DNA of 64,000 nucleotides from an uncultured Planctomycetota bacterium (GTDB taxonomy: Bacteria > Planctomycetota > Planctomycetia > Isosphaerales > Isosphaeraceae): contig CAWGMQ010000004.1 in assembly GCA_963823665.1 (NCBI GenBank), positions 2,656,001 to 2,720,000 of the forward strand. Reading direction: 5' to 3'. The notes beneath the pieces were generated by a model. That model worked only from the letters and a program-made list of their open reading frames with translations. It was not told the origin of the DNA and did no database searches. Within the stretch, counting starts at the first letter, position 1. The number at the start of each line of letters is the position of its first letter. This document shows, piece by piece, positions 1-64,000 of this stretch. Both the position numbers and the translations under genes were made by a program.

Positions 1-1367
1 ACCCGGGAGGCATTCCGAGCGGGCTGGCGCGGGTGGATTCGAGCGGCACGAGCGGAAGCTTTGTTGCGGCGAGTGCGCTGGCGGGCGACAACGGAATTCA
101 AAAAATCGTCTACAACTGCGCTCCGGCCATCTCGACCGACGGATCGAAGGTGTACGTGGCGGTGAATCAAAGTAGTTATGGATATGGTTATCTGTGTATG
201 GCTGATGCCGAGACTTTACAGCCGCAGCGGAGCGTGATGCTCCTGGACCCACGGAACGGGCAAGCGGCATCGGTGCCGGACGACGGCACAGCCGCGCCGA
301 CGATCGGGACTGACGGTGACGTGTTTTACGGGGTGCTCGAGGTGAACTTCCCTTCGAACCACGCCCGCGGCTGGATGCTGCATTACAGCCCGACGCTCGC
401 GACGACGAAGATACCCGGGGCGTTCGGATGGGACGATTCGGCGTCGGTGGTTCCGAGCGTGCTGGTGCCCTCGTACAAGGGGCATTCGACGTATCTGATC
501 CTGACCAAGTACAACAACTACGCCGACGCAGGGATCGGGGGGAACGGGCTGAACAAGGTTGCGCTCCTGGACCCGAATGTGTCGATGGTGGACCCGATCA
601 GCGGCGCGACGGTGATGAATGAGGTTTTGACGGTGCTGGGTCCGACCGCGAATACGGACTTACCGGGCGTGCGCGAATGGTGCATCAATTCGGCTGCGAT
701 CGACGTGGCGAACAAGTGCGCGATCGTCAACAGCGAGGACGGGCATGTCTATCGCTGGTCGTTTACCACCAACACGCTGAGTGCGGGACTCTATCTAGCC
801 CCGGCGACGGGCGAGGCTTACACCTCGACCTTGATCGGCCCGGATGGTGCGGTCTACGCCGTCAACGATGCGAAGCTGTTTTGCTGTGCCGCCAGTTTGA
901 ATGGTCCGGCGCCGGCGGGGCCGGGCGTCACATCGGGGCCGACGGGGACGGGGTCGAACCCGTCGTCCGGGACGACGATCGCGCCTCTGCCCTCGGTGCC
1001 GACGATGCCAGCGCCGATTCCAACAACCACGACCGGCCAGACCACAACCGCGACGACGACAAGCCAGCCGCAGAGCGGCACTACCACTACCAAACCACCG
1101 ACTCCAAGCACGCCGGCTCCCGCGGCCTCGCCGCGGCCTGCCAAGCCGGGAAAGCCGAAGCCAAAGCCCAAACCGAAGCCGAAGCCCAAACCGAAGGCCA
1201 AGGCCACGGCGTCGATCGTCGATCCGCGGGGGAGCGGCCTGTCGGCCGTGGGAGACGGTCGGCTTGCTTCTGCGCGCGGGGGCGGCGGAGTTAGAATTGC
1301 CGGGAATGTCGGGCTGAAGCGCGCTACTTGGGATCGGCGACGCCGGGATTGTCAGGCTGGAGCCTGA
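1..1367 (+). CDS. Secreted beta-propeller-like (PQQ-repeat-like) protein with Pro/Thr-rich linker and KP-repeat tail; 5' partial
   Basis: Frame is open back to the window start. Repeated 'PAISTDGSKVYV', 'PTIGTDGDVFYG' and 'TLIGPDGAVYA' blades, then a P/T-rich segment and (KP)n. The C-terminus may be affected by an indel. Confidence 0.55.
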   Translation, partial: PGGIPSGLARVDSSGTSGSFVAASALAGDNGIQKIVYNCAPAISTDGSKVYVAVNQSSYGYGYLCMADAETLQPQRSVMLLDPRNGQAASVPDDGTAAPTIGTDGDVFYGVLEVNFPSNHARGWMLHYSPTLATTKIPGAFGWDDSASVVPSVLVPSYKGHSTYLILTKYNNYADAGIGGNGLNKVALLDPNVSMVDPISGATVMNEVLTVLGPTANTDLPGVREWCINSAAIDVANKCAIVNSEDGHVYRWSFTTNTLSAGLYLAPATGEAYTSTLIGPDGAVYAVNDAKLFCCAASLNGPAPAGPGVTSGPTGTGSNPSSGTTIAPLPSVPTMPAPIPTTTTGQTTTATTTSQPQSGTTTTKPPTPSTPAPAASPRPAKPGKPKPKPKPKPKPKPKAKATASIVDPRGSGLSAVGDGRLASARGGGGVRIAGNVGLKRATWDRRRRDCQAGA

Positions 1368-1421
1368 CCTACTTGGGGTTGGAAATGCTGGGATTGTCAG
1401 GCTGAAGCCCGACCTACTTCG
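1302..1421. repeat. Three tandem GTAG-type REP-like palindromes
   Basis: gggaatgtcgggctgaagcgcgctactt (1302), gggattgtcaggctggagcctgacctactt (1345) and gggattgtcaggctgaagcccgacctactt (1390), between convergent genes. Confidence 0.7.
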
Positions 1422-3894
1422 AATCCAGCAGCGGGGGCATTTTGTCGGCGGCTGCGCTCCACTTGGGGATCGATTCCTCGAGGCGCTGGCGGACCAATTC
1501 TGGCAGCTTTCGGTCTTTGTGAGGCGTGATGCGGTCGAGCCTGAGGGCTTCATTGGCCTCAGCGACGGCATCACGATACATGTTCAAGTCGGCACTGGCG
1601 TGCGCGAGCCGGGCGTGGAGCTCGGAATTGCAGGGGTTGAGCTCGGAGGCGATGCGGGTGGCGTGGACGATGATGCCGCGATATTCGGTCAACTCGAGGG
1701 GGCTCAAGCGGGGAGCAACTTCGCGAAGGATGTCGTGGACTCTGACGGCTCGTTCGTTGTGGATTGCCCAGGCTTTCGGGTTACGGGGAACGTGCGCGGC
1801 GTAGACGTACATGGCGGGGACTTTCTTCCAGCGCGAGTCTTCGAGTTTCGAGCCGTTCTTTCGCCACTGGAATTCATACAGGGCGGCCAGGCTGAGCCAC
1901 GGGCGGGCGCTGTAGCGGTCTTCGGTGGCTGCGGCGAGAAAGGCCTGCTCGGCAGCTTCGACGCTGGGTGGGATGCGGTGCATTGCGGCTTCGCCGCGCG
2001 CGACGGCTGCCTCGGATCGCCAGAACGGGGCGACCAGGCCAATGAAGGTTCCAAGCAAGGCTGACCAGGCGACGGCGAGCGCCAGGGAAGGCATGCGGCT
2101 CTCGTATTCGTGGAGGTAGCTGCACTTGCGGTCGTCCCGGAGGTTCTGGCCCAAGGCGACGATGGACCACAGGCCGAGGGCGACCGTGGGGATTCCGATG
2201 CCACCCATGGCGAGCAAGTTGACGACCATGGCGAGGGCACCGGCTGCCAGTGCGATTGTGGGAATGGGGAGCCGTTTCCAGAGCGGCAGGAGCAAGAGGG
2301 CGGCGGTGATCCAGGCTACTCCGAGGAGCTGCCACCGTGCGAATAGATCTCCTTGAAAGGGATCGAGCCAGCCGAAGAGCACGACGACGCCCCAGCCGGC
2401 GCCGGCGCAGAGCATGAGCCAGCCGGTGCGGGTAGGAGGGAGGTCGTCTGGATCTGGAGCTGGCGAAAGGTCGCGACCGAGGGCGCGGGCGCGGCGGCGC
2501 GCGCGACGGCTTGATCGATCGATTTCAGTGCCGACGGCGAGGGCGGGCGAGGGGGGGCCGAGGAAATTCCAGAATGCCCAGGCCAGTGCGGCGAGCAGGC
2601 AGAGGAGTGCGAGGAAGCCCGCGGTGGCCCAGACCTCGAGGAACATGTTGTGGGGATCGGCGATCTCTTCGCTCGCGGTGGGGAGCATGTGTTTCAAGTA
2701 GTGGCCGCCGAAGTTGCCGGGACCGACGCCCCACCAGAACGTGGGGTGAGAGAGTGGGTGAAAGAGCGCGCTGGCGAAGGAGTGCTCGCCGTCGGTGATC
2801 ACGCCCCAGGCGCCCTGCCAGAATTCCGCGCGGTAGCGGAGCGACTTGGAGGATTCAGTGAGGACCTGGAGATCGAGCCGCCTGGTGGCGAGACCGGCGA
2901 AGACCAGCGCGGCGACGACAAGCGCACCGGAGAGGCCTAGTCCAAGAAGCACGCGCCTGGGTACCTTGCGGTGCGCGCGGAGGGCGAGCAGGCACAAGCC
3001 GGCAGCAACGCCGAGATAGGCGCTGCGGCTCTTTCCCAGCATGAGACACACCAGCAAGGCCAGGAGGAGCGGGGAGGCCATGGCGAGTGCGGAAGCGCGC
3101 GAGCCCGGGGCATCTTTCCGCAGAAAGTTAAGAAGGCCGACGGCCAGGAGGATCACGGTTGGGCCTGAGATGAAGCCTGCGAGCGAGTTGGCGAGTGCGA
3201 ACGTCGACCAGGGCTCGGTCGACCCGAGGAGGCGATTTCGCAGCATCAACTCACCGCGCGTTCCGGGCGTGATGTTGAGCTGGTCCAGCATCTTCTTGGG
3301 ATTACGCTCGAACTCGGCCTGGAGCGCGGGGAGCTCGACCTTGTTCTGATAGAGACCGTAGGTGGAGACGGCGACGGCGGTGGCAACCAGTGCAGCGGCC
3401 AGGACGGAGGACTCATTGCGAGTTCGGGGCAAGTTGCGCAGCAGCAGATAGACGAAACCCAGAGCGACCCATTCCCAGGTGAGGTTGATGGCGGGCCGGC
3501 GATCAAGTGAGTGGGTGGCGCTTGCGGCGACGAAGCCGATCAAGGCGACGAGGAACGCATCGGTCGCCGAGAATCGGAAACGCAGGCGGCCGTTCAAGAG
3601 TGGGACCGCGAGCGCGATGCCGACCGTGACGAAGACAAGCAGGATCCAGACGAGGCCGTCGCCGGCCCCTTCCTTGAGGTTGGGCTCGCTGGGGAAGAAG
3701 GCGCGCGCGGTGATCAAGGCCGCGGTGAGGCCCAGTGCCACCCGCCTGAAGCGCTCGGCAAAGTAAGTGAGGGAATCGCCATCGGCGGGCGGGGACTCGT
3801 CGATCGGCCGACGCGCCGGCTCGGACCGAGGATCCGGGCGCCGCTGGGAAGCAGGCAGAGGAGGCGCCGGGAGTTTAGGGCCGCGTCGGGCCAT
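1414..3894 (-). CDS. O-antigen ligase (Wzy_C)-family membrane protein with C-terminal TPR-like region
   Basis: Many TM helices; motifs KSRSA, GVGPGNF and DPHNMFLEVW; helical C-terminal repeats. Confidence 0.8.
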   Translation of the reverse strand: MARRGPKLPAPPLPASQRRPDPRSEPARRPIDESPPADGDSLTYFAERFRRVALGLTAALITARAFFPSEPNLKEGAGDGLVWILLVFVTVGIALAVPLLNGRLRFRFSATDAFLVALIGFVAASATHSLDRRPAINLTWEWVALGFVYLLLRNLPRTRNESSVLAAALVATAVAVSTYGLYQNKVELPALQAEFERNPKKMLDQLNITPGTRGELMLRNRLLGSTEPWSTFALANSLAGFISGPTVILLAVGLLNFLRKDAPGSRASALAMASPLLLALLVCLMLGKSRSAYLGVAAGLCLLALRAHRKVPRRVLLGLGLSGALVVAALVFAGLATRRLDLQVLTESSKSLRYRAEFWQGAWGVITDGEHSFASALFHPLSHPTFWWGVGPGNFGGHYLKHMLPTASEEIADPHNMFLEVWATAGFLALLCLLAALAWAFWNFLGPPSPALAVGTEIDRSSRRARRRARALGRDLSPAPDPDDLPPTRTGWLMLCAGAGWGVVVLFGWLDPFQGDLFARWQLLGVAWITAALLLLPLWKRLPIPTIALAAGALAMVVNLLAMGGIGIPTVALGLWSIVALGQNLRDDRKCSYLHEYESRMPSLALAVAWSALLGTFIGLVAPFWRSEAAVARGEAAMHRIPPSVEAAEQAFLAAATEDRYSARPWLSLAALYEFQWRKNGSKLEDSRWKKVPAMYVYAAHVPRNPKAWAIHNERAVRVHDILREVAPRLSPLELTEYRGIIVHATRIASELNPCNSELHARLAHASADLNMYRDAVAEANEALRLDRITPHKDRKLPELVRQRLEESIPKWSAAADKMPPLLDSK

Positions 3895-4999
3895 TTCCCT
3901 CTTCCGTACGGTTCGCCGCCAGCTCGAGAATGGCCACGACCCCTAGCAGGCAACAGGTCTGGGCTGCGACGACACATGCACCCAGGCCGTCGAGCCGATG
4001 AAGCAAGAGTGCGCCGGCACCGCCGGCGAGGGTTACCAGATCAATCGTGCATACAGCCCAGGGAATCGTCAAGCCGCGTGCAACGAGTCGATGAGAGAAA
4101 TGGCGGCGATCGCCCTTGAATGGACTGCGGCCTTCGCTTATGCGGATGAGGATCACCGACGTCATGTCGTAAAGGGGGACGGCCATTACCAGGAGGGGTG
4201 CGAGCACGCCGTAGGGTGAGGCGCCTTCTCGAGTGTAGGTTCCGGCGACGGTCAGGGCGCCCAGGAGGAAACCAAGGAAGTTGCTGCCGGCATCTCCCAT
4301 GAAGAGCCGGGCGGGCCAGTGATTGTGAACGAGGAAGCCCGCCAAGGCGCCGGCGAGTACGAGCATGACGGCGGGCACGAACAGGCTGCTGACGGCGACC
4401 TGGGCGCCACAGAAGAGGATGGCGACGATCAGGCCGACGCTGGCGGCGAGGCCGTCCATGTTGTCGAGCATGTTGAATGAATTGGTGAGCCCGACCACCC
4501 AGAAGGTGGTGACCAAGCCGCCCAGCAGAGGATGGGTGAACGGTCCGAAGAGCGTGACTCGCACGCCGCCAGTGGCGAGGGCAGCGGCGCAGGCGAACTG
4601 GATGCCGAGACGTAGGCGCCAGTCCAGGGTCTTCCAGTCGTCCACGAGGCCCATGAGCATGATGACGGTAGCGAGTGCGAGGATCAGCCCGAGGGAGCCC
4701 GAACGGGACATCGCGCCGCTGGAATAACGGGCGAGTGCCTGGGGAAATCCCGCGGGTTCGGCGGTGCGCATGAGAAGGAGCCCGAGTCCCAGGATGAGGA
4801 CGGTGGTGAGCCAGATTGCCACGCCACCTCCCATTGGGGTCGGCGTGACGTGGCTCTTGTGCCCGCCGGGACGGTCGAGAAAGCCGATTCTGGGAGCAAG
4901 ATATCGGACCAGCCGGCAAAGGGCTGCGCACATGATGAACGCGACCAAGACGAGGCAGCTTGCGACGGCGGCCAGAACAGGGACCTCGTTTGCGCTCAT
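3875..4999 (-). CDS. wecA: MraY/WecA-family undecaprenyl-phosphate GlcNAc-1-phosphate transferase
   Basis: Motifs PTPMGGG, GLVDD, NSFNMLDNMDG, FMGDAGS and DRRHFSH; overlaps the next gene. Confidence 0.85.
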   Translation of the reverse strand: MSANEVPVLAAVASCLVLVAFIMCAALCRLVRYLAPRIGFLDRPGGHKSHVTPTPMGGGVAIWLTTVLILGLGLLLMRTAEPAGFPQALARYSSGAMSRSGSLGLILALATVIMLMGLVDDWKTLDWRLRLGIQFACAAALATGGVRVTLFGPFTHPLLGGLVTTFWVVGLTNSFNMLDNMDGLAASVGLIVAILFCGAQVAVSSLFVPAVMLVLAGALAGFLVHNHWPARLFMGDAGSNFLGFLLGALTVAGTYTREGASPYGVLAPLLVMAVPLYDMTSVILIRISEGRSPFKGDRRHFSHRLVARGLTIPWAVCTIDLVTLAGGAGALLLHRLDGLGACVVAAQTCCLLGVVAILELAANRTEEGNGPTRP

Positions 5000-5055
5000 C
5001 GTCTGATCGGTTCCCGGCGAAGATCAGAGAAAGGGTGGGAGGGCGACAGGTCAGG

Positions 5056-5313
5056 TCAGGAGCCTGGTGGCGTCTTACCGTGGCGGGGAGGGGGGAACCA
5101 CCAGGCGTTGGTCAAGCAGGCGAGGAAGAGCACGATGAAGAGCACGAGCACGAGGGTGATGGTGAGCCACTCGAGCGGTCGGTCCGGCGGCCAGTGAGCA
5201 CTCGGGCCGCCCTGGACGACGACAAGGACCAGGAACGGCCCGCCGAAGGCCACGAGGCTCATGGCTCCGAGCAAGGCATAGGGCCCGAATGAAGAGCGAC
5301 GGATGCGTTTCAT
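5056..5313 (-). CDS. Small two-TM membrane protein
   Basis: ATG overlaps the proS stop (ATGA at 5310-5313); two hydrophobic helices around WPPDRPLEW. Confidence 0.7.
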   Translation of the reverse strand: MKRIRRSSFGPYALLGAMSLVAFGGPFLVLVVVQGGPSAHWPPDRPLEWLTITLVLVLFIVLFLACLTNAWWFPPPRHGKTPPGS

Positions 5314-7085
5314 TTGGCTCTCGCAGCGGCGCGAGCCTCCTGGCGCTCCTGGCAGGATGCGTCGTGCCGCTGTCTGGCCGCGGCGATCTCGGCGACGATC
5401 GACTCGGCGGCGGAGGCCGCGGGAATCTGTCTGGCGGCGGATTCGGTCCGCCACTTGAGCTCGATCGTTCCGTCCCTCTGCCCGCGCTCACCGATCACGG
5501 CGCGGAGCGGAATGCCGATCAAGTCGGCATCCTTGAATTTCACGCCGGGACGTTGATCGCGGTCGTCGATCAAGACCTCGAGGCCGGCGGCGGAGAGCGA
5601 CTTCTCGAGCGCAAAGGCCTGGTCGAGCACGGCCGGGTTTTGCACCTGGAGGGGCACGATCACGACTTGATAAGGGGCGATCGAAAGGGGCCAGATGATG
5701 CCGTTCGAATCATGACCGCTTTCGACGGCGCCGGCCAGGATCCGGTTGATGCCGATGCCGTAGCAGCCCATGATCGCGTGGACCTCGATGCCCTTTTCGT
5801 CGAGGTAGGTTGCGCCCATCGACTTCGAATACTTGGTGCCGAGCTTGAAGACGTGGCCGACCTCGAGGCCTGCCTTGATCTCGAGAGGCTTGCCGCAGCG
5901 TGGGCAGGGATCACCGGACTCGGCGTTGCGAATGTCGACGACGCGCTCGAGCGGAAAGTCGCGGCCCGGGACCACGCCGGTCAAGTGCACATCGAGTGCA
6001 TTTCCTCCAACGACGACTGAGGGCATCTCGGAGACGGCCAAATCGATCCAGAGCGGAATCTTAATGGCGACGGGGCCGAGGAATCCCATGGGCGCGCCCG
6101 TGTTTTTCTCGATTGTCGGCGCGTCGGCCGGGGTCAGGACGGATGCACCGACCTGGCGGCGGAACTTGGGCTCGTTCAACTCGTGGTCACCGCGCACGAG
6201 GGCGGCAACGGGCTTGCCGTCGCCGAGATAAACGAGCAGCTTGGCGGAGGTTTTTTCCTGGGCACTCAAGAATTCGCAGACATCCTTGATCGTGCGCTTG
6301 CCGGGTGTGTGGACGCTCTTGTAAGGGGGGGCGGAAGAGGTTGCCGGCGGAGGGGGGGCTGTTGAGCGACCGACTTCGGCACGTTCCTGGTTGGCGCCGT
6401 AGCCGCAGCTTCCGCAATAGAGGACCTTGTCTTCACCGGTTGCGCAGGGAACCATGAATTCGTGGGATGAGTCGCCGCCGATCGGCCCGCTCTCGGCTTC
6501 AACGATCACATAGGACAGACCGCTCTTGTCGTAGATGCGGCAATACGCTTCGTACATCGCGTCGTAGCTCTGGTTCAACTGTTCGATGTCGGCGTCGATG
6601 CTGTATGCGTCTTTCATGATGAACTCGCGGGTGCGGACGATACCGAACCGGGGGCGAGGCTCATCGCGAAACTTGGTCTGGATCTGGTAGAGCGTGATCG
6701 GCAACTGCTTGTACGAGCGGAAGAGGTCACGAACCAGGTCGGTGATGACTTCTTCGTGTGTCGGCCCGAGCGCCATCTGGTGGCCGCCGCTCAAGGTGAG
6801 CTTCATGAGCAGGTCGCCGTAGGCTTCGAAACGCCCGGATTCTTTCCAGAGCTCGACCGGCTGAAGGGCGGGCATGAGCAGCTCGATCGCGCCGGCTGCA
6901 TCCATTTCTTCGCGCACGATCTGGGTGACCTTCTGCAGCACGCGGAGGCCCAGCGGCATGTAGGTGTAGGCACCTGCGCCCAACTGACGGATCATTCCCG
7001 CCCGGAGGAGCAGGATGTGGCTGGGCGCCACGGCGTCGGCCGGCGTTTCCTTGAGCGTCGGGATCAAAGCATGCGACCAGCGCAC
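5310..7085 (-). CDS. proS: Proline--tRNA ligase (bacterial type, with insertion editing domain)
   Basis: GTG start 'MRWSHALIPTLKETP'; motifs LGPTHEE, FRDEPRPRFG, TREFIMKD, EVGHVFKLG and MGCYGIG; C-terminal anticodon-binding domain. Confidence 0.97.
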   Translation of the reverse strand: MRWSHALIPTLKETPADAVAPSHILLLRAGMIRQLGAGAYTYMPLGLRVLQKVTQIVREEMDAAGAIELLMPALQPVELWKESGRFEAYGDLLMKLTLSGGHQMALGPTHEEVITDLVRDLFRSYKQLPITLYQIQTKFRDEPRPRFGIVRTREFIMKDAYSIDADIEQLNQSYDAMYEAYCRIYDKSGLSYVIVEAESGPIGGDSSHEFMVPCATGEDKVLYCGSCGYGANQERAEVGRSTAPPPPATSSAPPYKSVHTPGKRTIKDVCEFLSAQEKTSAKLLVYLGDGKPVAALVRGDHELNEPKFRRQVGASVLTPADAPTIEKNTGAPMGFLGPVAIKIPLWIDLAVSEMPSVVVGGNALDVHLTGVVPGRDFPLERVVDIRNAESGDPCPRCGKPLEIKAGLEVGHVFKLGTKYSKSMGATYLDEKGIEVHAIMGCYGIGINRILAGAVESGHDSNGIIWPLSIAPYQVVIVPLQVQNPAVLDQAFALEKSLSAAGLEVLIDDRDQRPGVKFKDADLIGIPLRAVIGERGQRDGTIELKWRTESAARQIPAASAAESIVAEIAAARQRHDASCQERQEARAAARAK

Positions 7086-7317
7086 GTGTGCGAGCCTCCT
7101 GGAAATACAGAACAATGGCGGGCGAAGCAGACGTACGCTTCGCACAGCGCTGCGCCGCGATGGGCAAAATCCCAACTCGGCGGGGCCGCAAGCCCGAAGA
7201 TCGGGGGACAGAGCCCCCTCCTACGGGGAGGACGGCGTTGCGCCGCGATGAGTAAGGATCCTAAGTTACCACATCCGGGACGGGAGGCCGAGTGCGATCC
7301 GGTTGAATCCAGCGGGC

Positions 7318-7368
7318 GGCACACGGAGTGTGCCTGCTACGCCGGAGCACTGGCGGAGCCAGTGCCAC
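7318..7368. repeat. Two adjacent REP-like palindromes
   Basis: GGCACAC-GGA-GTGTGCC-TGCTAC (7318-7340) and GCACTGGC-GGA-GCCAGTGC-CAC (7347-7368); the first recurs near 9995 and 38385. Confidence 0.65.
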
Positions 7369-7395
7369 GTGCCAGCGACGTCAGCCGCGAGATCG

Positions 7396-8437
7396 TCACG
7401 CGCTGGGGGTAGGGGTGCGGGGCCCGGTGAGCGGCGTGCGGGCGAACGCGATCAGCCTGGGGAGATTCCGGACGAACGCGCGGAAGAGCCGTCTGAGCAC
7501 GATCCAGGCGAGGATCGCGCCGATCAAGTAGAGCGGAATCCAGATCGCCCAGCTTACAGCGAAGAGAACGATACCCTTGCCGAGGTCGACCAAGCTCGTC
7601 ATCGAGCTGTCCCAGGTTCTTGAAATCCGAGTGCCGAAGCTGGCGACGACGGGTGCGGCGGGGGCATACTTCTCGCGCTCGCGGACATTGATGGTGAGCG
7701 TGGCGAGGGACGAGAGATTCTCGAGCACACGGATCTTGCCTTCGAGCTGCTCGATTTCACCGCGGACGCGGCTCAACTCGATTTCGATCTTGAGCACGTC
7801 TTCCAGCTTGCCTGATCGTTCCTGGAGGATCTTGTTGAGCGTCTGTTCCTCGACCTTCTTGTTCTTGATCCGCGCCTCGATGTCGTAATACTGGTCGCTG
7901 ACATCCTGAGACGTGCGGTTGTTGCGCTCGAGCTCGCCCAAGGCAACGACGGAATCGACAAAGGAGTCAAATTGTTCGACCGGCACGCGAATTCGCCAGT
8001 GAATCGAGCGGAGCGACCCGGGGGAGCCGGTGACATTCTGTTCGGCGATATAGCCGTGGACGTCCTGGACGAGCGCCGTCATCTTTTTTGCGATCGGGTC
8101 TACACTTTCCACGACCAGATCGACCTGGGCGTCGTATATTATCTTACGTGCGATCGCCGGGCCGCGCGCGGTGGCCGCGGCTTCGGGCTGATTCCCGGAT
8201 CCAGGCCGGGGCGCGGCGGGGGCCGAGGCACCGGGCGGCGCAGGAGGCATCGGCGTAAGGCTCAGACGACACGCGGGCCTTGCTCGACTTCATTTGCGGC
8301 CTGCGATCGAAAAGCGGCACATCCGCCTTGGAAGCCGCACGTTCGTTTCTAGCTTCGGACATTGGTGACGAATCGCAGCCCGCGGTTGCCAGCAAAAGCA
8401 ACGTCGCCGAGAATTTGAAAAGATTCATGGAGTACAC
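7396..8437 (-). CDS. DUF4349-domain lipoprotein (frameshifted near 8260)
   Basis: Lipobox 'LLLATAGC' in ORF 8144-8437. ORF 7396-8250 has RKIIYDAQV, IRVP, DVSDQYYDIEAR, EIEQLEG and a C-terminal TM helix. Confidence 0.8.
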
Positions 8438-8871
8438 GCCTCACCGGAACGAGCCTGGAGAGATGATGGCAGCCGCATGGAAAGGTCCGACAATCATTAT
8501 GACGAGCGAGGAGGTAGAATGCTTAGAGGTTTTTGAAGAGACTTACCATCGGGATGGGGTCTATTCGATCCGATCTTTCGTACGAGCGCTCCGATCCGCA
8601 CAGGCGTGACAAACGCGATCTCCGATCAGGAACGAACAGAGTTCATGACAAGAACTCGAATCGCGCAGAAGGTGAAAAAGCGGCTAATTTTGCGGGGACG
8701 TTAGACGACTGAATACAGCAGGGATCGCCGCCCCTCCGCGGGGACGGCGAGATGAACATTCGCGCGGAAGTCCATCCGGCAATCGGTCAACCGAGTTTCG
8801 GTCGAGGAATCAGGCTGGCGCGTCCCGGACGCGGGGGAGGGCCGGGGGCCTCGGCCACAGGGAGGTGTTCG

Positions 8872-10098
8872 GTGCAGCTTTGGGAAAACCGACAGGCGCG
8901 CCTGCTCAAGCGCGCTCGACGCCAGACCGATCTGACCGCCCTGGAGCAACTGGAATCGCGCGCGCTGCTGGCATTTTCTCCGCTTGGCTTCTCGCTACCG
9001 GACCTGACAATCACAGGGCAGGCCGGACCGCGGGCGGCGTGGGGGGGCGTGCTCAACGTGTCGGCGCTGTTGCAAAACATCGGGTCCAGCACGATCACGG
9101 AGCCTCTTTCGCAGGCGCCCTCGACCTCGGCGCCCACGCCGGGCTCGCCGTACGGCTCGACTAGCACCGCCGATGCGCCCGACACGACTGTCACGGTGCT
9201 CATGACCCGGAGCCCCAAGTCGATCAGAGGCGCGGTCACCCTGGGGACAATTCCGGCTCCTCCGGTTTCGCAGAACAGCGTGGAGCAGCTCGCTGACTTG
9301 TTCACGCTCCCAGCCCGGCCGGCGGGATTTCCCGGCGCCGGCGGGAAGTTCTACGTTTGGTTCCTGGCGAATTCATCGAACAGCACGCTGGAAGTAACGC
9401 GTGCCAATAACCTGAGCAAGCCGGTGGCGGTGCAGGTAACGAGCCAGCCGCTGCCCGAATTGCGGGCGATTGCGCTGGCGGTTCCCTCGAGCCTTTCGCC
9501 GGGGGACACCATCACCCCCGAGATCCAGATCGAGAACCTTGGCACGGCCGATCCTGACCTGCAAGGGCCGGTGACGGTCGACCTGGTGGCGTCGGTGACC
9601 AAGAGCTTCACTCTGGGGAGCTCGATTGTCGCGTCGTACACGGTCAACAGTGTGCCGGCGGTTTCGCAAGCGCCCACGCTCGGGAACTACAAGACGTTCG
9701 CCAAACTGATCATCAACCAGCCGGCGAACGTCGTGACCATACCGGGTACGGCAGTGACGCTGCCGACGAGTCCGGCGAGATACTACCTGGGCGTGGTTAT
9801 TGATCCAAATGGAACGATCAACCAACTGAGCCTGCCGAAGAACAACTTCGAGCTGATCCATGTGGTCGGCCCCGCGACCAAGCACTTGCCCGCGGCCGGT
9901 GTTGTGGAGCTCGGCGAATACCGGGCAGTTCCCGAATCCGCCGAGCGGCACGCCGATTGGGGTGTCGTGAGGCACGTTTCTACCACTCGCGGACGGCACA
10001 CGGAGTGTGCTGCTTCATCTGGGAGAAGGCCGCGGCGGGGCGAGCATGGCCCCGCCGTGGCTGCGCGCCGGGTTATTGGCAAAGAACGGATCACGTGA
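8872..10098 (+). CDS. Planctomycete extracellular protein (LEPR-XLL motif; two CARDB/Ig-like domains)
   Basis: GGAGGT RBS before GTG 8872; 'LEQLESRALLA'; PDL...NIG and PEL...NLG domain starts. The true stop is probably 9970 after an indel near 9908. Confidence 0.7.
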   Translation: MQLWENRQARLLKRARRQTDLTALEQLESRALLAFSPLGFSLPDLTITGQAGPRAAWGGVLNVSALLQNIGSSTITEPLSQAPSTSAPTPGSPYGSTSTADAPDTTVTVLMTRSPKSIRGAVTLGTIPAPPVSQNSVEQLADLFTLPARPAGFPGAGGKFYVWFLANSSNSTLEVTRANNLSKPVAVQVTSQPLPELRAIALAVPSSLSPGDTITPEIQIENLGTADPDLQGPVTVDLVASVTKSFTLGSSIVASYTVNSVPAVSQAPTLGNYKTFAKLIINQPANVVTIPGTAVTLPTSPARYYLGVVIDPNGTINQLSLPKNNFELIHVVGPATKHLPAAGVVELGEYRAVPESAERHADWGVVRHVSTTRGRHTECAASSGRRPRRGEHGPAVAARRVIGKERIT

Positions 10099-10122
10099 TC
10101 GGCTTCTGAGCACCAGCGTGAC

Positions 10123-10152
10123 TTGACCCCGGCGCCGAAGCGTTCATAGAAT
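10123..10152 (+). promoter_or_regulatory. Putative sigma70 promoter of yhaM-rnr
   Basis: TTGACC-N18-TAGAAT. Confidence 0.4.
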
Positions 10153-10223
10153 CGATCGCCGACCCCGGACGCCGTGCCCGGACCCCGGCCAGCCAATCTC
10201 GCTTGAACAAATCGAATTCCAGC

Positions 10224-11225
10224 ATGACCCGCCGCTACGTAAGTCAGCTCGCCAATGGCGATTCGGTCGATGATGCGTTTCTCGTCGCTGACAAGCAGCT
10301 TCGGGCCAATCGCCAGGGGAATCTCTATCTCAACCTGGAACTCCGGGACAAGACGGGGACGGTCGGCGCACGGCTCTGGAACGCGTCGGAGAATCTAGCG
10401 CGACTGTTCGAGCCTGGTGATTTTCTGCACGTGCGGGGCAAGACGCAAGTCTTCCAGGGGTCATTGCAGATCATCCTCAACCATCTGGAAGTCGTCGATC
10501 CTTCACAGATCGAGGCGGAAGATTTCCTGCCGCAGAGCACGCAGAACATCCCCAAGCTCCTGGCACGCCTCAAAGAGGTGCTCCTGGGTATGGGCAACCC
10601 CCATCTGCGGGCGCTCGTCGAGTGCTTTTTGATCGACGACGGCTTCATGCGAAAATTCACGACAGCGCCGGCGGGCATCAAGAATCACCACGCCTATCAG
10701 GGAGGCTTGATCGAGCACGTCGTCAACCTTCTGAACGTCGCGGACCGGATCACGGAGTTCTACCCCGAGCTGGACCGCGATCTGCTCTTATCGGGAATCT
10801 TCCTCCACGACATCGGCAAGGTCGACGAGCTCTCGTATGACCGCGCGTTTGCTTACACCGACGAAGGGCAGCTCGTCGGACACCTGGTGATGGGCGTGGA
10901 GATGCTCGCGGAAAAAGTCGCCCGGTCAACCGAGTTGACCGGAGAATCTTTTCCACCGGAGCTGCTGCTCAGGCTGAAGCACATGATCGTGAGCCATCAC
11001 GGCTCGTTTGAGTTCGGAAGCCCCAAATTGCCGATGACGCTCGAAGCGGTTGCTCTGCACTACCTGGACAACCTCGACGCCAAGCTGCACACATTCGGCC
11101 GGGAGATCCGTGACGACCCGAGCCGCGACTCGAGCTGGACGCCATTCCAGCAGAGCCTGGGGCGACGTCTGTTCAAGGGGAGCACTCCGGCTCCAGAAAA
11201 CGGCGATTCCGGCGACGTGCCATGA
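10224..11225 (+). CDS. yhaM: 3'-5' exoribonuclease YhaM family (OB fold plus HD domain)
   Basis: N-terminal OB fold (YLNLELRDKTG); motifs HHAYQGGLIEH, LHDIGK, GHLVMG, SHHG and LDNLD. Confidence 0.9.
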   Translation: MTRRYVSQLANGDSVDDAFLVADKQLRANRQGNLYLNLELRDKTGTVGARLWNASENLARLFEPGDFLHVRGKTQVFQGSLQIILNHLEVVDPSQIEAEDFLPQSTQNIPKLLARLKEVLLGMGNPHLRALVECFLIDDGFMRKFTTAPAGIKNHHAYQGGLIEHVVNLLNVADRITEFYPELDRDLLLSGIFLHDIGKVDELSYDRAFAYTDEGQLVGHLVMGVEMLAEKVARSTELTGESFPPELLLRLKHMIVSHHGSFEFGSPKLPMTLEAVALHYLDNLDAKLHTFGREIRDDPSRDSSWTPFQQSLGRRLFKGSTPAPENGDSGDVP

Positions 11226-11289
11226 GGCCGAATTGAGCTGGCCGGAGATGGTCAAGACAGACCGGTGATCGTCAAAAGAGGCAAGCACC

Positions 11290-13610
11290 ATGGCCGAATT
11301 TGCCGAGAGTGTCGTGGGGCTCGTGGCTCAGCCGGCCTACCGCCCGATGACGCTGAAGGCGATGTCGCGTCACCTGCAAGTCGATGGGGACGCTTATCCG
11401 GAGTTCCGGCGAACGATCAAGGACTTGATTCGCGACGGGAAGCTTCGGCTGGCGAAAGACAAAACGCTCAGCCTCCCCGATCGGTCGGGCATGATAGTGG
11501 GGCTGTTCCGGCGGTCGGGCAAAGGCTTCGGATTCGTGCGTCCACACCATGCCACCGGCGGCATCGACCAGGTGTACATCGCGCCTGAGGCCACGCGCGA
11601 CGCGTCGACCGGCGACGAGGTTACGGTGAGGATCACACGCGGAGCGCGGCGGGGAGGTTTCAATGCTGAGGGGAAGATTGTCGAGGTGCTCACGCGGGCT
11701 GCGGCGGTTTTCGTCGGCAGCTATTTTGAGGCAGGGGCGACGAGCTTCGTGAAGGTAGACGGCACGACGTTCAACGAGCCGATCTCGGTGGGTGACCCCG
11801 GAGCGAAGGGGGCCAGGCCGGGCGACAAGGTCGTGATCGAGATCGTGCAATATCCGTCGCCCGACCGCGGCGGAGAAGGGGTGATCATCGAGGTTCTGGG
11901 CCCGCACGGTCAGCCGGGGGTCGACACTCTGAGCGTGATTCGCGCTTTCAATATCCCCGATACTTTTGACGACGCGGAACTCGAGGAGGCACGAGAGCAG
12001 GCACGACTGTTCGACGAGACGGCGATCGGCTCGCGGGAGGACTTGATTGCGGTGCGAACGGTGACGATCGACCCGGCGAACGCGCGAGATTTCGATGATG
12101 CGATCTCGCTGGCGCACGACGAAAAGGGGAACTGGAGCCTTGCTGTCCACATCGCAGACGTTGCCTACTTTGTGCGGCCTGGATCGGCGCTGGACCGCGT
12201 TGCGAGGAACCGTGGAACGAGCGTGTACCTTCCGGACCGGGTGATCCCCATGCTTCCGGAAGTCATCTCGAACGCCCTTGCCAGTCTTCAGGCCGGCCGA
12301 ACACGGTACACGGTGAGGCGCATCTGGACTTCAACCCTGAAGGAATCTTGACCGCCGCACGGTTTGCGCGATCAGCCATCAGAGTCGACCATCGATTTAC
12401 GTACGAGCAGGCGCACGTGGTGATGAAGGCGCCCGAATCGCCGCATGCCGGCGTCGCGCCGGAGACAGCGGCCATGCTCGGTGAAATGCTCGAGCTGGCG
12501 ATGATCCTGCGACGGCGCCGGTTCGCGCGGGGGGCCCTTGAGCTTTCCCTGCCGGAAGTCGAGATCGAGCTCGCCGCGGACGGCCGGGTCACGGGCGCGC
12601 ATCTTGCCCAGCACGACGAGAGCCACCAGATGATCGAAGAGTTCATGCTGGCCGCGAACGAGGCGGTTGCCAGCACATTGGCCGCAAACGAAATCGGGTT
12701 CCTGCGGCGAGCTCATCCTAACCCGGAGCCGTTCAAGCTCGATGAATTCGCGGAATTCGCGCGCAGCCTCGGTCTGGAGATCGAACAACCCCAGAGCCGG
12801 TTCGAGCTTCAGCGCGTGCTGCACCAGACGATCGGGAGCCCGGAAGAATATGCGGTGCATTACGGTCTCTGCGCAGCTTGAAACAAGCAAGCTACACACC
12901 GGAGCTCGAAGGTCACTTCGCGCTGGCGAGCCAGAACTACTGCCACTTCACCTCGCCGATCCGGCGCTATCCTGATCTACACGTCCATCGACAGTTAATC
13001 GCATGGCTCGATGCCAAGAAGCCCCGCAGCAAACACGACGAACTGATTGCGCTGGGGCAGCACTGCACGCGCACCGAGCGGAGGGCCGAAGCGGCCGAGC
13101 GCGACTTGATCAAACTCAAGCTGCTGCATTACCTGAGCGATCGGGTCGGGCAAGCCTTTCACGGAATCATCATCGGGGTGGAAGATTTCGGACTTTTTCT
13201 GCAGGCTGGGTGAGCTGCCGATTGACGGCTTGATCCACGTCTCGAGCCTGAGCGATGATTTTTACTACCTGGAGGGCGGAACGCACACGCTGGTCGGGCG
13301 CCGATCCGGCCGCCGGCATCGGCTGGGAGACCGCGAGCTTGTGCGCATCGCTCACGTCGACGTCGATCGACGCGTTCTCGATCTCACGCTGGCGGATACG
13401 ATCCATTCGCAGGCGCGCCGGCCCGCCACGTCCCGGAGGACCATCGGTCCGCCGGCGGCATATTCACCACAAAAAGCTCGGCGGGCCGCACGCTCGGACG
13501 ACAACGCCCTGATAGGCGAGACGGCCGGTCAGCCTCTCGAACACCGGAAGAAACCTGGAAAGAACCGAAAAAAGAACGGCAGACGATCCCGCAAGAAGAA
13601 CAAATCCTAA
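11290..13610 (+). CDS. rnr: Ribonuclease R, split into four ORFs by three frameshifts
   Basis: CSD motif GFGFV; RNB motifs TIDPANARDFDDA, VHIADV, IEEFMLAANE and HFTSPIRRYPD; S1 domain; basic tail. Confidence 0.9.
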
Positions 13611-13629
13611 CAACAAAACGACCCACGAT

Positions 13630-13926
13630 TCACGAGAGCGGTGAAGCCGAGTTTGCCTGGCGAACCAACTCCGCCGACGGGAGCTCGAGCAACACCGTCT
13701 CGATGCCGTCAGGATCGAGATCCACCACAAAGAACCATCTGGAACAGCTTTCGCACGTTCCAAGCATTTGCATCGGTTGCCAAAGATCAGGCTGATGAAG
13801 CCCGAGCGGAACCTCGCAATCGGGACAACTAAGCGAATTGGCACCATCGTTCGTCGCGGTGCCACGCGCCACAAGTTCGAGTGATTCACGATGTACGGGA
13901 GAGGATCCCGGACGGGAAGGTTGCAA
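13630..13926 (-). CDS. Small zinc-ribbon-like hypothetical protein
   Basis: CPDC-x5-HQPD-x11-CESC-x2-WF pattern; start codon uncertain. Confidence 0.55.
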   Translation of the reverse strand: MQPSRPGSSPVHRESLELVARGTATNDGANSLSCPDCEVPLGLHQPDLWQPMQMLGTCESCSRWFFVVDLDPDGIETVLLELPSAELVRQANSASPLS

Positions 13927-14336
13927 CTTTACCTCCCTGCTTTTCCTCAGCGTCTAGACCGAGTGCGATGAGCCTCGTGCACATCCCGAAGCAGAGCGAG
14001 AGAGTACCTAGTTAGGCGGCGATCTGCTTTAAATATCATATTCGTCCGATTTAATAGTGCAATGCGAGAAAATGAAGAAAAGATACGCCTAACTGAGCTA
14101 CTCCTAACTGAGATGGATGTGACTTGCCCGTGCCCGAGACAGGAGAGAATCTCGACACAATTGCATCGGCCGTAATGACTAATGACGGGAGCGAGTGTCG
14201 GTGGCAGTAGATTTGGTCTTCCCAGAAACGGCAGGCGCGCGCACACTCACGCTCAAATGCGCGGAGATGAATCAAATCGATTGCATGGATCAATTCTAGC
14301 TCGTTCGAGCGTTGAATCGGCAGGGAGGCAAGTTGG

Positions 14337-15329
14337 ATGCGAAGGCTAAAGAGGGTGTTTGGGTCATGCTCGCTGGCGATGGTGTGGTGTGTATCCGCGA
14401 TGCCTGTGTCCGGGCAGACCGTTGAGCGCGACACGACGGTCACGGGCCCTCGCGGGCGGACGATCGAACGGCAAGTGGAGATCCAGCGTAAGCCGGGATC
14501 CATTCAACGGGATATTGAGATCAAGCGGCCGGGCGGAACCTTTGAACGTCAGGTGCAAGTCCAACGCGCGGGTGGTGTGCCCAGGCGTGGACCGATGATC
14601 GCGGGACCTTGGCCGCGGCCACCGTGGATTCCGCGGACGGTCGTGGTCGGTGGGCCCGCGCCAGCCTTTGGGTTTGGGCTGCTCGCTGCCCCCATGCTCA
14701 ATTTCTCGTTCGGCGGGGTAGGGGGGGGCGGAGGCGGAGGCCCAGTTGCGCCTTTTGGGGGCCCGGGCCCAGGCGGCGGACCGCCGGGTGTTGCCCCGCC
14801 CCCAGACGAAGTTGCCTTGGTGACGCAGAGATTGCAGAGTTTCTACTCGAATAACCGAAAGGAAGCGGCTTACAAGCTGGGACAGCTCGGCGACCCCCGC
14901 GCCATTCCGTCGCTAGTTCATGTGCTGAAGTACGATTTGCACAAGGACGTGCGGATTGCGTCTGCGATCGCGCTGGGTGAAATCGGCGGAAGTGAGAGTG
15001 CGATCGCACTTGAACGATCGTCGATCTACGACCACAAGGAAGATGTCCGCCATGCGTGTGCGACTGCGCTCGAGCGATTGAACGCAAAGGCAAAGGCCGC
15101 TGCGCCAAACGCGCCGCAGATGGTGAGGCCGCGTGGCGTGCCCATGCCGCCGGAACCGACGACCTCGTCGCCTTTCCGGCGAAATTCGGAGACGCTCGAG
15201 CACCCCGTCCCCGCCCAGGCGCCTGCGGATGAACCAGAGGCACGACCGGCACAGGCCGATCCGGCGGTGAATCAGCCGCCGCCGCCGCCGACACCTGTTA
15301 CGGAAAGCCCGCGCGGCGAGGGTGGATGA
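14337..15329 (+). CDS. HEAT-repeat protein with N-terminal signal peptide
   Basis: PBS-lyase-type HEAT repeats RKEAAYKLGQLGDPRAIPSL, VRIASAIALGEIG and VRHACATAL; Gly/Pro-rich linkers. Confidence 0.75.
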   Translation: MRRLKRVFGSCSLAMVWCVSAMPVSGQTVERDTTVTGPRGRTIERQVEIQRKPGSIQRDIEIKRPGGTFERQVQVQRAGGVPRRGPMIAGPWPRPPWIPRTVVVGGPAPAFGFGLLAAPMLNFSFGGVGGGGGGGPVAPFGGPGPGGGPPGVAPPPDEVALVTQRLQSFYSNNRKEAAYKLGQLGDPRAIPSLVHVLKYDLHKDVRIASAIALGEIGGSESAIALERSSIYDHKEDVRHACATALERLNAKAKAAAPNAPQMVRPRGVPMPPEPTTSSPFRRNSETLEHPVPAQAPADEPEARPAQADPAVNQPPPPPTPVTESPRGEGG

Positions 15330-15347
15330 CGTGATCGGGGTCGAGAG

Positions 15348-17126
15348 CTAGCGAGCTTGGACCCCATCTCGAGCAGAACGCGCGACCGGATTCTGCTTGT
15401 AACCCGTCAGTCCTTGATACTCCCTGCAGACTGCGATATCCCAGGAACCGATGATCACACCGCGCTCGCGGACGGTCAGTCGTTCGCTGGAATCGATTTT
15501 GCGGAAGACACCTTTGCGATACATATGCCAGGAATAGCTGGGGGGCATATTGGAGTCTTCCACAATCACCACCGGGCGATTCTTGAAGAGCTCGGGTTCA
15601 TGACGCGGGTTCGGGTGCCAAAGGTCGTGCTGGTTCACAGGTGCGGATGACATACCGTAGTTCCAGCTCAGGCAGTAAGTTTCCGGTTGGCCCGGGAGAT
15701 AGAAGGAAAGCGTCGATGTCAGGGCGTAGGTTGCGGTGAGGACGAACGGCGACTCGCCGTTGGCCTCAAGCGATCGCACTTTCTCGGCGACCGCGCGAGC
15801 GAGCACTTGATGGCCGCGGAGTCGCGCGGTGGGCTCGAGCAGCCGGAATGGAGCTGCCCAGCGATTGGTCGGGGCGGGAACCCAGCGCGCAAGTGCGGGA
15901 TAGAACCACTCCATGTGATGGACGGCGATCACCGCAGCGAGCGAGAAACACCATCCGGCGACGATTGCGCGGGTTTTCCAGCCGCCGTGAGAGAGAATAT
16001 GGTCGACCCGAACGGCGATCAGCACGACGAGAGAGATATATCCGGGCACCATCCAGTTGGCCTCAGTCTCCCCCAACAGACTCGCGGCGAAGCACGCGCA
16101 CCAAAGAACCCCCCAGAGACACAGAAGATACATGAGTCCACTTTGAAGCCCTACTATCCCGTCGGCCGAGCCGCTTCCCTCGGAAACTACGCTGCGGTGT
16201 ACGCGTAGCAACCGCATGGCGATCCCGGCGAGGCAGACTAAACCGACAAGCCACCAAATCACACCGAGCGTAAGTGCTTCACCCCCGAGAAAGCTAATGA
16301 CAGGCCAGATGCTCGCCCAATGTGAGCGTGATGATAGGCCGACGCGATCCGCCAGTTGATGGCCCCCGGCCCAGGAGTGCTGGGCGTTCCAGACCCAGAT
16401 GGGCAGCAGGCCCAATCCGCAACAGAGGAGCGACATGATCCAGAAGCCACTCCGCATAAGCTGCCGGCGATGGGCCGGGCTGACGAGCAAGAAAAGGCCG
16501 ACCGAGGCGGGGAAAGCGAGGAATGAATACTTGGCGAGGACGCCGAGAGCACCGATTGCACCAGCGGCGAGCCAGGCGCGAATGTTATCCGCTTTCAGGG
16601 CCTGGTAAGACCAGACAGCGGCCCACGCCCAACAGCAAACCAGTGGTGTGTCACTGGTAACGATCACTCCGCCGAGAGCGAAGATTGGAATCGCCGGAAG
16701 CAGCAGGACAGCGATCAGGCCGGTGCGGTGGCTCGAGGTCGTGAGCACCGCGAGGCGATAGATCGCCCAGGCAGTCAGACCGCCGAGAATCACGCAAGGA
16801 AAGCGGACCGCAAACATCAACGAACCTGTGAACTTGAGGCTCCAGGCGCCGAAAAGCTCTGTGCCCAAGCGAATCAGCCAAGCAACGGCGGGACCGCGGG
16901 AGTAGTAGCTCCAGTCGAGCCTGCGCGACCAGCTCCAGTATTCGGCCTCGTCGCTGCAAAGATCCCAATCGCATCCCCAGAGGAGGAACACAGTTTGTGC
17001 GAGCATCACCGCCACGATTGCGGCAGCGGCGACGCGGGCAACCGGGTTGGATTCGGGGGCGAGCGAATATGTTGTCGAGAGCCGAAATGCGGGCGCACGA
17101 CGGAACTGTGCAGTCATCCGCGACAT
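15348..17126 (-). CDS. ArnT/PMT-like glycosyltransferase (GT-C; GT39/GT83 type)
   Basis: Motifs DEAEYWSWSRRLDWSYYSRGP, AVRFP, TSDTPL and LAKYS; many TM helices. Confidence 0.85.
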   Translation of the reverse strand: MSRMTAQFRRAPAFRLSTTYSLAPESNPVARVAAAAIVAVMLAQTVFLLWGCDWDLCSDEAEYWSWSRRLDWSYYSRGPAVAWLIRLGTELFGAWSLKFTGSLMFAVRFPCVILGGLTAWAIYRLAVLTTSSHRTGLIAVLLLPAIPIFALGGVIVTSDTPLVCCWAWAAVWSYQALKADNIRAWLAAGAIGALGVLAKYSFLAFPASVGLFLLVSPAHRRQLMRSGFWIMSLLCCGLGLLPIWVWNAQHSWAGGHQLADRVGLSSRSHWASIWPVISFLGGEALTLGVIWWLVGLVCLAGIAMRLLRVHRSVVSEGSGSADGIVGLQSGLMYLLCLWGVLWCACFAASLLGETEANWMVPGYISLVVLIAVRVDHILSHGGWKTRAIVAGWCFSLAAVIAVHHMEWFYPALARWVPAPTNRWAAPFRLLEPTARLRGHQVLARAVAEKVRSLEANGESPFVLTATYALTSTLSFYLPGQPETYCLSWNYGMSSAPVNQHDLWHPNPRHEPELFKNRPVVIVEDSNMPPSYSWHMYRKGVFRKIDSSERLTVRERGVIIGSWDIAVCREYQGLTGYKQNPVARSARDGVQAR

Positions 17127-17351
17127 GCGACGAGCGCCTCATACGCCGAGAAGAAGTGTAGGGAGATTGATCGCAGCCGAAGTCAGGATGAACGCCCGGA
17201 GTCGGGCGCAGATCCGACACATCGAGGCGGATCACCGCATCGAGCAGGTTGCGTGTCATGGTTATCGGCAGCCCAAGCCGCAAACTCGAGAAGTTCCGGC
17301 GGGCGCGGTGACGTAGCGATGAGCAAGGGTGCGGAGATTGGCGGAGTTGAC

Positions 17352-18664
17352 TTAGCTTGCGTCGAGCGGCCGGATCGGGTTAAGCACAAGCCCGGTGAGC
17401 AGCTTGGGATAAAAATAGGTGCTCTTGGCGGGCATCGTTTCGAGCTTGGAGGCGATGCTTTCTACGTGGCTCATGCGGGCGGCAGGGACCAAGCACGCAA
17501 CATCGCAGGCCAGGGCGGAAACGTCCGCGAGTACCTCGCCGATCGAGTGAACGTAACGGAGATCGGGCCGAGGATTTGTCGAGAGTAACTCGCCGAGTAC
17601 AAGTACCTGCAGCACGCTCACGCCCAGGCTACGCCAATCGGGGCTCCGCTCCGGGGCCAATCGATCCATGGCGGCATCGGACCGGAGCCTGGCGAGCAAC
17701 CATCGGCCGTCGGCGACCGTCCCGAACGCGAGCATGTCTTGCTCGCCCGAGTGGTCAATTTGCTGCCATGCCATCCGGCAGCCAGCTTCACCGGTGCCGG
17801 CTTGCGTGATCTCGAACTCAGGGTCGAGCCGGGTGGCCAGCGCTTCGGCGGTGAGAACCGGGAAAGCCAGAGATCAGCCGGTGGGTCGGGAGGATCATGA
17901 GCCCTGGGTCGCTCATCCCGACCAACATCATGAGGCAGAAGTCAGAAGGGTCGTCGTGCCGCAGCGGCGCGCCGGCTCGACCGAGCTCTGCCTGATACTT
18001 GAGAGCGGTCTCGTAGCGGTGGTGGCCATCCGCGATGAAAACGGGCTTTCCGGCCATCAAACCAGAGATCTGAGTGTGAACCTCCTGATCGCTCACGACC
18101 CAGAGACGGTTCTGGACACCGAGGTGGTCGGTTGCCACGAGGGGAGTGCGGTCGCGCACGCCGGTCTCGAGGGTACGCTGCACCTGAGCAAGCGTGTCTG
18201 GATAAAGTCCAAAGATCGGGCTCAAGTTGAACCCGGTGGCTTTGTAGAGGGCAAGGCGGTCGGCCTTGGGGCCGTCCAATGTCTGCTCGTGGGGAAAGAT
18301 CTTCCCTTTGCCGATCGGCTCGAGCCGGACTCGCGCCAGGAAACCCTTGGCGCGTGCTGCTGGCCGTCGACCTCGAACGTTTGTTCGTAGACGTAAAATG
18401 CCGGGTGCTCGTCTTCGCGCAGAATGCCCTGGCGAAGCCAGTCTTTCAGAAACCTGGCCGCCCGCGCATAGCGATCGTGGGTGCCGGAGTCACCAGGTTC
18501 ATCCCGGTTCAGCTCCAAGCGGATCACGTTATACGGGCTGGCCTGATAGAGCTTGTCCTGCAGGGCGCGTCGATCACATCGTAGGGGGGCGCGACAACGT
18601 CGGACAGTGTTCCGACACGTGCGACGTCATAGCGGACTCCCCGGAACGGACTCACGTCGGGCAT
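17352..18664 (-). CDS. DUF1015 family protein (several frameshifts)
   Basis: N-terminus MPDVSPFRGVRY...VVAPPYDVI; IADGHHRYETA, ILPTHR and MPAKSTYFYPKLLTGLV spread over the ORF fragments. Confidence 0.85.
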
Positions 18665-19302
18665 TGCGGTCGATCCTCGTCGGGAGCGTCAGGTCCCCAT
18701 CTTCCAGCTATTGAGATACTTTTTGTGCATGGCTGTCAGGGTATCGAGCGAGCTTCACATGGTCTTCAGCTTCAATCAAGCCGGGCTCCGGCTCGGGAGG
18801 GACAAGCCCGCTCAGCAAGCTCGACAAGACCATTCCATAAGCACGTGCTTGTGTGGGCGCCAGACTGCCACAGCGTGTCACCAGCGATTCGAGCTCAGCC
18901 CAGTCCGATTCGGACATCGCCACACGCAGAGCCTTGCTCACCCACTCCTCGGGTAAGAGCGGGTGCAACGGCCGCAGCCCACGCTCTTGCTCGGGACGCC
19001 GCCGACGGCCTAAGCGATCGCGCTGCATACACATCACCTGGAAAACAACACGGCCAAACCCGATCAAGGTTTCACAAGAGACCCACCGTAGCACACACGT
19101 ACGTGTGTATCAACAAGCTTCCGCAGATTCTCGGGGGCCAGTTGGCCGATCGCTCGAGTTCGGCATTCTGGACGTGCTAACGGGATCCGGACTTTTGACC
19201 GGATCCTGGTCGAGCCGGTAAAATCCACGGGTGTTTCGTCGAATGGAAGGGCGGTCTTTCAGTCTCGAGTTTTGACGGCGATATTGAGGGAGGACGATCG
19301 GA

Positions 19303-19872
19303 GTGGTTCCGGCCAAGGATTTCAAACGTAGGATGGTCGTCGAGATCGACGGCGCTCCGCACATGATCGAGCAGATTCAGGTTCAAACTCCGTCTGCCCG
19401 CGGCGCAGCCACGCTATACAAGATCAAGGCGCGAAACCTTAAATCGAAGAACCGCGTGGAGAAGTCTTACCGTGGCACGGACTCGCTCACTGAGTCGAGC
19501 TTCGAGCGCCGGCCGGTCCAGTTCCTCTACCGTGATCCCGACGCGCTTCATTTCATGGATTCGGCGACATTCAATCAATTCTCATTCCCGATCGAGGAAC
19601 TGCGTGATCAGGCGCCGTTCATGACCGAGAACATGGAGGGTGTGGAGTCACTTGTCGTTGACGACGAAGTGATCGCCATCGAGCTGCCAGACACTGTCGA
19701 ACTGCCGATCGTCGAGACGGCTCCGGGCGTCCGCGGCAACTCGGCCACAGGGCGCACCAAACCCGCCGCGCTCTCGACGGGCTACGTGGTTCAGGTGCCC
19801 GAGCATCTTGATCAAGGTGAGATCGTCCGCGTCGACACCCGCACTGGTGAATACCTGGGTCGGGTGAGCTGA
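19303..19872 (+). CDS. efpL: Elongation factor P-like protein EfpL/YeiP
   Basis: EF-P fold with tip loop TPSARGAATLYK (YeiP-type, not PGKG); C-terminal KPA..STG...QVP. Confidence 0.85.
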   Translation: MVPAKDFKRRMVVEIDGAPHMIEQIQVQTPSARGAATLYKIKARNLKSKNRVEKSYRGTDSLTESSFERRPVQFLYRDPDALHFMDSATFNQFSFPIEELRDQAPFMTENMEGVESLVVDDEVIAIELPDTVELPIVETAPGVRGNSATGRTKPAALSTGYVVQVPEHLDQGEIVRVDTRTGEYLGRVS

Positions 19873-22664
19873 TAAAGCAGCCAGTGCCCGCATGGAACCA
19901 GAAGCGGTCGAACAAGAACAGCATCAACCAGGATGCCGACGACGAGCGCGAACCCGAGCTGGCGAAGCGAGCCCAGGGGACTGAGGATGAATGAGGCGAA
20001 GCTGCTGGCGGTGATCAGCGCGGCCGAGCTGATCAATCCGCCCGTCTGGCCGATCGCGCGGATAATACCGGTCCGCAAGCCATTTCGCCTCGATTCCTCG
20101 TTGAGCCTCGTCATCAAAAAGACGTTGTAGTCGACGCCCACGGCGATGAGGAGCACGAAGAGGAAATACGGCACTTTCCAGTCGAGGCCTTCCGCGCCCA
20201 AGAGAGTTACAAACACCAGATGGGTCGCTCCGAGCGCGAAGGCGTAGGTAAGTACCATGGTCGCCACCAAGTTGAGGCACGCGAGCGGGTCGCGGAGCGC
20301 GACGATCAAGACCAGGAACACGCCGATCGGAACGATGAACCAGCTCTGGACCTGATCGTTATAGGTCAGGGCCCGAATATCGGCTGATTCGGCGTTTGCG
20401 CCGGCAATCCTGGCGGTGACACGAATACCCTGATACTCGCTCAGATAGTCATTCAGCCTGTGCCTCAGGGTCAGGACCTGGTCCATCGCGTCGTGTGAGA
20501 ACATCCGGTCATCCTGGGTCAAGTCGATTCGCGCATGGCGACCGTCGGGCGCGATATAGGCGGCGAAGCTGCGCAGCAGCTCTGGATAGTCATTTACCGT
20601 TCGGTCGTCGACCAGAAGGCGATCGAGGGCTCGCCGCCCGACAGGATCGTTGAGGATGGCGGTTACTTCCCGGTTGGCCCGCAAGGCTCCGTCAGCGATC
20701 TGTGCGGCTCCGTCGGCGGCACGCAAGAGCTCCCGAAGCAGCGTCTCTTGTGGCTTCGGAGCGGAGGACTCTTGGGCAGGGTCCTGGCGCAACTCGCTTT
20801 GCGGCGTTTCCTGGCTGGCCCAGGTCGCGGCGCCGGTCGGAGCCGAACTTCTCGACTGGGCCATGCTCGGGAGCGAGTCAGTGCCCTTTCCGCTGTCTTT
20901 GACAGATTCAAACGCACGCTTGAGTGCCGGGAGATTCCAGGTGACGGGCATTCCAGGGCTGATCTGAAGCACGGCTCTAGCTTGTTTCAGGCCCGATGCC
21001 AGTGTCTCGCGGGTGTGGGCCCGGCTTATTGCGGCGTCGGATTTGGGCTCGATTGCGGGCATTGGTTTGCCGGTGAGCGTAAGCCCGGTCCTCTCTTCGA
21101 GCCAGAGCGCAGTCCGGAGCTTGACTGCTCCTTCAGCGAGACCCTTGTGGAGCAGTCCGGCACCGTCGGAGAGCTTTTGAAAGCCATCGTTGACCTCGCC
21201 CAGTCGCGAAGCCAAACGGGCACGTGCCAGGGGCTGCGGGCTACCCAAGGGCTGGGTCGCGGAGCGCACTTCGCTCAGCCGGCGCTGGTGCGCAAGCAGA
21301 CGGCTCACGTCATCGATCAAGGCCAAGCCTGTCGAGGAATGCAAGTCGGTGTCCGACTCGAGCACGACTGTCAACGGAGCGAGCATTCCCGGGTCGAACT
21401 TCGAGGCCACCAGGCCAAAATCGCGCACCGAGGCCGTGTCCTCTTGCATCTCGCTCAGAAGATCCTGAATAAAATGAGTTCGCAATCCCAAGATTGAGAG
21501 CGGCACCATTGCAAGCACTGTGAAGACCCAACTCCAGAGCGGACGCGCCATTACCGTGCGCCCGAGTCTGTCCCAGAACACCCTTCTTGTGCCGGCAAGT
21601 CCGTCGAACGATCGCGGATGAATCCGGGCCAGCAGTACCAGCAGGGCAGGGGTCAGCGTCAAGGTAGCGACCAAGGCCACCACCAGGCTTAGCGCCACGC
21701 TTGGTCCCGTGCTCGAAAACAACTTGAACCTGGTTGCCCCCATCAGCAGAAGCCCGATGATGATGGTGCCCGCGCTCGTGACCAGCGCCCCGACCGAACG
21801 CGCCAGCGTCACCCGCATCGAGGCAGCCGGCTTATTCGCATTCAAGTGCTCGGCGTACCGCCACGACAAGAACAGACAGAAATCGGTGCCGGTTCCGAAC
21901 AGAATCGCGATGAGGAAGAGCTCTACCAAGGGAGAGAGCTCCCAGCCCGCGAGCATCATCCAGGCCAGCATTCCGCGCGAGATCACCAGCGATGCGCCGA
22001 TCGTCGCGAGCGGGACGAGTGCCAGCCAGAATGAACGATAGACCGCCAGCAGCACGCACAAGAGCAACGCGACCGTTGCCACCGCTGCACGGTCCAGGGA
22101 GGTCTGAACGCTGGCCATGTAATCCCGGCCGATCACCGCGTCACCGGTCCACCGGATCTCGAGGCCCGGGGGAGGGGAAAAACCATCCTCTTTCAACTGG
22201 CGTTCCATCCAGGCGACCACGTCGTGAGATGCGGGCGCGACGAACGACGACGAAAGCATGGCCGCCACGAGTGAGACTGTTCCGTCCTCGCTCATCAGTC
22301 GCGCGGCGATCTCGGGCGTGGAATTTGGACCGAGGACGCTCGCGATTGCAACAGGTCGCCCCGCGCCCTGCAAGCGCTGCGCAAGACGGCTGGCATACTG
22401 GCGATCAGCCTCGGTGAGACCATCAGGCCGGTGCAAGATCACCACGGCCATTGCGTCGTACGCTTGGTCGGGCCAAGATCGATTGACCACTTCGGCTGCG
22501 CGCAGACTCTCTGCGTCCGCGGGAAGCATCGAGGCTTGAGCCTCAGCCGCCAGCCTGGTCAGATTCGGGGAAAAACAACCAATTGCCGCCGCCACGCCCA
22601 GCCAGATCGTCGTGACCCACGCCGGCCGTCGACTCACGAAAGTCCGAATCGCATCCTGCGCCAT
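19812..22664 (-). CDS. MMPL family (RND) transporter
   Basis: AGGAG RBS before ATG 22664; two MMPL halves with FGTGTDFCLF and AVGVDYNVFL; internal 'L.DGA..L' helical repeats. Confidence 0.88.
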   Translation of the reverse strand: MAQDAIRTFVSRRPAWVTTIWLGVAAAIGCFSPNLTRLAAEAQASMLPADAESLRAAEVVNRSWPDQAYDAMAVVILHRPDGLTEADRQYASRLAQRLQGAGRPVAIASVLGPNSTPEIAARLMSEDGTVSLVAAMLSSSFVAPASHDVVAWMERQLKEDGFSPPPGLEIRWTGDAVIGRDYMASVQTSLDRAAVATVALLLCVLLAVYRSFWLALVPLATIGASLVISRGMLAWMMLAGWELSPLVELFLIAILFGTGTDFCLFLSWRYAEHLNANKPAASMRVTLARSVGALVTSAGTIIIGLLLMGATRFKLFSSTGPSVALSLVVALVATLTLTPALLVLLARIHPRSFDGLAGTRRVFWDRLGRTVMARPLWSWVFTVLAMVPLSILGLRTHFIQDLLSEMQEDTASVRDFGLVASKFDPGMLAPLTVVLESDTDLHSSTGLALIDDVSRLLAHQRRLSEVRSATQPLGSPQPLARARLASRLGEVNDGFQKLSDGAGLLHKGLAEGAVKLRTALWLEERTGLTLTGKPMPAIEPKSDAAISRAHTRETLASGLKQARAVLQISPGMPVTWNLPALKRAFESVKDSGKGTDSLPSMAQSRSSAPTGAATWASQETPQSELRQDPAQESSAPKPQETLLRELLRAADGAAQIADGALRANREVTAILNDPVGRRALDRLLVDDRTVNDYPELLRSFAAYIAPDGRHARIDLTQDDRMFSHDAMDQVLTLRHRLNDYLSEYQGIRVTARIAGANAESADIRALTYNDQVQSWFIVPIGVFLVLIVALRDPLACLNLVATMVLTYAFALGATHLVFVTLLGAEGLDWKVPYFLFVLLIAVGVDYNVFLMTRLNEESRRNGLRTGIIRAIGQTGGLISSAALITASSFASFILSPLGSLRQLGFALVVGILVDAVLVRPLLVPCGHWLLYQLTRPRYSPVRVSTRTISP

Positions 22665-23100
22665 TACAATGTCACTCCTGTGACCGCCAGTCTTGTCACT
22701 ACTCAGTGTTGCCGTCGGGCCGGGCGACCCGTTTCTCCCGAGCGAGCCTGTGCGACACGTCGCAGTCACCAACAACACTCGCTCGGCAACGCCCCCGGAA
22801 GCGAATGAGCTTGGTGCGGAAGGGTCAACATCGCCCTTGTTTCAAGGAAGCGAAGATCAGGAATTTACAAAGATCGGGGAATCTAGGAAACATTTGATTC
22901 CTGGTGGGCTATTCACTATAGGCCTTTCGGCGCATGGATCAAGAACAGTATTCAGGCGGTTCCCCCGATCAAGAAACTGCGTGTGGGCGGTAACGGTGTA
23001 GGCTATTCAGGTCGGAGCGGCGCGTTTGGGCGCAACGACGAGCGGACGATTGTGCGGCAGTGCTATTGGTGGTGAGCGGGACCGAGTACGACGAGCGAGC

Positions 23101-23502
23101 TCAGCACGGTTTCTGCATCTCGACCAGTTGCCATTTGAAGCCGTCAGGATCTGTCACCGCGAACATGATCGCTCCCCAAGGTTGATGAGCCAAGTCGGTT
23201 GGTTGGGCGCCGGCGGCCTTGATTCGCTCATGCTGCTGCTGTGCATCGTCGATATGGAGAGCCAATTCAAAGCGTACGGGGGGTTTTGACGCGTCCTCCG
23301 CCGGCTGTAAGCCGATCCGCGAAGCGCCGACTCGCAACTCGGCATAATCGGGTTTTCCGGCTCCGCGCCATTCCTGCGAGGCGGTCTTTGATACCGGGTC
23401 CCAGTAGCCCTGGAAGTGGAAGCCGAAGACATCTTTGTAAAACCGAACGCTTTTCTCGACATCGGCCACGAACAAGTTCACCTGCAATGCTGGGTTGCTC
23501 AT
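23101..23502 (-). CDS. VOC/glyoxalase family protein
   Basis: Motifs LFVADVEKSVRFYKDVFGF, QPWG and DPDG. Confidence 0.85.
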   Translation of the reverse strand: MSNPALQVNLFVADVEKSVRFYKDVFGFHFQGYWDPVSKTASQEWRGAGKPDYAELRVGASRIGLQPAEDASKPPVRFELALHIDDAQQQHERIKAAGAQPTDLAHQPWGAIMFAVTDPDGFKWQLVEMQKPC

Positions 23503-23573
23503 GTTCTGTGTCCTTGTTTGATTCGACGAACTAATTCAAATGGGGACGGTGGCAATCGGTCTTGTTGCGAACT

Positions 23574-24011
23574 TCACCGGCTATCGTGGTGACAGGGAAC
23601 GACACGGTCTTCGAGGTTGGCGGCGAGTCGCTCGTGCACGATCCTTTTCCATCCTCCCGAGAGGAACAATCTGGTGAAAAAGCCGCTGATGCCCTTGAAG
23701 CCGGAGTGTTCCATGCGGAGCCGGGTGCCCTCGGCGACGGGTTCGAGGGTCCATGTGACGACCGTGTTGTGGCCGCCGCCGCCCCACGTGTAGGCCAGGC
23801 GTCTGGGCTCGTCGAGCTCGATGACCCGGCAACGCACGATTCCATCAAAGCCCGGCGCCGGCTTGGTGCGAAACGTAAATTCGTGGTGAAGAACGGGCTG
23901 GAAGTCGTTTTCCATGAGCCAGCCGGCCAGGGCCGAGCTGTCTGTCAAAGCCCTCCAAATTCGGTCGGGTGGATAGGCGAAGACTCGCTCCATGACAATC
24001 GGGCGGCTCAT
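23574..24011 (-). CDS. SRPBCC (AHSA1/START-like) domain protein
   Basis: Motifs IWRALTD..LAGWLM, RLAYTW and GTRLRMEHSGF; coupled to the ArsR gene (ATGA overlap). Confidence 0.88.
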   Translation of the reverse strand: MSRPIVMERVFAYPPDRIWRALTDSSALAGWLMENDFQPVLHHEFTFRTKPAPGFDGIVRCRVIELDEPRRLAYTWGGGGHNTVVTWTLEPVAEGTRLRMEHSGFKGISGFFTRLFLSGGWKRIVHERLAANLEDRVVPCHHDSR

Positions 24012-24331
24012 TCGTTCTCCTTCAGGTGCGTTTCAAGAGCATCGAAGCGCTCGGCCCAGAATGCCTTGTAGACGGCCACCCAATCGTGCACGGGCTGAAG
24101 TGACCGGGCATGAAGACGATAGAATCGGTGCCTGCCGGCTTGCCGTACCTTCACGAGACCGACCTCTCGCAGCACGCGCAAGTGTTGAGAGATCGCCGGA
24201 ATCGAGACGGCGAAATCGCTCGCCAGCTCGGTGACGCTGCGGTCCCCCGCCCGTAGAATTTCCACGAGCTTTCGCCTGGTCGGGTCGGCGATCGCGGTAA
24301 AGATGTCCGGGTGTGCGAGCGGTCGAACCAT
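24008..24331 (-). CDS. ArsR/SmtB family transcriptional regulator
   Basis: Motifs FTAIADPTRR and SIPAISQHLRVLREVGLV. Confidence 0.92.
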   Translation of the reverse strand: MVRPLAHPDIFTAIADPTRRKLVEILRAGDRSVTELASDFAVSIPAISQHLRVLREVGLVKVRQAGRHRFYRLHARSLQPVHDWVAVYKAFWAERFDALETHLKENE

Positions 24332-24337
24332 GGAGTA

Positions 24338-24365
24338 AGTTTAAGTTGTTACTTAAGTTTGTCAA
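24338..24365 (-). promoter_or_regulatory. Leaderless sigma70 promoter with overlapping palindromic operator for the ArsR operon
   Basis: Minus strand reads TTGACA-N16-TAAACT-N6-ATG; palindrome TTAAGT-N4-ACTTAA at 24341-24356. Confidence 0.7.
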
Positions 24366-24477
24366 GGGCTGGTGCCAGAGTGAGGCGTATCCGGCTGCTG
24401 GGATTGGTTCGGACATCAAATCCCGGCGGTTCGAGCGAAGTCCTGGCGCGTCACGAACATGCTGTTGCCAGACCCGC

Positions 24478-24996
24478 ATGATTCTGCTATCAAACCCGTC
24501 CCCTCCCGTGCGAGGTCATCGAGTTCGACAAAATGGAGTGAGTGTGCCCGCGGGCTCGGGTGATCTCCTTCTTCGATTGAAGATGGCCCCCGCGCAGCAA
24601 AAGACCACCGAGCCAGCGCCGGCCGTCCCGCGGTCCGCCTCCAAGCCCGTCGATTCCACCGCCGACAAGGACGAACAGATCAGGAAGACGATCGTCGGTG
24701 CCGGGTCGTTGAACGACTCGCAGGGCAACTTGAGCCTGGTTTTCCGTGCTGACGGCACGTTTGCGGCGACCCGGACGTGGCGGAGTGGCCTCAAGCGATT
24801 ATTTGAGGGGGACACCACGACTTCCGAAGGGCGCTGGACCTACAGTCGCGGGCTTCTGGACGCATTCGTCACGAGCACCATGGACCCCAAGCTGCTAGCC
24901 CGTAACTATAACTACTGGGTCCAGTCGGTCGGTGACAATACGATCGTCGTGAAAACGCTCTTCGGTCAGCTCCGCACGGCGCGCCGGCTTCGCTGA
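24478..24996 (+). CDS. Hypothetical protein with a small beta-barrel-like C-terminal domain; 5' end uncertain
   Basis: Segments 'LVFRADGTF' and 'EGRWTY'; the N-terminus looks frameshifted. Confidence 0.4.
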   Translation: MILLSNPSPPVRGHRVRQNGVSVPAGSGDLLLRLKMAPAQQKTTEPAPAVPRSASKPVDSTADKDEQIRKTIVGAGSLNDSQGNLSLVFRADGTFAATRTWRSGLKRLFEGDTTTSEGRWTYSRGLLDAFVTSTMDPKLLARNYNYWVQSVGDNTIVVKTLFGQLRTARRLR

Positions 24997-25041
24997 TTCT
25001 TCGCTGACGTGTCGGGGTTGGCGGGCCGGAGCTGGTTTTAA

Positions 25042-25410
25042 TCAGTCGCAGGCCAAAGCCTGGAGCGAGGATTCCTCGTCGTCGTCGATCTCAACGACGA
25101 GAGGAAGACCAACGATGTCGCCCCCGACTCGCACGTCGCGGTGCATGTTGCAGAAGCGCACCGGGCGGCCTCGCTCCTTGGCGTATTTCACGAGCTTGAA
25201 AAGCGCCGCATATCCCATGCTGCTGAAGTGCCTCGCGCAGCTCAAATTCAACAGAATCGGACTGCTCTGGTCCTGCTCGACGACCGCCATGAGCTCGGCG
25301 ATGAACTCCTTCGCCAGGTCTGGGCCTTGAATGTCCTTGCACGTGAGCTCGATGACCACGACACCATGGGGATTTCGCAGGCGGAAGTGTTTGAATTCAG
25401 GAGTAAACAT
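25042..25410 (-). CDS. STAS domain anti-sigma factor antagonist
   Basis: ILLNLSCARHFSSMGYAALFKL and VRFCNM; about 120 aa. Confidence 0.8.
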   Translation of the reverse strand: MFTPEFKHFRLRNPHGVVVIELTCKDIQGPDLAKEFIAELMAVVEQDQSSPILLNLSCARHFSSMGYAALFKLVKYAKERGRPVRFCNMHRDVRVGGDIVGLPLVVEIDDDEESSLQALACD

Positions 25411-25509
25411 CACCGGGCCCTTTGTGGCGTATCTTTCGGGTTGTCGACGGCAAGACACATGACCGTCGATGAAAAATAGCTTCTCGATTCTGACGATCCG
25501 AGCCTTCAA

Positions 25510-26070
25510 TCAGCCGAAGACCCAGCTCACGTCGACTCGCCAGCCGGGAAGGTGGGGCTCGGCGTCGGCGATCTGGCCTTTCACGAGCGTGTGGGGCGTG
25601 GTGGGGCTCTCGGATCGGTAAACGTGAATGCATTCGGCAACGGGATCGACGTCCCATACTACCTGGCTTCCGGCCTCGAAATAGTCGGCGCGCTTCGCGG
25701 CCATCTCTTCCTCGGCGGATGTGCCGTAATCACCTTCGCTACGAACTTCGACGGCTAGAAGCGGAGGCCCATCGACGAAGCGCATCGGATCAGGAGGGAA
25801 TGGTCCAAGATGGACGGAGGCATCGAGGGCGAAGGATTCGCGACCGGAGGAGAGCCGGGGAACAGCGAATCCGAAGTTGTCGGGAAATGCCTCGCCGTGC
25901 CCGGTCGACGTGACGTAGTCGTCGAGGCTGCGGTAGATGCGGCCCCCGACGCGACCCGGTTTTCGGCCGGTTGGCATGAGCAAGATGATCCTTCCGTCGA
26001 TCAACTCGGCTTTGTCAGAGACGCGGGCGAGGTCGTCGAGCGTTGCAGGGGTTTGAACGGTTGCCATCAC
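25510..26070 (-). CDS. Uma2 (DUF820) family endonuclease-like protein
   Basis: Motifs ELIDG, PLLAVEVRS and KRADYFEAG..VVWDVDP. Confidence 0.88.
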   Translation of the reverse strand: MMATVQTPATLDDLARVSDKAELIDGRIILLMPTGRKPGRVGGRIYRSLDDYVTSTGHGEAFPDNFGFAVPRLSSGRESFALDASVHLGPFPPDPMRFVDGPPLLAVEVRSEGDYGTSAEEEMAAKRADYFEAGSQVVWDVDPVAECIHVYRSESPTTPHTLVKGQIADAEPHLPGWRVDVSWVFG

Positions 26071-26240
26071 GGGATCCCAATACGCGTGAATTTCCGCGAG
26101 CGCGCGGCGGTATCAGTTCATTATACATTTCCAATGCTCGCGCCGCGGGTTGATTTCCCAGGGTGCCCGGTCCAAAATGATTGCACGCCCGGCCATCGTG
26201 CCGGCGCCGCGCGAGCTTGCCCCGTCGGAGTCAGTCGTCA

Positions 26241-27752
26241 ATGAACTCGTTCAACGCCCAGGAATTCGGGTTTGAGGATCCGCCACCACGACCCACGACG
26301 CCTCCGGTGCGCCGGGGATTCCTGGTGGTGCTCTTTGTCCTCTGCGTGGCGGCGCTGGCTGTATATGGGTCGATTTACGTTACCGAGCGGATCAGCTATG
26401 CCTGGGAAGCTGGCCGTGCTCGCGCGGATGCCGAAGTGCTGGCGAAGCTTGACCAAGGGGAAATCGTCAATCGCGCTTCGCTCCTCTTCCGGATGGCAAC
26501 CAACTCCGTGTCACCGGCGGTGGTGAAGGTTCAGTCGCTCCGGTTGAGACGAGGGGGCGACGGAGTGCCCGGGCTGCCGATTGCCGGGGGCAACCGGTTG
26601 TCGCCCGGTTTGCAGAGCGCGGAGCTTGGCTCAGGGGTGATCATCGACAAGGCGCGGGGGTATATCGTCACGAACAACCACGTCGTGAGAGATGCCGACC
26701 GGATCATCGTGCGGCTGGGCCCGCGCAACGACGTGCCGGCCGACCTGGTGGGCGAAGACCCCAAATCGGACCTGGCGGTGATCAGGGTGAAGGCCGATCT
26801 GGCCGTGGAGGCCCAGTGGGGCGATTCGGAAAAGCTCGAGATCGGGGAGTGGGTGCTGGCGATTGGCAGCCCGCTCGGCCTGGACCGCTCGGTCACGGCG
26901 GGGATTGTGTCCGCGACCGAGCGAAACGACGTCGGATCCTCGGAGTATCAATCCTATATCCAGACCGACGCCGCGATCAATCCAGGCAACTCCGGCGGAC
27001 CGCTCATCAACCTGGCGGGGAAGGTTGTCGGGATCAACACGGCCATCATCAGTCAGTCGGGCGGCTATGAGGGAATCGGGCTGGCCATTCCTTCGGCGAT
27101 GGCGCGTCGCGTCGTCGAAAGCTTGATCAAGGAGGGCAAAGTCGTCCGCGGATATCTCGGGGTTTTCATCAAGGCGATCGACAAGGCAGAGGCGGACAAG
27201 CTGGGCCTTCCAAGTAATCGCGGAGCGCTTATTACCGAGGTGCAGCCCGACGGCCCGGCCGACCGCGCGGGCCTGAAGGCGAACGACGTCGTGGTGAAGC
27301 TCGCCGGGCATGAAATCGCCGATCCCAGCGGTTTAAAGAACGTGACCTCGAGCCTCGACGTCGGCGCGGAGGTTGCGGTGCAGTTCTATCGTGCAGGCGA
27401 AGCGAAGTCGGTACAGGTCAAGATCGTGGAAATGCCACCTGCCCCTGAGGTACTGGCGATATTCGGGTTCGGCGTTCGTGAACGCCGGGACACCGGCGAC
27501 GGTCAAGGCCCAGCGATCGAGGTTGACCAGGTGATTACCGGTGGTCCCGCGTTCGTGGAGAAACTGCGCCCTGAGACGCGGATTCTGGCCGTCGGCGACA
27601 GACCGCCGGTTCCGGTGAGAACGCTTCTGGAATTCGAAGTCGCCGTGAAAAAGATCGATGTGAGGCGAGGTCTGCCATTGATCGTGCAATCGGGGGAAGG
27701 CCAACCCCGCGCCGTGCGGCTCTCGAGCAGCCGATTCCGGGACCAACCGTAA
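26241..27752 (+). CDS. HtrA/DegP-like serine protease with PDZ domains
   Basis: N-terminal TM; catalytic triad motifs TNNHVV, SDLAV and IQTDAAINPGNSGG; PDZ motif GYLGV. Confidence 0.93.
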   Translation: MNSFNAQEFGFEDPPPRPTTPPVRRGFLVVLFVLCVAALAVYGSIYVTERISYAWEAGRARADAEVLAKLDQGEIVNRASLLFRMATNSVSPAVVKVQSLRLRRGGDGVPGLPIAGGNRLSPGLQSAELGSGVIIDKARGYIVTNNHVVRDADRIIVRLGPRNDVPADLVGEDPKSDLAVIRVKADLAVEAQWGDSEKLEIGEWVLAIGSPLGLDRSVTAGIVSATERNDVGSSEYQSYIQTDAAINPGNSGGPLINLAGKVVGINTAIISQSGGYEGIGLAIPSAMARRVVESLIKEGKVVRGYLGVFIKAIDKAEADKLGLPSNRGALITEVQPDGPADRAGLKANDVVVKLAGHEIADPSGLKNVTSSLDVGAEVAVQFYRAGEAKSVQVKIVEMPPAPEVLAIFGFGVRERRDTGDGQGPAIEVDQVITGGPAFVEKLRPETRILAVGDRPPVPVRTLLEFEVAVKKIDVRRGLPLIVQSGEGQPRAVRLSSSRFRDQP

Positions 27753-28101
27753 TCGAGAAGGAAGTGCGGTTCATCGCGGGAACGGTGAAAGCGGCCGTCG
27801 CACTGGTTCGCGCGGCGCCGCATGCAAGATCCGATGAATCACATCGCAATCCGGTCCCACTAGGACTTGACTTAGACACTTGGTTTGCAAGACGCCAATG
27901 GGTAGGCGATTCCGAGAATGTGAGGAAATGGATAAGGAATTCTGACGCGCGGAAAGGTGGATGAGGGGATGTGAAATGGAGTGATCTGGCGATGGAAGCG
28001 AGTGTAGGGGTGGGGTCGGCGAGCCCCTTGATGTTACTTAAATGCTAAAATCGTGCCGTTTTACAAAGACGACCAAGTTGTCGGCAGAGAGCCTCCAAAA
28101 C

Positions 28102-28129
28102 TTGACCATAAGTTGGGGAGGGTTATAAT
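28102..28129 (+). promoter_or_regulatory. Putative sigma70 promoter of dnaG-rpoD
   Basis: TTGACC-N16-TATAAT. Confidence 0.55.
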
Positions 28130-28256
28130 TTGGTTGAAATCGCCGCCGACCAAGGGGCGTGGTTGTGTGGGGGTTTCGTGAGGTCGGACACTTTGTTCGG
28201 CTCTGGGGACTTGGACATTGGAGCCGGGCCTGAGCCCTTACGGTCAGGAGTTCCCG

Positions 28257-30133
28257 GTGCCCCGCCACTCCGAAGCGACTAAATCCGCCATTAAAGACCG
28301 GACTGATATTGTCGCCTTGGTGGGCGAGTATCTCGCCTTGCGCCGGGTGGGATCCAAGTACAAGGCGCTCTGTCCGTGGCATAACGACCGTAATCCGTCC
28401 CTTGAAGTGAACCCCGAGCGCCAGTCGTTCAAGTGCTGGGTGTGCGGAGTGGGGGGGGACGTGTTCGATTTCGTGAAGAATTACGAGCGCGTTGAGTTTC
28501 CCGAGGCGTTGCGCATGCTGGCCGAGCGAGCGGGGGTTACCCTGGAGAGCACAACGTCGACGGCATCGGCGACGCAGGGTCCTTCGAAGACGCAGCTTTA
28601 TGAGGTGCACGCGTGGGCAGAGGAGATTTTTGCCAAGCAGCTTTCGGTTGCGGCGACGGTTCAAGATTATCTTGACCAGAGGGGATTGACGCGGCAGAGT
28701 ATCGAGCGCTTTCGACTGGGATATGCTCCGGTTGAGCGCGGCTGGCTTCTGGCGGAGGCGAGGCGTAAGCGCTACAGCATTGATCTGCTCGTCGAGGCGG
28801 GACTTGCTTCGCATCCCTCTGAACCTGGCGGCTCGGTGCGCGAGCGGTTTTGGGGGCGGCTGATTTTCCCGATCCACGATGACCGCGGGCGTGCGATCGC
28901 ATTCGGCGGAAGAGTTTTGCCGGAGGTCGAAGAAAAGCAAGCCAGCCAGGGCAAGGGTGTCGCCAAGTATCTGAATAGCCCCGAGACGGTTTTATTTCAC
29001 AAACGAACGGTGTTGTACGCGGCTGACCTGGCTCGAACGGCGAGCCGGGAAGCCGGTTGGGTTGCGGTGGTTGAGGGATACACGGATGTCATCGCCGCGC
29101 ACCAGGTAGGGCTTTCCAATGTTGTGGGGACGCTAGGCACTGCGCTGGGAGAGGACCATCTTCGAGCGCTGCGACGGCTGGCTGATCGAGTGGTGCTGGT
29201 TTACGACGCCGATGCCGCGGGGCAGTTGGCGGCCGATCGTGCCCTTGAATTCTTCCTGGGAAGCGACTTCGACTTGAGGGTGCTCACACTGCCGGCGAAT
29301 CTTGACCCATGTGACTTTCTTCTTGATGAAGGGGCCGAGGCGTTTCGCAGGCTGGTTGAGCAAGCTGCGGATCCGCTTTCCTACCTGCTGTCTCGAGCGA
29401 CCGTGCGTTTCGAGCTGGGGACGCCGGAGGGATCGCGGCGGGCTGCTGAATGGATTCTTGGGCTGATGAACAACATTCCGGCGACGCATCAGATCGGTCT
29501 GGAAGTCAAACAGGCCAAGTTGCTTGACACCCTATCACAGCGGCTTCGGGTGCCGATCGACGTGCTCAATCGTATGCGACGGCAGTTGCGGCGGCCGGCG
29601 GCCAATTCGGCCCCGGCCAAGCTTGAGCCGGCGATGGCAGTCGCCTCGGAGCAAATGGGGAGGCCGGCGATCCGTCGCCAGGGGCGAGCAACATTCGCCA
29701 GAACGAACTGAACCGCACCGATCTGGAGTTGATCCAGGTCGTGCTCGGGGAGCCGGAGGCAATCAAATGGCTGTTGCCGCGGCTGTGCCCGTCGGCCCTC
29801 AAAGATGCACCTGTGCGGGAAATCCTTCAGTTGTGCTACGACCTTCAGAACGAAGGTGAAACTCCGAGCTACGAGAATCTCATGGTCCGGCTCGAAGATC
29901 CGGCGATCCGCTCGTTGGCGGCAAGCTTGATCGCCGAGTCGGCCCTGAGCACGCCCGATCCGGCCAGGTTCCCGGACAGCGTGCATTTTCGTCCTGCTCC
30001 CTGGCGTGAGCGGCTTGATCGGATCTTGCTTGTGCTTGGCGAGCGCGAGCGGCAGGCTCGGTTGAACGAGTTGAAACGCTCGCTTGACGAGACTGATCAA
30101 CATGCCAACGCAGATGCTTATCGTGCGATATAA
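28257..30133 (+). CDS. dnaG: DNA primase (frameshift near 29690)
   Basis: AGGAG RBS then GTG; CHC2 finger CPWH...CWVC; KYLNSPET; Toprim motifs VEGYTD and YDADAAG; lies upstream of rpoD. Confidence 0.93.
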
Positions 30134-30221
30134 TTGGAATATCTACGACTCTTAACCAGCGGTCGGACACGCAAATCCTAGCGGGTCGGGATCCGTCGTT
30201 TTGTGCGGGGGAGGATTTGGG

Positions 30222-31890
30222 ATGGATAAGTTGGATGAGGGACTCAAAACGCTTCTCGATCTGGGCAAGCGCCGGGGGTTCCTGACGTTTGACCAGGTCA
30301 ACGACTACTTGCCGGACGAGGCGACGAGCCCCGAGCGCATCCACGGCCTGCTCGAAACGCTCGACGAGATGGGCATTGAGCTGATCAACGAGGACGAGGC
30401 GGAGAGCCGCCTGCTGGCCTCGGGCGATCTGGATGACGAGCCGGAAGACGACGTCGACGAGCCCGACGACGAGGAAGCCGAGCTGACGCCGGAAGATCTC
30501 GACGAGATTTCGCGGCGGATCGACGACCCGGTTCGCATGTATCTTACCCAGATGGGTGAGATACCGCTTCTTACTCGCGAGCAGGAAATCAACCTGGCGA
30601 AGCGGATCGAGATCACGCGCAAGAAATTCCGGCGTAAGGTGCTGGAATGCCACTTTGCCCTTGGCGCTGGTTGTCGACGTGCTCAAGAAGGTGAACGAGG
30701 GAGAGCTGCCGTTTGACCGCACGGTGAAGGTCTCGGTGACCGAGAACCTCGAGAAAGACCAGATCCTGGGCCGCATGCCGCATAACCTGGTGACGCTTGT
30801 ACACTTGATGGAGTGCAACGTCCGGGATTTCAAGTCGTTCGTCCGCGAGCGGGACGAGACCTACCGCCGGGGGCTGCTGGAGAACCTGAAGGGCCGGCGC
30901 TGCAAGGCTGTGAACCTGGTCGAGGAGCTGTCGATCCGGACGCAGAAAGTGCAGCCGCTGATGAAGCGGCTCGAGCAGATCTCGGGCCGGATGGGTGAGC
31001 TGGTCTTCTTGCTCAAGGAACACCGCGCCGGGCGAGCTGTGAAGGAAGAGCGAGCGAACCTGGTCAGGGAACTCAAGGATTTGATGCGGATCACGCTGGA
31101 GACACCCAAGTCGCTGGCGAAGCGCGTGGAGCTGATGAACATCCGGTTCCGGCGGTACGAGCAGGCCAAGCGAGAGCTTTCCGGCGGCAATCTCCGGCTG
31201 GTGGTCTCGATTGCCAAGAAGTACCGCAACCGCGGCCTGTCGTTCCTGGACCTGATCCAGGAGGGAAACACCGGGCTGATGCGGGCGGTTGATAAATACG
31301 AATACCGCCGTGGATACAAGTTCAGCACCTATGCGACGTGGTGGATTCGCCAGGCGATCACCCGGGCGATCGCCGACCAGGCGCGGACCATCCGCATTCC
31401 GGTGCACATGATCGAGACGATGTCGAAGCTGCGAAATGTTTCCAAGAGGCTGCTGCAGGAGAAGGGGCGCGAACCGACCATCGAGGAAACGGCTCGTGCC
31501 GCGAATATCTCGGTGGAGGAAACCCGCCGGGTGATGAAGATCTCGCGGCACCCGATCTCGCTCGACCGGCCCGTGGGTGAAAGCGAAGACAGCTATTTCG
31601 GAGATTTCATCGAGGACGAAGCGGCGGAGAGCCCGATCAACGCCGCCACACAGGAAATGCTCAAGGAGAAAATCGACTCGGTGCTGAAGACGCTGACGTA
31701 TCGCGAGCGCGAAATCATCAAGCTACGCTACGGGCTGGGAGACGGGTATACCTACACCCTCGAGGAGGTGGGCCGCATCTTCAAAGTCACGCGAGAACGC
31801 GTCAGACAGATCGAGGCGAAAGCCGTCAGAAAACTGCAACATCCGGTGCGAAGCCGACAACTCGAAGGCTTCCTTGAAAGTACGGGCTAA
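30222..31890 (+). CDS. rpoD: RNA polymerase primary sigma factor (frameshift near 30660)
   Basis: Region 1.1; [43 protein letters not shown]...TRERVRQIE. Confidence 0.95.
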
Positions 31891-31901
31891 CGAGCCACAG
31901 G

Positions 31902-31936
31902 ACCCCCGGACGCCGAAGGCGACCGGGGGTTTTTTG
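31902..31936 (+). terminator. Rho-independent terminator after rpoD
   Basis: ACCCCCGG...CCGGGGGT stem followed by a T run. Confidence 0.85.
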
Positions 31937-32055
31937 TTGGGGCAAGCTCAGAATGGAGAGTGAGCACCCGAGCGTGCGTGCGAACCAAGACCAACCCCCC
32001 TCGGCGTGCCCAAGGATCTTTCCCGAGAACCCGACAGCAGAGAGGACCACGATTG

Positions 32056-32796
32056 ATGCCCGCGACGGCCAATAGTCTTAAAGACCTGCATGAGCTTCAC
32101 CAGCGTGCGAAAGCCCTGCGCGACCGAATGTCGTCAGGACCGAAGACCCTGGCGGTGCGCCAGGCGACGCTCGCGGCGCGAACGACCCAGATGGAACAAG
32201 AGCGCAAGGCGCTCCAGGACGCGAAGGTGCAGCTCAAGAAGCACGAGCACGACCTGCAAGGGATCGAGAAGAAGATTGACGACTCGACGACCAAGCTCAA
32301 TCTCGTCAAGAAAAACGACGAATACAAGGCGCTTCAGAATCAGATCGCGCATGAGAACGCGGCCAAGTCGAAAGTTGAAGAAGAGATCCTGGTGAACCTC
32401 GAAGACGTCGAGACGCGCACGGCTGCGCTGGCGAAGCTCGATGCCGACGCGAAACGGTTCAGCGGCGAGGTTGCCGCGCTTCAGCAGCAAATCGAAAATG
32501 AGGCGGCCGCTCACAAGGCTCAGCTCGCCGAGCTGGAGACGGCAATCGTGCAGGCCGAGGACGTGATCCCCGAAGAATACCGGGTGCAATACCGCCGAAT
32601 TGTGGCGCGCTATGGCCCGGACGCGCTGGCCGCTTGCGATGAAGGCTCGTGCCTCGGTTGCTTCACCTCGCTGACGCCGCAGATGGTGAACGACCTAATC
32701 AACGGCTCGGGGCTTTCGTTCTGCTTGAGCTGCGGGCGCTTGCTTTACCACGAAGAGAAGGTCGTTATCAGGACCAAACGAACCGCGAGCAAGTGA
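32056..32796 (+). CDS. Coiled-coil plus C4 zinc-ribbon protein (CT398/HP0958-like)
   Basis: Long coiled coil containing EYKALQNQI; C-terminal CLGC...CLSCGRLLY. Confidence 0.85.
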   Translation: MPATANSLKDLHELHQRAKALRDRMSSGPKTLAVRQATLAARTTQMEQERKALQDAKVQLKKHEHDLQGIEKKIDDSTTKLNLVKKNDEYKALQNQIAHENAAKSKVEEEILVNLEDVETRTAALAKLDADAKRFSGEVAALQQQIENEAAAHKAQLAELETAIVQAEDVIPEEYRVQYRRIVARYGPDALAACDEGSCLGCFTSLTPQMVNDLINGSGLSFCLSCGRLLYHEEKVVIRTKRTASK

Positions 32797-32972
32797 GCGG
32801 GCGAGCGGGCCGCGATCGCAAGGTTTCAAGTTGCATGGACTCCGGTCGACCGGTCGATCCCGGGGCTTGCGCCGCCGGGATTTATGACGGCGCCCGGTCG
32901 GGGGTCTTGGAAGCCATTCTACGGGGGGGTGGGTTGGCGTTTTACCGATCGCGTCATCGCGTTCCGTGCTGG

Positions 32973-33000
32973 TTGACTCAGTGGCGGCGAACTTTATAAT
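32973..33000 (+). promoter_or_regulatory. Putative sigma70 promoter of the thioredoxin pair
   Basis: TTGACT-N16-TATAAT. Confidence 0.5.
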
Positions 33001-33091
33001 GCAATGGCTCGAGGATGCCGTCGGGCGTTTCTCGATTTGTGCTAAGTTTCGATCAGATTCTCAACTTTCGTAGCCTCGAGAGGCAATTCAC

Positions 33092-33427
33092 ATGGCCGGG
33101 AATATGAAGGAGTTCACAGACACAAACTGGAAGTCCGAGGTGCTCGATTCGCCTATTCCGGTGGTCGTAGATTTTTGGGCGCCGTGGTGCAACCCTTGCT
33201 TGAAGCTTGCTCCCACAATTGAAAAGCTGGCCGCCGAGTATGAAGGCAAAGTCAAGTTCGGCAAGATGAACTGCGACGAGAATCAGGAGATCCCGGGAAG
33301 CGAGCGAATCGGTTCGATTCCGACTGTTTCGATCTTCAATAATGGGAAATATGTGGACCGTCTGGTTGGGGTCAACGGGGAGCAGAAGTTCAAGGATTGG
33401 CTGCGCGATAAGCTCGGCGTCGCGTGA
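33092..33427 (+). CDS. trxA: Thioredoxin (WCNPC)
   Basis: VVVDFWAPWCNPC and cis-Pro motif SIPT. Confidence 0.9.
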   Translation: MAGNMKEFTDTNWKSEVLDSPIPVVVDFWAPWCNPCLKLAPTIEKLAAEYEGKVKFGKMNCDENQEIPGSERIGSIPTVSIFNNGKYVDRLVGVNGEQKFKDWLRDKLGVA

Positions 33428-33533
33428 GGCGGCATGCGACGGCTGGCCGTCTGGTCGCAGAACGTTCGGCGGGATGAGTCGAGCCGGTGTTCTCGGTGTA
33501 ACAGAGTTTCGCGGCCCGATGAGGGCAGATCAC

Positions 33534-33869
33534 GTGGATGGCACAATGAAGGAGTTCACCGACGGAAATTGGAAGTCTGAGGTGCTCGATTCTGCCATTC
33601 CCGTGGTTGTCGATTTCTGGGCGCCCTGGTGCCCGCCGTGCAAGACCCTCGCCCCCACGATTGAGAAGCTGGCCGCTGACTACGAGGGCAAAGTCAAGGT
33701 CGGCATGGTTAACTGCGACGAAAACCAAGATGTTCCGGGGAGCCAGTGGATCCTCGCAATTCCGACCGTCCTGCTTTTCAGGGATGGCAAGGAGGTCGAC
33801 CGCCTGGTTGGGATCAACGAAGAGAGCAAGTTCAAAGCATCGCTACGGGAGAAGTGCGGTATCGTCTGA
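33534..33869 (+). CDS. trxA: Thioredoxin, tandem paralog (WCPPC)
   Basis: VVVDFWAPWCPPC and AIPT; GTG start aligned with the first copy. Confidence 0.88.
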   Translation: MDGTMKEFTDGNWKSEVLDSAIPVVVDFWAPWCPPCKTLAPTIEKLAADYEGKVKVGMVNCDENQDVPGSQWILAIPTVLLFRDGKEVDRLVGINEESKFKASLREKCGIV

Positions 33870-33965
33870 AAGCGACGGTCTCCGTCGGTGCTCTCGCCCG
33901 GGAATGATCGCCGCCAGAGGGACGGACCTGTTTTCTCCTGGTGCAAGCTTTAGCCCCGGCGAGTT

Positions 33966-34664
33966 TTGCCTATCGTGGTCCGCGTGAAGATCTGCGGCTT
34001 GACGTGTGTCGATGACGCCGTTGCGTGCGCCGAGCTGGGCGCCCAATGGATTGGGCTGAATTTCCATCCGCCATCGCCGCGGTATGTGACGGCCGAGAAG
34101 GCCGCGGCTATCGTCGCGGCGCTGCCGCCATCGGCTTCAGCGGTCGGCGTCTTCGTGGACCGGCCGGCGACTGAGGTTGCAGAGGCGGCGACGCGGGCAG
34201 GGATCGGGATCATCCAGTTGCACGGGCAGGAGCCCGAGGAAGACCTGGTTGCGCTCGAGTCGCTCCAGATCGTTCGAGCCTTTCGGCTGGATCGGGCCGC
34301 AGGTTGGAGCCGTGTGATCGATTACGTTGCCCGGTGTGGTGCTCTGGGGCGTTTGCCGGACGCCGTGTTGATTGACGCGTACATTCCTGGACAGATGGGG
34401 GGCACCGGATCGCTCGTGGCGGACGAGGTGATCGATTCGATTCCCCCGCTGCCCCGGTTGATCCTGGCCGGCGGCCTGTCGTCCGAGAATGTGGCGGAGC
34501 GCGTTGCACGTACCCAGCCGTGGATGGTCGACGTGGCCAGCGGGGTTGAGAGCACTCCCGGGCGAAAGGACCTGGCACGAGTTGCCGCGTTTATCCGCGC
34601 GGTGCGAGAGGTTGAGCATGAGTATCCGATGGTTTCCGATCATTCCGAGGTCACACCGCAGTGA
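33966..34664 (+). CDS. trpF: Phosphoribosylanthranilate isomerase
   Basis: Motifs VKICGLT, SPRYV, QLHG, GGTG, LAGGL and VDVASGVE. Confidence 0.95.
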   Translation: MPIVVRVKICGLTCVDDAVACAELGAQWIGLNFHPPSPRYVTAEKAAAIVAALPPSASAVGVFVDRPATEVAEAATRAGIGIIQLHGQEPEEDLVALESLQIVRAFRLDRAAGWSRVIDYVARCGALGRLPDAVLIDAYIPGQMGGTGSLVADEVIDSIPPLPRLILAGGLSSENVAERVARTQPWMVDVASGVESTPGRKDLARVAAFIRAVREVEHEYPMVSDHSEVTPQ

Positions 34665-34672
34665 TGTAAGAG

Positions 34673-35285
34673 TCAGTCGGCGGCTTTGGGCAGAATTGAA
34701 TCGACGGGGATCCTGCTGAATTCGACCGCATCACAGACGACGGGGAACTTCGTCGCCGGCGACGAAGTCGATACGCGAGGCATAACCAGACGGCCCTGGC
34801 TGCGTGTAGACTTCGATCTGTCGCTCGACCAGGTTGACAATCCAATAGATGGGGACGCGAGCCCTGGCATAGGCATTTCGCTTTCCGCCGCGATCGCGTT
34901 CTAGACTTGAGTCGGCGACTTCGACCACGAGAGCCAGGTCTTTGGCTTCTGGTAGGCGGTCTTGGTACAGATCCTCGGGGCCGCGCACGACTGCGATGTC
35001 GGGCTCGGGTTCGTCGAAATCTGGAATTCGGACCGGATCTTCCTTGCGACACGTCCATCGGTCTGCGGGTAAGACGTCGAGTGCTTTGAAGACTCTTCCG
35101 ACACTCCAGATGTGAGGGGGCTTCTTTGCCATTTTGTTTACCACGTAGCCGTCGATCAGCTCAACGCGGGGGTCGTCGAGAACCTGGGCCATGCGTTCGT
35201 ACTCATGCACTGTGAATCGATACAGCGACAGGGACGCTACCGGTTCAGGTGCTGGCGTCGGCTGAATTGCCGTCATAGTGGACAT
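34673..35285 (-). CDS. Uma2 family protein (C-terminal frameshift near 34742)
   Basis: Motifs YRFTVHEY, VELIDG, EPEPDI, VEVADSS and YARARVPIYWIVNL. Confidence 0.85.
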
Positions 35286-35474
35286 GGGAGGCCTCTGGCC
35301 GCACGAGTGGCGGGCCGACCAGAGTGTCGGCCCTAAAGATGCCAACCACGGAGCACCGGCAAAGCCCGTGCTACCCCTTCCGTCCATGCGTCGGGGATGC
35401 GTTCGGTCGTGTATTGCATCATAACAGATATCGTGAGCGGTCGAAACGGCAGGGGACGGGGATGAGTGAGACGG

Positions 35475-35503
35475 TTGACAATGGTCGGCGGGGCTTATAG
35501 CCT
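35475..35503 (+). promoter_or_regulatory. Putative sigma70 promoter of rnc
   Basis: TTGACA-N17-TAGCCT. Confidence 0.45.
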
Positions 35504-35548
35504 ATCTAATCTGCGTCGCAAGCCCTTTTGTGCCTTCTGGGTGCGGCC

Positions 35549-36275
35549 ATGCCCCCGACGATTCATCGCGACGGATCCCGGCGCGCGGTCGAGTGCCAGG
35601 ATGTGCTCGGATATCGCTTCAACGATCTGAATCTTCTTCAGGAAGCGCTCACGCACGCTTCGGGGGCCAATCATCGGCTCACGTCGAACCAACGGCTCGA
35701 GTTTCTTGGTGATGCGATTCTAGGGGCGATCGTTTGCGACTTGCTTTTCCGGAAGTTTCCCGAGTATCTGGAAGGCGAGCTGACGAAGATCAAGTCGATC
35801 GTAGTATCGAGGCACACCTGCGCCAAGATTTCGCAAGATCTGGGAATCGACGAGTTCCTGGTGATGGGCAAAGGAATGGGATCGCGGTCGCAAACGCCGG
35901 TGTCGATGCTTGCGGATGTGTTTGAGAGCTTGATCGGGGCGATCTATCTCGACGGCGGGATGGAAGCGGCGCGGGAGTTCGTCGTCCGGCACATCGAGCC
36001 GCGAGATTGATGCGGCGGTGGACGTGGGCAACGGGCAGAATTACAAGAGCAATCTCCAGCAATTCGCGCAGCGTGAATATGGCGCGACACCGACGTATCT
36101 ACTGCTTGATGAGAAGGGTCCGGATCACTCGAAGTGCTTCAAGATTTCGGCGCGGGTCGGCGATCGGCGGTATGCCCCGGCGTGGGGCCGCACGAAGAAG
36201 GAGGCCGAGCAGCGAGCCGCCTTGAATGCACTTTGCCAGCTCGCCGGCGACCCGTTGCCTCACACGTCTGACTGA
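35549..36275 (+). CDS. rnc: Ribonuclease III (frameshift near 36003)
   Basis: Motifs ALTHAS, RLEFLGDA and ADVFESLIGAIYLD; dsRBD NYKSNLQQ...KKEAEQRAA in the next frame. Confidence 0.93.
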
Positions 36276-36285
36276 CGAGGTTACC

Positions 36286-37573
36286 GTGAACGGCTCGCTG
36301 GTGACCGACCTGGGTCTAAGTCCGGAAGTGTGGGTCTTTCTGTCGCTCTTGAGCTGCGTCACGCTCTTCTTCAAGTTCAGCCGGATCTGGAGCGTGAGGA
36401 ACCTTGATCTTGCTGCTGTTGTTCGTGCTGGCGCCGGGGATGATGCTGATCGTGAGCAACCCTGGGCATCACCCGTGGAGTGCGTACATCTGGCTTTTCC
36501 TGGGGTCAGGGCTTGTGGCTGATTCGCTGCTGGGCCGACCTCGGGCTAGCGCGGCGGCCGCTGCTCGAGCCGAATCTGAACTGCGTCGGGACTGCTGTGT
36601 CTTTCGGTGGGCGTGCTCAGCTTGCTGCTGGCCGAAACGATCAGCCTTCCGGTCGAGCAAGGAGGCGGGCGAAACCCGGCCGAGCCGTCGGGACGCGAGG
36701 ACCGCGGAAAGACGACGGGGGATGCGGCGGCCGTTCCTCTTGCGGAGATCCCGCAGGGGATCAAGGATTCGCTACCAGGGCCGCTCCAGAACAAGACGCC
36801 GCAAGTGATCGTCTCTCGCGTGCTCGCAAGTATAGCCCATCTGGGCCTGGTGCTCGGCCTGATCGGGATTGGCTGGCGGTTCTTCGACCGGCCGCTGACG
36901 GGAATTGCGATGGCTGCGTGCTATCTTCTGCTGCCGTACACGCGTATGGCGCTGGTCGATAGCGGCCAGCTCGTTCCTGCGGCGCTGATCGTCGCGGCCG
37001 TGTTCTGGCACAACCGCCCCGCGCTGGCGGGCGCATTGATCGGGCTGGCGGCGGGATGGGTGCCGGCGTGCCTGGGGTTGATCGCGCTCTGGTGTGGATT
37101 CTATCGACGACGTGGGGCGGTGCGATTCACAGCTTTGGCGGTGGCGGTGGTGGCCATCTGCGCGCTGGCAGGCTTCTGGGTGCCGGTGCTCAGCGAGTGG
37201 GCTCGCGCTCTGGGCGCACGAAGCATCGACGAGGTCGGGCTGTTTCCTCAGTTCGAGCCCAGGTCGAGCGGCAGCTTCTGGGTGAGCATCCACTTCGAGC
37301 TTCCGGCTCCCGGTTCTCATCGGCTATCTGGCTCTCGTGATACTCACGATGTTCTGGCCGGCCGACAAGAATATCGCCGAGCTGATCGCGTTATCGGCGG
37401 CCTTGCTGGTGGCCAGCCAGTTCTGGTATCTCGACAAGGGTGGAACGCTGGTCATGCTCTATCTTCCACTGGCGATCGCGATGATGTTCCGGCCGACGAT
37501 TGCCATCAAGAGAGCCGCTGCGCCGGCGCATCAGCGGCGGTCCAACCGCCCGTCGCTTTCACCTTCTTCGTGA
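36286..37573 (+). CDS. Multi-pass membrane protein, possibly GT-C fold (several frameshifts)
   Basis: Consecutive hydrophobic ORF fragments 36226-36522, 36404-, 36480-, 36607- and 37337-37573. Confidence 0.55.
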
Positions 37574-37625
37574 TGCCGCGACTACGAGTCGAACCCTGAA
37601 ATACCCACGGCGGAGCAAGTTTCTC

Positions 37626-38317
37626 ATGAGTTTTGTGCTGACCTACGACGCGATTGCCAAGCGGATCGACCATTCTCTGCTCGGCCCGGCGCTCACGACC
37701 GCGGAGATGGAGGAGGGGTGCCGGCTGGCTCGTCCGCTACGGGGTGGCGAGCGTTTGCATCAAACCGGGCGCAGTGGGCTTGGCGGCAGGCATTCTGAAG
37801 GGCTCGGGAGTGGCTGTGGGGACGACGATCGGCTTTCCACACGGAGGGCACACGACAAGCGTGAAGGTATTTGAAGCGCGGCAGACGATGGCCGACGGAG
37901 CGACCGAGCTGGACATGGTGATCAACATCGGCCAGGCGAGAGGTGGCGAATGGAATGCCGTGAGCCGCCGACATCGCGGCTGTGACCGCCGCGGCCCATG
38001 ACGGCGGCTCGATCGTGAAGGTGATTTTCGAGAATTGTTTTCTGAACGACGAGCAGAAGGTGCGACTTTGCCGAATCTGCGGTGACGTGGGGGCCGATTA
38101 CGTGAAGACGTCGACCGGCTACGGCACGGGGGGCGCCACGATGGACGATCTGAGACTGATGCGACGGTCTTCGCCGCCTCATGTGAAGCTGAAGGCAGCC
38201 GGCGGTCTTCGCACGCTGGACGCCATGATTGAAGCGGCCGAGCTGGGCTGCGACCGGATTGGTGCATCGCGGACGGCCGAGATTCTGGACGAGCTCAAGG
38301 TGCGGTTGGGGATGTGA
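37626..38317 (+). CDS. deoC: Deoxyribose-phosphate aldolase (two frameshifts)
   Basis: Motifs IDHSLL, IGFPHG, GATELDMVIN, VKVIFE, YVKTSTG, KAAGG and RIGAS. Confidence 0.92.
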
Positions 38318-38404
38318 GCTCTTCGAGCTGGAGGAACGGCCGGCCGGTTCGGCCTCGTTTTGGCGAGTCGAGCAGTCCGGCGGGCAGCACACGGGATGTG
38401 CCTG

Positions 38405-39136
38405 CTAGAGGGATCGCACGGCTGATTCGATTCGCTCGGCGCCCGTCTCCGTGCCCACGATCAATGTGTCGCAGAGGCCGATGAAGAGACCGGTCTCGAG
38501 CACGCCGGGGACAGATTGCAGGCGCAAGTCGAGCGATTCAGGGTCGTCGATCGAGCTGAAGCGGCAATCGACGATATGATTTCCGCCGTCGGTCGTGAAG
38601 GGTAAGCCGTCGCTTCCGAGACGGACAGCGGTGGTGCAGCCGAAGTCTTGCAATCGTCTCTCGGTGTGTTTCAAGCCGATCGAGCTGACCTCGACAGGGA
38701 TCGGACAGCGGGTGCCGAGTTGCTCGACGCGTTTTTCGCCGGTGATCATCGTGACGCGATGATTCGACGCATAGGCGACGATCTTTTCACGCAAGAGAGC
38801 GCCGCCGCGCCCTTTGATCATCCGGAACTGGGCGTCGATCTCGTCGGCGCCGTCGAGATTGATATCGAGGGCCGAGACCGTGTCGAGCTCCTGGACCGAA
38901 ATGCCGAGACTTTTCGCCAGGCGAGTGGTTTCGTCGCTCGTGGAAATCGCGGTGAATTTCAAGCCTTCTCGCTTGATCCTGTCTCCGAGGCAGTGGACAA
39001 GGAGTGCGGACGTGGAGCCGGAGCCCAAGCCGACGATCATGCCGTCTCTAACCAAGGCGGCGGCGGCGAGCGCGGCACGCGATTTGGGGGATTCGGTGTT
39101 TGCTGGCAAGGCGTACGACTCCCCACGGTGGTTCAA
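38405..39136 (-). CDS. rpiA: Ribose-5-phosphate isomerase A
   Basis: Motifs VGLGSGST, DGADEI, IKGRGGALLREK and GVLETGLF. Confidence 0.95.
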   Translation of the reverse strand: MNHRGESYALPANTESPKSRAALAAAALVRDGMIVGLGSGSTSALLVHCLGDRIKREGLKFTAISTSDETTRLAKSLGISVQELDTVSALDINLDGADEIDAQFRMIKGRGGALLREKIVAYASNHRVTMITGEKRVEQLGTRCPIPVEVSSIGLKHTERRLQDFGCTTAVRLGSDGLPFTTDGGNHIVDCRFSSIDDPESLDLRLQSVPGVLETGLFIGLCDTLIVGTETGAERIESAVRSL

Positions 39137-39646
39137 CGTGCCGGGAGACCGGCGTGTGAACGGAAACGGTCACGCGGCTGTCAAGCGAGAGCCATTGCGG
39201 ACGAGCGCAGAACAATTCGAATTGACGATTTCTTGGTCCTCGATCGCCACTCGTTAACATAGACCCTCGGCCTAAATCCAGGTGAGCTAGGATTATAAAG
39301 CACGGATTTCTGGTGAGCAATGGCCTGCGAGACTACGTACGTTTTGGTGGTTCTTCTAGCGCAAGGTCGCGTGGTTAACTTAGCGCGTTCGGTGTGCTGC
39401 CACCGTTTGACGGCGGCCTTTCGATGGCTCTTGTCCATGGCCCACGCCTCACGGCTTTATTCGTGATTCTCTGGCGACGTCATTTTGATAATGAGCGGAC
39501 CTTGACGGCGCGTCAATCACCGATCATGGCCACCAACGGGCGGCTCTTCCGCGTCATTGAATTCCATGTGAGAAAGCCGCGAAGATCAGGCCGAGGCAGA
39601 CGACGCTGCGCAAACCCGCGGTCCAGGGCGCACATGAGCACGCCGG

Positions 39647-39835
39647 TCAGTGCGCCCCAGGTGATTCCGACGAAGACAATCGTTGCGGCTGCCATCGCAT
39701 TCCGACGGAGCCATCGCGCGGCCAGTCCGGCGAGGCTGGGCGGGCGAGCTTTTGTCGGCTCGCCGGATGCGCCAGCACGCGCAGGTATTTTCGAAACGGC
39801 TCCAGGACACGACCGGCTTCGGGATTCGACGGCAT
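39647..39835 (-). pseudogene. Possible N-terminal fragment of a planctomycete-type ECF sigma factor
   Basis: GGAG RBS then MPSNPEAGRVLEPFRKYLRVLA, resembling the 'LE.FR.YL.LLA' start of these sigmas; similarity is lost afterwards. Recognised from memory. Confidence 0.35.
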
Positions 39836-40061
39836 CTTGTGCTCCCTATCTCAAAGGGACGCCGTTTTTCGCGCCATTGTGCGGTGATTGTGCATTCAGG
39901 TCGACCGTTACCATGTTGTGTCTTCTCCCGGCCGCTGGCTTGTAGCGGAGTGCTCGATGGATACCATAGGGATTGTCATCAGCAATGCTGCGCGACTGTT
40001 CAGCGCACCGCAACCAGGGTTCGTCGATCGAGAGGGCAGGTGCTCATTCGGAGATGATTCC

Positions 40062-41237
40062 ATGAGCGAAGTTCGTTTGGTCGTTCGGGAGGCTGGACAG
40101 GATTGGTCCGGAACCATTCACGGGAGCTCGGCCGATCGCGCGATCGCCGCGCTCAGTGCGGACCCCGTTACGCTAGCGGAGCTGGAAACCGCATGCGCCC
40201 GCTTCGAGAAGCCCGGTCTGAATCGCCGATTTTTGGCGAATCTTTCGGCTGGATTGTGCGATGAACCGTATGACGCCGGGCTCGTCGTCATCGATCTCGT
40301 CGCACGACTGGTCGTCGTCGATTCCACGTATTCTTCGCCGGGATCAAGCGGAGAAGTCGACTATCACAACGGAAAATGCTGTACGGACAAGAGGTTGCGC
40401 TATCATCTGGCGGACGACTGGCTGTTCGCGGGCGATCAATTCGAGTGGCCGGGATTGGCGGCAAAACGTCGGCGGGAACGCACCGCCCGGCCGCCGCTCG
40501 ACGCCCGCGCCATCTTTTACGGGCGGCCTCTGATCGAGTTCGTCGCTCGCGAAACATTCGCGGCCCACGCTCGGCGGGAAACGATCGCCTCTGCGGCGCA
40601 AGACGCGCTCAAAGAGATTCACGCGGCCTGGCTGTTGACGCCGCGCGACGACCTGGGCTGCCTCTGCCCGCGCGAGGTGGCGCTCGAACGGCACGGTCAT
40701 CTCACCTGGGATCTGCAGGATCAATCGGAACGATGGTCGCTACTGCAGAAATGCCCGCCCGCACTGGACGAATCTTCGTTCGCGTACCGCTACGGCGGCT
40801 TCGGCACGCACGAACTGGTTCAGTATTACGAACTGGTTCGCGCGTTACTCTGGTCTTGCTGGGACCGGCTCGACGAAATAGGGAAAACCCGGCCGGCCGG
40901 GAATGGGCTGGAGCTGTTCGCCGTCGGAGATTTTCTCACGAGCGAAGTCCCTCGCCTGGAGCGCGTGCGCGACAAATGGCTCGCCATGCCCGACCCGGAA
41001 TGTCATGGGCGAACGCCGCGATCCATCATCGACCGCGAGCGCACCCGGCTCCCCGAAGGGGTGTCCGGCCATGAGGCGATCGTCGACCCCGACTGCCCGT
41101 GTTGCCAAATGATGGCCGACATGCCCGGGCCGAGCTTCTGGCACCTGGATGGCTGCAATATGGATGACGACTTCGCGTTCGACATCCGCCATCGCACGCG
41201 CGAGGAATGGGAGGCGGAACAACGCGCGATCCAGTGA
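40062..41237 (+). CDS. Hypothetical protein with C-terminal DCPCC motif
   Basis: GGAG RBS then ATG 40062; long GC3-rich ORF; no family recognised. Confidence 0.7.
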   Translation: MSEVRLVVREAGQDWSGTIHGSSADRAIAALSADPVTLAELETACARFEKPGLNRRFLANLSAGLCDEPYDAGLVVIDLVARLVVVDSTYSSPGSSGEVDYHNGKCCTDKRLRYHLADDWLFAGDQFEWPGLAAKRRRERTARPPLDARAIFYGRPLIEFVARETFAAHARRETIASAAQDALKEIHAAWLLTPRDDLGCLCPREVALERHGHLTWDLQDQSERWSLLQKCPPALDESSFAYRYGGFGTHELVQYYELVRALLWSCWDRLDEIGKTRPAGNGLELFAVGDFLTSEVPRLERVRDKWLAMPDPECHGRTPRSIIDRERTRLPEGVSGHEAIVDPDCPCCQMMADMPGPSFWHLDGCNMDDDFAFDIRHRTREEWEAEQRAIQ

Positions 41238-41344
41238 TCGAGCGTTTCGCCGAATCGCTGGCCGTGGTGGCCTCGGCCCGTCCTGAGCTGTCCGCGAAGT
41301 GCGAGTCCTTGACGAACAGCCTCGCCCGGTTTTTTGAAAGATAG

Positions 41345-41419
41345 TCGGGGCGACCGGATTCGAACCGGTGACCTCCTGCTCCCAAGGCAGGCGCGCTAAC
41401 CAGGCTGCGCTACGCCCCG
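41345..41419 (-). tRNA. tRNA-Pro (anticodon TGG), CCA not encoded
   Basis: CGGGGCGTAGCGCAGCCTGGTTAGCGCGCCTGCC-TTGGGA-GCAGGAGGTCACCGGTTCGAATCCGGTCGCCCCGA folds as a cloverleaf. Confidence 0.97.
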
Positions 41420-41480
41420 CAGTGCTTGGCTTCGTCGCATGTTATGCGGGTGGCGCGGCGGGAGTCAAGGGAAGCCGCGC

Positions 41481-42317
41481 TCAACACTTGTGCGGGTCTT
41501 CGCGGAATTGGGGCCAGCGGATCAGGGCGCTCAAGGATGGATCATGACGGGTTTCCAGGTCGCCGCCGTGATCGGCTGCCACACGCGCCAGGAGCAGAAG
41601 GGCCAGTGAGCCGGTGCAATCGCCGGGCGGGTACCCTCGCGGGGAGTCTGGGGGATCGCAGGCGGCGGATTCCGTGCAATCCGAGGTCTCCTCCCACGAA
41701 ATCTGGAACTGAGCTTCTGTCGTGCGCCACGACAAGCAGGGTTCGCGGGATTCACCGGAACACGCCCGCCACATGACGAACGCGTCCAAGCCGAGGCCGA
41801 GATGCGATGGATCAAAATCGCCGGCCAGATCGGTTTCTGGCGGGTCGAGGCGAATCGTGTGGGCCCAGTTTGGATAAAGCGATCGCCACAGCCGCAACCG
41901 CTCGACAAACAACTGCCCCAACGGCGAGCGCACCAGCGTCAACGGTGCCGAATGATAGATCCGGTCGAGCCGGTCGAACAGCTTTTCAATTTCGTTGTAA
42001 GAACGCCCAAGATCGCTCCAGCGGCAACTCGACGTGTCCGGGAGGTCCTTCCTCAAGAGGTAGAGGCCCAGCTTGATTCCGCTCAGCGAATTCCGGCAGC
42101 GATGACTGAACTTGCGCAACATTCGAGAGCCGGGATCGACATCCAACGGAGAGTCGGAGCGGTGCGGCGACCAGTCCGCCGAGAAATGCCCTTCTTCAAC
42201 CCGATCTCCTCGCGGCTGCGACTTCATGAAGATAACACCCGTCTCTTGTGCGCTACTGCAAAGCCCGTCTGGATGCATCGCGTATCTATCGCAAGGACTC
42301 GAGTCGGCGGCGTGCAA
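41481..42317 (-). CDS. Histidine-kinase-like protein with H-box and degenerate ATPase domain
   Basis: H-box-like FSHRCRNSLSGI; C-terminal LALLLLARVAADHGG..; no clear N or G boxes; start uncertain. Confidence 0.55.
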   Translation of the reverse strand: MHAADSSPCDRYAMHPDGLCSSAQETGVIFMKSQPRGDRVEEGHFSADWSPHRSDSPLDVDPGSRMLRKFSHRCRNSLSGIKLGLYLLRKDLPDTSSCRWSDLGRSYNEIEKLFDRLDRIYHSAPLTLVRSPLGQLFVERLRLWRSLYPNWAHTIRLDPPETDLAGDFDPSHLGLGLDAFVMWRACSGESREPCLSWRTTEAQFQISWEETSDCTESAACDPPDSPRGYPPGDCTGSLALLLLARVAADHGGDLETRHDPSLSALIRWPQFREDPHKC

Positions 42318-42492
42318 CGATGCGGGCGAAGCTTGAGCTGGCGATCCATCGTGTGAAGCTGCGTAAACTATTCGGGAACAAGATAGTCAAGTTCGGCTCG
42401 CACAGCCAGTCGATTTCTACCACCTGATCGGAAACGTCAACTCAGTTTCCCTTGACGCGTGAGTCTGCCGGGTGGGCTCCTGGCTGGACTGG

Positions 42493-43476
42493 TCACAGGC
42501 TGAGCACGATTTTGCCGAACACGTCGTTCGACTCGAGGCGAGCGAGGGCAGGGCGTACCTGGTCGAATGGAAAAACGGAATCAACGATAGGGCGAACGAG
42601 CCGCCGGTCAAGCCATGGGACAACCTGGGACGCAAATCGTTGGGTGGCGGCGATTTTCTCGTCGAGCGGGCGTGCGCGGAGGGTCGTGCCCACGATGGTC
42701 AACCGCTTGCGCAGCATCAGGTTCAAGTCGAGCGGAGCCTGGCTGCCACCGAGCAAGCCAACCAGGACGAGACGACCTTTGGGTGCGATTGCGGCCAGGT
42801 TGCGCTCGAGTGCGTTGCCACCCACCAGGTCAATTATCACGTCAACACCTCTACCAGCCGTCGAAGCTTGGACGGCTTCCGCAAAATCCTGCCGGGAGGT
42901 GTCGATTCCATGATCCAATCCCAGCGCCTTGGTCTGCTCAAGTTTGCTGGCTGTCCGCGAGGTGCCCCAGACTTCGCATCCCATCGCATGGGCGAGCTGG
43001 ACTGCGGCCGTGCCGACGCCGCTGCCAACCGCGTGGATCAGGATACGCTCGCCGGGCGATGTGCGGGCCTGCGTGATGAGCGCGTCGTGCGCGGTGATGA
43101 AGGCTTCGGGGACAGCAGCGGCGCTGGCGAAATCGAGGTTGTCCGGGACGGGGGCAGTGAGGCGCTCGTGGGTGATCACAAACTCAGCCTGGCCACCACC
43201 GCCGACGATGCCGAAAACGCGGTCGCCGGGTTTGATGGGAGTGACGACATCAGGGCCGAGGGCCTCGACTTCGCCGGCAAATTCGAGACCTGGAATGTCG
43301 GCAGGCGAGCCGGGCGGGGCGGGGTACACTCCCTTGCATTGAAGCAAGTCAGCCCGGTTCAACCCGCAGGCGCGAACGCGAATGCGAACCTGGTCGCCCC
43401 GCGGCTCGGGTGTGGCGAGCTCACGAACTTCCAGAACTTCCGGGCCGCCTTTGGCGGTGATGACGATGGCTCTCAT
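42493..43476 (-). CDS. NAD(P)H:quinone oxidoreductase (PIG3/MDR family)
   Basis: Motifs MRAIVIT..GGPEVL, GLNRADLLQ, IPGLEFAGEV, HAVGSGVG and FGKIVL. Confidence 0.92.
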   Translation of the reverse strand: MRAIVITAKGGPEVLEVRELATPEPRGDQVRIRVRACGLNRADLLQCKGVYPAPPGSPADIPGLEFAGEVEALGPDVVTPIKPGDRVFGIVGGGGQAEFVITHERLTAPVPDNLDFASAAAVPEAFITAHDALITQARTSPGERILIHAVGSGVGTAAVQLAHAMGCEVWGTSRTASKLEQTKALGLDHGIDTSRQDFAEAVQASTAGRGVDVIIDLVGGNALERNLAAIAPKGRLVLVGLLGGSQAPLDLNLMLRKRLTIVGTTLRARPLDEKIAATQRFASQVVPWLDRRLVRPIVDSVFPFDQVRPALARLESNDVFGKIVLSL

Positions 43477-43538
43477 GGTTGGTTGCCTTGGGGATCGTCG
43501 AAGTATTCGGGTCGGTAACGATCGATGAACGTGATGAT

Positions 43539-43943
43539 TCAGTGTCGCGGTCGTCCGAAGGCGTGCGAAAGGGCTTTTGTTATTTCGATGATCAGACGAA
43601 GTATGAGGCTCAGTACCAAACCCACGATGAATCCTACGGCGGCGGCCTCGAACGCGTTGGATGCCAGTGTGGTGATCGCCTCGACGAGCGACGAAGCACG
43701 AGGCGCGGCATACCATAAGCCCCATCCGATGCTCAGCAACGCGGAAAATGCCGATTCGGAAAATGCGCCACCGAAGATATCCAAGCCGCCGTTAGCGCGG
43801 CTGATGAGGAAACCGGGGAGGAAAAGCATGAAATATGCGAGGAGTAAACCGACAGGTGATCGCAGCAAGGCGAAACAAAGGGCACACAAGGCGACGATGG
43901 CGACCAGCCGCCGGATCGTGAACTGAAAGCGTGGAAGTCGCAT
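43539..43943 (-). CDS. Small membrane protein with planctomycete-type 'RFQFTIRRL' N-terminus
   Basis: MRLPRFQFTIRRLVAIVALCA followed by hydrophobic helices. Confidence 0.6.
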   Translation of the reverse strand: MRLPRFQFTIRRLVAIVALCALCFALLRSPVGLLLAYFMLFLPGFLISRANGGLDIFGGAFSESAFSALLSIGWGLWYAAPRASSLVEAITTLASNAFEAAAVGFIVGLVLSLILRLIIEITKALSHAFGRPRH

Positions 43944-44030
43944 ACCCAATACTACAATCCCGCGTTTCGACTTGAGAACGTACAATGTAGCGACGCGAAT
44001 CGAGAGACTTCATCTGTGTCTGACTGATCG

Positions 44031-44876
44031 ATGATGAGCTCGGACAAACTCAACATGATGAACGGCGGCAACGGTCTGGTGTGCCCTGCGCTGCGCGAAT
44101 GGACGCCTGGCGGCCCAGTCTCCGGACTGGACGGGGATGAGATCGGTGTGTGGGTGGTGGAGCTGGACGCTGGGCTCGAGAGCCAGGCGGAGATTGACGG
44201 GGCAGAGCCGGGCCGTGAGCTTAAGGTGCTCGATGCGGAGGAGCGGGCGCGAGCGGCACGGTTTGTGCGGGCGCGGGACCGCAGGCGGTTTGCTCGTTGC
44301 CGATCGGCGTTGCGCGAGATACTGGGCGGCCTGGTTTGTGAGCAGCCGGAGGCGCTGCGGTTCCGAGCTGTGGCGCGGGGCAAACCCGAGCTGGATTTCC
44401 CCAACATCGACGGGAGAGAGCCGCCTGTTCGATTCAACGTCTCTCATTCATCCGAGCTCGCGGTGATTGCGGTCTGTCGCAGCCGGGAGCTGGGGGTTGA
44501 CGTTGAGCAGGTCAGGGCTATCGGCGAAGCCGAGCGGATCGTGGAATCCTTTTTCTCAGCGAACGAGCTGGCTGAGTTCGGCAGGATTGGCCCCGAGAAG
44601 AAAGCGATGGCGTTCCTCCGGGGGTGGACGCGCAAAGAGGCAATCCTTAAAGGGTTAGGCGTCGGAATCGCGGGACTGGCGGACCGTCATGAGACGGGAT
44701 TCGGGACTGGTGAGGTCACGGCTCGATTCTCTCCGGCGCTGCCGAACTGGCGCGTTGGGGCGTGGCAGCTCTGGGAGGCGTCTCCGCGCAGTGGCTTCGT
44801 GGCAACCGTTGCGTGCCGGGTGGATGCGATGGATGGCGATGCTGCAAGGACTGGGGGGCCGAATTCATGTGGTTAG
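44031..44876 (+). CDS. Sfp-type 4'-phosphopantetheinyl transferase
   Basis: Motifs GKPEL, FNVSHS, LGVDVE and WTRKEAILKG. Confidence 0.92.
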   Translation: MMSSDKLNMMNGGNGLVCPALREWTPGGPVSGLDGDEIGVWVVELDAGLESQAEIDGAEPGRELKVLDAEERARAARFVRARDRRRFARCRSALREILGGLVCEQPEALRFRAVARGKPELDFPNIDGREPPVRFNVSHSSELAVIAVCRSRELGVDVEQVRAIGEAERIVESFFSANELAEFGRIGPEKKAMAFLRGWTRKEAILKGLGVGIAGLADRHETGFGTGEVTARFSPALPNWRVGAWQLWEASPRSGFVATVACRVDAMDGDAARTGGPNSCG

Positions 44877-45703
44877 TGTTCCTCGGTCTTTGCGTCCTGG
44901 CGATTTATGTCGTCATCCGCCTGATGACCAATCTGAGCGCGTGGATCACGGGTGCGCGGTATCGGGCGTACCGGCAGGTTGCGGCGCGGTATCGGGGGCG
45001 TTACGAGACGCGAGGGCTCTCCGACCCGCCAACGGTCAGTTTCACGCACAACGGCGCGACGGTGAGGGTGGGCCTGGCGCCGACGATTCAGGGCCAACCG
45101 GGCCAGATTCCACGCACTCGCGTAGTCGCGCGGTTTGGCCAGGGAATTCCGTTCCGCATGGAGCTGGCGCCGGTGGCGCGACCGGCACCGCCGCAGTCGC
45201 CGCGGGCGACCCGGCCCGTGACGACGGGTGACCGGGAATTCGACAACGGGTACGTGGTCCGGGCCAACGACGTGGAGATGTCTCGCGACTTCCTGAACTC
45301 AACGATTCGCTCCACGGTGGCCGGTTTACAGCAGTTGGTTCATCGTGGTGGGATGCTGATCTCGATCAATCCAGAGCGGATGCTCGTGCAGGTGGACCGC
45401 AATCTAGGGACGAGCACGGAGCATCTTGCGTGGGTGGTCGAGCAAGCCCTGGTGCTGCACGACCGCCTGATTGAATCGGTGACGCGGCGAATGGGCGAAG
45501 GGGTGGACATCGTCGAGGAAGCCGAATCGTGGCCGGAGGATCAGGGTACGCCCACGTGCAAGGTTTGCGGCGACCCGATTGACGAAAGTGAGATCATCGT
45601 GTGTGCATCGTGTAACACTCCGCACCATCGTAACTGCTGGGAGTACAACGGTAATGCTTGCTCGATCTATGGGTGCAACGGCAAGGTCGGTGTCAGGGAG
45701 TGA
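44867..45703 (+). CDS. Membrane-anchored prokaryotic RING-finger protein (candidate E3)
   Basis: N-terminal TM MWLVFLGLCVLAIYVVI; C-terminal CKVC-x11-CASC-x3-HHRNCWEY-x4-CSIYGC (Prok-RING_1-like C4HC3). Confidence 0.75.
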   Translation: MWLVFLGLCVLAIYVVIRLMTNLSAWITGARYRAYRQVAARYRGRYETRGLSDPPTVSFTHNGATVRVGLAPTIQGQPGQIPRTRVVARFGQGIPFRMELAPVARPAPPQSPRATRPVTTGDREFDNGYVVRANDVEMSRDFLNSTIRSTVAGLQQLVHRGGMLISINPERMLVQVDRNLGTSTEHLAWVVEQALVLHDRLIESVTRRMGEGVDIVEEAESWPEDQGTPTCKVCGDPIDESEIIVCASCNTPHHRNCWEYNGNACSIYGCNGKVGVRE

Positions 45704-45738
45704 TTCTTTTGCAGCTTGAACCTATCAGGGAGCCCGAC

Positions 45739-46156
45739 ATGTCGAAAATGCGAGGAGCCCGGTGGCTGGCACCGGGTTTAGTTCTATTCGGTCTGCTGGT
45801 GGCCGGGGCGCCTTCGGCCGAGCCTTCGAAGGCCGAGGAGCGTCGGGAAAGCTCGACTTGAGGCGGCCAAAAAACAGTACGACGAAACCTGGGCGTACTA
45901 TCAGCAAGCCCGCATAGATTCCTATCAGGTTTATGTGTGGTCGCGCATCATGCTCGATTGCCGGCGGGAAATGGCGCCGAAGGCCGCCGACAGGCTGGTT
46001 GCGCTCGAGGAGCACCTGGCGCGGATGAAGAAGTTGGAGTCGCTGATTTCGCGGGTGCGCCGTCTGGGGTTTGGTCGTTCCTACGACGTAGGTGCTGCGG
46101 AATACTACCGATTGGAGGCAGAGCACTGGCTGGAGCTGGAACGTGCGCGTAAGTGA
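45739..46156 (+). CDS. Exported helical hypothetical protein (frameshift near 45845)
   Basis: Signal peptide MSKMRGARWLAPGLVLFGLLVAGA in one frame; helical domain RLEAAKKQYDETW...EAEHWLELERARK in another. Confidence 0.55.
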
Positions 46157-46325
46157 ACCGAGCAAAATCGGCGATAAGGAGTTTCGAGTTGGCGCGAAGA
46201 GCGTTATCCTGGTGGAAGGATCGCCGGACGGGTGATCTGGAGGCGAGCTGGGCTACTGAAAAGGCCGGGCTCTTCTCAATATTCAGCGGTGGCGGCCGAA
46301 GAGATGCTGAGGAGGTATACTGACC

Positions 46326-46628
46326 ATGTCATACGGCGGAACAGCCGATCCCAGCGGAATCCAGGTGACATTCCTGGACCAGACCGGCGCGAAGTCGGTC
46401 AAAGCGGTCATCGCCTTCAGCGTGCCCGTCAGCCGGATCATCCCCAATATCATTACCAAGATGAGTTTGCCCGCGACCAGTCCTGACGGGCAGCCGATGA
46501 GCTACTCCCTTGACCATAAAGAGGGTGGCCGGCGACTGCTTGAGAACTGGACGCTGGTTGAGGGGGGGGTCCAGAACGGCGACCACCTGATTGTGTATCC
46601 CGAGGTTGTAGCAGGACGGATTTGTTGA
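46326..46628 (+). CDS. Ubiquitin-like beta-grasp protein (EsaB/YukD-like) with C-terminal VVAG-RIC
   Basis: Strong GAGGAGG RBS; 'LLENWTLVEGGVQNGDHLIV' matches the ubiquitin-fold pattern L.E..TL...GV..GD.L.V; Gly97 is followed by a 3-aa tail. Confidence 0.85.
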   Translation: MSYGGTADPSGIQVTFLDQTGAKSVKAVIAFSVPVSRIIPNIITKMSLPATSPDGQPMSYSLDHKEGGRRLLENWTLVEGGVQNGDHLIVYPEVVAGRIC

Positions 46629-46752
46629 GGCCCAGCGTGGGTGCCGCGATTAGCTCGCGGCGCGCAGCAATGGTGCACGACAACTCTCGGCCCGCGCTCG
46701 ACTTCGATGCACCGGGAGGCCTCCGCAGGGGCCGAGGGGCGATCGCACGACC

Positions 46753-47610
46753 ATGTATCAATCTCCTCGCATGCGCCGCCTGCGAAACGATTTGGCGGCG
46801 CTAGAACGACTTCAATCGGAAAGCAGTGTCTTTCGCTTCAAAGCCCACGGCAAGCCGGCGCATCATTTCCTTATCCATTTAGTGGGTAAGAGTTTATACC
46901 GTTTGCGCGGCCAGGTGATGGCGCACGACGACCATCGCGTCGAGATCAAGCTCGGTGCGTCGTATCCGCGCACGATCCCGGAAATCCGCTGGATCACGCC
47001 GATCTATCACCCGAACATCTCCGAGATCGGGATGGTTTGCCTGGGTGGGTATGGAACGCACTGGGTGCCGAGCGTGCAGCTCGACGAGCTGTGCAACATG
47101 CTGTGGGACATGGCGCGGTATCACAACTACGACATCCGAAGCCCTTATAACCGAGATGCAGCGCTCTGGGTTGCGAGCCAGACGAAATTCCTGTTCCCGA
47201 CTGATCCACGACCGCTGCGAGACCTTCGGGCCGCGCTGGGCCGGGTCGAGCCAGCGATGGACGCGGCATCGGGGCCCAAGCATGCGGGGGGGGACGATCA
47301 CACGAACGGCTCGTCGAATTCGACTGCGAGTGATCCGGAGGGCGGCGAAACCACGCCGACTCGGGTTCGCCAGTTCATGAATCGCTATGGCGGCATTTTC
47401 GCCAAGAGTCCAGGCCGGCGGGGCGGTGATCAAGGCGAGCGGGCCGATGATCGAGACGAGATCACCAGGCCTGCTGCAGCGGGTTCGGCGCCGATCGCGA
47501 GCGCTGCGGCCGTGCCGCAGCGAGATGACGAAGAGATCATTCTTCTCGAGTCGGCCAGTGCGGCCGATCACAGGCGTGAGGGTGTCGACGGGATCACGTT
47601 CATCGAGTAA
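46753..47610 (+). CDS. Ubiquitin-conjugating enzyme E2 (UBC fold) with disordered acidic tail
   Basis: Helix 1 RRLRNDL; YPRTIPEIRWITPIYHPNISEIGMVCL (HPN 86-88, Cys96); SPYNRDAA. Confidence 0.9.
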   Translation: MYQSPRMRRLRNDLAALERLQSESSVFRFKAHGKPAHHFLIHLVGKSLYRLRGQVMAHDDHRVEIKLGASYPRTIPEIRWITPIYHPNISEIGMVCLGGYGTHWVPSVQLDELCNMLWDMARYHNYDIRSPYNRDAALWVASQTKFLFPTDPRPLRDLRAALGRVEPAMDAASGPKHAGGDDHTNGSSNSTASDPEGGETTPTRVRQFMNRYGGIFAKSPGRRGGDQGERADDRDEITRPAAAGSAPIASAAAVPQRDDEEIILLESASAADHRREGVDGITFIE

Positions 47611-47721
47611 CGTGAGACGCCGTGCGCCGTTGTGGGTGGATGCGATTGCGGAATTTCGCGCCGGTCACTCGCGCGACGGGGGACGGCCGGTGAATTCAAC
47701 GGGCCGCGGCGAGGAGTCGTG

Positions 47722-48984
47722 ATGGCGGACGAGCGACCCATGGAATCAACCGGTCAAGCTCCGGCTCCCGGGGCGACCGGCGCCGGGCAGGGAGCGGAAG
47801 GCAATGCCCTTGCCAGTCCCATGGTCATCGACGACCAGGACCGGTACAGCAGCCTTCGATTGATCTCGTGGTGGCGGCAGGATCGGCTGCGCTCGGCGAG
47901 CGTGCTCGTCGTCGGCGCCGGGGCTCTGGGCAATGAGGTCATGAAGAACCTGGCTCTGCTCGGATTGGGGACGATCTACCTGGTCGACTTCGATACGATT
48001 GAAGCCTCAAATCTTTCGCGATCGGTTTTATTTCGCGATTCGGACGCCGGGCGCCCCAAGGCGATGGTGGCCGCACAGCGGGCGCGCGAGCTCAATCCGG
48101 AGGTGACGATCATACCGATTCACGGTGACGTCATCGTGGACATCGGACTGGGGCTCTTTCACGACGTTGATCTGGTGATCGGCTGCCTCGACAACCGGGA
48201 AGCCCGGCTGTGGGTGAATCGCCAGTGCTGGAAAACGGGCACGCCGTGGATCGATGCGGGCATTCAGGAGATTCAAGGGGTGGTCAAGGTTTTCGTCCCG
48301 CCGGATTCGTCATGCTACGAGTGCGCGATGACCGAGCGCGATTATCAGCTTCTCAACCGCCGGTATAGCTGCCCACTACTCTCACGCGATGAGATCCTCT
48401 CGGGCAAAGTGCCGACGGCCCCGACGATCGCTTCGATGATGGCGGCGCTTCAAGTACAGGAAGCGCTCAAGCTCTTGCACGGCATGCCGGTCGCTGCGGG
48501 ATCGGCTCTTGTGTACAACGGAGTAGCGAACCAGTTCTATTCCACGCGGTTACCGTTCCGGGACGACTGCTTGAGCCACGAGACCTACCCGGCGGCGGTT
48601 GAGCTTCCGCTGGGTCAGAAGCAGACGGTGCGGGAGCTTTTCGAGGCAGTGGGGCCACGTCTTGATGGCCGGCTGCACCTGGTGCTCGAGCGGGAGCTGG
48701 TTGTGGCGATCGAATGCCCGCGATGCGATTGGCGCAGGGAGGTGATGCGGCCGCGGGTGAAGGTGAAGTCATCGGAAGCCGAGTGCCCGAGCTGCCGGGA
48801 ACCAGCACGGCCAACGTTCGAGAGCGGCATCGAGGCGGATTCACCGCTTGTTGCTTGCTCGCTTTCGCGAGTTGGAATTCCACCTTACGATATCGTGAGG
48901 GTGGACGGGGAAAGCGAGTCGGGATTCTTCCTGCTGGCCGCTGATCGGGAAGACGGCAAGACGGGCTGGGGGTCAGGCGGTTGA
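47722..48984 (+). CDS. E1-like ubiquitin-activating enzyme (ThiF/MoeB/UBA family)
   Basis: GAGGAG RBS; motifs VVGAGALGNEVMKNLALLG, DFD, SNLSR, CLDNREAR, CYEC and YSC217; extra C-terminal CPRC/CPSC. Confidence 0.92.
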   Translation: MADERPMESTGQAPAPGATGAGQGAEGNALASPMVIDDQDRYSSLRLISWWRQDRLRSASVLVVGAGALGNEVMKNLALLGLGTIYLVDFDTIEASNLSRSVLFRDSDAGRPKAMVAAQRARELNPEVTIIPIHGDVIVDIGLGLFHDVDLVIGCLDNREARLWVNRQCWKTGTPWIDAGIQEIQGVVKVFVPPDSSCYECAMTERDYQLLNRRYSCPLLSRDEILSGKVPTAPTIASMMAALQVQEALKLLHGMPVAAGSALVYNGVANQFYSTRLPFRDDCLSHETYPAAVELPLGQKQTVRELFEAVGPRLDGRLHLVLERELVVAIECPRCDWRREVMRPRVKVKSSEAECPSCREPARPTFESGIEADSPLVACSLSRVGIPPYDIVRVDGESESGFFLLAADREDGKTGWGSGG

Positions 48985-50387
48985 ACGGCGATGAAATCAC
49001 TTTCGGCGATGTGCGGGTTCGCGAGCCGGAGCGGCGCGCGCGGCCGGATCGGGACCGGCGATTTGCATCCGTTGCCTATGAAGTGCCGGGCGCGGCCGAC
49101 CTGCCGATCTTTCTCGATCGCCGCGCGGCGGACGCGATCGAACGGCACGCTCTCTCCGACACGTCGGTCGAGCTGGGTGGAATTCTGCTGGGCAAGGAAT
49201 GCCTCGACACGGCAACTGGACAGGCTTTCGTGTGGGTGAATCAGTCGCTCGAGGCCAAACACTACGCGAATACTCAGGCCAGCTTCACTTATACTCACGA
49301 TTCATGGGAAGAGATCACTCGAGAGCGCGACCAGCGGTTTCCGCAGTACGACATCGTCGGCTGGTATCACACGCATCCCAACTTCGGAATCTTTCTCTCG
49401 CACCACGATTTATTTATTCATCACAACTTTTTTTCACAGGCACTGCAAGTTGCCTACGTTGTTGACCCAATCAACCAGACTCGCGGTTTTTTCCAGTGGC
49501 GCGACGGCGGAATGGCGCAGGTGCAGGGTTACTACCTCACGGCGGATCGCGGCGATCGGATAGCACTGGCGAGGCTTGCGAACGACCTCGAGCAGCTTCC
49601 GAATGCGGAAGGCGGCTCGGGGGGAGCCTTTTCACCTCGCCTCGAAGCGGAGCTGATCAAGATGCTTACAAGAACTGGGCAGCGCGACGTCCATTCGCCG
49701 GTTGAGAGACTCCAGTTTGCCACTGTCTATGGCCTACTGGGGATTTTCCTCGGCGTGATGGGGCTGGCCACCGTGCTCTGGCTGAGCCAGCTTCTGGGCC
49801 AGATTCAGGCGATGAAGGAATCGATTCAGACTCGAGCGCGTGTGGACGAGGAATCAGCCGCGCGCGTGCGGCTGATGAGTGACGCTTTGCTGGAGCGAGC
49901 GGTCAAGGACCCTGTTGACTTCGTCGCGTTGTACGAGAAGAAGAAAAAAGAGCTAGATGACGTAGAGAAGCGAGCGGGAAGCTTAAGCACTTCAGTCGTA
50001 GAACTCGGGAGGGATCTGAAGCGCGAGCAGAAAGACAACGAGCGTCTGGTCAAGGAGCTTTCCGTTTCGAACGAGAAACTCGTGAAGGCCGAGGAGAAAG
50101 CCGCTGGAGCGGCGGAACTGAACTCGCGGGTTGTGGAGGTGGAAAAAGAGCGGGACACGCAGCAGCAGGAGCTCGCGGAGCTGAAGGAGCGGATAGACCC
50201 CGAAACCGGCCAAGTTGCTCTGGCAATGAAGCGCAAGCTGGATCGCACCCAATACATGATGTATGGGGGCTGGGCGTGCAGCGCGTTTCTCGGTGTCGCA
50301 ATCGCGGCCGCGTACTTCCTGCTCAAACCCGTTCCGAGCGTCCCCCTTGAGGATGACAAAGAGCGTCCCGCGCACCGGATCGAGTAA
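48981..50387 (+). CDS. JAB/MPN+ (JAMM) isopeptidase fused to TM-coiled coil-TM
   Basis: TTG start overlaps the E1 stop; ELGG and WYHTHP-x4-FLSHHD JAMM motif; two hydrophobic helices flank a long heptad region. Confidence 0.88.
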   Translation: MNGDEITFGDVRVREPERRARPDRDRRFASVAYEVPGAADLPIFLDRRAADAIERHALSDTSVELGGILLGKECLDTATGQAFVWVNQSLEAKHYANTQASFTYTHDSWEEITRERDQRFPQYDIVGWYHTHPNFGIFLSHHDLFIHHNFFSQALQVAYVVDPINQTRGFFQWRDGGMAQVQGYYLTADRGDRIALARLANDLEQLPNAEGGSGGAFSPRLEAELIKMLTRTGQRDVHSPVERLQFATVYGLLGIFLGVMGLATVLWLSQLLGQIQAMKESIQTRARVDEESAARVRLMSDALLERAVKDPVDFVALYEKKKKELDDVEKRAGSLSTSVVELGRDLKREQKDNERLVKELSVSNEKLVKAEEKAAGAAELNSRVVEVEKERDTQQQELAELKERIDPETGQVALAMKRKLDRTQYMMYGGWACSAFLGVAIAAAYFLLKPVPSVPLEDDKERPAHRIE

Positions 50388-50411
50388 GATCGATGCCCGA
50401 ACACAGGACAG

Positions 50412-51740
50412 ATGATGGGGGTTCGCAGAAACAATCGGTTGCTGCTGTGCTTCGTCACCCTTGCGGCCGTTCTTGTGGCGGCGGGGGCGTTCACGCTCGT
50501 TCGGGCGCAAACAGCCGCAGACGGTCAGCGCACCGCGTCTCGAGCCGGTGAAATTGAACCGGTACCCGTTCCGGAAGCGAGCGCGCGCGCTCTTGAGTTT
50601 TACTGGAGCGGAAACAGGCTCTGGATCCTGAATGTTGCCTGGGCAATGACGCTTCCGGGCTTGATGGCGTTTTCGGGTTTTTCTGCGCGGCTGCGGAACT
50701 TGGCAGCAAGGTTGGGGCGAGTGAGGTTCGTCACGCTTGGCCTGTACGTGCTGATGTATCTGGCGATCGTCTTCCTGGTCGACCTGCCGCTGTCTTACTA
50801 CGAAGGCTACGTGCGGCTGCATGCGTACGGACTTTCCAATCAGACGCTTGGCAAGTGGTTCGGCGATTCGGTCATCCGGTTGGCAATCTCGATGGTGGCG
50901 GGCGTCGCTCTGGCCTGGGTTCCTTATCTTTTGATTGCTCGCAGCCCGAAGCGCTGGTGGTTGTATACGGCGGTGCTCTCAGTACCGTTTCTGTTCGCGG
51001 TCATGTTGATCAAGCCAATCTGGATCGATCCGCTCTTCAATCGGTTTGGGCCGATGCACGACCTCGATCTCGAGCAGCAAATACTGAAACTAGCACGGAA
51101 GGCGGAAATTGCTGCGGACCGGGTGTTCGAGGTTGAAAAGAGCGTCGATACCAAGGCGGTGAACGCGTATGTGACGGGTGTGTTTGCGACAAAGAGAATC
51201 GTTCTCTGGGATACCTTGCTGGCCAAGCTGGACGCGCCGGAAGTGCTGCATGTGATGGGCCATGAAATGGGGCATTACGCCCTGGGACATGTGGTCCGTT
51301 CCATCGTTCTATCGGCCGGGCTCACGCTTGTTGGACTTTTCCTGGTTGATTGGGCGGGGCGCAAGCTGGTCGGCCGATTTGCAGGTCGACTCGGATTCGA
51401 GCGGCTTTCGGACGTTGCCTCGCTGCCGCTCGTGCTCTTGCTACTCGAAGTTGCGATGTTCGTGCTGACACCCGTTGCGCTAGCATACAGCCGACATCAG
51501 GAGCACGAGGCGGATAAGTACGCGCTCGATCTCGTTAGAGACAATCACTCGGGCGCCTTGTCGTTCGTGAAGTTGATGGAAACGAACCTCAGCAATCCGC
51601 GGCCGGGGCCAATTTACAAGTTTTTCCGCTCAAGTCACCCGAGCATCGGCGAACGAATTGACTTCTGCAACAGCTATCGGCCGCCGCGATCAAGCGAGTC
51701 TAAGCGGGGCGAAGAAGAGCCGCGTTATCGATCGAATTAA
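50412..51740 (+). CDS. M48 family (Ste24-like) membrane metalloprotease
   Basis: Motifs NAYVTG, RIVLWDTLL, HEMGH, EHEAD and SHPSIGERI; includes the N-terminal M48_N region. Confidence 0.92.
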   Translation: MMGVRRNNRLLLCFVTLAAVLVAAGAFTLVRAQTAADGQRTASRAGEIEPVPVPEASARALEFYWSGNRLWILNVAWAMTLPGLMAFSGFSARLRNLAARLGRVRFVTLGLYVLMYLAIVFLVDLPLSYYEGYVRLHAYGLSNQTLGKWFGDSVIRLAISMVAGVALAWVPYLLIARSPKRWWLYTAVLSVPFLFAVMLIKPIWIDPLFNRFGPMHDLDLEQQILKLARKAEIAADRVFEVEKSVDTKAVNAYVTGVFATKRIVLWDTLLAKLDAPEVLHVMGHEMGHYALGHVVRSIVLSAGLTLVGLFLVDWAGRKLVGRFAGRLGFERLSDVASLPLVLLLLEVAMFVLTPVALAYSRHQEHEADKYALDLVRDNHSGALSFVKLMETNLSNPRPGPIYKFFRSSHPSIGERIDFCNSYRPPRSSESKRGEEEPRYRSN

Positions 51741-51780
51741 CCAGCTTCATTCCTTGATGGTTTGCTAAAGGAACCTCTTC

Positions 51781-52296
51781 ATGGCCAGGCCCGAAACGAC
51801 CGAATACGCCTCCTACTATGGTAAATACATCACGCTGGTTCCTGAGCACGACATCATTGACGCGATGAAATCTGACGCTGCGAAGACGTTCGCTTTCCTG
51901 GCCGGCATTCCCGAAGCGGCCGCGTGCGTTCCTCACCCACCGTACACGTGGTCGATCAAGCAAGTGGTTGGGCATCTGAGCGATTGCGAGCGTGTATTTG
52001 GCTATCGTGCGCTTCGATTTGCGCGCGGGGATTCAACGCCGCTTCCCGGTTTCGACGAGAACACTTATGCAGCAGCGGCCCAACATAACAAGGTTCCGCT
52101 CGTCAGCCTGGTTTCCGAGCTCGAGAATCTGAGGAGATCGCACATCGCGTTCTTCGAGCAGCTTCCTGCGGAGGCGTGGCTACGTCGAGGCACTGCGAAC
52201 AACGCCGAGGTGAGCGTCCGCGCGCTGGCGTTCATTCTTGTCGGGCACGAACGGCATCATGCGGGAATCGTCCGGAAGCGGCTTTCGAAGCAATGA
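51781..52296 (+). CDS. DinB family protein
   Basis: Motifs WSIKQVVGHLSDCER, LPGFDEN and GHERHH. Confidence 0.9.
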   Translation: MARPETTEYASYYGKYITLVPEHDIIDAMKSDAAKTFAFLAGIPEAAACVPHPPYTWSIKQVVGHLSDCERVFGYRALRFARGDSTPLPGFDENTYAAAAQHNKVPLVSLVSELENLRRSHIAFFEQLPAEAWLRRGTANNAEVSVRALAFILVGHERHHAGIVRKRLSKQ

Positions 52297-52309
52297 GTGC
52301 GGGCGACGT

Positions 52310-52788
52310 AGGTAATCTGTCTCTTCCTTTGCCGGACACCCGGGATACTGCTCGCGAATCGCTCTTGCAAATGCGGCGATGAATTCATGGTCTTCGTGTT
52401 GGCGGCGATCCGCGGCCCGCGCCTGACGCCGCGCACGTAGTTCCGCGTCCGCGAGTGATTCTTCCTCTGCGCGGAGCAGCGCTTCCGGCTCGACCAGGAT
52501 GCCCTGCCGCTCATATCGTTTACGCGTACGCGACCAGCGAACGACGACCGCGCGTAGCGTTGAGTATTTACTGGCCCGGCGCGTCACCGCCGCATCACCG
52601 CTGGGCAAAAACTCCAGCCGGTCGAGATCTGCACAGCTCGTGCAAAGGGCCTTCTCCCCCTCCAGCCGCAGCAGACTGCCCTTCCACAGCTCAGCACCGC
52701 ATTCCGTGCACTTGGTCTCACGAATCACGGAGAAGACGACGATCTCTGCTCCGGAGCCGCTTTTCGGTTTGTCTGCCTTGCGAGCCAT
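52310..52788 (-). pseudogene. DUF2293-type protein, 3' truncated
   Basis: CTECG...LCTSCADL, LPSGDAAVTRRA and RYERQG, ending at YPGCP; the frame then runs into the antisense strand of dinB. Confidence 0.65.
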
Positions 52789-52957
52789 GATCGTTCGGTG
52801 TTTCGATTGACGACGATGCCGCACCTCTTCACATTGTGGATAAATTGCGGTGAGACGGGCAAGAGGGAGATGCGGCCGCCACAACCTAGCGGGTTAATCA
52901 GGCCCGGCCAGGTCGCGCTGCAGTGGAGACGTATTTCGTCAGACGCACGATAGCCTG

Positions 52958-53668
52958 TTGCCAAGAGGAATTGCTAACGACAAGATACCGATCTTGGAGG
53001 CTACGCGACAACCACGCAGGCCGGACTGCTCGGTGACCAAGCGGATGCTCACCGCGGAAGGCTTCGCAACGGCCTACGACGTCGGGGAGGCGCCGTTCCG
53101 AGGAGTGATCTATGAGGACGGCCACGTTCGGGTGGAGGGTCGAATAATGGACCACGGCATCCCCTGCATGGCGTACGTCGTACGTGAGGCAACGCGGGTC
53201 AACATTGACCCGGCTATAGTCACCCGACTGGGGCTGAAGCCGGGCCCTTGGATGAGGCAGCTCAAGGAGACCGTGGGGGACGACATCGATACCATCACGA
53301 TCGACGGGACCCCTCACAGGCTGATGGACCTCCGACGCGAGCTCTTGATGACGACCTCCGGAGTGAGCCTCGCTTACCTGACGGACTTCTCCGTTGATAT
53401 CGAGGCAGCCCCGGATTTCCTGACGATGGTACGAGGGTGTGACGTGATCGTCTGCGAGAACAACTTCCGCGACGCGGACCGAGAGTTGGCGGTGCGAAGC
53501 CATCACATGGTCTCCTCTCAGGTGGGCCGTATCGCGGTGCTGGCGGGGGCGGGCCGGCTCGTCTTGTTCCACCTGTCCGACCGCTACACGCGGAGTCAGT
53601 GGCTGGAATTGCTCGAGGAGGTTCGCCGTGTCTTCCCGGGAGCAGAATTCCCGGAGGGCTGGAGTTAG
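52958..53668 (+). pseudogene. RNase Z-like metallo-beta-lactamase, 5' truncated
   Basis: Has DHGIPC, exosite-like GLKPGPW, YLTD, CEN and FHLSDRY, but lacks the N-terminal HxHxDH motif. Confidence 0.65.
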
Positions 53669-53769
53669 CGGCGTGGCGATCGGATAGGATCGGTAAAGTT
53701 GTACACGCGGTGTGCAAGCAACCTGTTGCTGTGATTGAAAAGGAAGCGAGTATGGCTCAAGGTTGAAGC

Positions 53770-54111
53770 TCAGTTGGGTTCGCAGTCCGAGTCGATGACG
53801 TAACCGACGGCCTTGATGACGTCCCTCAATTTCGCGGTATCGAGCCGCCCAATCAGGCCAGACGCGATGTCGATCTCTCCTTTCTCTAAGGCGTATATCG
53901 CCTCGCACTGGGCCACACAATCGCTCGGCATGCCAAACTCACCCGCCTGGAACGGCAAGCAATTCGACAGCTTGGAACGGACGGCGAAACGCTTGGTCGT
54001 ACAGCGGACGATCACAACATAATTTCCCTAATTCAAACTTTCCCGCGAGACAACGATACCGGGCCGGCGTCCGGTTGCCAGGTCGACCCAATAGATCTCG
54101 CCCGGTTTCAT
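53770..54111 (-). pseudogene. PemK/MazF toxin with in-frame TAG at codon 28
   Basis: MKPGEIYWVDLATGRRPGIVVSRESLN*GNYVVIVRCTT...; ATG overlaps the antitoxin stop (TGATG). Confidence 0.8.
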
Positions 54112-54335
54112 CAGTAGGGATTCTCCTTCGTCCAGGAAACCGCTGCTTGCCGGCCGAGGTTCGATAAGGCTGCTTTCTCGCGAATCTCATCGAGCGCTTC
54201 TTGGAGGACCGACTCGGTGCTTTCCCGCTGGGCTGCCAGAACGATGACGACGTCCCCACCGAGCTCTGGAACAGACACGCGGACAGGGTATCCTTGCTTC
54301 AATACGCTGGCTTGTTCATCGGACAATTCGATCAT
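54111..54335 (-). CDS. Putative antitoxin
   Basis: GGAGGAG RBS; 74-aa ORF translationally coupled to the mazF-like gene. Confidence 0.65.
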   Translation of the reverse strand: MIELSDEQASVLKQGYPVRVSVPELGGDVVIVLAAQRESTESVLQEALDEIREKAALSNLGRQAAVSWTKENPY

Positions 54336-54380
54336 GGTCTCCTCCTTCAAGGAATGATATCAGATCCGGAGCAGAGAGAG

Positions 54381-54942
54381 TCAGCCCAGCATGACGTCCT
54401 GGCAGGCGCGGAGGACTAGCTGCTCCGGCGAAACGCCTTTGACCCAAGCCATTCGCGCGACCGCTTCGGCCGCCTGCACCTCGAGAGGTACCTTGATGGC
54501 AGTGCTGCGCACGAAGACCGGCTCGGCAACTTCTTCCAGTTCGTCTTCAAAATCGGTCAGGTCGTGACTGTCCCAGAACTCAGCCAGCTTCTTGATTGAG
54601 TCGGTTCTCGGACGGCTCCCCAGCGTAGGAGCCGTCGTATGCAAAGCTGACCCGGCGCATCCGAACTGGCTCGTCTTCTCGGCCGACGCAGGTGACAAAT
54701 GGGCTCCGTCCCATGGCCTCGGCCGCGTGAAACACGCCAACGGTGCTGCCCGACACGCTCACCGCGCCATCGGCATACCCGACCCACTCGCCTAGGTTCT
54801 GACTGAGGAGTTGGTCGCGGGCAGCCCAATACGCTGCCTCGTTCTTGTGCGCCAGGCGTGGTCGATTTGCCGGGCGATTTCGGGGGGTAACGCGTCTGCC
54901 AGACTTTTCATGGGTCACCCTTGGGTGCATAGCTATGCCCAT
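54381..54942 (-). pseudogene. Fused remnants of small toxin-antitoxin-associated genes (CopG-antitoxin-like and DUF5678-like)
   Basis: 'LAEFWDSHDLTDFEDELEEV' and 'NEAAYWAARDQLL...GEWVGYADG' segments without proper starts or ends. Confidence 0.5.
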
Positions 54943-55734
54943 TGTATTCTACAGCTCGCGGGCGAGACGTTCACCGGCCGAGCGCTTTGTTTTGAGAACC
55001 GGGAGACCGGCCGGAGCGAGCCGCTGGCATATCTGCGTCGAGGGCCAGGGTGTTGACGGAATTGGTGCACGTTCTACGGTCGCGCCAACGACCCTGCAGA
55101 TACGCCAGATATTTCGCCGTACCTACTTCGGTCGGCGTCGCATTGGCCGGTGATTTATGGAAGCTGGGGATCTAAGATTCGAGGCTAATACGAGCTTGTT
55201 TCGCTCGCATTGGGACAGCATTCGTACTGCAAATCCCAAGATTCTAATACCTTATGCCCACTTCCAGGCTTCACTGAAATTGTAGCCGCATTGGGCTCGT
55301 GCTTCCAGTGCTGCACCCGATTTGCACCCAGATCACAAATCGTCATGACCCAACTCGGGCGTCCGCAAGTGGTCCCCAGCATCACGATGGTCACGTTGCC
55401 TTCGAGCCAGTTGTTCACGAACAGGAAGGCGGGCCCCTTACGCATCCGCGGCTAGTCCCCGATCTCCGCTATGCCATCTTGTTCGGCTCCATTCTCAGCC
55501 CGCAGGGCTCGACGAAATTGACCGAGTCCTCGTCGCTGCGTCCTTTTCCGGCCGTGCAGCGACCATGCCATCAGCGACGCAGGTCGTCTGCAATTCCGTG
55601 GCACAAATTCATTCCGTGCGACGAAGGCCGAGTCCTTGGCAACCGAACCACTGCGCGGCGGCCACACGCACCTCTATTCTCCATCCAAGCTAAGAAGCGA
55701 ATACGCTATTCCACGGCGTCGAGAGGAGGCCCTT

Positions 55735-56307
55735 TTACGGGGGTAATCCGGCATCAAGTGGGGCGCCTGCCGCCTTCTTCTCCGTCTCGGACAAATTCGG
55801 CGCTCCGGGGGACGATGGGGCGCGCGGGGCCGGATGGCCCCCCTGCGTGAACAGCGTTGGCATAAGGTAGCCGACGTAAACCCCGAAGACCGTCTCGCTA
55901 GCCCCGAGCAGCATCTTGAACTGGTCGAACGAGGAGAATCCAACACTAAATCCTTTCAACGTGACGATCAGAAAGAGGTATGCGGTGAACGAGCCGCAGA
56001 AGGCGAGGGTGAGGAATCCGAAGTCCCACGGCAACTCCCGGGTGCGGATCGCGGCGGCTTCAGGTGCCGCCTCCGCGATCGCGTCCTTGACGATCATAGT
56101 TGTGAAGCCCGCGAAGAGGGGCATTAGCAGTGCGATGGAAGTTGTGAGGTCGTTGAAGGCAAACCCGCCAATAAAGTAGAGAGCCAGCAGCCAGAAGAAG
56201 GTCAGCAAATGCGAAGCGATCATTAGCATCGTGACAATACGCTTTAGCCGCAGGAAGTCCACGTCGCACCTTCTGTCTATTATTTGGCCACTAGGGTTTC
56301 TTGTCAT
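55735..56307 (-). CDS. Four-TM hypothetical membrane protein
   Basis: Four hydrophobic segments; overlaps the end of the upstream ORF. Confidence 0.6.
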   Translation of the reverse strand: MTRNPSGQIIDRRCDVDFLRLKRIVTMLMIASHLLTFFWLLALYFIGGFAFNDLTTSIALLMPLFAGFTTMIVKDAIAEAAPEAAAIRTRELPWDFGFLTLAFCGSFTAYLFLIVTLKGFSVGFSSFDQFKMLLGASETVFGVYVGYLMPTLFTQGGHPAPRAPSSPGAPNLSETEKKAAGAPLDAGLPP

Positions 56308-58098
56308 CTTTCGGCTTCAGCAGATCGTCCTTCAGCCGGACGAGAAGCTGACCCGCGAAATCGCCGAGGTTCTTGGAGTATTGCGGCTCCATGTCGCGGA
56401 AATCTTCAGTCGACTTTGGAGGAAGGATGCCGGGAGCCCATCTCCCGTCCACGATGCAAAGCAGCCTGGCACCCTGGGAAGTGGCTGCAATGATGAAGTT
56501 GATGTCAACATCCTCCCACCGGTTCTTGGTGCCGAGGATCGTGTTTTTCGCATTATTCACTCGCAGAAGGAGATAGCTCGCCTCGTCGTGGATGACGGCG
56601 ACTTTCCCGTGAAAGGTCGTCAAGTACGTGACGAGGAAGTCCCTTGCGCTCCGATAGAGGGAGGGCACGACTCCGTCGGTCGCGCTGCTCGCGAGGGCGA
56701 TTGTCGCGAGATCGTCATTCTTCAACTCGCCACCGACCGTGGCAGACATATAGATCTGTTGGTTGGACGCCCAGACCAGTCCGTTTTGCCAGGTGTAATC
56801 CGAAATCCCCCAAAAACCACTCATCCTCATCGAGACGGCCGACGGCATCGCGCCGATCGACCCCGTGAATTTGTAAAATAGACGGTTCTCAAGGCCTATG
56901 TATCTCGTCGATGGATCGACACGGGGCAATGCGTCTCGTAACGATTCTTTTACGAGGAATCGCAGTTGCAGGCCGGCCGGCACAGTGATCTCCAGCGAGG
57001 TAAAGACCCGGTCCTTCTTCAGGCCGACCGCATCGATCCAGTTCTTCGCCTGCTTCAGCCCGGCGGCGACCAGTTCGGCGTTGGGATCGGAGAGCGGCAC
57101 GACAGCTGTCCACGCAAGGTCCAGGATGGCGGGGTCTATCCCGTCCGGCGGGTCTGCGTACGCTTGTGAGAGCGTCTGGCAGAGGTAGCCTGCCCGAAGG
57201 CTCGTGCGCAAGATTCTGGAGCGAACTACTTAGCTGATTCACGGGCCTCGGCGAGTAAGCCGCTGGCAACGACATGCGGGAGGACTTCTTAGCGACGGGC
57301 TCGTCCTTGGCCTCATCGGAGGGCTTCTCCGCGGCCTTAACCTCGATGGTTTTGAGTTCCCGCCGGAGACTCTCGGTCTGCTCGCGAATTTCCCATGCCG
57401 TAAAAACGGGATATCCAATCCTGGCGCATGCAAGGTCAATTGCCTCTAGCTTCCCTTTCAATTTCGAGAGCCAGGCGGCAACTTTCGTCGATGAGTCGAA
57501 TCTCGACATTCTCCTCAGCGAACTGGAGATTCGGATTCGCCGCCTGAAATTCCTTTTCCAGGAATTCGAATTCTCTAGACAGGGGCCCGGCGAGCTCGCT
57601 CAGGTTTCCGTAGGCTTTGGACTCGTCACCGAAATCCCGGGCCAGCGACGAGTTGGGCTTGGATCTCCGGAAGTGGAGTCCAACGCTCGCGACAGGGAGC
57701 TTTGACGCGGCCCCCTAAGTGGATGGCATGTCGCCTGAGAATCGTCTTGAGGTGGCGAGCAGCCCAATCCACCGCGTCAGACGCTCGCGCCGGGCGGCCA
57801 GATCGTCCGCGGAAAAGGTCGCCTCCTTCAGTTGGCCAATCAGATTCGGAAAGACGCGCTCCGGCGGCAGACGGTCTAGGGTGGTCTCGTTAGGTGTCCA
57901 TGTCGAATGCAATACATCTTCTATCCAGTCGTTGTACAAGTAAACTTGATGGCGCAGTTCCTGCCTGGTGAGCACCAGATCAGTTTTGTCAGCCGCCCCG
58001 CAGGTCGGACACGAGAAGGCCACGGAACCGAGAATCAGAGAAAAAGCCAGAACCGTTTTATGCCCCAGCCCGATCGCTGAATGCCCCCAACTCTTCAT
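56291..58098 (-). pseudogene. Large exported hypothetical protein broken by one TAG (57715-57717) and about two frameshifts
   Basis: Signal-peptide-like start MKSWGH...VLAFSLILGSVAFS; protein-like frame continues past the TAG; last fragment 56291-57211 is a coherent 300-aa domain. Confidence 0.45.
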
Positions 58099-58350
58099 GA
58101 GCCGAACTCGTAGGGACGGTGCGATGGTTGATCGTCGGTATCCGGCCATTCTTCCCCCGCTCTCTTTTCGGCAGCACGGACACAAGCGTCTTGGCGATTT
58201 GCCTCGTCGACCAGATTACTTATTCGTAACCGTTCCGCGGTTGTTGAGCGTGTCTTTTCGCGCAGGATCCCGCAATTCGACATCGGCACCCGCCCATGCG
58301 TGCCGAGGATGCCGACTCTAGCAGCGTGCCGACGATTTCGCAACATCGTG

Positions 58351-59631
58351 CAGGGCTGTTGACTAATTGAGGATACCCAGTTTGGCGAAGAGCGTTCGGA
58401 CTTGGGAAGCATTGCGACGAACGGACTCGGCGATGTTGGTCGCGCCAGTGATTCGAAGGAATCCGATCGCTGCATTACGCAGCGCAGCCATGATTTCCGG
58501 ACCGGACCCCTTGCGGATTCGGCTCTTATCCTCGGCGAACGTGACGTCACGCACGTAGTGGGATCGATTCTCGATGGACCAGTGGCCCCGTCCCCAAGCA
58601 AGCAAATGGCTGGCGTTGCCGAGAGCGCGGGGAACGCTGGTAATGAAATAGCGAGTCTCGTTTGAAACCTCTCCGCCTTGCTCAACCACACTCTCAATCT
58701 GCCCGACCTGAGCCACGCCGGGCCAATCCAGATACTCATTCAATGCTGTCGTTGCCTTCAAGGTGCGGCGTTCACGACGACCATGGCCCTTGTCTATGCT
58801 CGTGGTCGTGTCCTGCGCCTGTTCCCAGATTCGTCGCTGTTTAGGGGGAAAAAGCCGCCTCGGTTGATGCGTCGAAGGCGGCCTTAATATCGTTGAGGAG
58901 CGTCGGCTGGTTGTCCTTCACAAACCAAAAGTAGTGGCCGCGTGCATCGATGACCTGCTGGGAAAGATCACGCTGGCAGAACATGGCGTCGCCGGTTACC
59001 ACTCGCCCCTCCAGAACGATACCTCGGAGCAACTGAAGAGCTGTCTTGTGCTCGTTGGTCTTGTTTTCGCCGCCGTTGGGGACCTGTGTCTGAGCCAACG
59101 TTAATCCCGACTCGTGCGCTACCAAGGAGAGCAGGTGGACCGCCTTCTCGAGGCCGTCGAAGCTGCCACGAGCTGTCTTGCCATCGAGAGCAAAAGCTTC
59201 CGGCGGCGAAGGCTCGCTTGAGACTGGACGGTCCAGCAACGATTCGGCCCACCGGCTCAGAGCGTCCTCGAAGGCCTTTGGGTCTAATGCGATCAGAACC
59301 TTGCGAATGCCGCCCATCTTCGGAGGTCTGCGAGTGAAGCCAAGTCGATGCATCAGCCCGATGTCTTGGTCCCGTGCCCATTGCGCAATGGCAGAATAGC
59401 TCTTCGCACCACACATGACGGCACAACACACCAACGCAAGAATGGCCGACAGCGGATGTTGTCGGCCATGCCGACTGCGAGGATCGGGAACAACGGCAAG
59501 AAAGGAAAGAAGACTGCCGGTGGTTTGGGCTTCCATGCGATGCCTCCATGCCGAAAATCCTTGGTGTGGGCGGTTTCCATACCGATAGAACCTTTCCTAT
59601 CTGCCTCAGGCTCAATCTGTCAACAGCCGTG
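58351..59631 (-). mobile_element. ISAs1-family insertion sequence, 1281 bp
   Basis: Inverted repeats CAGGGCTGTTGACTAATTGAG / CACGGCTGTTGACAGATTGAG (18 of 21 match); 10-bp direct repeat CAACATCGTG at 58341-58350 and 59632-59641. Confidence 0.93.
58363..59536 (-). CDS. ISAs1 transposase in two frames (58841-59536 and 58363 to about 58845)
   Basis: ORF1 motifs VPDPR, ALDGKTARG, TNE, VTGDAMFCQ and VKDNQP; ORF2 motifs KGHGRRERR and HWSIENRSHYVRDVTFAED. Confidence 0.9.
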
Positions 59632-60156
59632 CAACATCGTGGCGGCTAGGTCAATTCTTGGATAGCGTATGCGATATCATCATCGAGGGAAATCAAGACT
59701 CATCGGCCATCCGACGTGCCTCGGTGTGACGGTCGTCGAAATCTGCGTGTCAGATCACCCTTATGTGGCCGATCGACCGCGCCCAGGATGGGCCGGTAGA
59801 CGAAGGTTGAGCTGCCCAATCAATCCACGCGGTTAACGCGGTTTTACCGCCGACCGCGGGTGGCGGCGAATCGAACGGAACTGCGAGCACGCTGGCCGAA
59901 GCAGCCAAGCCGTCAGAAGTCTTTGGGTCGCGATTGCACGCGCATGAGAGCAACTGCGGACCGAGTGCGCCAAAGACGCAAGCTCGTCAAGACCGCGCGG
60001 GACGATGTTGCCAGATTGTTGCCACGCATTCCGATAGTCGATCGACACGCACTGAAAGCTTTGGATTTAGGAGTGCTGGGGATCTAGGATTTGAACATAG
60101 ACTAACCGAGCCTGCCTCATTTGAACGACAGCCGAGGCACGACTGTCGAACCAGCC

Positions 60157-60867
60157 TCACCGCGAACTGTAAGCCGCCGAATGATCGGCCATGGAGCTTG
60201 CTTCTGGGTGCACCAGCTCGCCGTCCTGGATTTCCAGAACCAGGTCGTCCGGCGTGATGAAACGGCGGTCGTGGGTGACAACGACGCAGGTCGTTCCTGA
60301 TGATTCCTGCATGCGCCGGAGAATTGTGTAAATCTCGTCGCCTGTCTTGGAATCCAGCTCGCCTGTGGGCTCATCCGCCAGAAGCAAGATTGGTTGTTTG
60401 ACCAGCGCCCGGGCAATTGCCACCCGTTGCTGTTCGCCTCCGGAGAGCTGGTACGGGCGGTGGTCCAGCCGGTCCTCCAGGCCAACCTGGCCAAGGAGAT
60501 CGGTCGCTCGCTGCCGCAACGCGGGCGTGATGCCCGTGGGCATGAACGGAATCAAGACGTTCTCGAGGGCAGTCAGGTTGTTGATCAGGTTGAATGACTG
60601 AAAGATAAAACCGACGCGGTCGCGCCGATAGGTATTCTTCGCCCGCTCGGACATCTTTCCGAGCTCCTGACCGTCAACGACGATCTCACCGGAAGTCGGA
60701 CGGTCGATTGCCCCCAGCAGATAAAGCAGCGAGCTCTTCCCAGACCCGCTTGGGCCCACGATGAACGCGAACCGCCCGGCCTCGATGCGGCAGGAGAGCC
60801 CCCGTAGAGCGTGCACCCAGCGGCTGCCGCTCCGGTACGATTTAAAGACGTTCACCACGTCAATCAT
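60157..60867 (-). CDS. ABC transporter ATP-binding protein (LolD/MacB-like)
   Basis: Motifs [38 protein letters not shown] and VTHD. Confidence 0.95.
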
Positions 60868-60897
60868 CGGAAATCCCCGCTGAAAAAGTGCCGTCCG

Positions 60898-62112
60898 TCA
60901 GCGCGAGCCCAGCCGTATTGCTTCCATGGGCAAGAGGCGGGCCGCCCGCCACGCGGGATAAAGGCCTCCACATGTTCCCATCAGCACCGAGAGACCGATT
61001 CCCAGCACCAGCAGCGACGGCGTCAAGCCCAGACGAATGCCCGCATCCGCGACGAACTGGTTGATCACGATCGTCCCGACGGCAGCGAGCAAACAGCCTC
61101 CCACGCCGGCGAGGAGGCCGAGATACGCGCTCTCGAGCGTCACGAGCGCCAGGATATTGCCTTGCGACCAGCCGTTGGTCCGCAGCACGCCGAATTCTGC
61201 GAACCGTTCGGTCGTGCTCATGAGCATCGTGTTGATGATGCCCACAATCCCCACGACGAGCGCCAGGCTCACCGTCATCAACAAGAATGAGTCGACCTGG
61301 CCCATCAACGAGCCGAAATTGGCCTGGGCCTCGTTCATGCTTCGCGCATCGATGCCCGGATGCGCCTGCTCGATCGTCTTCGCGAGCGCCGTGTTCTGCG
61401 CGGGATCAGTTCCCTCGATGTAGATACAGGAGACTGATTCCTTGGGCTCGTTCACAACGCTCCGCGCCGTCCCGATATCCATCACGATGACGACGTCGAG
61501 AATCATCGAGCCGGTTTCGTACAGACCGATGATGTCGAACGGTTTGCCGCCGATTGAGATCTTGTCGCCAACCTTCTTGGGGTTACCTTTGGCGTCGGGA
61601 TGCTGCTTGGCGATTTTCCGGCTGATCACCACCCGGTTCGTGCCTTCATCTCCCGGCTCCAGGAACCGGCCCTCGCCGTTTTCCTTCAGTGCCCGGGGAA
61701 ACACCGCACTCCTCAGGTTTTGATGCGCGACGATGTCCTGGCCGGCAATCACCGGCTTGTCGAGGAACGAATTCAACCCCTGCCCGGCCATGAGATTCCT
61801 GAGTATCATGCCGCGCCCCTCGATCGGCGGCGCCAGCCCCCAGACTTCCGGCGCGACAGCGCGAACCCCCGGCGTCTTCCGAAGCTGGTCAGCCAGCGAG
61901 GCCGGCACGTGGCTCAACACCGGGCTGAGCATGTCCTCGCGTAGAACGAGGAGCCCCTCGATGCGGCTGAGAGTCGTGCCGACCAAGTCGCGCAGACCAT
62001 TCGATAAACAGAAAAGCCCAAGGATACCCAGTATCGGTATCGATAACCCAATAAGCGCCAAGAACGTACGCAACGGTCGGGTCAACAGATTTCGCCAGGC
62101 AAATACACCCAT
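60898..62112 (-). CDS. ABC transporter permease (MacB/FtsX family)
   Basis: Motifs AWRNLLTRPLRT, INTMLMSTTERFAEFGVLR and YPAWRAARL.P.EA. Confidence 0.93.
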   Translation of the reverse strand: MGVFAWRNLLTRPLRTFLALIGLSIPILGILGLFCLSNGLRDLVGTTLSRIEGLLVLREDMLSPVLSHVPASLADQLRKTPGVRAVAPEVWGLAPPIEGRGMILRNLMAGQGLNSFLDKPVIAGQDIVAHQNLRSAVFPRALKENGEGRFLEPGDEGTNRVVISRKIAKQHPDAKGNPKKVGDKISIGGKPFDIIGLYETGSMILDVVIVMDIGTARSVVNEPKESVSCIYIEGTDPAQNTALAKTIEQAHPGIDARSMNEAQANFGSLMGQVDSFLLMTVSLALVVGIVGIINTMLMSTTERFAEFGVLRTNGWSQGNILALVTLESAYLGLLAGVGGCLLAAVGTIVINQFVADAGIRLGLTPSLLVLGIGLSVLMGTCGGLYPAWRAARLLPMEAIRLGSR

Positions 62113-62439
62113 AAGTCGTCCGTCAAAGTACCACGGCGATCACTAACCGTCGTCGCCATCCGGTGAGGTCATTTTCGCTGCGCCAACTGCGGAGATTATA
62201 GTCCCGCCCTTGAAGCCGCATAAGGCGAGCCAATCCCCGCAAACGCAGGAACCTCGTTGCCATCCTGAAGATCGTGAATCCTTTCCGAAAGCGCCGCCTT
62301 TGCGCATTTCCCCGCTCTCCATAGTATCATACATGATATCTTGCGCTTTAGCACGACCCAGTGCTATCTTACGAGAGTCAGTCAAGCGATCGATTCTGAT
62401 TGATGTTTGTATGAGGCGAAAACCTTTATAGAGAAGAGC

Positions 62440-64000
62440 TTACGACGAGGTTGAATTCGTTTGGTCTTGAGGTTCGTTTGTGGCTGGGCTCGGGGTCTGC
62501 GCGAATTCGGGTTGTTCAGCAGGCGGTCTTTCGCTGTCGGCGGGGGCAGGGGCGGGAGAAGGTGCGGGTGTCGCGCCGATTTCAGGGCGATCGCTTACAG
62601 CATCGGTGATATCGTCGGTCCGTGCTTCCCAAAGTTGCTTGAGCTGGCCGAACGTTCGGAGCGGAACGTTGCCCTCGAGGGCTTCCTTGGAGAGTGGGGG
62701 CGGTGGCGCGGCAGGGCGGCGCGGTGGGCGGTTCTGACCGTGGTCGCTCTGTCCGCGGTCCAGCCGGGGTGGCCGGCCTGCGTTGGGCCCTGGAGCCGGC
62801 CCACGCGGGCCGCCGCGGCCAGGAGGTGGTCCGGATCCGCCGTGTCGTGGAGGGCCACCGCGATAATCCTGGTGCGGTGAGCCTCCACCCGCGGATGTTG
62901 CCGGCGAACGCTGTTCAGAACCACGCGGCCCTCCCGGACCGGGGCGCTCTCGGTCATTGCGTCGAAGGGGTGCATCCGGGAGCACTGCCACAGATGGTGC
63001 ACCCACCGGGGGAGCGGTGAGCGCCGAGGTTGTCGGCCTGGGGGGGCGGGCGCCGCCGCGCCGCCCCTGCGGGCCCTGCCCCTCGCGCTGTTCACCATCG
63101 GGAGCACCGCCACGGCGTCCGCCGGGCGGCCCGCCGCGCTGGCGCTCGGTGCCTGGCTTGACCATCGTCAGCGAAACGCGCTTGCGTTCGTGATCGACGC
63201 CCATCACCCACACGGTCACCACATCGCCCACGCTCACCATGTCGTGCGGGTTCTTCACGTACCGATTCGCGAGCTGGCTGATGTGAACGAGCCCGGAATC
63301 CTTGAGCCCGATATCCACGAACGCCCCGAAATCGACGACATTGAGCACCGTCCCCTTCAGCTCCATGCCGGTCGCGAGGTCTTCGATCTTCAAGATCCCC
63401 TTCTTGAAGATCGGCTTGGGAAGATCGTCGCGCGGGTCACGTTCGGGGCGTGAGAGAGCGTCGATGATGTCGCGGAGCGTGAACTCGCCCGTTTCCAGCT
63501 CCCGGGCCAGCTCGCTCACGTTCACGAGGGCCAGCTTGGCGCGCAAGTCCGCCAGCTTTTCCTTGTCGCGAACCGCTTCTGGCTCGCAGCCGACCTTTTC
63601 GAGCAGCCGCTTGGCGACCTCGTAGCTTTCCGGGTGGACCCAGGTTCGGTCCAGCGGTTGCTCGCCGTCCTGGATCTTCAGGAACCCGGCCGCCTGCGTG
63701 AACGATGCCGGGCCGATTCCCTCGATCTGCTGCAACTGCTCTCGCGTGGCGAACGGCCCGTGATCCTTGCGGTAGTCAACAATTCGCCGCGCGGTGAGCT
63801 GATTGAGCCCGGAAACGTGACGGAGCAGGGGAACACTGGCCGTGTTCACGTCCACGCCCACGAAATTCACGCAGCTCGAGATTACCGTATCGAGAGATTC
63901 CTTGAGATGCTTGGGATTGATGTCGTGCTGGTAGAGACCCACGCCGATATTCTGGGGCTCGATCTTCACCAGCTCGGATAACGGGTCTTGCAGCCGGCGG
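62440..64000 (-). CDS. tex: Tex family RNA-binding protein (HhH plus S1), 5' partial, with long low-complexity tail
   Basis: RRLQDPLSELVKIEPQNIGVGLYQHD, VDVNTAS, HPESY, and S1 domain NVVDFGAFVDIG...GLVHIS. Confidence 0.93.
   Translation of the reverse strand, partial: RRLQDPLSELVKIEPQNIGVGLYQHDINPKHLKESLDTVISSCVNFVGVDVNTASVPLLRHVSGLNQLTARRIVDYRKDHGPFATREQLQQIEGIGPASFTQAAGFLKIQDGEQPLDRTWVHPESYEVAKRLLEKVGCEPEAVRDKEKLADLRAKLALVNVSELARELETGEFTLRDIIDALSRPERDPRDDLPKPIFKKGILKIEDLATGMELKGTVLNVVDFGAFVDIGLKDSGLVHISQLANRYVKNPHDMVSVGDVVTVWVMGVDHERKRVSLTMVKPGTERQRGGPPGGRRGGAPDGEQREGQGPQGRRGGARPPRPTTSALTAPPVGAPSVAVLPDAPLRRNDRERPGPGGPRGSEQRSPATSAGGGSPHQDYRGGPPRHGGSGPPPGRGGPRGPAPGPNAGRPPRLDRGQSDHGQNRPPRRPAAPPPPLSKEALEGNVPLRTFGQLKQLWEARTDDITDAVSDRPEIGATPAPSPAPAPADSERPPAEQPEFAQTPSPATNEPQDQTNSTSS

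Follow-up and report, generated by a model that had tools for sequence, protein, structure and literature searches.

Burroughs, Iyer and Aravind (Mol Biosyst 2011) reportedly predicted bacterial E1/E2/RING/JAB neighborhoods with YukD-like ubiquitin-like proteins (Ubls) by comparative genomics. The E1/E2/RING/JAB architecture, Planctomycetes included, is credited to that study in the available parts of two papers (PMC4197634, PMC10557695), the former of which lists Planctomycetes among the carriers of these neighborhoods. The bacterial E1/E2/Ubl/JAB operons characterized to date are all described as antiviral, and those containing a RING are predicted to be likewise (PMC10557695, available part). 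Bub operons sit mostly on mobile or defense islands, and their chemistry involves Ser and Tyr oxyesters together with a DUF6527 protease (PMC11601596, available part). The ubiquitin operon of Caldiarchaeum subterraneum encodes Ub, an E1, an E2, a small RING, and an Rpn11-like JAMM enzyme, and has been reconstituted in vitro (PMC5654768; PMC6043591, available parts). Its ubiquitin, CsUb, is an 87-aa precursor that is cut after Gly-Gly by CsRpn11 (PMC6043591, available part). In the literature, we found no biochemistry for any bacterial member of the RING-containing kind.

Here, we analyze such a locus in the window, a 64,000-nucleotide stretch of DNA from an uncultured planctomycete of the family Isosphaeraceae. 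With moderate confidence, we read it as a ubiquitin-like conjugation cascade that resides on the chromosome and is tethered to the membrane.

Gene content of the locus

The five cascade genes (RING, Ubl, E2, E1, and JAMM peptidase) lie on one strand at 44867-50387, followed by a peptidase gene:

44867..45703, +, membrane RING E3, 278 aa (Pfam Prok-RING_1, E 6.4e-10)
45557-45676, +, C4HC3 RING of the E3, aa 231-270, eight ligands
46326..46628, +, Ubl precursor, 100 aa, YukD-like beta-grasp (Pfam YukD, E 7e-13)
46596-46616, +, mature end of the Ubl, YPEVVAG, aa 91-97 (translation)
46617-46625, +, presumed removable Ubl tail RIC, before the stop (translation)
46753..47610, +, E2, 285 aa (Pfam UQ_con, E 3.6e-12); tail motif EEIILLE at aa 260-266
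47590-47607, +, terminal motif of the E2, GITFIE-COOH, aa 280-285
47722..48984, +, E1, 420 aa from ATG (Pfam ThiF, E 4.2e-60)
48981..50387, +, JAB/JAMM isopeptidase, 468 aa (Pfam JAB, E 3.1e-9; Prok-JAB, E 1.2e-6)
50412..51740, +, Ste24-like M48 zinc peptidase, 442 aa (Peptidase_M48, E 2.9e-36; Peptidase_M48_N, E 6.4e-20)

A first-pass annotation, made from the letters alone, had claimed five co-oriented genes with intact motifs; Pfam and translation bear out their positions, strand, and motifs, and the catalytic motifs are complete in all five proteins. The domains it named for HMM searches (Prok-RING_1, YukD, UQ_con, ThiF, and JAB/Prok-JAB) were all matched, and the Pfam matches of the five proteins all exceed the curated cut-offs. 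The VVAG end of the Ubl followed by RIC, the HPN and Cys96 of the E2, and the GxGxxG, CxxC, and Cys217 of the E1 can be read in the translations as claimed, and the eight RING ligands occur in C4HC3 order. The JAMM gene overlaps the E1 stop, as had been noted: its TTG start and the TGA stop share TTGA (48981-48984). The RING gene had been placed two genes upstream of the Ubl, but it lies one gene upstream. The small open reading frames between them (45658-45861 and 45935-46156) are two halves of a single gene, which is whole in a same-genus genome (138 aa from ATG) and carries a frameshift near 45829 in the window.

Most genes around the locus have housekeeping functions (DnaG, a sigma-70, thioredoxins, TrpF, RNase III, and RpiA), and the Pfam and neighborhood surveys revealed no defense or mobile genes directly adjoining the locus. 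This part of the earlier description stands; farther off, the window does hold two genes of other kinds:

34731-35387, Uma2-family gene
58841-59536, DDE transposase

Features of the cascade proteins

The Ubl ends in a conserved motif with a variable tail, like ubiquitin precursors. Orthologue bodies are invariant through AG, beyond which the tail is mostly 0-9 residues long. YPE(I/V)VAG is present in 73 of 79 orthologues; 22 end there, and the others have variable tails, most commonly of 2 aa. In a search with the Ubl profile, CsUb gave the only beta-grasp matches, which were not significant (E 0.4-0.9).

The E1 has a ThiF-type adenylation domain with GAGALG (65-70) and CYEC (198-201), in which a flexible crossover loop bears Cys217; a C-terminal alpha/beta domain of ~130 aa with CPRC...CPSC follows. 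Residues are numbered from the ATG at 47722, although translation could also begin at a GTG (47632). An alignment of 38 sequences shows no variation at Cys217 or the CxxC. The structural model has a pLDDT of 87.2, with low confidence at ~211-230 around Cys217, and its best Foldseek matches are ThiF (top) and UBA3.

The UBC core of the E2 spans approximately aa 1-170, with HPN at 86-88 and Cys96 at nt 47038-47040. Among PDB sequence matches, eukaryotic Ubc13/UBE2N ranks top (4e-9), and the matches listed are to eukaryotic E2s only. HPN is invariant, and so are Cys96 and Phe283 across 33 aligned sequences. The tail is variable and unalignable, with two hydrophobic motifs, the C-terminal one of which recurs in 70 of 80 loci.

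In the JAB peptidase, the metal-site residues are Glu64 and HTHPNFGIFLSHHD at 130-143 (HxHx7Sx2D), within an Rpn11-like domain whose best PDB match is the Caldiarchaeum Rpn11-like protein (6fjv, 2.9e-7). Two hydrophobic segments (248-266 and 430-448) flank a coiled-coil-like stretch of ~160 aa; both segments are found in 49 of 58 orthologues (39/45 Isosphaeraceae-type and 10/13 Pirellulales-type). Its N-terminal motif, DEITFGDV (aa 4-11), occurs in 60 of 61 orthologues. Both this N-terminus and the C-terminus of the E2 bear a conserved acidic-hydrophobic-Phe motif.

The E2 and the JAB peptidase probably bind a shared partner through these two motifs; it could be the Ubl, the E3 domain, or the E1. 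A complex prediction of the Ubl with the E2 tail scored 0.39, whereas none of three controls rose above 0.00; its runs share at least 81% of contacts, and partner pLDDT is at least 50. Of 157 solved complexes, 116 attained the calibration mark, as did 2 of 215 mismatches; at scores of 0.60 or below, just 18 of the 157 and both passing mismatches did. The model hints that the E2 motif might contact the Ubl.

The RING protein opens with a hydrophobic N-terminal helix (aa 3-21). Next comes an alpha/beta domain resembling TtfA (~aa 28-210), which a short linker joins to the RING. In its AlphaFold model (pLDDT 91.8), the predicted middle domain aligns with TtfA 6t84 (VIA-align Z 14.9, 161 aligned, rmsd 3.8). 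The modeled RING part resembles E2-binding RINGs, matching those of BIRC7, RNF4, and Ring1b (4auq, 4ap4, and 3rpg) at Z ~5. Across 38 orthologues, four cysteines are invariant and three further ligands nearly so, and the N-terminal hydrophobic segment is present in 34 of 34 (29/29 Isosphaeraceae-type and 5/5 Pirellulales-type).

The M48 peptidase carries HEMGH at 284-288 and has roughly six hydrophobic segments. Of the Isosphaeraceae-type loci with sufficient flank, 35 of 49 have it downstream of JAB, as against none of 15 Pirellulales-type loci; the peptidase may be functionally tied to the cascade.

Distribution, synteny, and selection

We find E2 matches in 22 of 24 Isosphaeraceae genomes. 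The remaining two, 98% and 92% complete, matched neither the E2 nor the Ubl query, and the cascade is therefore dispensable. The Ubl is patchily distributed in the wider phylum, with matches, mostly at paralogue level, in 46 of 401 sampled genomes. The genes do co-occur in related genomes: the order Ubl-E2-E1-JAB is conserved in two orders, in both Isosphaeraceae-type loci (Ubl 59/60, E1 52/56, JAB 46/53) and Pirellulales-type loci (Ubl 16/16, E1 14/15, JAB 14/15). In the latter, RING is relocated downstream (13/14). In all five genomes checked where RING is unlinked, an orthologue was retained elsewhere. Flanks are stable in Isosphaeraceae, where several genera share the upstream ADH and PPTase and the M48 gene downstream. 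In a quick tree, the 24 Isosphaeraceae-type E1s group as a single clade (SH-aLRT 99).

Purifying selection acts on all six genes (dN/dS 0.03-0.24), most strongly on the Ubl (0.026 against the same-genus copy), which is 77-99% identical between genera (dN/dS 0.03-0.07). Contigs matching the Ubl and the E2 core at 85% or more were present in four of four soil metatranscriptome runs from four studies, some crossing the Ubl-E2 gap; contig presence alone is no proof of transcription. A phage whose complete 77.7-kb genome has terminal repeats encodes an orthologous Ubl, 75% identical, but no E2, which shows phage interest in the pathway.

Proposed mechanism and alternatives

Every sequence, structure-prediction, and comparative-genomics test that we ran supports the tri-ligase conjugation system claimed earlier, together with a JAB isopeptidase. 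Gene content, motifs, folds, conservation, synteny, and selection were established by computation; from them we infer the chemical steps, topology, targets, and physiological role. The Ubl would be produced as a 100-aa precursor, from which the Rpn11-like JAB would remove the RIC tail and expose Gly97. Gly97 would then be adenylated by the E1, with the Ubl loaded onto Cys217 of the crossover loop and handed to Cys96 of the UBC-type E2. The RING E3, presumably anchored through its single N-terminal helix and using the TtfA-like domain for interactions, would steer discharge onto lysines of proteins on the cytoplasmic side of the membrane, and the membrane-anchored JAB peptidase would undo the mark.

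Such a cascade more likely serves an endogenous membrane-associated process, for example membrane-protein regulation or quality control, than phage defense. The resident, membrane-linked role suggested by the first-pass annotation is backed by the 22/24 retention, stable flanks, the keeping of unlinked RING genes, selection, and the membrane anchors. In a Bil-type defense system, the tagged proteins would be those of the phage, or of the host upon infection, with JAB restraining the cascade. Characterized bacterial Ubl operons (Bil and type II CBASS) are antiviral, and RING-containing families are also predicted to be (PMC10557695, PMC11601596, available parts). The phage-borne Ubl without an E2 could be a decoy or countermeasure, and the two family genomes without the cascade and its patchiness across the phylum fit the same picture. 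We nevertheless consider defense unlikely: retention is near complete with stable flanks and an E1 clade matching the family, the Ubl is unlike fast-evolving defense genes, RING is kept even when unlinked, and no defense or mobile genes adjoin. PADLOC yields only generic E1 (BilD model, 1.8e-11) and weak JAB matches, with none for Ubl, E2, RING, or M48, a result that also counts toward a resident role.

Other chemistries are more remote. By analogy with Atg8, the Ubl might be joined to a non-lysine target such as a membrane lipid head group, with the membrane-bound E3 as ligation scaffold and JAB as delipidating enzyme. Atg3 and Atg4 have Atg8-interacting motifs, which the short hydrophobic motifs of the E2 and peptidase recall; the tentative in silico motif-Ubl contact and the anchoring of both E3 and peptidase fit as well. 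However, having a RING E3 and an E2 of HPN type is characteristic of lysine-directed transfer, and the locus indicates no lipid chemistry, which makes this very improbable. We give still less credence to a ThiS/MoaD-ThiF/MoeB-like sulfur-carrier or cofactor pathway, where the Ubl would end up only as a thiocarboxylate. The E1 adenylation domain is about equally similar to ThiF/MoeB and eukaryotic E1 domains (best single stretch 97.8 bits to ThiF and 87 bits to UBA7; Foldseek top, ThiF), yet E2, RING, and JAB genes accompany it in two orders, ThiF/MoeB NCBIfam scores all fall far below cut-offs (e.g., 148.9 vs 275), and no rhodanese domain, ThiG, MoaE, or similar occurs among the neighbors.

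Comparison with known systems

The favored reading, a resident conjugation cascade, has a possible functional analogue in ERAD-type eukaryotic RING pathways, where a membrane-anchored E3 works with a soluble E2 bearing a dedicated docking element. Homology is limited to the RING and UBC domains, and in the locus's own genome we found no CDC48_N domain and no evident proteasome, the one proteasome-family match being a 190-aa frame; E. coli and B. subtilis give proteasome-family matches as well.

Bub (6E/DUF6527) shares Ubl, E1, and E2 homologues with the locus. In contrast to Bub, E2 Cys96 and E1 Cys217 are invariant here, the own genome (91.9% complete) has no DUF6527 match, and the flanks are stable rather than mobile or defense islands. 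Bil (BilABCD) likewise has Ubl, E1, E2, and JAB, with thioester chemistry expected, but is described without an E3 (PMC11601596, available part), whereas this cluster has a RING E3; PADLOC matched BilD alone, at generic E1 level, and no Ubl or E2 model.

Caution over novelty was justified, as the architecture had been predicted by comparative genomics in 2011. The loci described then share the YukD-like Ubl, ThiF-type E1, UBC E2 with HPN, Prok-RING_1 E3, and JAB, as far as the available parts of the sources go. The TtfA-like E3 domain, transmembrane/coiled-coil JAB, E2/JAB motif, M48 neighbor, and near-complete Isosphaeraceae retention may in part already be described in that work.

The Caldiarchaeum operon has five equivalent components in one cluster, a precursor Ubl trimmed by a JAMM enzyme (trimming here being proposed), and, in CsRpn11, the best PDB match of our JAB. 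The present system differs in being bacterial, in its YukD-like Ubl ending Ala-Gly instead of Gly-Gly, in its membrane-anchored and much larger RING and JAB, and in the long E2 tail with its terminal motif.

Organization of the locus

The cluster is real and intact; its architecture is not new but belongs to a kind of system already known from prediction. Its genes, in window positions, are as follows:

44867-45703, + strand: RING protein (Prok-RING_1 above the curated Pfam cut-off)
45739-46156, + strand: small frameshifted gene between the RING and Ubl genes
46326-46628, + strand: Ubl (YukD above the curated Pfam cut-off)
46753-47610, + strand: E2 (UQ_con above the curated Pfam cut-off)
47722-48984 (alternative GTG start 47632), + strand: E1 (ThiF above the curated Pfam cut-off)
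48981-50387, + strand: JAB peptidase (JAB/Prok-JAB above the curated Pfam cut-offs)
50412-51740, + strand: M48 peptidase (Peptidase_M48 plus Ste24-type N-terminal helices, Pfam)

The E1 stop and the JAB start overlap in the TTGA at 48981-48984. The first-pass annotation had named these five families (RING, Ubl, E2, E1, and JAB) and their catalytic motifs. Pfam searches bear out all five above curated cut-offs, and translation places every motif at the residue it had assigned. It had also described a cluster free of adjoining mobility or defense genes, and this holds: the nearest mobile-type genes are 9.5 kb upstream (a Uma2-family putative endonuclease, 34731-35387, - strand) and 8.5 kb downstream (a DDE transposase, DDE_Tnp_1 plus associated domain, 58841-59536, - strand). 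The upstream neighbors are a zinc-type dehydrogenase (ADH), a small membrane protein, and a phosphopantetheinyl transferase (PPTase), and the downstream neighbors are M48 and DinB. Farther away are DnaG, a sigma-70, thioredoxins, TrpF, RNase III, and RpiA. The upstream ADH and PPTase and the downstream M48 recur in several loci of the family.

The product of the gene at 45739-46156 (~138 aa) looks largely helical by eye, and its N-terminus resembles a signal peptide. The two small open reading frames (ORFs) between RING and Ubl are not two genes but a single one, which a one-base shift near 45829 splits into two frames in the window. An intact counterpart is found in the same-genus genome (locus L017, 8743-9159, minus strand). 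The split may reflect an error in assembly, or the gene may be a true pseudogene. Only 5 of 80 loci have a homologue, and the gene is probably not part of the system.

Distribution and constraint

We find that the system is patchy across the phylum and retained within particular families. In a phylum-wide sample, 46 of 401 genomes had a Ubl match, about ten of them at orthologue level (at least 55% identity); the other matches belong to two more distant Ubl groups. Of 24 other family genomes, 22 had a match to the E2 query (best per genome 58-85% identical); elsewhere in the class, 2 of the 16 genomes searched had one, at paralogue level only. Two family genomes (98% and 92% complete) had no match to the E2 or Ubl query. 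Carriers in culture include Aquisphaera, Singulisphaera, Tautonia, Tundrisphaera, and Paludisphaera. The window's own genome assembly totals 16.46 Mb over 12 contigs, with completeness of 91.9% and contamination of 3.5%; the same-genus genome measures ~16.1 Mb, and the other family genomes in the E2 search are 3.9-14.3 Mb.

In a species-representative collection, 579 stretches encode a relative. We kept the best 80 of these 579 loci, which overlap the genomes of the E2 search, so that the two counts are not independent. By record name and E2 identity, they divide into 61 Isosphaeraceae-type loci, 16 Pirellulales-type loci, and 3 others. The first-pass annotation had treated the genes as one system, and their co-occurrence in related genomes is indeed conserved, both in the counts per locus and in the retention of RING. 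Where an Isosphaeraceae-type locus is without RING, a full-length orthologue (61-68% identical) is present elsewhere in the genome (5 of 5).

Genes present at the locus, among loci with enough flanking DNA (best 80 of 579)
Gene; Isosphaeraceae-type; Pirellulales-type
Ubl; 59/60; 16/16
E1; 52/56; 14/15
JAB; 46/53; 14/15
M48; 35/49; 0/15
RING; 27/45, always upstream; 13/14, always downstream of JAB

In an E1 tree built by quick search only, the 24 Isosphaeraceae-type rows form one clade (SH-aLRT 99). Identity within the family is 77-99% for Ubl, 53-90% for E2, 57-90% for E1, 36-79% for JAB, and 42-88% for the RING protein, and Ubls from the two orders are still 64-76% identical. Comparison of each window gene with its same-genus copy gave dN/dS values of 0.026 (Ubl), 0.09 (E1), 0.11 (RING), 0.18 (E2), 0.20 (JAB), and 0.24 (M48). 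The Ubl-E2-E1-JAB core is thus retained, strongly constrained, and syntenic in two orders, which argues for an endogenous function.

The same genome holds a second, paralogous Ubl system outside the window, ~228 kb upstream (locus L016, contig C4:2466000-2484000). In its YukD-like Ubl, AGG is followed by a fused zinc ribbon and DUF4190 membrane tail. The locus also encodes an E1 with 41% identity, a short JAB, an FHA protein, DUF2752, an E2 that carries a zinc ribbon at its C-terminus, and two proteins with Prok-RING_1, of which one is a fusion with DUF4190 and a trypsin-like protease. In genome G032, from another family of the class, a paralogue-type E2 (locus L028, 8132-8527) has tyrosine at the catalytic-cysteine column and keeps HPN; judged by this substitution, it may be inactive and UEV-like.

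The Ubl and its tail

The Ubl matches YukD at 49.6 bits (cut-off 27). In 2011, Burroughs and colleagues reportedly already proposed in an abstract that such systems conjugate YukD-like Ubls. Single and profile PDB searches with the Ubl gave no significant match (E 0.4-0.9 for CsUb, the Ubl of Caldiarchaeum subterraneum). The protein has a beta-grasp domain and a C-terminal glycine that is exposed or exposable, with an invariant AG end followed by a variable tail or none. YPE(I/V)VAG is found in 73 of 79 orthologues, and five of the other six end the conserved body in AG. Twelve of 59 Isosphaeraceae-type Ubls and 10 of 13 Pirellulales-type Ubls stop at AG, and a two-residue tail follows it in 29 of the 59 Isosphaeraceae-type copies. 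The remaining orthologues have other short tails, unrelated to each other, and four Isosphaeraceae-type copies run on for 13-108 residues. Ubiquitin precursors show the same pattern of a fixed body and a variable tail. So does CsUb, described in the cited part of PMC6043591 as an 87-aa precursor that CsRpn11, the Rpn11-like JAMM enzyme of C. subterraneum, cuts after Gly-Gly. The window Ubl is therefore predicted, from its alignment, to be a precursor with a removable tail. Just upstream of its start (46305-46328), GGAGG plus a spacer, with GGILT in frame, is conserved across genera and kept at the same place in loci L017-L022 and L027; this conservation suggests a constrained, strong translation start.

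E2 and E1

The E2 (UQ_con 46.5 bits, cut-off 27) has the UBC fold, HPN, and a catalytic cysteine; all 33 sequences compared keep H86, P87, N88, and C96. Among the PDB matches listed, all are eukaryotic E2s, the best being Ubc13/UBE2N (4e-9).

The E1 is of ThiF type (ThiF, E 4.2e-60). In all 38 sequences compared, the glycines of its nucleotide loop (G65/G67/G70) are unchanged, as is C217, a cysteine close to the adenylation site that the structure model places in a low-confidence crossover loop. The adenylation domain is about equally similar to ThiF/MoeB and to eukaryotic E1 domains. A closer affinity to eukaryotic E1s (UBA7, E 3.6e-36) was dropped because the UBA7 score sums two domains, and per stretch ThiF scores as high. 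The protein has no separate cysteine domain and is in this respect prokaryote-like. Its C-terminal alpha/beta domain (~130 residues, confident in the model) carries a four-Cys motif, CPRC...CPSC, and the adenylation domain rather than this one dominates Foldseek rows for the full-length protein. A C-terminal ubiquitin-fold domain on the E1 is said, in the Burroughs 2011 abstract, to present the E2.

The RING E3

The RING protein matches Prok-RING_1 at 39.3 bits (cut-off 29.1), with a C4HC3 arrangement at aa 231-270 that supplies all eight zinc ligands, and its model is confident (pLDDT 91.8). The N-terminus is a long hydrophobic helix; the arginine-rich stretch after it suggests a cytoplasmic location for the remainder of the protein. 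This N-terminal anchor occurs in 34 of 34 full-length orthologues. Residues 28-210 resemble TtfA, the mycobacterial trehalose-monomycolate transport factor (VIA-align Z 14.9 over 161 aligned residues, rmsd 3.8; Foldseek E 1.4e-6). Next come chains of ribosome-translocon entries (7tut_4, Z 13.7; 9i78_4, Z 10.9); the matching chains of 7tut, 7tm3, 9i78, and 6w6l are probably CCDC47. Our literature search found no paper linking TtfA and CCDC47. Further matches of this domain are type III secretion chaperones and YbjN proteins (Z 5-8). The C-terminal RING superposes on the E2-binding RINGs of BIRC7, RNF4, and Ring1b (Z ~5).

The JAB peptidase and a motif common to E2 and JAB

The JAB protein has the JAMM residues (Glu plus HxHx7Sx2D), and among PDB entries CsRpn11 matches it best (2.9e-7), with eukaryotic Rpn11, AMSH, and CSN5 ranking lower. 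After the catalytic domain, hydrophobic segments at 248-266 and 430-448 enclose ~160 coiled-coil-like residues. By a crude threshold, two such segments occur in 49 of 58 orthologues and one in the other nine.

The E2 tail varies too much in length and sequence to be aligned, yet its extreme C-terminus is (D/E)(I/V)(V/L/I)F(I/L)(D/E), with Phe283 invariant in 33 sequences. A hydrophobic-hydrophobic-Phe-hydrophobic core is present within the last nine residues at 70 of 80 loci, the misses being mostly frameshifted-looking or most distant loci; a second, similar motif often precedes it by 15-30 residues. The JAB N-terminus carries (D/E)(D/E)(I/M)xF(G/D/E)(D/E)(hydrophobic) in 60 of the 61 orthologues (among 68 JAB matches) whose match reaches the N-terminus. 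We read the two as putative docking motifs for one common partner. In a complex prediction, Ubl(1-97) with the E2 tail (240-285) scored 0.39, against 0.00 for the best of three controls; of 157 solved complexes, 116 reach the calibration mark, as do 2 of 215 mismatches, and at scores of at most 0.60 only 18 of the 157 reach it, along with both passing mismatches. At least 81% of contacts agreed between runs, with partner pLDDT at least 50. The model lends weak support to a Ubl contact of the E2 tail motif; the chaperone-like domain of the E3 and the E1 are alternative candidate partners.

RNA libraries and a phage-borne Ubl

Metatranscriptome runs of soil, rhizosphere, or wetland origin (24 runs, 21 studies) contain 6-12% of the sampled words of 46200-48000. 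In four runs, each from a different study, contigs of 85-99% similarity are concentrated over the Ubl gene and, to a lesser degree, the E2 core, and individual contigs cross the Ubl-E2 spacer (e.g., 46568-46910, 46595-46919, and 46485-46761). Cover past the E2 core (after ~47240) is almost nil, in runs chosen by this stretch and with only sequence at least 85% alike counted. These contigs fit transcription of the cluster in relatives; such contigs neither prove transcription nor rank genes.

Viral contig L117 is a complete phage genome of 77.7 kb with direct terminal repeats (CheckV 100%). At 5965-6264 it encodes a 99-aa Ubl orthologue that shares 75% identity across residues 14-97 and has PEIVAG plus VVI as its C-terminus. 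Nearby are HNH and other PHROG families, and the phage record has no UQ_con (E2) match. The phage-borne Ubl shows phage interest in the pathway, and is compatible both with a decoy against a defense system and with exploitation of a host pathway.

Probable function of the proposed cascade

We consider it highly probable that the cluster encodes a true conjugation cascade. The fuller statement, a conjugation cascade with a resident membrane-linked role, is favored with less assurance. A defense role is improbable for a core so retained and constrained, even though the cited part of PMC10557695 describes such operons as uncharacterized and predicted antiviral, and bacterial RING-type E3s as rare, and that of PMC7159879 places RING-containing "tri-ligase" Ubl systems in conflict systems as well. 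The first-pass annotation had proposed a defense scan. PADLOC gave no match for Ubl, E2, RING, or M48, in keeping with a non-defense role; the scan was less clear-cut for E1, matched at generic level only (best 2.4e-18; BilD 1.8e-11), and for the JAB domain, which had weak generic matches. No NCBIfam model reached its cut-off. As for a degradation partner, the genome had no CDC48_N match and one proteasome-family match, in a 190-aa frame; Escherichia coli and Bacillus subtilis also match that family.

A joint reading of these results is speculative and unlikely to hold in full. Two orders would keep a vertically inherited Ubl pathway for protein quality control or sorting, at the cytoplasmic membrane and by analogy with eukaryotic ER-associated ubiquitination. 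The E3 would have an interaction domain of the TtfA type, whose next-best matches are ribosome-translocon chains. A hairpin with a long coiled coil would hold the de-tagging enzyme in the membrane, a common short linear motif would recruit E2 and peptidase, and in Isosphaeraceae a Ste24-like protease would also take part. Planctomycete phages would tap the pathway by carrying the tag gene. Since cultured carriers exist, the question of what a non-defense bacterial ubiquitin system does could reach the bench, where the E3 architecture and the putative E2/JAB docking motif are concrete handles.

Comparison with known systems

Current knowledge of bacterial Ubl conjugation comes, as far as we are aware, almost entirely from mobile anti-phage operons (Bil, CBASS, and Bub). 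The cluster differs from each of these. Bil (BilABCD) is without an E3 in the cited part of PMC11601596, whereas a RING E3 is present here and no PADLOC family matched Ubl or E2. Bub (6E/DUF6527) forms oxyesters according to the same source, with an E2 Ser, an E1 Tyr, and a DUF6527 serine protease; here Cys96 and Cys217 are invariant, and DUF6527 (PF20137) had no match in the 91.9% complete genome. Type II CBASS (Cap2/Cap3) has a fused E1-E2 next to a CD-NTase and an effector, in contrast to the separate E1 and E2 genes here. PADLOC E1-E2 models matched the E1 at domain level only, and no CD-NTase was among the Pfam matches of ORFs scanned across 28-64 kb. A sulfur carrier of the ThiS/MoaD-ThiF/MoeB kind is very improbable: NCBIfam ThiF/MoeB scores were all below cut-offs, and E2, RING, and JAB are present.

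The cluster falls within the RING-containing branch and shares with the Burroughs 2011-type/Caldiarchaeum operon class its Ubl, E1, E2, RING, JAMM, and gene co-occurrence. Our literature search, in which Burroughs et al. 2011 itself was known by citation, found no bench study of a bacterial RING-branch member. The cited parts of PMC5654768 and PMC6043591 report reconstitution of the archaeal cascade, and that of PMC4197634, with reference to Burroughs et al. 2011, lists Actinobacteria, Planctomycetes, and Acidobacteria as carriers of operons related to Caldiarchaeum Ub/E1/E2/RING/Rpn11. To this class we add family-wide retention under strong constraint, Ubl precursor tails, a TtfA-like domain in the E3, a predicted membrane hairpin in the peptidase, the E2/JAB motif, a family-specific Ste24-like neighbor, and a phage-borne tag.

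Follow-up and report, generated by a model that had tools for sequence, protein, structure and literature searches.

Can a membrane protein that ends in a RING-type zinc finger, encoded just ahead of a bacterial ubiquitin-like (Ubl) conjugation locus, be regarded as the E3 of that locus? This question is raised by an open reading frame (ORF) of 278 aa at 44867..45703 on the forward strand of a 64,000-nucleotide stretch of DNA (here called the window, whose numbering is used throughout) from an uncultured planctomycete of the family Isosphaeraceae. Reportedly, Burroughs, Iyer and Aravind predicted in 2011 that Prok-RING_1 proteins are the E3s of bacterial Ubl/E1/E2/JAB operons. This prediction is cited in the available text of two further papers (PMC7159879, PMC3417536), and an initial sequence-only reading had suggested that the ORF encodes a membrane E3 which recruits the neighbouring E2 to membrane substrates.

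Gene product and membrane anchor

The gene product combines an N-terminal transmembrane (TM) helix, a domain of predicted TtfA/CCDC47-like fold and a C-terminal Prok-RING_1 finger. One hydrophobic helix is present, comprising residues 3-21 (44873..44929, forward strand; mean Kyte-Doolittle value 2.47), which has the character of a signal anchor and is followed by an Arg-rich stretch. An N-terminal TM is shared by 119/120 close relatives and by 82 of the 98 distant ones (the latter of length >=220, ids P0159-P0270), and Lys/Arg residues are more numerous after than before the helix in 119/119 close relatives and in 79 of the 82 distant ones having a TM. Due to this positive-inside charge bias, the chain following the helix would be cytoplasmic (N-out/C-in). 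ORF, single N-terminal TM and Cys/His motif had been read correctly from the sequence, the motif to the letter. The gene overlaps the end of a PPTase gene in the window. A model of the full-length protein reached a mean pLDDT of 89.0 and a pTM of 0.69.

A homologue search with the 278-aa protein yielded 739 proteins among 1421 candidates, with the Prok-RING_1 family (PF14446) present in 120/120 of those listed, and a search with the protein's profile yielded 3064 representatives at E <=0.001, and an NCBIfam search placed the protein in no family. Each of the 19 named related loci carries a title from Planctomycetota or one of its subgroups, in many cases Isosphaeraceae. Within the family, the gene is near-core and essentially single-copy (73 of 80 genomes), and the protein has a median identity of 55% to the window copy across 35 family loci. 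Elsewhere, single genomes of family f72 (G292, G386 and G387) match the protein's profile up to 10 times, and genomes of family f23 hold 18-21 or more Prok-RING_1 matches together with one E2.

A C4HC3 finger of the Prok-RING_1 family

The finger (C231-C270; 45557..45676, forward strand) reads CKVC-x11-CASC-x3-HHRNCW-x6-C-x4-C, with C231, C234, C246, C249, H254, C257, C265 and C270 as ligands in C4HC3 order, an order described for prokaryotic RINGs in the available part of PMC11354881. Its PF14446 match of 39.3 bits (E 6e-10) lies above the Pfam gathering cut-off of 29.1 bits; the family is matched by 124/124 aligned relatives, and the eight-ligand pattern is kept in 118/120 close and 91/98 distant relatives. 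The association of prokaryotic RING domains with Ub-like operons, on which the sequence-only reading had drawn, applies here to a member of a catalogued family with Ubl, E1, E2 and JAB genes adjoining.

A model of the finger alone (pLDDT 85) aligned with RINGs over 48-63 columns (TMq about 0.5-0.68) and with most PHDs over only 31-35 columns. Within the best 50 rows of a structural search, RING/U-box and ZZ domains tie at Z 4.4-6.1: about 30 rows are titled RING, U-box or E3 and two ZZ, and about seven more within the same Z range are presumably ZZ as well. Foldseek matches of the finger alone were weak, all with E above 0.08 and none at 0.001.

The best-surviving alternative to an E3 has its place here, namely that the finger does not activate an E2 but is a ZZ-, PHD- or C1-like structural or reader module on a TtfA-like membrane chaperone, the link with the Ubl operon being non-catalytic or partly historical. 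This reading, which we consider unlikely, gains from the ZZ domains standing level with RINGs (Z 5.0-6.0), from weak Pfam matches of family members to C1_1 (94/124) and PHD (84/124) and from the annotation of one named orthologue as a phorbol-ester/DAG-type domain. However, the hallmarks of the three domain types are missing. In ZZ domains, the N-degron pocket is acidic and the two terminal ligands are His; PHD fingers have a Trp two positions ahead of ligand 7, and C1 domains an N-terminal His ligand. The finger instead carries C-K-V-C and C-N-T-P-H-H without the ZZ pocket aspartates and has Cys as terminal ligands; the position two before ligand 7 is N/G rather than Trp; and no C1-type His is present 12 residues ahead of C231, the set of ligands having an eighth Cys in its place. 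In Pfam, PHD scored 18.1 bits (cut-off 24) and C1 15.9 bits (cut-off 26.5), and neither PHD nor C1 appears in a title among the best 50 structural matches. A PDB sequence search with the protein gave only weak C1 and PHD matches, the best at E 0.01.

A predicted TtfA/CCDC47-type middle domain

Between anchor and finger lies an alpha/beta domain (residues ~29-211; 44951..45499, forward strand), of which the sequence-only reading had given size and place correctly but no assignment, while its fold is now predicted to be of the type found in TtfA (Z 15.0) and CCDC47 (Z 11-13). The model of residues 29-210 aligned with TtfA over 160 residues (rmsd 3.9, 11% identity). The 7tut translocon chains are taken here to be CCDC47; TM plus globular domain matched chain 7tut_4 with Z 12.6 (rmsd 8.7, 197 residues aligned) and chain 9i78_4 with Z 10.8 (rmsd 8.1, 202 aligned). 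Chain 9i78_4 starts at residue 76, as does the CCDC47 model in the available part of PMC12572126. Secretion-chaperone/YbjN-like folds ranked below TtfA and the translocon chains (Z <=7.8), and Foldseek concurred on the TtfA/CCDC47 likeness (E 1e-6, 2e-4 and 8e-4). Only a weak DUF3137 match was seen at the sequence level, and an Atlas search with residues 25-215 gave scores all <0.9, whose nearest named clusters (DUF3156, TtfA, DUF3137) serve as a lead only. The likeness to CCDC47 is structural only, since the Pfam model PF07946 found no match anywhere in the genome at E 1. The predicted fold is a new assignment, and a literature search found no paper treating TtfA together with CCDC47 or DUF3137. 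A paralogue of the middle domain (200 aa, no TM or RING evident) is encoded elsewhere in the same genome on the minus strand (G000:C10:582458-582826).

A shared fold of this type by itself shows no function. Mycobacterial TtfA (PDB 6t84) has, according to the available text of PMC6593404, an N-terminal TM at residues 2-24, compared to 3-21 here, ahead of the cytoplasmic fold predicted for our protein, and its partner is the multipass transporter MmpL3. Unlike the window protein, TtfA is devoid of a RING; it takes part in the transport of trehalose monomycolate, its role being called still unknown in the available part of a review (PMC10171966). CCDC47, a human translocon factor (multipass and SND3 translocons; 7tut, 9i78, 6w6l), likewise combines a TM with a globular domain, which in the accessible text of PMC7505659 and PMC12572126 is accompanied by a ribosome-binding coiled-coil/latch in the position occupied by the RING in the window protein; 197-202 residues align, yet at an rmsd of 8-9 Å and 5-11% identity. 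At the multipass translocon, the globular domain of CCDC47 is in contact with the ribosome (PMC7505659, available part).

The adjoining Ubl system

Downstream of the RING gene follows a small signal-peptide-type gene (45739..46156, forward strand), which is frameshifted in the assembly and intact in 5/5 relatives inspected; it codes for a helical protein whose C-terminal 73 aa found no match in Pfam. The gene is present at only 7 of 19 related loci, and membership in the system is not supported. In the window, apparently split genes are also seen by eye at 36404-38317 (genes for a membrane protein and for a deoxyribose-phosphate aldolase-like protein, broken across frames), suggesting indel errors in the assembly. 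The small gene and a gap of 169 bp separate the RING gene from the Ubl start (46326), in agreement with the one small gene and about 170 bp counted earlier.

Within this gap, an AATAWH-N13-CGAA element (46278..46300, forward strand) sits 44-50 nt 5' of the Ubl start; it occurs at 45/45 Ubl loci, at most once in shuffles, and genome-wide 160 times compared to 64 matches of a reversed control. The element is promoter-like and possibly an alternative-sigma promoter, and a sigma-70 scan gave 0 sites. It was found in 0/32 regions upstream of RING genes, a point against the E3 reading; hence, a single promoter shared by RING and Ubl is not indicated.

The YukD-type Ubl (46326..46628, forward strand) ends in PEVVAG plus a short variable tail, on account of which it is read as a JAB-processed pro-form. 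Its median identity to the window copy is 88% across 35 loci, compared to 68% for the E2 and 69% for the E1. The E2 (46753..47610, forward strand) exhibits a YP loop 4, HPN, the catalytic C96 and a WVPS loop 7: Y71-P72, H86-P87-N88, C96 and W104 are kept in 53/53 rows and P106 in 51/53. Its closest solved relatives are Ubc13/UBE2N (E 5e-15); where Ubc13 has Met in loop 4, 47 of 53 rows have Arg, which counts against the E3 reading. A ThiF-family E1 (47722..48984, forward strand) with GxGxxG and two CxxC motifs is followed by a JAB peptidase (48981..50387, forward strand) with HxH-x7-S-x2-D and two hydrophobic helices. A Ste24-like M48 membrane protease (50412-51740), located directly 3' of the JAB gene in many family loci, is not supported as a system member, as homologues remain in 5/5 genomes without the Ubl system. 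Further flanking genes encode the PPTase and a quinone oxidoreductase-type protein.

A second Ubl/E1/JAB/E2 locus lies about 230 kb away in the same genome (G000:C4, about 2467-2475 kb; L063:2232-10134). It comprises a Ubl that continues into a fused zinc ribbon and TM tail, an E1, a JAB, an FHA protein, a zinc-ribbon TM protein and an E2, together with two Prok-RING TM proteins, one of them with DUF4190 and trypsin domains, which both carry the RING ahead of their TM helices. Due to this second locus, the adjacent E2 can only be called the candidate partner of the window RING.

Co-inheritance of RING and E2

The connection to the Ubl and E2 genes, which the sequence-only reading had called uncertain, turned out stronger than assumed when the proposed co-occurrence check was made. 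In a family sample of 80 genomes, 73 have the RING and 71 the E2 gene: 70 hold both, three the RING only, one the E2 only and six neither. The four single-gene genomes are all assemblies of 590-980 contigs, and the six without either gene all belong to genus g236; these six absences count as a single loss. In five of the six searched further, neither Ubl nor RING profile was found (0/5 each) and the E1 search met only distant ThiF paralogues (33-36%, adenylation domain), though the flanking genes are represented in 5/5 by PPTase-like and M48 homologues. In 38 of the 70 genomes (26 of 38 genera) and in 14 of 19 named loci, the E2 shares the strand of the RING and lies at most 3 kb downstream of it. 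In the other 32 genomes, the two genes are apart: 10 times they share a contig but are distant or inverted, and 22 times their contigs differ; some of these genomes are complete chromosomes, a circumstance counted against the E3 reading.

In a second family (f3, n = 24, from a class sample of 200 genomes), 12 genomes have the RING gene, nine the E2 and eight both. In 8 of the 12 RING carriers, the RING ends a row Ubl-E2-JAB-E1-JAB-E2*-RING (seven seen whole, one partly), in which E2*, directly 5' of the RING, is devoid of the catalytic Cys. Such a Cys-less E2 is reminiscent of a Ubc13-Mms2-type pair. An exception to co-occurrence is genus g8 of this family, in which 4/4 genomes (97-99% complete) keep a full-length RING gene and the E2 search was negative; this counts against an E3 and for a finger with a non-catalytic role.

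Across a phylum sample of 300 genomes, the E2 occurs in 16/18 genomes with a match to the RING protein and in 19/282 without, whereby related genomes are not independent. For the Prok-RING_1 domain, the corresponding counts at E 1e-7 are 29/34 and 6/266, and those at E 1e-3 are 33/64 and 2/236. Of the two genomes with E2 matches and no RING match, one was inspected and its E2 was found to be without Cys. The RING is tied to the Ubl/E2/E1/JAB system by shared occurrence, by common loss and by linkage, the last in two gene orders; common loss and linkage suit an E2 partner and count against a purely structural finger. The evidence for co-inheritance of RING and E2 is unusually strong.

Residues at the putative E2 face

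In eukaryotic RINGs, the E2-contact Trp is located four positions after ligand 6 (W408 in c-Cbl), albeit not universally. The Trp to which the sequence-only reading had assigned this contact, W258, directly follows ligand 6 (+1) instead of standing at +4. It is invariant in 118/118 close and 91/91 distant relatives and is also kept in the g8 genomes. At +4, the window protein has N and 108 of 118 close relatives have V. By comparison, Y260 at +3 is Tyr in 118/118 close relatives, and V233, which lies between ligands 1 and 2 and is hydrophobic as in RING E3s, is V in 118/118 close and V/I in 90/91 distant relatives. The usual Arg after ligand 8 is replaced by N in 102/118 close relatives, and only 14 of 91 distant ones have R/K there; the missing Arg linchpin is counted against an E3 and in favour of a non-catalytic finger.

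Genus g8 retains all eight ligands and the Trp in 4/4 genomes, while the V233 site is changed to Ala (4/4) and the Y260 site to Pro, Ala or Lys (4/4). In contrast, the RINGs of the eight E2-bearing f3 genomes have kept V/I and Tyr (11/11). This pattern, behind which stands a single lineage, is suggestive only: W258 is likely structural, and V233 and Y260 are candidate E2-facing residues.

Comparison with known systems

The protein resembles the Prok-RING_1 operon proteins in its Pfam match, C4HC3 order, membrane anchor and adjoining YukD-type Ubl, E1, E2 and JAB genes. It differs from the two other Prok-RING proteins of its genome in that the RING is C-terminal and placed after the TtfA/CCDC47-like domain. 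A similar setting is provided by the RING E3 srfp of Caldiarchaeum subterraneum, which according to the available part of PMC5654768 has its own Ub, E1, E2 and JAB and a tailed pro-Ubl; the loop-4/loop-7 motifs of the E2s are also comparable (PY and PS in Caldiarchaeum, YP and PS in the window). As described there, srfp is a small RING-H2 in which I30, W58 and R69 were tested and R69 matters. In contrast, the window protein is membrane-anchored and its finger C4HC3; V occupies the loop position, and counterparts of the Trp and Arg are missing.

The Bil and Bub systems (PMC11601596, available text) are also bacterial Ubl conjugation systems equipped with E1, E2 and JAB peptidase. As far as that text goes, Bil operons are without an E3, whereas the window system has a RING, and Bub uses Tyr/Ser oxyesters, whereas the window E2 is canonical with HPN and Cys.

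Proposed function

Taken together, the membrane-anchored Prok-RING_1 protein is probably (at roughly 65%) the E3 of the adjacent YukD-Ubl/E1/E2/JAB system, acting at the cytoplasmic face of the inner membrane and likely tagging membrane proteins. Of the membrane E3 proposed from the sequence, the RING-type finger, its predicted cytoplasmic orientation and the tie to the system stand, while the Trp contact is not supported. Mechanistically, JAB would trim the pro-Ubl after PEVVAG, as suggested by the variable tail, and the Ubl would then be activated by E1 and passed to C96 of the E2, a chemistry that is established and whose motifs are present. The RING would dock on loops 4 and 7 of the E2, probably via V233, Y260 and S266-I267 and not via W258. 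In the weakest step, argued from fold and topology, the TtfA/CCDC47-like domain may hold cytoplasmic parts of inner-membrane proteins as Ubl acceptors, and the membrane-anchored JAB would remove the tag. Tentatively, and with rather low odds, this might serve a housekeeping, ERAD-like quality control in which, at or close to the translocon, a RING with CCDC47/TtfA fold attaches the highly conserved Ubl to misfolded or stalled inner-membrane proteins and the membrane JAB reverses the tagging.

It is clearly improbable that the protein is the E3 of a Bil-like phage-defence or conflict module, with its middle domain serving as a membrane receptor for invader proteins. Bil attaches its Ubl to phage proteins (PMC11601596), mobile Ubl operons have been proposed as selfish or conflict elements (PMC3417536, both in their available parts), and the many unlinked paralogues in f72 and f23 genomes are as expected of variable receptors. 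However, an essentially single-copy gene, the high, housekeeping-like conservation of the Ubl across the family and neighbours such as PPTase, quinone oxidoreductase-type gene and M48 protease do not fit this role; moreover, PADLOC, including its Bil/CBASS models for Ubl and E2, matched neither RING, Ubl nor E2 and gave only generic E1 and JAB matches. That the gene stands next to the Ubl operon through an accident of inheritance and has no functional tie to the system, for which the 32 unlinked genomes, the separate upstream control and the overlap with the PPTase gene could be cited, is very improbable in view of the joint absence in g236, where flanking-type genes remain, and the linkage in another gene order in f3.

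Implications

The window protein is a real member of a predicted and, experimentally, apparently unstudied class, with a new domain assignment. A literature search that reached few subscription papers found no experiment demonstrating that a bacterium modifies its own proteins through an E1-E2-RING cascade, nor a report of a TM, TtfA/CCDC47-like and RING architecture; the Burroughs papers of 2011/2012 and their supplements, which lay outside the search, may show the latter. With a compact system, residue-level predictions and a candidate substrate-binding domain at hand, the E3 prediction of 2011 is now directly testable. The system occurs in nearly all genomes of a family of which some members are in culture, the named records including Isosphaera pallida (Isop_3287) and Tundrisphaera lichenicola, and it may have a bearing on the origins of CCDC47 and of membrane-linked ubiquitination.

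Follow-up and report, generated by a model that had tools for sequence, protein, structure and literature searches.

A probable membrane-held Rpn11-type JAMM deubiquitinase with two predicted transmembrane helices and a coiled-coil rod in a ubiquitin-like operon of Isosphaeraceae

What does a JAMM isopeptidase do in a bacterium when its catalytic domain is followed by two hydrophobic helices with a long coiled coil between them? The question is raised by a gene at 48981..50387 (+ strand) of the window, that is, the whole stretch of 64,000 nucleotides that was analysed. The gene encodes 468 amino acids from a TTG start, as judged from the open reading frame, Pfam, hydropathy and homologs. It overlaps the stop of the preceding E1 gene by 4 nt, and the resulting N-terminus, MNGDEITF, is the common start point of the homologs. 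Its product (JAB) is probably an Rpn11-type JAMM deubiquitinase held in the membrane by two transmembrane (TM) helices; the catalytic domain would lie in the cytoplasm and a coiled-coil rod of about 155 residues in the periplasm.

An N-terminal extension and the MPN+/JAMM catalytic domain occupy aa 1–189 (48981..49547, +), as delimited by Pfam, AlphaFold2 (pLDDT >90), Foldseek and VIA. The JAMM strings quoted in an earlier note on this DNA are in place, with ELGG at aa 64–67 and HTHP at aa 130–133, followed by S140 and D143. An alignment of 118 sequences shows no exception at H130, H132, S140 or D143 and very little variation at E64, and the active site, with its full E/HxH/S..D set, is intact. 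Pfam matches aa 48–150 to JAB (PF01398, 3.1e-9, 37.1 bits against a cut-off of 22.5) and to Prok-JAB (PF14464, 1.2e-6). By sequence, the best solved relative is the Rpn11-like protein of Caldiarchaeum (6fjv, 9.7e-7), followed by Rpn11, AMSH and CSN5; by fold, Caldiarchaeum Rpn11 and the eukaryotic Rpn11, AMSH and CSN5 also lead, in both Foldseek and VIA. The AlphaFold2 model, built on a 118-row alignment (mean pLDDT 85.7, pTM 0.58), retrieved Rpn11 (5u4p_B, E 3.1e-11, TMt 0.79) and Caldiarchaeum Rpn11 (CsRpn11, 6fnn, TMt 0.77) in Foldseek, and VIA matched it to 4o8x_B with Z 17.4 and an rmsd of 3.0 over 155 residues, which places the domain in the MPN fold. Beyond this domain the model contains helices at 240–306, 311–404 and 407–447.

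RING, ubiquitin-like (Ubl), E2, E1 and JAB genes all lie on the + strand within 44762–50387, their Pfam matches exceed the curated cut-offs, and JAB is the last enzyme gene of the operon. The E3 candidate, with an N-terminal TM helix and a C-terminal Prok-RING_1 finger, is read from Met36 of the open reading frame 44762–45703 (44867..45703, +; PF14446, 7e-10). The YukD-like Ubl precursor has 100 aa (46326..46628, +; PF08817, 7e-13), the UBC-type E2 has the HPN ... Cys motif (46753..47610, +; PF00179, 3.6e-12), and the E1 is of ThiF type (47632..48984, +; PF00899, 4.2e-60). Among 40 sampled loci of the family, E1 and E2 are each present in 38 and Ubl in 37; a RING gene within 7 kb on the same strand is found in only 19, and only seven retain the upstream PPT gene. 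Housekeeping genes flank the operon. A scan of 43900–52400 returned no promoter-like and four terminator-like sites, fewer than in shuffled sequence. Among public sequencing runs matched to 46326–51740 no RNA run was listed, only DNA runs of soil metagenomes with small word shares (at most 0.17). Between RING and Ubl lies a gene for a small secreted helical protein, frameshifted in the window. The idea that this protein meets the coiled coil in the periplasm was dropped, because the gene is found in only 5/40 sampled family loci and is frameshifted here.

Gly97 of the Ubl, after which the earlier note had expected cleavage, is indeed the conserved glycine: the precursor ends in PEVVAG97-RIC, and its relatives (C-termini of 54 were compared) share the glycine followed by a variable tail. 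PE[VI][VT]AG is conserved in the Ubl C-termini, and among 50 that were parsed the tail measures 2–21 aa in 36 and is absent in 14. Cleavage after this glycine is predicted because of the operon, the conserved glycine with its variable tail, and the biochemistry of CsRpn11. By analogy, JAB would mature the Ubl by cutting RIC off its precursor behind Gly97 and would also strip Ubl from conjugates, an activity that the homolog from Caldiarchaeum has in vitro. In a second family of the class, 6/7 loci have an extra soluble JAB in the operon, so that precursor trimming and membrane deconjugation may be separate jobs; which of them the single JAB performs here, we can only infer.

The remainder of the protein bears on where this activity would take place. 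A linker (aa 190–245; 49548..49715, +) comprises, in the AlphaFold2 model, a helix at 190–203, a Gly-rich stretch of low confidence at about 204–218 and a juxtamembrane helix at 219–230. It leads to the hydrophobic helix TM1 (aa 246–269; 49716..49787, +), which is rich in small residues and has G251, G254 and A263 conserved as G/A/S. The second hydrophobic helix, TM2 (aa 428–450; 50262..50330, +), has conserved G430 and G/A440 and is followed by R/K in most homologs. The strings given for the two helices beforehand, FATVYG...VLWL and MMYGGW...YFLL, occupy aa 246–268 and aa 426–448, respectively. A short C-terminal tail (aa 451–468; 50331..50384, +) is modelled with low confidence; P455 is conserved at 88%, and the ERPxHRIE end is common to close relatives. 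Kyte–Doolittle windows of 19 residues reach at least 1.4 only at aa 244–275 and 426–456.

These segments might be thought not to span the membrane but to form a buried core or a peripheral association, which would leave the coiled coil in the cytoplasm. Such a reading, to which the uninformative flanking charges give some room, is hardly credible in view of two segments of 23–24 residues, most of them apolar (mean hydropathy up to 2.0), whose ends carry aromatic and basic residues and whose position, not sequence, is conserved among homologs. AlphaFold2 puts them in long helices outside the globular domain, and some relatives have just one segment of this kind, either at the very C-terminus or ahead of LysM. 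One of these (L018) is tail-anchored, ends a few residues past its only TM and has K/R/H on the JAB side; another (P0265) is a JAB-TM-LysM protein, in which the peptidoglycan-binding LysM scores 27 bits against a cut-off of 20.9. In 118 homologs the K+R counts flanking the helices (1.25, 1.64, 1.92 and 1.83 per 15 aa) leave the topology undecided, and the positive-inside rule was dropped as a guide, the flanking charges being uninformative in the JAB family. Because relatives end just after one TM or carry LysM behind it, the most likely topology predicted from sequence has the catalytic domain facing the cytoplasm and the rod facing the periplasm, in line with the cytoplasmic protease and extracytoplasmic coiled coil that the earlier note had proposed.

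Between the helices lies the heptad-repeat region (aa 270–425; 49788..50255, +), modelled as a helix to residue 306, a break at KDPVD, a continuous helix at 311–404, a break at DPETG and a helix running into TM2. Hydropathy was averaged over the query and the 19 homologs nearest to it, and its power at period 3.5 was compared with that of 2000 shuffles. For aa 312–403 the power is 46.8 against 5.3 ± 5.2 in shuffles, none of which reaches this value, and for the whole of aa 270–425 it is 44.5 against 6.2, a value reached by about one shuffle in 2000; the JAB domain, taken as a control, gives 5.1 against 7.9. The stretch of about 155 aa, previously described as heptad-rich, thus carries a coherent period-3.5 signal far above shuffles. 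Its composition is that of a coiled coil biased to A/E/L/R/Q/K, with no Cys. A Pfam scan of aa 270–425 gave no domain match, and a Protein Atlas search with aa 236–468 gave no usable match. In VIA, model residues 310–409 superpose as one straight helix on tetherin (3MQ7) with Z 7.6, which is not above chance for long helices; the coiled-coil chains matched by the rod (Z about 7.7) were likewise rejected as relatives, since such a score is usual for unrelated long helices, and the matches show only a straight, unpaired model helix. A helix of about 92 residues without an intra-chain partner therefore likely pairs between subunits, and the rod would be an anchor that oligomerises or spaces the enzyme and not a sensor of a ligand.

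The layout nevertheless recalls a receptor, in which the periplasmic coiled coil would sense the state of the envelope and switch the cytoplasmic JAB via TM1 and TM2. The order enzyme, TM, about 155 periplasmic residues, TM agrees in size with two-TM sensors, whose periplasmic part is about as long; the architecture is kept down to about 25–30% sequence identity, and in relatives the TM is followed by TPR or LysM modules. We still consider a sensor unlikely. The loop is poorly conserved, with a mean top-residue frequency of 0.30 among homologs versus 0.69 in the JAB domain, which makes a site for a specific ligand less likely; it measures anything between 107 and 190 aa, and neither its coiled-coil composition nor the Pfam scan speaks for a sensory domain. 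There also appears to be no mid-loop break that would make room for a four-helix bundle: a single heptad phase runs across aa 312–403, no central Pro/Gly break occurs in homologs, and Pro is nearly absent from the central 35–80% of the loop, the median longest Pro-free stretch being 88.5 aa (118 homologs). AlphaFold2 models three loop helices, of 37, 94 and 21 residues, where a 4HB_MCP-like up-down-up-down bundle would have four similar ones. Moreover, the Gly-rich, low-confidence linker at aa 204–218 would be a poor conduit for conformational signals between JAB and membrane, and in L018 any periplasmic part is missing.

The fusion of JAB, TM helices and coiled coil, which could have been a read-through artefact, turned out to be conserved. 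Two hydrophobic segments are present in 102 of the 120 best homologs, each at least 420 aa long, and at the same places in 100 of 116 long JAMM-bearing representatives of 50%-identity clusters; three of the 120 stop after TM1, and these we read as frameshifts. In a tree of 66 JAB domains, 35 rows from two families form one clade (support 99/93), of which 31 score two TM segments and the other four are threshold or frameshift cases. A related two-TM form (P0216) is annotated in its source as a protein of Pirellula staleyi DSM 6068, a cultured strain. Within the window's own family, Isosphaeraceae, a JAB match is found in 109/121 genomes and 51/53 genera; most of these genomes have one full-length copy, and the gene order is conserved; one genus lacks it (0/8 genomes). 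The second family has it in 11/44 sampled genomes, and two further families gave no JAB match (0/97 and 0/88 genomes). Presence in 109/121 genomes, single copies, kept gene order and a JAB tree grouped by family suggest vertical descent rather than a sporadic island.

This distribution weighs on the reading of the operon as an anti-phage defence island of the Bil or CBASS kind, in which JAB would mature or remove a Ubl that tags phage proteins. A preprint voices the opinion that uncharacterised bacterial Ubl/E1/E2/RING/DUB operons are expected to be defence systems (bioRxiv 10.1101/2023.09.26.559546), and PADLOC gives weak matches to JAB and E1-E2 models. For BilABCD, however, the PADLOC result consists of a generic BilD match (1.8e-11) among 33 E1 matches and of weak generic JAB matches; the matches are at domain level, and Ubl, E2 and RING are without any. 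As regards CBASS, E1 and E2 are separate genes here and not a Cap2 fusion, the scan of eight ORFs turned up no nucleotidyltransferase, and the fold match of Cap3 to the JAB model (9ild_A, Z 13.5) ranks below Rpn11 in VIA. With housekeeping genes on both flanks and a descent that follows the family, in place of the sporadic, mobile distribution reported for the operon class, defence appears very unlikely.

Another reading arises from the 3' side, where a Ste24-like M48 membrane metalloprotease is encoded 25 nt behind JAB (50412..51740, +; PF01435, 2.9e-36; PF16491, 6.4e-20). The neighbouring protease might cut the tethered JAB or tagged substrates, so that the deubiquitinase is released, or the tagging might feed the protease as Rpn11 feeds the proteasome. 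M48 stands directly downstream on the same strand in 35/40 family loci, compared with 7/40 for the upstream PPT gene; the gap in the window contains no terminator-like site, the pair is unbroken where insertions part E1 from JAB (L043, L045, L046), and some loci hold JAB and M48 alone (L051, L083). A TM-Trypsin_2 gene is further present in 9/14 phylum loci of related operons whose JABs have one TM, several of these loci being cut by contig ends. On the other hand, the genus without JAB (0/8) keeps an M48 ortholog (7/8), a genus with JAB (5/5) has no M48 match at E 1e-60 (0/5), the two genes lie far apart in another genus (e.g., G489), and in the second family, which has two-TM JABs, M48 is adjacent in 0/7 loci. 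Regulated proteolysis of this kind is thus quite improbable, and membership of M48 in the Ubl system is uncertain; M48 as an obligate partner was rejected, given that adjacency in 35/40 loci is accompanied by uncoupled phyletic patterns and absence from the operons of the second family. While the neighbouring membrane protease is an M48 enzyme here, operons of the one-TM type encode a trypsin-like peptidase with a TM anchor in that role.

We return to the membrane-held deubiquitinase as the preferred reading. JAB would act at the membrane, beside a membrane-anchored RING E3, and the system would then place a ubiquitin-like mark on proteins in or near the membrane and take it off again. A wider and rather doubtful extension is that the family runs a vertically inherited housekeeping Ubl system on the cytoplasmic membrane, with an integral-membrane writer (TM-RING) and eraser (JAB), as a counterpart of the ubiquitin pathways of the ER membrane; the rod, about 14 nm or longer and anchored at both ends, would dimerise in the periplasm and confine or space the enzyme by membrane geometry, for instance in invaginations. 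Membrane invaginations are typical of Planctomycetia of this family.

In full-text literature searches we found no study of the JAB-TM-coiled coil-TM architecture, although Burroughs 2011/2012 may already mention TM-bearing JABs; the searches likewise yielded no experiment on this JAB or any bacterial member of its operon class, and nothing relevant for Isosphaeraceae together with ubiquitin. Bacterial cascades of eukaryote-like E1, E2, RING and DUB have so far been regarded as rare and mobile, with defence as their probable role. Here one is present in almost all sampled genomes of a planctomycete family, and its eraser and, where encoded nearby, its E3 are predicted membrane proteins; both findings suggest that it serves the cell itself, at the membrane. 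The family offers a defined test case, which could reveal the function of a ubiquitin-type mark in cells that have no known proteasome to read it, and the two-anchor coiled coil, for which nothing was found in print, is an unusual way of mounting an enzyme on a membrane.

How does the protein compare with known systems? The earlier note set it against the JABs of sulfur-transfer, CBASS and Bil operons, a comparison that overlooks a closer context, the Ubl-E1-E2-RING-JAB class, whose E3 and JAB proteins commonly have a membrane anchor. Like BRCC36, Rpn11 and CSN5, the protein has an MPN+ domain followed by long helices, and the BRCC36 complex is among its fold matches (6gvw_B and 6h3c_B in Foldseek; 5cw3_A, Z 15.0, in VIA). 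The helices of those enzymes are cytosolic and pair with MPN- partners, whereas those of JAB lie between two TMs, and no MPN- partner gene was seen at the JAB locus. In BST-2/tetherin the second anchor is a lipid. Its ectodomain (3MQ7) resembles the JAB rod in layout only, both being coiled coils anchored to the membrane at their two ends; there is no homology, and tetherin is an animal antiviral protein with no enzyme domain.

CsRpn11 of Caldiarchaeum subterraneum (6FJU, 6FJV, 6FNN; PMC6043591, PMC5654768) resembles JAB in sequence (9.7e-7) and fold (TMt 0.77 in Foldseek, Z 14.9 in VIA); its operon is of the same kind, encoding Ubl, E1, E2 and a RING of small size, and the Ubl precursor likewise has a tail behind the glycine. 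According to PMC6043591, it cleaves both the Ub precursor tail and conjugates in vitro. In contrast to JAB, CsRpn11 is a soluble chain of 228 residues without TM helices or coiled coil, the Ubl there ends in Gly-Gly instead of Ala-Gly, and the RING here carries a TM helix.

A further comparison is with the one-TM JAB operons of other Planctomycetota and of Acidobacteriota, ordered Ubl-E1-JAB-(multiTM-FHA)-RING-(TM-trypsin)-E2, one of which is also found in the window's genome (C4:2467211-2475134). JAB has one TM in 13/14 phylum loci of these related operons, which carry TM-anchored RINGs and a multi-TM FHA protein. Their JABs are Rpn11-like, with the TM about 100 aa behind the JAMM motif and membrane-protein E3s in the operon, as for the window JAB; unlike it, they form a separate clade (21 rows, support 92/83) and have no second TM, their C-terminal part measures a few residues or about 170–195 aa, and gene order and accessory genes differ.

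The operon described here falls within a class that Burroughs, Iyer and Aravind (2011, Mol Biosyst 7:2261) reportedly predicted by computer, namely prokaryotic operons of YukD-like Ubl, E1, E2, Prok-RING_1 and JAB, and the window operon has the same five components of the same Pfam families. The prediction is cited in PMC3417536 and PMC4197634; the latter names Planctomycetes and Acidobacteria as carriers and describes such operons as sporadic and often missing in close relatives, whereas the JAB gene here occurs in 109/121 genomes of one family. The two-TM coiled-coil anchor is a variant of this operon class predicted in 2011.

The JAB gene (48981–50387, forward strand, 468 aa) opens with a TTG start codon in a 4-base overlap with the stop of the preceding E1 gene, and the resulting N-terminus, MNGDEITF, is the common start in homologs from other genomes. 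It is a real, conserved gene, and its product is a membrane-embedded variant of an Rpn11-like eraser in a predicted bacterial ubiquitin-type system. Residues 48–150 match the Pfam families JAB (PF01398, 3.1e-9) and Prok-JAB (1.2e-6). Aligned with 117 homologs of 25–81% identity (118 rows in all), the query shares the JAMM residues H130, H132, S140 and D143 with every sequence and E64 with nearly all. The best solved relative by sequence is CsRpn11, the Caldiarchaeum subterraneum Rpn11 homolog (6fjv, 9.7e-7), followed by Rpn11, AMSH and CSN5; fold searches point to the same relatives (Rpn11 5u4p_B, E 3.1e-11, TMt 0.79; CsRpn11 6fnn, TMt 0.77). The catalytic assignment, as predicted from these matches, is solid, and so is the conservation of the gene. 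Hydropathy windows of 19 residues reach at least 1.4 only at aa 244–275 and 426–456, which correspond to the two transmembrane (TM) helices, TM1 and TM2, of the earlier note. That note had also described a JAMM motif (ELGG; HTHP...S..D), found in place as E64-L-G-G, H130-T-H132-P, S140 and D143, and a heptad-rich stretch between the helices, where the 3.5-residue periodicity is far above that of shuffled sequences; every detail of its layout was confirmed.

The fusion of the JAB domain to the TM/coiled-coil part, whose conservation had been proposed as a check, is kept in homologs. Among the best 120 of 822 matches in a 90%-clustered protein collection, 102 are at least 420 aa long and show two hydrophobic segments, another 14 have full length and a single segment above the threshold, one has three segments, and 3 short proteins (297–348 aa) diverge from the family right after TM1, as frameshifts would make them do. 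A search of 50%-identity representatives returned 4834 matches at E ≤0.001, including 347 at ≤1e-30. The best 150 of these 4834 include 116 proteins of at least 380 aa with the JAMM motif, and exactly two hydrophobic segments occur at the same positions in 100 of the 116 (one in 12, none in 2, three in 2). The two-segment layout of 102/120 and 100/116 relatives excludes a read-through or other artefact as the source of the fusion.

The ~155 residues between TM1 and TM2 show a strong 3.5-residue periodicity. Its power reaches 46.8 over aa 312–403, against 5.3 ± 5.2 in shuffled sequences (0 of 2000 shuffles as high), and 44.5 against 6.2 over aa 270–425; the 3.5-residue signal was not seen in the JAB domain, used as the control. 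Because the two halves of aa 312–403 (21.1 + 29.2) together give about the power of the whole stretch, we read it as a single unbroken heptad register. AlphaFold2, run on the 118-row alignment (mean pLDDT 85.7, pTM 0.58), predicts the MPN domain with confidence, then a Gly-rich linker of low confidence (~aa 204–218), helices at 240–306, 311–404 and 407–447, and a disordered tail. Across homologs the loop measures 107–190 aa (median 143), is rich in A/E/L/R/Q/K, lacks Cys and shows little sequence conservation (top-residue frequency 0.30 on average vs 0.69 in the JAB domain). Its Pro residues cluster at the loop start and at 20–35% and 80–100% of its length, with nearly none in the central 35–80%, and the longest Pro-free stretch has a median of 88.5 aa. 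Judging from this Pro placement, the succession of short helix, break, ~90-residue helix, break and short helix is a family-wide pattern.

The central helix of the loop, ~92 residues and ~14 nm long, has no length-matched partner within the chain, since the flanking helices comprise only 37 and 21 residues, and both TM1 and TM2 are rich in conserved small residues. Taken together, these features point to pairing between subunits. In the VIA comparison, the modelled central helix is straight and can be fitted onto single chains of dimeric or tetrameric coiled coils, with a Z of ~7.7 that is not above chance for long helices. A specific sensor domain in the loop finds no support, because the loop is poorly conserved, variable in length, without a central break of the kind that would permit a four-helix bundle, and missing altogether from some JAB relatives. 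TM1 (49716–49787) carries a mid-membrane Gln in 82/118 homologs and Phe in the query and its closest relatives, and only close relatives share the ERPxHRIE sequence at the extreme C-terminus.

Export signals are absent from E1, E2 and Ubl, so that the JAB domain must work in the cytoplasm. If TM1 crosses the membrane once, the loop would be periplasmic and TM2 would return the short tail to the JAB side; this topology is the likely one. Three sequence features of relatives serve as independent hints: a Phycisphaeraceae JAB (L018) ends a few residues past a single TM, with K/R/H on the JAB side; a metagenomic representative (P0265, 395 aa) joins a JAB domain, a TM at aa 259–283 and a short helical stretch to a LysM peptidoglycan-binding domain (27 bits, cut-off 20.9); and Arg or Lys follows TM2 in most homologs. 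Overall K+R counts flanking the helices do not discriminate topology among the homologs. In other JAB relatives the TM is followed by TPR or HEAT repeats (P0220, P0243, P0253, P0266), and two relatives (P0262, P0269) each contain two JAB domains.

The gene closes a forward-strand series consisting of a RING protein (TM helix at the N-terminus, Prok-RING_1 finger at the C-terminus; 44867–45703, PF14446, 7e-10), a small secreted helical protein with a signal peptide (45739–46156), a YukD-like Ubl (46326–46628, 7e-13), a UBC-type E2 with HPN and Cys (46753–47610, 3.6e-12) and a ThiF E1 (47632–48984, 4.2e-60). The small secreted protein is frameshifted in the assembly near 45840–45850; it is intact, ~138 aa from Met, at L003 and L004. 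In 40 loci from other genomes of the window's family, some of which share a genus and are thus not all independent, E1 and E2 were each found in 38, Ubl in 37, RING in 19 and the small secreted protein in 5. A 4'-phosphopantetheinyl transferase gene (44031–44876), which ends just past the predicted RING start at 44867, lies upstream in only 7/40 and is therefore probably unrelated.

Behind the JAB gene, at a distance of 25 nt, lies a Ste24-like M48 metalloprotease (50412–51740, forward strand; HEMGH, five-helix N-terminal domain). It directly follows the JAB gene in 35 of the 40 family loci, far above the transferase background, and the pair persists where the other operon genes have moved away (L043, L045, L046, L051, L083), which suggests that the two are co-transcribed. 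Genus-level presence, at an M48 ortholog cut-off of E ≤1e-60, is uncoupled and speaks against an obligate partnership: a JAB-less genus keeps the ortholog in 7/8 genomes, a genus with JAB in 5/5 genomes has it in 0/5, and in another the M48 gene lies far from JAB on the chromosome (e.g., G489). M48 is therefore counted only as a possible accessory, not as part of the operon.

A match to the JAB protein occurs in 109/121 genomes and 51/53 genera of the window's order, represented by a single family in the collection, and most family genomes with JAB have a single full-length copy; one genus of the family has no match (0/8 genomes). The closest homologs are named Isosphaeraceae or Isosphaerales by their sources. 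In an even phylum sample, 43/401 genomes match at ≤1e-10, nearly all via the JAB domain alone. A class-wide search with another two-TM member (P0216, source name Pirellula staleyi DSM 6068) found 87/98 genomes of the window's family, 11/44 of a second family (f3), 1/21 of a third, and 0/97 and 0/88 of two large families. The window's genome (16.46 Mb, 12 contigs, completeness 91.9%, contamination 3.5%) is very large for a bacterium, as are two family relatives of 16.0–16.1 Mb.

In a maximum-likelihood tree of 66 JAB domains (midpoint root, for drawing only; rows with <80 aa between ORF start and JAMM motif, a domain of <140 aa or a phmmer E >1e-15 were left out), rows from the window's family and f3 form one clade (35 rows, support 99/93). 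Two TM segments are scored in 31 of these, the other 4 being threshold or frameshift cases. The one-TM JABs fall into a clade of their own (21 rows, 92/83) and the soluble JABs of f3 into a third group (6 rows, 89/90); the closest outgroups to the two-TM clade are soluble JABs of an uncultured bacterium and a Methanoperedens archaeon.

All seven f3 loci (L062–L068; genomes G531, G552, G544, G643, G554, G730, G592) have the order Ubl, E2, soluble JAB (seen in 6/7, ~180–220 aa), E1, two-TM JAB, second E2 and 1–2 RINGs with an N-terminal TM; M48 is absent from all 7, and the flanks are housekeeping genes. The paired JABs suggest a split between precursor trimming and membrane deconjugation. The one-TM operon (Ubl, E1, JAB with one TM, multi-TM FHA protein, RINGs with two C-terminal TMs, TM-anchored trypsin-like peptidase, E2) was found in 13/14 loci from the phylum sample, in Acidobacteriota loci and, complete, in the window's own genome, ~235 kb upstream on the same contig (C4:2467211-2475134; L069, L002). 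In this last copy the JAB reading frame is interrupted shortly ahead of the expected TM, and the TM and helical tail go on in another frame, owing to an error in the assembly or to a genuine frameshift. As the TM-bearing RINGs and JABs of the window, f3 and one-TM operons show, E3 and JAB alike are as a rule anchored in the membrane in this operon class; what sets the window gene's clade apart is a second TM and the rod that links the two anchors. Across all operon types, the 50 parsed of 54 Ubl genes end in PE[VI][VT]AG, followed by no tail in 14/50 and by 2–21 variable residues in 36/50; the window's Ubl ends in PEVVAG97-RIC. CsRpn11 cuts the Ub precursor as well as conjugates in vitro (PMC6043591), and it is a well-founded inference that the window's JAB would likewise trim its Ubl precursor after Gly97 and deconjugate Ubl.

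An operon class of YukD-like Ubl, E1, E2, Prok-RING_1 and JAB was reportedly predicted by Burroughs, Iyer and Aravind in 2011. One article (PMC4197634) places related operons in Actinobacteria, Planctomycetes and Acidobacteria and describes them as uncharacterised, scattered sporadically and frequently absent from close relatives, whereas the window's JAB is near-universal in one family. A 2023 preprint on Bil mentions RING-type E3s as rare and several families of uncharacterised operons that are presumed to serve defence (bioRxiv 10.1101/2023.09.26.559546). New against this background are that near-universal presence, the finding that the two-TM coiled-coil anchor common to two families arose only once and, as modelled, the continuous-rod geometry of the loop. 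Membership in Bil or CBASS is rejected, as PADLOC gave generic domain matches only on the window operon and the distribution is not island-like. In the VIA fold comparison, the window's JAB gives a Z of 17.4 to 4o8x_B, 13.6 to BilC (8tyy_B) and 13.5 to Cap3 (9ild_A).
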